Notes under the pieces: generated by a model
Told to the model about the DNA's origin: nothing
Seen by the model: only the letters and a program-made list of their open reading frames with translations
The model's database searches: none
In this document: one piece after another, positions 1 through 16,976 of the stretch
How positions within the stretch are numbered: position 1 is the first letter of the stretch
Layout of the letters: every line of letters starts with the position of its first letter
Source: Amoeboaphelidium protococcarum X5
Taxonomy: Eukaryota > Fungi > Aphelidiomycota
Length of the DNA stretch: 16,976 nt
Direction: 5' to 3'
Assembly (NCBI GenBank): GCA_023515725.1
Contig: JALDTO010000134.1
Coordinates: forward strand, 1 to 16,976
Made by a program: the position numbers and the translations under genes

Positions 1-143
1 CCCAGGTGGGTGGGGAGAATTGAATAATAAAGTAATACTATTTTCGTCTTGGTTTTCGTAGTCTCTCTATCTCCCAGGTCGGAGGGGAGACTTGAATAAT
101 AAAGTGAGCTTCGTTTTCGCTTCGTTTTCTTTAATCTTGATCT
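1..143. repeat. Imperfect ~72-bp tandem duplication (2 copies visible; may extend left of the window)
   Basis: cccaggtgggtggggagaattgaataataaagt at 1 and cccaggtcggaggggagacttgaataataaagt at 73, each followed by ttttcg-rich sequence. Confidence 0.8.
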
Positions 144-162
144 TCACGACTCTAAAACATTG

Positions 163-207
163 TATGATTACCTTATGGATTACCTTATGATTACCTTATG
201 ATTACCT
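163..207. repeat. 11-bp minisatellite (TATGATTACCT)x4
   Basis: Copies at 163, 174 (one extra g), 186 and 197. Confidence 0.9.
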
Positions 208-312
208 TGAGCATGCCGGTGTCACCCATTCGGGGCCTGGATGCCAATACTTTACGAGAGTAATATATCAATGAATAGAATTCATAGTTCATTTCAGTTA
301 ATACTACCTATT

Positions 313-2376
313 TCACTTGCCCAAATTGCTAATAAGTTACTCCACATTGTGTAGTTGCATTTGTAAATCACCTTCAGTCTTCAACTTCTCAATCTAATTC
401 TTCTCCAGTGTGATACCTGAAGCTGATTTTAAATGCAACTGCTGAATTGCACGCAACTTTCTCTATAATCCCAGAGCCTTCTTTTCCAGTACATCTCTTT
501 CCGTCTTTATCTCATTACTTACACCAACTGCGTCCACGCGTCCATTGCTACTGTCAGACTTGAGTTCAACGCGCTACTTCTCCACCGAATCTACCACAGA
601 CGAAGTCTTTGATTAGCGATCCTACCGAGATCCTGAATCTTGGTGTAATTTCGACTACTTCCCGTTATTAGATGATGGTGAAGATGATGACTTCTTCTAA
701 TCATTGTTGGGAGTACTAAAACTAGCTCCAATAATTCCCCTGTTCTACTTTCTTAAATGAGGAGGAACGTAACCAGACTTTTACGCTCCATTAGACTGAC
801 CATTGGCAGATTGCTACTTTTTCAGTGTAATTTCTTGCAACTTGCCAGCATCAATCGTGATATCAATTTCTTTAATACCAGTACCCGTTGTAATCGATGA
901 TGATACCTGAGGACTAGCTACTAAAAAGCACTGATAAAGTTCTTTATATGACTTCTCCCACAACAAATCACCATAAATGTTACGCACTCTGAATCTATTA
1001 TCTACTCTAAGACGCGGGAAAGTGGTGGCACACACGATGCATACGCCCTTAGTGTCCGATCCTCCACTTGCACCATCTACTGAGGACATTGCAGTCACAT
1101 TGGACAACTCGATGAAAATCGGTGAATCTTCCTTATACTCAGCAATCAACTTTACGTCCAGCGCCAGATTACGGTTACCAGCAAGTAGACCGCGAGAGTA
1201 CAAATCCCAAATCTGAGTGTAGCCGGCCAGATTACCATATCCACCAAACAGTAAAAATCTGCCTTCCGGAGATATACGAACAGTATTACGTGCAAACTAT
1301 CCAAAATCAAACACTCGACTGCCTTTGGTGTTATATAGACCTGCACTACTTGGCGTGTTACCGTAAACCACCACAAAATTACTAATTTTATTCTACTCAG
1401 GCAGCCAGGTAAAGTCGTGGATGGGGCCAACCTTATCAAGACCAACTGTAGTACCTATTCCTTCTTGCAGATCAGTGACCGCGGAACCAGATAACTAACT
1501 ATTAAACAGATAAAGCTTCTAAATTCCATAATAAGATTTGTTGGACTTGTCAACGTCTATGGTGCACAACGCAAGACAATGCTGTCCAGAGGTGCTCCAT
1601 TTAAAAGTGACTTGATCAGCTTTAATCACAGCCTTCTCCCCTAGCAAGGTGACCGCGTTAGATTTCAAGTCATACTAGAACATTCTAATAAAAGCACTGG
1701 TATCATTATTCAGCTGAGTGGCGTAAGTCATGATGTATACACAGTTGCCATCACTCACCACTGGACACACCTGGAACTGTACCAACTGCAATCCCTCAAC
1801 TTGAACCATAGCCACGACTGCCTTGAATCCATCAGCACTATGACTAACTAAAGCCTTATTTCCTTCACCACGCCAAACCATAAAACGCTCCTACTCATCC
1901 CATTAAGGCCTCCACATGTCAATATTACGAATCTGATATGATGCCACGATAGAAGCATCGGTAGCTGAGATGATCTTTACATTATTCTTAGCCTCAGCCG
2001 CCGCCGCCGCCGATGATGATGAACCATTTGACACGTCCACCTGCGGCATATCCTTCATACGAGTGTACACAGCGACATAACCACCACTCGGACTGACAAG
2101 ATAATCGTGAATATTAGGCAACTGGAAATGCACCACTTGATCCGAGGAAGAAGATTCAGTCAGAGACAATCGCCTAATAACAAGACCTTGAGAGTGCAAG
2201 AATACTCCAACACGACCATTAGCAGAGAACTGGCAGCTCTTGATAGTAAAACCAGAGGCTCCATTCGCACCTTAAACTTTCTACGGTGGTGATAACTCTT
2301 TAATACTCACAGAGCTCAACTACGGAAATAGATGCCTTTCCACACCTTGATCAGAACGCGTCTCTATTGCAATCAT
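313..2376 (-). CDS. EIF2A: Eukaryotic translation initiation factor 2A, ~687 aa, intronless, read with TAA/TAG=Gln
   Basis: ORFs 1903..2199, 1675..1881 and 814..1203 share one frame from ATG 2376 to TGA 313-315. Motifs: WRPQW, DVDKSNKSYYG, DKVGPIHDFTW, RNTVRISPEGRFLLFGGYGNLAG, ATTFPRLRVDN, YVPPHLR, C-terminal RKLRAIQQL..LEKNQIEKL. Confidence 0.93.
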
Positions 2377-2515
2377 ATTAAATCTTCCAAATTCAAAGTT
2401 CTATCAATCTATACACACTTAGAGAGGAGACTATATATTGGAATAGTATACCTAGGATATTAGTACCACCAAAAAAATGCGAGATGATAACAGAAAATGT
2501 GCCAGTAAATTAACA

Positions 2516-2535
2516 ACACACACACACACACACAC
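2516..2535. repeat. (AC)10 microsatellite in the divergent EIF2A/WD40 intergenic region
   Basis: Read directly from the sequence. Confidence 0.9.
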
Positions 2536-2900
2536 CTAAAGATGAACAGTCACTCCAACTACAGAGAAAAGACAATGATGAAGAGAAAATGAAAAAGAAG
2601 AACGGGAAAGAAAATCGAGGGAAAACGGCAGAGATCAACTCACCCACCCCGAGTAGCTTGAGGAACAAAAAGAAGAAACGAAGAGAGCTCTTCAGTAAGC
2701 GGCAACACTCTCGGTCTGTCTCAGCAGAATTCGGGTAAGGTCGTCCGTCACTGAGCAGAGTCAGTCTCTCCTCTTTCGTTTTGAAGGAAAAAAGAGTTGT
2801 TTCGTCTTAGTTTACTGCGCGATTATTAATTCCACTCTATCTAAAGAGTCTAATCTTTATCATTACAAAAAGGAGTGGTCTTAAGTTATCATCATAGGAC

Positions 2901-5162
2901 ATGCTGCGATTAAGTAATGTTAATGCATCTCTGGGAGTCAGGCTCTGTGCGGTGAAGAATGTTCTCATTCGTAGTGATGGTGGTACTGCTACTAGTGATG
3001 AGGAAGTGGATGACCAGTGTGGCCTAATTAAAGACATTAATTAGAAGAATTCTAATTCTAGTTGGTTTTAAAAATATGAAGTTATAAACAATAGTAGTAA
3101 TAATAGTAATACTAATATTAAAGGGAACGATACTGATAATGTAAATGCGGATAATGATGTCAACTCTGTCATGATTTCGTAGAACCGTGTTATAATGGCT
3201 CAGAATTTCCAAAAGATCATCTCAGCATTGACCGTAAAAACTGTCTTGACTTGCGTTGACTCTGTGTAATTGGTATCGCAAAGTCTCTCTAAATCTGAAG
3301 AGTCGATTAGTAATGCTCAGATTGTGGCAATTGGCTCTGCGGATGGTCAAATTTTGTTACTCAACACGAGGACGTTAAAGTACAGGCGATTGCAAGTTGG
3401 ACAATGTCCTATTAGTCGCGTTGAGTTGATTATTAGAAATGAAAATAGAACTCATTCTAATTCATAAGTAGGAGATGATTCCAAGTTTACTGTATTCCTA
3501 ATTGCCTCAGTTACATCTGGTCATTTTGTGGTGCTTAACATATGTAGACTTTCAGATGACCTGTCTGATGTTGGAGAAAGTATTGCCAAACGGTCATAAT
3601 AGCTTCATACTTCCGATAGCAAGGATAATCTTTAGTAGAGTTAATAGTAGCGGTACTATACCATAGTTTCTGATCAGTTTAAGAATGGGATATACTGCTT
3701 TAAGTTGCATTAACCTGCCAGGATAAAGAGTGGAAGATTAGATTTGGAGAATAATGCGGATAGATTGACTGACCACGTCTTTGATCCTTCAATTGATGCA
3801 GAAGACCAGTATGATGGTGGTAATAGTACTCTCACCGGTGATCGATAGTAATCTGCTCCTTAAAAGTATAATTGTGGATTGACTTCATTTTCAGTATCGC
3901 CAGATCATTCTAAAGTTGCTATTACTACCACGAGTGGACATTGTTTTCTATTTAAAGATTTTAATCATCTTTTGGATAGGATGTTATCAATTTCAGGTGG
4001 TAATACTAAGAATGGCAAGTCTAACAAGTCGTTGAGAGATTCTACAGACGGAGTTGGTAGTAGTGGTGGTGGTAGAAGCAATTTAATACGACTCAGCGAT
4101 ATCTATTAGTCAATGTACGGTTCAGCTTTATGCTCGGCTTGGTCCAATGATTCTCGATTATTGTCATTCGGTGGCCAGGATGATTTGATTTATGTTATTG
4201 ATTCCCATACTTCCGAGTACTTGTACAAGCTGGATGGACACTAAAATTTTGTCAACTAGATTCTATTTCTCAATTCAGTTTAGTATGATAAGTATCTTAG
4301 GCAAGGTATGGCTTAAAATTCTTCTGGTATATTCCCTTAATGTCTATGGCCTTCCGACTAGGCAGTGGTTTAATCCACGGAATAATCTTCATCATCATAA
4401 GATTGGACGCTGTAGTAAGGAAATACGCTAGCTACCAAGTCTGTCAATGTGGAGAGTAACCATCTGAGTGGTAATTATATATTGGTCAGTGTCGGAGAAG
4501 ATTGTAGACTTTGCGTTTGGAATAACATCCATCTGTAAGAAGAGTAATATCAAGGTCGAGAACAGAGACGAAGATCGACATTGAATAGATCCATGTTGAG
4601 GTCTTCATCTGCCGCAGGTGCTGCCTCTCACCTAGGTGGGTAACAAAATGATACCAGTCCATCTAGAGAAGTAGGATAGTAATAGCGATCAACATCGTCT
4701 TCTAGAGCGTCAGATTATGATAATGAACTTACTACTACGCTGCCTTTATAGAAATTCAATGGTGACTCGGACGCAGAGAGTAAAAAGTCCCGAAAATCTT
4801 ATTTGAACAGATCTCTGCGGTCTCTATCTAGGCTGTCTAATAAGATTCTGTCTAAACCGTAATAGTAAAGGGCTACCGATGCCTATTCTAAGCATCTGCT
4901 GTAATCTGACAATGACTCTAGATTGAATGCTGTTATTGTGCATGCTTATCCATTCAGCTAGAAGACTCCCGGTGGTGGCGGTGGTAATGAAAATGCTATT
5001 CCTAGTGTTAGTTTAGATATACGGACATTGCAGAGTTCATAAGCCGTTAATGTACATAAAACACCATGCTCTGATCTTTGTATGTCAGACGATTGTTTTA
5101 TAACATCCTCTCGTGGTGGATACATCAGCAAGTTGGACATTAGTCTGAAGAAGCTGTAGTGA
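2901..5162 (+). CDS. WD40-repeat protein of the WDR20/DMWD/CreC family, ~753 aa, read with TAA/TAG=Gln
   Basis: One frame with no TGA from ATG 2901 to TGA 5160-5162, containing ORFs 3270..3467 and 3879..4109. Motifs SMYGSALCSAWSNDSRLLSFGGQDDLIYV, LDGHQNFVNQILF, LVSVGEDCRLCVW and ITSSRGGYI resemble WDR20/CreC blades. Start uncertain: the frame is also open from ATG 2589. Confidence 0.75.
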
Positions 5163-5388
5163 AGCAGCATTGGTTATATTTTCTGTTACTATAGTGCTCT
5201 GCTAACATAAAAGTCAAAACTTCATTTTGTGTAAAAGTAAGAGATAAAACTCACAATAGTAATCGTAACTTATCGGAAGTATCCCTTTTATTCAATGCAT
5301 CATCATTTTTAAACTTAGAGCAATAAGCACATTCTTTTCAGCTGTACACACATTCAAAAAGAATTTTCCACATCTCTTACTTGTTCCA

Positions 5389-7734
<2,346 letters not shown>

Positions 7735-8225
7735 ATCTAAGTACAGTATTAAAGTATCGATACACTCCAAGTCAAGACAATCAAAACTAAATAAATAATG
7801 AAAAAATATTAACAGAGATAGTGTGCAACTATCGTCGGTAATAGTGAGTGACTGTAATGAGTGACTGAATGATTTTTCAAAGACAAAAGAAACGGCGCTG
7901 AAACAAAGCAAACTCAACAGATCTGAAACGATATAAATATAGCCTATGATCGTTTAGGCCTTCTTTATTGATAAACTGCGCAACGTATTTATGGCGGACT
8001 TTTATGATATTCAATAAGGATGAAGGATTTAGTTTAGTCTACTCATACGCAGTTTGGCGCAATGCATACACTTTATCTAACGTAGTGGGTGTTCAGCCAG
8101 AACTAAAGATGCCGCCTTTCATCGCCAGAAACCAGTAAATACAGTAGAGCGAGTAATAATAAAACACCATTTTATTTAACAGCTCACAATACAATTTAAC
8201 ATATTATTAGCGTGGGATTACACAT

Positions 8226-8762
8226 TCAATAATTACGAGGACTTCTTCTTAAGGGAGGATCTTCATAAACTTAGTCCTCCCGCACATCAACATGCTCTTA
8301 ACCACGATTAGCAACATCGGCGTAAACAACGCGAGCATTCCCCAGTTTCTGATTTATTTGCTGCAGCGTTACCTACTATTGCTACAGCGTTACCTACTAT
8401 TGCTGCAGCATTACCTACTATTGCTACTGTGCCATATGAAATTGCTACATTGTAGTCTGCATCTACTGCATCATAGTCCGCAACTCAGTGATGGAACGGG
8501 TTTAATTCGCATATCCAGTTCTCAATGTAGCTATACCATCTCTCAAAGCAAGTAGATCAGCTGCATTGACATCTTGAGCAAGCAAAAGGGCGTGTTCTTA
8601 GCGATGCTTCTCCAGCGCAACTCTCTTAACTAATTCACGCTCCTCCTGGGTGAGGTTTTCCAAATTTTACAACGACAGCCATGTAGAGTTCTTGAAGTCC
8701 GCATGTAGCAATTCAGCATGCGTTTGAGGATTTTCGGGTGGATTACACGGTATTCGAGGCAT
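8226..8762 (-). CDS. Hypothetical 178-aa Gln-rich coiled-coil protein, no family recognised
   Basis: ATG 8762 to TGA 8226-8228 with TAA/TAG=Gln: MPRIPCNPPENPQTHAELLH...MQQMQTTMQQFHMAQQQQQVMLQQQQVTLQQQQVTLQQINQKLG...DPPLRRSPRNY. It fills the gap between PAK and NOP2, and an AATAAA lies ~50 nt downstream on the same strand. Confidence 0.65.
8359..8426. repeat. 21-bp tandem repeat, 3 copies plus a partial, encoding QQQQV(T/M)L heptads on the - strand
   Basis: tgctgcagcgttacctactat / tgctacagcgttacctactat / tgctgcagcattacctactat at 8359, 8380 and 8401. Confidence 0.9.
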
Positions 8763-9027
8763 TTCGTTAAATAGATACGCTTTAATGTTCAGACTTGGGA
8801 TGTGGTAGAAGGTAAAGAGAGAATGTCGGCGAAATCTCGTTTTAAATCAGATTTTGCGCCGAAACGGGAAAGTGCATTGAAAAAGTAAAAGCCTTACATA
8901 GAATTTGAAGTCTCGCCGCTGGCTTAGTAAAGTGCTAAAGTGGCGTGTAGTAATTTAGGGAAGAAATCAAGCGCCAGATATAACTTTAAAGTAGTCTATT
9001 AATCAATAGATCATTTGTATACTTCAC

Positions 9028-10950
9028 TCATTTGGACATGGATGAGATTATCTTGGCATCGGCAGCGTCATCAAAGTGCGCCACCTCCTCATTATTACGC
9101 GACTTTTAAAAGTCTTTCCCAACCTACTTAGACTCTGCAGATTACTTCGCTGCCGCAGGAATCTTGTTCGACATTTTCTTAAACTTGGCAACATAGAAAC
9201 CATCCATATTATGCGTATGTGGATAGTATCTGCGCGTCAGATTCAAAGTTTAGGAGAACTTTTTCCCTCTAAACTTGGTGAATCCCTACTCACCAAAATC
9301 TAAACCAGTTGATACTAACTTGACGTTAGGACGCTTACTCAATGCATAGTTGACAACCTCTTCATTCTCCTCCACCATGATAGAGCAGGTGGAGTACACG
9401 ATATATCCTCCAGTCTTGGATGTTGCATCAACAGAGTCAATAGCGCTAAGAATCAGCTCCTTCTGCAGTTTGGTGAGCATCTAAAAGTCATCGGCACTCT
9501 TGTTAACTTTTACCGCCTAATCTTTAGATATTACACCAGTACCTGAACATGGCGCGTCCAAAAGTACTCTATCAAATCCTCCGATAACTTCAGGAAATTT
9601 TCGCCCATCATAATTGCAAATCACCGTATTCTTGATACCCATTCTGTGGATATTGGCAATGAGGCCTTTACAACGATCCTTACTCGCGTCATTGGCAAAC
9701 AGACAACCGGAATTTTTCATCAGAGCGGCAATGTAAGAAGTCTTACCACCAGGAGCTGAGGCCATGTCCAAGATACGCTCATTCTCTTTTGGCGCCAGTG
9801 CCATCACAGGCAGGAACGATGATGCAGATTGTAGCATATACTAACCTGACATATACTCTGGCGTGGCACCGATAGGGACAGCAGAATCGTAGATTGTCAA
9901 ACCAACCTTTGACCACTTACCAATAGGATCCAAATTCACACCTCTATTAATGAGAGCTTATGCTACATCACGTCTCTTGGCCTTCAGCGTATTCACTCTG
10001 ATAGTTACCGGACGAGGCACTTCATTAGCCTCCAAGAACGAAATGCATTCAGCAGGAGTGAATAGCTATAACAATTTCTCCATCAGAAACTCGTTATATC
10101 CATAATAAGAGCATAGATCTTCCTTAAAGCGCGCCATATATTCTTTTCTACTGATACCATCCTGGTGAAGTTGGGAGAAATTAGACAATACGCGACTAGT
10201 TTCCTGGATTCTCTACTGAATCAGTTGGATATCAGGAGCGATAACAGAATTCTTTTCCATAATCGAACCATCGGGCAACTGAATCTACTAGGACTGATCA
10301 ATATTGAGAATAGGCTCCTGGTCCTCTTCCTCTTCATTAATGTCAGCATCAATTCCATCCTCCTAAAGGTCACCACCAAATTCGTCATCTTCGCTGCCAC
10401 TGATCTGTGAAAAATCGTCAAAATCATCGCCAACTTCTTCACCACCGCTCATATCATCCCATAGCATATCTCCATTATCACTACCATCTACAGAGCCAAG
10501 ATCCAGCTCATTTATATCTTCCGCATCTTGCCCCTCCTGGCCATCATCCTAAACCATGTCATTCGCATTAGAAAGCTCAACTTCAACTTCAGAGGATCCG
10601 TCAACAACTTGATCGTCATCCTCCTCCATTTCGCTTCCAAAATCAAACGCGTCATGTGCTTCATCTTCACTACTATTATATCTGTCCAGTCTCTTTTGAA
10701 TCTTTCTAGACTTTCCCTTCATCAGAGTGGTTTCTGTGCTAGTTTCCGCAACCTCAGTCTGGAGCAAATTCTCCACTTTTTCATCAGGTACGTCCTTAGC
10801 GACAGTCGCATCCTCACGCTGAATCTCAGTTTGACTCTTCTTCTTAGCTAGTTGAAGTCTCTTTCCCTTAGAATCTTTCTAAATCGGCAATGGATCCCTC
10901 TACTTCAACCTAGCTTTACGTCCTTTACGCGTCAAAAATTCCTTTGGCAT
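9028..10950 (-). CDS. NOP2: 25S/28S rRNA m5C methyltransferase Nop2/NSUN1, ~640 aa, intronless
   Basis: ATG 10950 to TGA 9028-9030 in one frame. Acidic N-terminal region, then [65 protein letters not shown]. Confidence 0.95.
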
Positions 10951-11201
10951 TTTATAATTTGATAATTATCACTATATATCTTTCGCACAATAGTTTAATG
11001 GAAAACAAAGAGAGGGCAAACTGAAAAATGGTCAAAGTTTTGACAACAGAAATTTACCGCGTTCAACTCTAACGGTATGAAGCTTTGACTAAACAAAACA
11101 ACTTTAATTAAAATCGCGATTAAAAAGAGATTTGCATCAAAGTGACAACGTATAATATAATAAAGTCACTTTATCGTTCCATTATGCCGCTACAATGTAA
11201 A

Positions 11202-14156
11202 TCACTCCTCAGCAGCCAAAGCCTTCTTCTGAGTGAGCGTAATCTTGTCACCCAAACTCAGGGCTATTCCTTGAGTTCTGCTTCTGATACGGATGCTTCC
11301 ACGGATTGTTTTATCAACAGGATTCTACTCCATGCTGATATTGGCCAAAGCATCTTCACCGAACAAGGAGCGAGCATACAGATTAGCTGAAAGGAAACCG
11401 CAACTGCCAGCCAAAGCCTTCTCCGGCGTCAGACACTTCATATTCGTGCACTTCAACACATGCTTCAGATATTCGTGTATATCCGTGATGTTGGTGTTAA
11501 TATTGATCTTATTCTCCCACTCAAACTCAGTCCACATGGATCTAAATTCATTGTTGGTGCACTCTGCCGGGCGAATATAGTCCATAATGTCAACGTGGAT
11601 ATCCTTCAACAGGATGACAGTAGAATCCGATGAACCCTTCTGATCATACACAATGTTGCCAAATATGACTCCAGTCTCAGTAGAAGAAACTTTAATATTA
11701 GCCTTGATGGAGTGGAATCCATGAGCTCCCAAATTAACCGCGGTTGGTCTCTCTACGATCTTTAAATCACCTAGAGTAGAGAATTCAATAGTCAAATTTT
11801 GCAGCGTGGCAGTGGTTTGATTAACCAACAACACATCTAGTAAGATATCATACTGATGTACATCCACGTACGCTTCTGCGTACACAGTATCGGAATATCC
11901 AGTTAGTTGGACAACACGATTCAGCTTATTACTACCGACACCTTTAATATCAGATGAGCCAGTTGCTTTGGCAATATCTTACTCATACGCAGAAGCTATA
12001 GCATTAGCACCAGTCTTGGTCTTGATCTGTCTGAACAGGACCAACTATTCCAGATTCTGAGAGGCAGCAGACTGAGAACCCAAGCCCACGCCGCCAGCAC
12101 CAGAAGACAGATTCAATGACAATTGAGCCATCTTCTTCTTTCCCTCATTCACCTGCATCAACTTGGCGAATACTTCATGGGAATGCTTCAATAGGATAAC
12201 ATTCATCTTGGAGACTGCTTGGCTATTGCTCAACATTTTCAAACAGCTCAACAATCTCCCATAAGAATCTTCATCAATTTGGGCAGATACGATGCTACTC
12301 TAACCGACGCGGATGACGCTAGTGATGATCAGCATGGACAATGCCTTCAACGAGTTGGTCAAATTCATATCAGCGCCAGGTGTCTGAGCCAATCTAAATA
12401 TCAATTTCACCATAGAAACTCCCAACACTCCGGCCAGGAAGTAATCTCCCTCCAAAATGAGTGCTCTCAACTATGGCTTACTTAAGCCGGCAACAGTGTT
12501 CTAAAGCGTAGTAGGACTGACATGGCTATAAGTAGTCTCGGTGGCATATGTACCATCAGCCAATACCTTGGTCTTAGTCACCGGTTTCATATCCGCACCA
12601 TTCACCTGTTACTACCCATCATTTTCATTCGACAGGTCATTCATCAACACTTCTTCCGCGGCCATTCTCTCACTTTCCAAAATCGGCAACTTTCCAATAC
12701 TATCACGAATCACTCCGAAAGCAGATTCAATCAACCTCTGATCATTGCAATACTCTCCAATCACCCACAGAGCTCCACGCAAAACCTTACCGTTCTTCAT
12801 ATCCTTGAAATTCTCAAATAACTTTACCAAAATCTCATGACGCATTGCACTGTTCTTCTCCATAACTTCGCGGATGAAAGAAATAACGTCAAGAGCTGCA
12901 TTCGTATTAGAATCTCCCAAATACTCCATCAATACGTGAACCACCTCAGCGGAGCCTTCAGGGAATCTAAGGGCACATTGATGAATGGCATGGATCAACA
13001 ATTGGCGATACTCGGCACTCTTATCCTTGGCATTAGGATCTCTAGTCTTCTAGATCTCCTTCTAAAGGAAGCTGACAACTTCACGAATATTCTTAGTGGA
13101 CAGAAGATCCAGGGCCACACTAACAGCCTTCTTACAAACTTCAATGTCCGGACTGGATAGCACTCTTAGCACATCAATGGCCAAATCATCCAATACACGA
13201 TCATATTTGGTCTTAATCTCAGCCAGGCGATCCAAAACAATCAACTTGACATTATTATCACTCTCTTTCGTTGCCAGCTCGGCATAACACTTTCCAACAG
13301 CAGTGACAGCAGCAGGAGACTGTGTCAACATCATCAGAGTACCAGATGCCTCAAACTTCACCGCCGCGCTCTAAGTACACTCCAACAATGTGAGGATGGC
13401 CTTGATATAGGATGAGCGAGCCTCAGGATTACCGGTAGTATCTCTCTTAATCAGCTCAACAATTGCCAACTACATGTGATCGTCAAACTGGTCCACTCTG
13501 TCCAGCAGTGACATTAAGTAAACCAATGCACGATGATGATCGATGGAGGTGAGGGCAAGGAATGCATTACGCCTGCAGTTAGCATCCACCTCCTGCATCA
13601 GATAAGCCTGAACAATCTCACCAGCATCCGGGATAAGAGTCTCGTTGTATTTGAAGATGCTCATAATGGAGACGACTGCATTCTTTCTCACCAGAGAACT
13701 ACGATGCTCCAGACACTATCTGACACTGGGCACAAGTGGCTCCAACAGATCCGTCTCCCGCAACTTGCACAGCAGACGCAGAGTAGCTGCGCGAACATAC
13801 TCATTAGGAGATTGAAGATCATTTCTCAGGTAATTACACACCAGAATCATTTCTTATTTCAACTTTCCATCTGGATTCTTCTTAGGACACACCTCCCAGT
13901 ACACAAGCAACAGCTTCTTCAAGGTCTTGTTCTTACTAGGCAAGACAAAACGGATGACATGCATCATCATATCACCTGCCAGCTGAGTATCGCTACCTTG
14001 CATTGTAATTACCACCAGCGACTTCATGGCATCGATCTTTACACTCTCCGACTTGGACTCCAGGGCAGACTTCAAGTTTTTGACAGTAGCATCTGAGTCT
14101 TGTTCAATCCCACCAATTAACGTCCAACAAGTATCTTGCAGCATAGGTGTAGCCAT
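11202..14156 (-). CDS. COPB1: Coatomer subunit beta (beta-COP/Sec26), ~984 aa, intronless
   Basis: Six in-frame ORF fragments joined across TAA/TAG. Motifs: [89 protein letters not shown]. Ends at TGA 11202-11204. Confidence 0.96.
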
Positions 14157-14394
14157 TCTTAAAACTTTTTTCCTTGATGATAAAAAATGGATATAAACAC
14201 TGTAATTAGAGTTGTCACCTGAAATAGGCAACTAATTGAATGAATTGTAGAAAGAAGAAAGATAAATAACTATCTCGTACAAAGTGGGAGAGAGGAAGAG
14301 TTCGTTCAGTTAAATTTTTAGAAACACAAGCGCCTCGTCTCACACGTTTTATAGAGGAGAGAGAACTAAGCAAGGAATACGCAGGAATCAGAGT

Positions 14395-14412
14395 TGCAAC
14401 AACGTTGTTGCA
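14395..14412. other. Perfect 18-bp palindrome in the COPB1/TMEM18 divergent intergenic region
   Basis: TGCAACAAC|GTTGTTGCA; function unknown. Confidence 0.6.
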
Positions 14413-14525
14413 CAAAGTGTTGGCGACGAGCGAAACCACGTGAGTTAACGGACGGACATCGAGCTCGAAGGGGGAAAAATAGAAAGCGACTCCGCTCAAA
14501 ATCGCTCGTCGCAATAATAATCGAT

Positions 14526-15083
14526 ATGAATCTTAGTGCGGATTAGATATTTACCGTTGCGGATAGAGCGTTTCGAGATTTGAGACGCGATGCTTCGTGG
14601 TTTTTCAATAGAGTTAATTGGAGTGAACCGTTCATTGTGGCTCTGATACTGTTCCATGCTACTATGCTCACTGCGGCTTTAATTTATCGCAAAAATCATA
14701 ACGTTCTATTCGCTCTTCTTACGCTCTGTGGTAGGTTGATTACTTATTCGATTGTTGTGCCGATTGTAATAATTATAATGTAGCCGCGATTGTGCTGAAT
14801 GCCCAGCAGTTGAACGAATATGGACGCGTTTATTGGTCCAAATTCAGCTCTCAGCTATACTTTGATCGAAATGGTATATTTATCTCGGTGATGCTCAGTC
14901 TGCCTCTTGTTCTTACATCACTTGTTATATCTGTAAGTTTTATTTGGTAAAGCATTCGAATATTTTTGTCTCTCATTCTATTTTATATTTGTGATGTAGA
15001 TTCTGTTTGTGATGCGTGCCAGTTCAATGTTGATCCAGGTGAAACGGAAGCAGTTGTAAAGTACTGTTAAGAAGTAATAGTGA
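14526..15083 (+). CDS. TMEM18: Transmembrane protein 18 family; join(14526..14730, 14784..14932, 15000..15083), ~145 aa
   Basis: Motifs VNWSEPFIVALILFH, LNEYGRVYWSKFSSQLYFDRNGIFISVMLSLPL and basic tail LIQVKRKQL. Two GT-AG introns restore the frame. Ends TAA TAG TGA. Confidence 0.88.
14731..14783 (+). other. TMEM18 intron 1 (53 nt, phase 1)
   Basis: GTAGGT...ATGTAG; splicing restores the TMEM18 frame. Confidence 0.8.
14933..14999 (+). other. TMEM18 intron 2 (67 nt, phase 0)
   Basis: GTAAGT...ATGTAG; splicing gives VIS|ILFVMRASSMLIQVKRKQL. Confidence 0.8.
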
Positions 15084-15790
15084 TCGCTACATGTGGAAGG
15101 AAGCTTAAATTCACGATTCAAGAGTAATGTACTGCAAGCAAAAGTTTGAATAATATATTTTTGTTTAGTAAATTTCTGAATACCGGTAGTGTGTACTTTT
15201 GTGCGCAACATAGTTTGAACCTGATCAGCCCATAAATTTATCGTTATGATAAAATTGCAGCAAACTTATCCGAAGCATTATAAGAGAAGACGCGTGCATA
15301 ATATAATATGAAATGCCTGTACGAGGTTCTTGTCCAATGCGTAATTGAAGTTGTTGAAAACATATCAGTTTCGGTATCTGACAGCAGAGAAAAACTCTCG
15401 ACCTCGCCGACTAGTTCAATATCATTCATCATATCCATCTTTCTGCAGCATAATATCAGGCTAACTACTACGCGAACAGACGATGTATGAGTGTAGGATT
15501 TACCATAAATCCCTCTGGATTAAATGGCAACTTATTGAGCGTGATTTTAATTGAAGTCTTAAATAAGCGGAACACTTAATGAATGATATGATTATTCTAA
15601 AAGCGCATTGGTGTTCAAAGGCATTACAGTTCACCTTGACAACGCCCATTTATCATGAGATTGATCTCTAACGTTGAGATTGTAAAATAACACTTACTTT
15701 GCTTCATACTCGATATATTGTTATTATCATTTGTATCAGCCAGGAAATTTGGATACCATCTTGTTTGTAATAACAAATCTATCAGATATC

Positions 15791-16976
15791 ATGTCAAAAA
15801 TTAACGCTAGCGAGTTGATAGTGTCAGCTCAGAATCCTGATCCATCTCAGCATTTGACCATGCTAACCAAGATTGGAGAGGGAAGTTATGGGTCAGTGTA
15901 TAAAGTGCTGCACAAGGCAACTTCAACTCTGGCAGCGCTCAAGATTGTCCCCGTTGACCAGGAGAATGGTGAGACGATTGAAGATCTCATGAAAGAGATT
16001 GAGGTTATGCGTGGCCTGGACTCTCGCGGTATTGTGAAATTATTTGGTAGTTGGTTTCTGGAAGAAAAGCTGTGGATGCTCATTGAGTACTGTGCTGCCG
16101 GCAGTGTGTCCGATATCATGAAGGTGTGCAAGTGTACAATGACAGAGCAAGAGATTGCATGCATCATGAAACAGGTGATGGAAGGCCTCGCCTATCTGCA
16201 TGAGCGTAAAAAGATTCACCGTGATATCAAGGCTGGTAATATTCTGATTAATGACAAGGGTGAAGCTAAGCTGGCAGATTTCGGTGTTGCTGGTCAACTC
16301 TCCGATTCTGTTGCCAAGCGTAATACTGTCATTGGTACTCCTTTCTGGATGGCTCCCGAGATCATCATGGAGGTTGGCTATAATACTGGAGCTGACATTT
16401 GGTCCATCGGTATCACGTGCATAGAAATGCATGATGGTAAACCTCCGTATCATAATATCCATCCGATGCGTGCCATCTTCATTATACCGTCCAAGCCGCC
16501 GGCAACATTAGAGAAACCATAATCTGTTAGTGCTGCATTCAACAAATTCATTGCAAGGTGTCTGACAAAAAGTCCAGATTAAAGACCGACAGCTTTGGAA
16601 CTGCTGAAAGATCCTTTCATTGTAAATGCGCCATCCGTGAATAGCGGAGCTTTGACTGAGAAAGTTGCAAGAGCGGTTGAACTGATATCGCAGGGTAAAC
16701 TGAGCAGCGATAGTGATGATGAGGAGGCTGGCGATGACAATGATGATGAAGACTCGAATAATGATAAATCAAGAAAAAGTAGCAATGTGTCCGACAATAT
16801 GACAATGATGTCGACAAAGAGTGGCAAGAGCTCAGCCGTAGATGATGGCACTGTACGATCAGTAACACATGACTTCAACACCATGTTGGTCAGTGGTACT
16901 TGTGAGAGTGTACTGAAACGGATCGTCTAAGGTTGAAAAATGATCAAAAATATCATGATTATGAGTGATAGATCTC
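15791..16976 (+). CDS. MST1/2 (Hippo/Krs)-like Ste20-family kinase, probably 3'-partial
   Basis: ATG 15791. Motifs KIGEGSYGSVYK, HRDIKAGNIL, DFGVAGQL, KRNTVIGTPFWMAPE, HPMRAIFIIPSKPP. Reads through TAA 16520 and TAA 16580 into ORF 16595..16930 (acidic linker with TM motifs). It either splices at 16889 or ends at TGA 16934-16936. Confidence 0.85.
16889..16971 (+). other. Possible phase-0 intron in the MST-like kinase
   Basis: GTCAGT directly after NTML and TAG at 16969-16971. Splicing would skip TGA 16934 and continue as NTML|I. Only 5 nt of the next exon are visible. Confidence 0.45.

Follow-up and report, generated by a model that had tools for sequence, protein, structure and literature searches.

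A nuclear code in which UAA and UAG (UAR) specify Gln and UGA is the stop codon (translation table 6) is used by ciliates, ulvophycean algae, hexamitid diplomonads and oxymonads, and the eRF1 motifs of these lineages are altered (PMC11687900), as was found here for Amoeboaphelidium protococcarum. PMC5304391 and PMC11687900 credit Karpov et al. (2013; PMID 23058793) with the finding that UAR means Gln in A. protococcarum. The reassignment is therefore already known, and public annotation applies it: KAI3641497.1 (NCBI; A. protococcarum, MIR68) already has Gln where the DNA reads TAG (twice) or TAA (twice). Unlike in the ciliates, algae, diplomonads and oxymonads, table 6 has a separate origin inside the Holomycota in this organism. 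The code change probably arose within the aphelids, because the genes of A. occidentale terminate with TAA, TAG and TGA.

Stop codons with a dual meaning, as described for Blastocrithidia and Condylostoma (PMC12153298, PMC10089648), form a second group of related systems. The tRNAs cognate to UAR are shared with A. protococcarum, and UAA also terminates translation there, as it possibly does in A. protococcarum. In Blastocrithidia and Condylostoma all three stop codons are reassigned and the dual meaning is forced, whereas in A. protococcarum none of 135 kinase matches uses UGA as a sense codon, and all genes that could be read completely terminate with it.

The window, i.e. the whole analyzed stretch of 16,976 nucleotides, is best explained as ordinary coding DNA of A. 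protococcarum (MIR68; probably strain X5), whose nucleus uses table 6 (probability about 0.96). A table 6 translation from this genome is identical to KAI3641497.1 (100% over 269 aa). The initial annotation, made from the letters of the window alone, had proposed A. protococcarum or a relative as the host and a new independent reassignment for any other lineage; the host is A. protococcarum itself, which excludes the latter.

Read with table 6, the window contains eight unbroken frames (Table 1). All seven TAA and TAG codons cited in the initial annotation were located at their coordinates, strand and frame, and the eight genes were confirmed to carry UAR codons in frame without a frameshift. 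The total is 143 (57 TAA and 86 TAG, besides one extra TAA in the repeat at the contig end that is not counted), compared to 55 CAA and 75 CAG in the same genes. The seven complete genes all end in TGA, and TGA is present at the seven corresponding gene ends of the homeolog on C264, so that this part of the earlier description holds as well. The homeolog of the window is colinear and 89–91% identical. Kinases, tRNAs and eRF1 occur in pairs, which indicates a genome-wide duplication, as has been described for A. protococcarum (PMC10608142).

Gene identities were assigned by Pfam and PDB searches with stop-free pieces. Such a piece of the eIF2A gene matched Pfam eIF2A with an E-value of 1e-14, and its TGA is retained in the homeolog, while the NOP2 gene matched yeast Nop2 (9e-54). 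For the WD40 gene the WD40-type matches were weak (44-aa piece). It ends in TAG-TGA, identical to the end of the homeologous ORF of 755 aa. The PAK kinase has the Cla4-like architecture PH-PBD-kinase, with Pfam matches for PH and PBD and the Pkinase domain at 5458–6225. Exon 2 of TMEM18 matches Pfam TMEM18, and its last three codons (TAA-TAG-TGA) are the same in the homeolog. The Gln-rich ORF is the least certain of the eight genes; its TGA is also found in the homeolog, to which the DNA is 79% identical, and a third, partial copy is located on C192. The MST-type kinase groups with aphelids in the tree (support 100/98). Its homeolog runs on to 516 aa, while the window copy departs from it at 16900 and enters a dispersed repeat (86% over 49 nt to L021 on C98, E-value 8e-11) that the homeolog does not carry; the TGA at 16934–16936 is thus not the true end of this gene.

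Table 1. Features of the analyzed window, read with translation table 6.
Feature	Position	Strand	Details
eIF2A	313..2376	-	687 aa; 5 TAA, 16 TAG; TGA end 313-315
WD40-repeat protein	2901..5162	+	about 753 aa, ATG start presumed; 23 TAA, 19 TAG
PAK kinase	5389..7734	-	760 aa; intron 7549-7611; 13 TAA, 15 TAG; TGA end
TAA in PAK Gly-rich loop KIG-Q-GASG	6199..6201	-	CAA in homeolog; Q in PAK1 and PAK3 structures
Gln-rich ORF	8226..8762	-	178 aa, without family; 5 TAA, 10 TAG; TGA end
NOP2 rRNA m5C methyltransferase	9028..10950	-	640 aa; 4 TAA, 13 TAG; TGA end
COPB1 (coatomer beta)	11202..14156	-	984 aa, intronless; 3 TAA, 11 TAG; TGA end
TMEM18	14526..15083	+	145 aa; exons 14526-14730, 14784-14932, 15000-15083
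MST/Hippo-type kinase, 5' part	15791..16900	+	TAA at 16520 and 16580; cut by repeat at 16900
Dispersed repeat, contig end	16901..16976		outside MST coding sequence

In a kinase scan of the whole genome, TAG or TAA was found in frame in 128 of the 135 Pkinase matches and TGA in none, so that in-frame UAR is present beyond chance. The comparison of the homeologs comprised 4,484 codon pairs. TAR was exchanged for CAR in 15.3% (38 of 248; 21 TAG/CAR and 17 TAA/CAR), which is similar to the synonymous TTR/CTR swaps of the Leu control (13.7%, 43 of 314), while non-synonymous controls reached 0–2.7%. No TAR/TGA swap was found among these pairs. UAA and UAG were thus shown to behave as synonyms of CAA and CAG in A. 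protococcarum.

The meaning of both codons was further analyzed in profile alignments, a check already named in the initial annotation. With orthologous sets, Gln was picked as the best amino acid for TAG (log-odds 52.9, runner-up −48.2) and for TAA (9.9, runner-up −2.3). As had been anticipated, TAR columns are enriched for Gln: among the well-conserved ones 14 of 18 are Gln columns (partly non-independent, since the two eRF1 copies overlap), compared to 28 of 1,102 columns overall. For TAG, Gln was found in 13 of 17 conserved columns. The TAG at residue 229 of COPB1 falls in a column with 94% Gln. TAA columns were fewer (eight, one of them strongly conserved), and one TAA falls in an eRF1 column with 100% Gln. 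The invariant Gln of the eRF1 GGQ motif is encoded by TAG in one copy (L033) and by CAG in the other (L034). Homeolog swap rates, conserved columns, cognate tRNAs and the public annotation together support the proposed reading of UAA and UAG as Gln.

The statement that the cited UAR codons occupy family-conserved Gln sites applies to some of them. It fits the PAK Gly-rich loop, with Q in PAK1 and CAA in the homeolog. For VAIK-Q it holds in part, with 57% Q in MST-type kinases. At the WRP-Q-W site of eIF2A (TAA 1903–1905) the homeolog has CAA. The column of KSPD-x-R (25% Q, 26% E) and the paralog of VVK-x-KEYG, which reads VVSRKEYG, do not agree with a conserved Gln.

The tRNA genes expected from the reassignment were detected: tRNAs with CUA and UUA anticodons are each present in two copies, one per subgenome. 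The two types are 92% identical to each other, 69–72% identical to tRNA-Gln(UUG) and at most 62% identical to every other tRNA found. This points to a single suppressor derived from tRNA-Gln, which may have been duplicated to give the CUA and UUA anticodons, and both types would be charged by GlnRS.

The N-domain of eRF1, whose inspection had also been proposed, is altered in the motifs TASNIKS and YxCxxxF by the substitutions T58A, S60V, R68K, L69Q, L126Q and K130R (human numbering), while GTS, E55, NIKS and S70 are unchanged. The two best PF03463 matches (L031 and L032) were found to be pelota and not eRF1. Position L126, which was described to shift stop specificity in yeast, is also correlated with variant codes (PMC4482090). 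It is Gln in A. protococcarum and mostly Phe in ciliates with UAR = Gln; the class of a Leu-to-Gln change is not given in the text of PMC4482090. Judged from these substitutions, the altered N-domain would read UAR poorly and leave all or nearly all termination to UGA. In the literature searched outside Karpov 2013 and Mikhailov 2022, no account of aphelid tRNA or eRF1 changes was found. A scan of metagenomes for eRF1 gave best matches of at most 79% and no additional lineage with this code.

The initial annotation regarded UGA as the only stop codon, which is valid for all gene ends in the window. Genome-wide, this is less clear, since both homeologs of a Ras-family gene contain KKCVVM-TAA in frame, 18 codons past the Ras domain, and the codon following this TAA is not TGA. 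A CAAX box has to be C-terminal to function. In a third Ras-family gene, KKCLIL is followed by TGA in frame. The CVVM-TAA ends argue against UGA as the strictly sole stop. Within table 6, UAA could therefore have a dual meaning, being read as Gln internally and, probably where the poly(A) tail is near, as a stop in a minority of genes; the retention of GTS, E55, NIKS and S70 in eRF1 is in line with this. However, the homeolog pair counts as one event and may carry a C-terminal extension past CVVM-TAA. In addition, the window offers no gene terminated by UAA, and TAA is not depleted ahead of TGA (6 of 290 codons at positions −6 to −15 and about 1.5% farther in; 29 genes). TAR directly before TGA was found in 3 of these 29 genes, which is not significant (p = 0.065).

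Other C-terminal motifs do not support the dual meaning of UAA. VEEVD was followed by TGA in four cases and by TAA and TAG in one each, and HDEL by TGA in seven and by TAA and TAG in two each. In both cases the controls match the totals in size, and these patterns were not used as evidence of stop usage. Likewise, a loose CAAX-TAA pattern was uninformative (209 matches compared to 193 in the control). A possible stop swap between KKCSIL-TAA (C52) and KKCSIL-TGA (C142) was rejected, because the two sites differ, in another frame, by CTA versus CTG, which are synonymous; no Ras match is present there. We consider the dual meaning of UAA possible but not the favored case, and it would refine the table 6 explanation rather than replace it. 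On this tentative view, UAA may still end some genes, such as GTPases ending in a CAAX box, with UGA as the full-time stop.

Removal of the UAR codons from the mRNA by splicing or U-to-C editing, with a ribosome on the standard code, is very improbable. No support for it was found, and editing is unnecessary because the cognate CUA and UUA tRNAs are present. Gene-restricted contigs of X5 and X7, runs classed as RNA by their coverage pattern alone, cross NOP2 and COPB1 and keep the UAR codons without splice joints. RNA-like NOP2 contigs retain TAA 9958–9960, and in the contig covering 9833–10308 none of the eight differences is at a TAR codon.

A different meaning of the two codons, such as UAA = Glu, is just as hard to sustain. 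It was favored by a first profile test, in which PAK was scored against MST paralogs (Glu 9.8 versus −0.2 for TAA); this test used the wrong family and was replaced by the orthologous sets, which gave Gln. The homeolog partners of TAA (CAA 13, TAG 10, CAG 4, GAA 1) and the 92% identity of the two suppressor tRNAs also speak against Glu.

That the in-frame codons reflect pseudogenes or assembly errors, with functional CAR copies elsewhere, would fit the second copies of a duplicated genome and the repeat that interrupts the MST copy, but the comparison of the homeologs and the lack of internal TGA genome-wide refute it. The second copies are equally rich in TAR codons, both eRF1 and both pelota copies contain TAR, neither TGA nor frameshifts accumulate, the same frames are found in independent runs and strains, and all eight differences of the RNA-like NOP2 contig are at third codon positions.

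For A. protococcarum, table 6 has to be applied throughout, since gene callers with the standard code fragment its genes. The organism represents a compact system for the study of codon reassignment, with two sister suppressor tRNAs, few eRF1 changes that can be tested in yeast, two subgenomes that display the synonymy of TAR and CAR directly and A. occidentale as an aphelid comparator with the standard code. If UAA does retain a role in termination, the nucleus of a relative of the fungi would use one codon with two meanings without being compelled to do so by the loss of all stop codons.

Under the standard code the window falls into fragments, whereas under table 6, with UAA and UAG read as Gln and UGA as stop, it holds eight uninterrupted frames. 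For the identification of the genes, stop-free pieces were searched one exon at a time; exons were joined solely for the codon counts and one comparison with kinases, while all database searches used unjoined pieces. The eight genes contain 57 TAA, 86 TAG, 55 CAA and 75 CAG codons. As the initial annotation had claimed, TAA and TAG (TAR) occur in frame without frameshifts, and the seven codons cited there were correctly placed, each reading TAA or TAG in frame with its gene. All seven complete genes end with TGA, and each terminal TGA is conserved in the homeolog, the second copy of the duplicated genome. The MST kinase departs from its homeolog at position 16900 and then enters a dispersed repeat (16901-16976), which breaks it at the contig end; this copy is therefore incomplete, as described earlier. 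The MST homeolog is intact at 516 aa, and at its end it looks similar to the A. occidentale ortholog, which bears SARAH there.

Features of the window and of related loci (C, contigs of the source genome; L, loci taken from it)
Feature	Location	Strand	Remark
eIF2A	313-2376	-	continuous under table 6
WD40 protein	2901-5162	+	continuous under table 6
WD40 gene end	5157-5162		TAG-TGA
PAK, PH-PBD-kinase	5389-7734	-	one intron; continuous under table 6
Gln-rich ORF	8226-8762	-	continuous under table 6
NOP2	9028-10950	-	continuous under table 6
COPB1	11202-14156	-	continuous under table 6
TMEM18	14526-15083	+	two introns; continuous under table 6
TMEM18 end	15075-15083		TAA-TAG-TGA
MST kinase	from 15791	+	incomplete copy; continuous under table 6
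MST homeolog end	L075:8396-8401		TAA-TGA
Peroxiredoxin ends	L024:238-240		TAA-TGA in one copy, CAA-TGA in the other
tRNA, anticodon CUA	C158:362956; C200:31431		two genes, among scored matches
tRNA, anticodon UUA	C158:383536; C200:16432		two genes, among scored matches

The Gln-rich ORF contains a 21-nt tandem unit and shows 79% identity to its homeolog, evolving faster than its neighbours. A third, partial copy lies on C192, and the ORF could be either a genuine orphan gene or a product of repeats. The contig start (1-211) has a pair of 57-nt direct repeats (77% alike, spacing 72) as well as four tandem units of 11-12 nt. These repeats do not align to the homeolog and might be one end of a mobile element.

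The homeolog of the whole window on C264 is colinear with 89-91% identity, and a genome duplication of A. protococcarum has been described (PMC10608142). Across the 4,484 codon pairs that could be aligned, TAR was exchanged with CAR (CAA/CAG) in 38 of 248 cases (15.3%). For Leu TTR/CTR, which served as the synonymous control at the first position, the rate was 13.7% (43/314), and the non-synonymous controls gave 2.7% (Tyr/His), 1.0% (Phe/Leu), 0.9% (Ser/Pro), 0.6% (Glu/Lys) and 0% (Cys/Arg). TAA was paired with CAA 13, TAG 10 and CAG 4 times, TAG with CAG 20 times, and no TAR/TGA pair occurred in the 4,484.

Foreign homologs were compared using reference sets for eRF1 (metagenomic loci, n = 80), PSMB5 (n = 119), COPB1 (n = 270) and MST (n = 120). 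The best residue was Gln both for TAG (log-odds 52.9, runner-up −48.2) and for TAA (9.9, runner-up −2.3). Gln columns made up 14 of 18 well-conserved TAR sites vs. 28 of 1,102 overall, with the two eRF1 copies overlapping. One eRF1 homeolog encodes the invariant Gln of the GGQ motif by TAG, its partner by CAG, and the WRP-Q-W codon is CAA in the homeolog. The sites cited earlier as family-conserved Gln were only partly so: KIG-Q-GASG is (Gln in PAK1, CAA in the homeolog), but neither KSPD-x-R (25% Gln) nor VVK-x-KEYG is.

The proposed aphelid host, A. protococcarum, was identified by a stop-free piece of PSMB5 matching MIR68_000627 of this species to 100%, and the MST kinase clusters with aphelids in the tree (support 100/98). 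The full table 6 translation of PSMB5 equals KAI3641497.1, in which two TAG and two TAA codons appear as Q. Judged by accession ranges (PMC10057920, PMC10608142), the strain is probably X5. A. occidentale was rejected as source, since its MST kinase is 66% identical and its genes end with TAA, TAG and TGA.

Two tRNA genes each with CUA and UUA anticodons were found among 63 scored matches of 1,171 candidates. The two types share 92% identity and are separated by 15-21 kb in each subgenome; both come closest to tRNA-Gln(UUG) (69-72%; any other tRNA among the 63, 62% at most). A single tRNA-Gln-derived suppressor was presumably duplicated later, giving rise to both. No tRNA-Gln(CUG) was present among the 63 scored matches of 1,171 candidates. 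All four genes (L056:206-279, L057:181-254, L064:186-260, L065:182-256) carry a U1-C72 mismatch and a 27:43 mismatch, which leaves a 4-bp anticodon stem. In Blastocrithidia, a stem of 4 bp helps tRNA-Trp in UGA readthrough (PMC12153298), a possible parallel. Near tRNA genes, at a few hundred bases, two Gag-like ORFs in the host code with a terminal CCHC zinc knuckle (L005:1908-2855, L025:1920-2876) look like tRNA-adjacent retroelements.

The eRF1 retains GTS, E55, NIKS, S70 and the Y, C and F of YxCxxxF. Its domain 1, whose inspection had been suggested, is altered at T58A, S60V, R68K, L69Q, L126Q and K130R. Among 80 homologs, the usual residue stands at these positions in 99% (T58), 86% (S60), 100% (R68), 90% (L69), 90% (L126) and 98% (K130); L69Q is also present in 10% of them. 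Position 126 is correlated with variant codes in ciliates and alters stop specificity in yeast (PMC4482090). That text states no effect for Gln at 126, and poor recognition of UAR by this eRF1 is an inference.

The runs X5 and X7 cover genes without intergenic DNA and are therefore probably RNA. They contain no joints in NOP2 and COPB1, and a run contig over 9833-10308 shows eight differences; every one falls on a third codon position, outside the TAR codons. With these runs as probable transcripts, TAR codons are not removed by editing or splicing.

That UGA is the only stop holds for the seven complete genes, and no case of residual UAA termination was found within the window. Elsewhere, UAA might also terminate some genes, although the odds are somewhat against it. 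Both copies of a Ras-family gene read KKCVVM-TAA in frame, 18 codons past the Ras domain, and the following codon is not TGA. A CAAX box must be terminal, so either UAA stops here or the lipid anchor of the protein is gone. Against general 3′-proximal termination, TAA is not depleted at positions −6 to −15 before TGA (6 of 290 codons, 29 genes), and TAR immediately before TGA is only suggestive (3 of 29 genes, fixed set, p = 0.065); such codons are possibly old stops. EEVD and HDEL patterns favoured TGA, but at the level of the controls.

Further observations concern other loci. The mitochondrial contig (C346, L066; 28,427 bp) carries a Trp/Gln/Asn/Tyr tRNA cluster and a cob exon in fusion with an intron ORF resembling homing endonucleases. 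In the rDNA unit (C233:158,000-166,000; L067, L068, L078), the 5S gene adjoins the LSU end on the opposite strand, and 5.8S is present twice at a distance of 1.5 kb, possibly an assembly artefact. A 222-aa ORF (L013:1865-2530, minus strand) begins much like a signal peptide and contains repeats of the KKDYEK type.

Across the genome (23.6 Mb), TAG or TAA occurs in frame in 128 of 135 Pkinase matches, TGA in none of the 135; both eRF1 and both pelota copies also carry TAR. In-frame TAR codons are thus a genome-wide trait. The claimed reading of UAA and UAG as Gln is borne out by homeolog exchange, profiles, the CUA/UUA tRNAs and the public protein, and this nuclear code of A. protococcarum is real and well supported. 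It was already known, reportedly first from this species in 2013.
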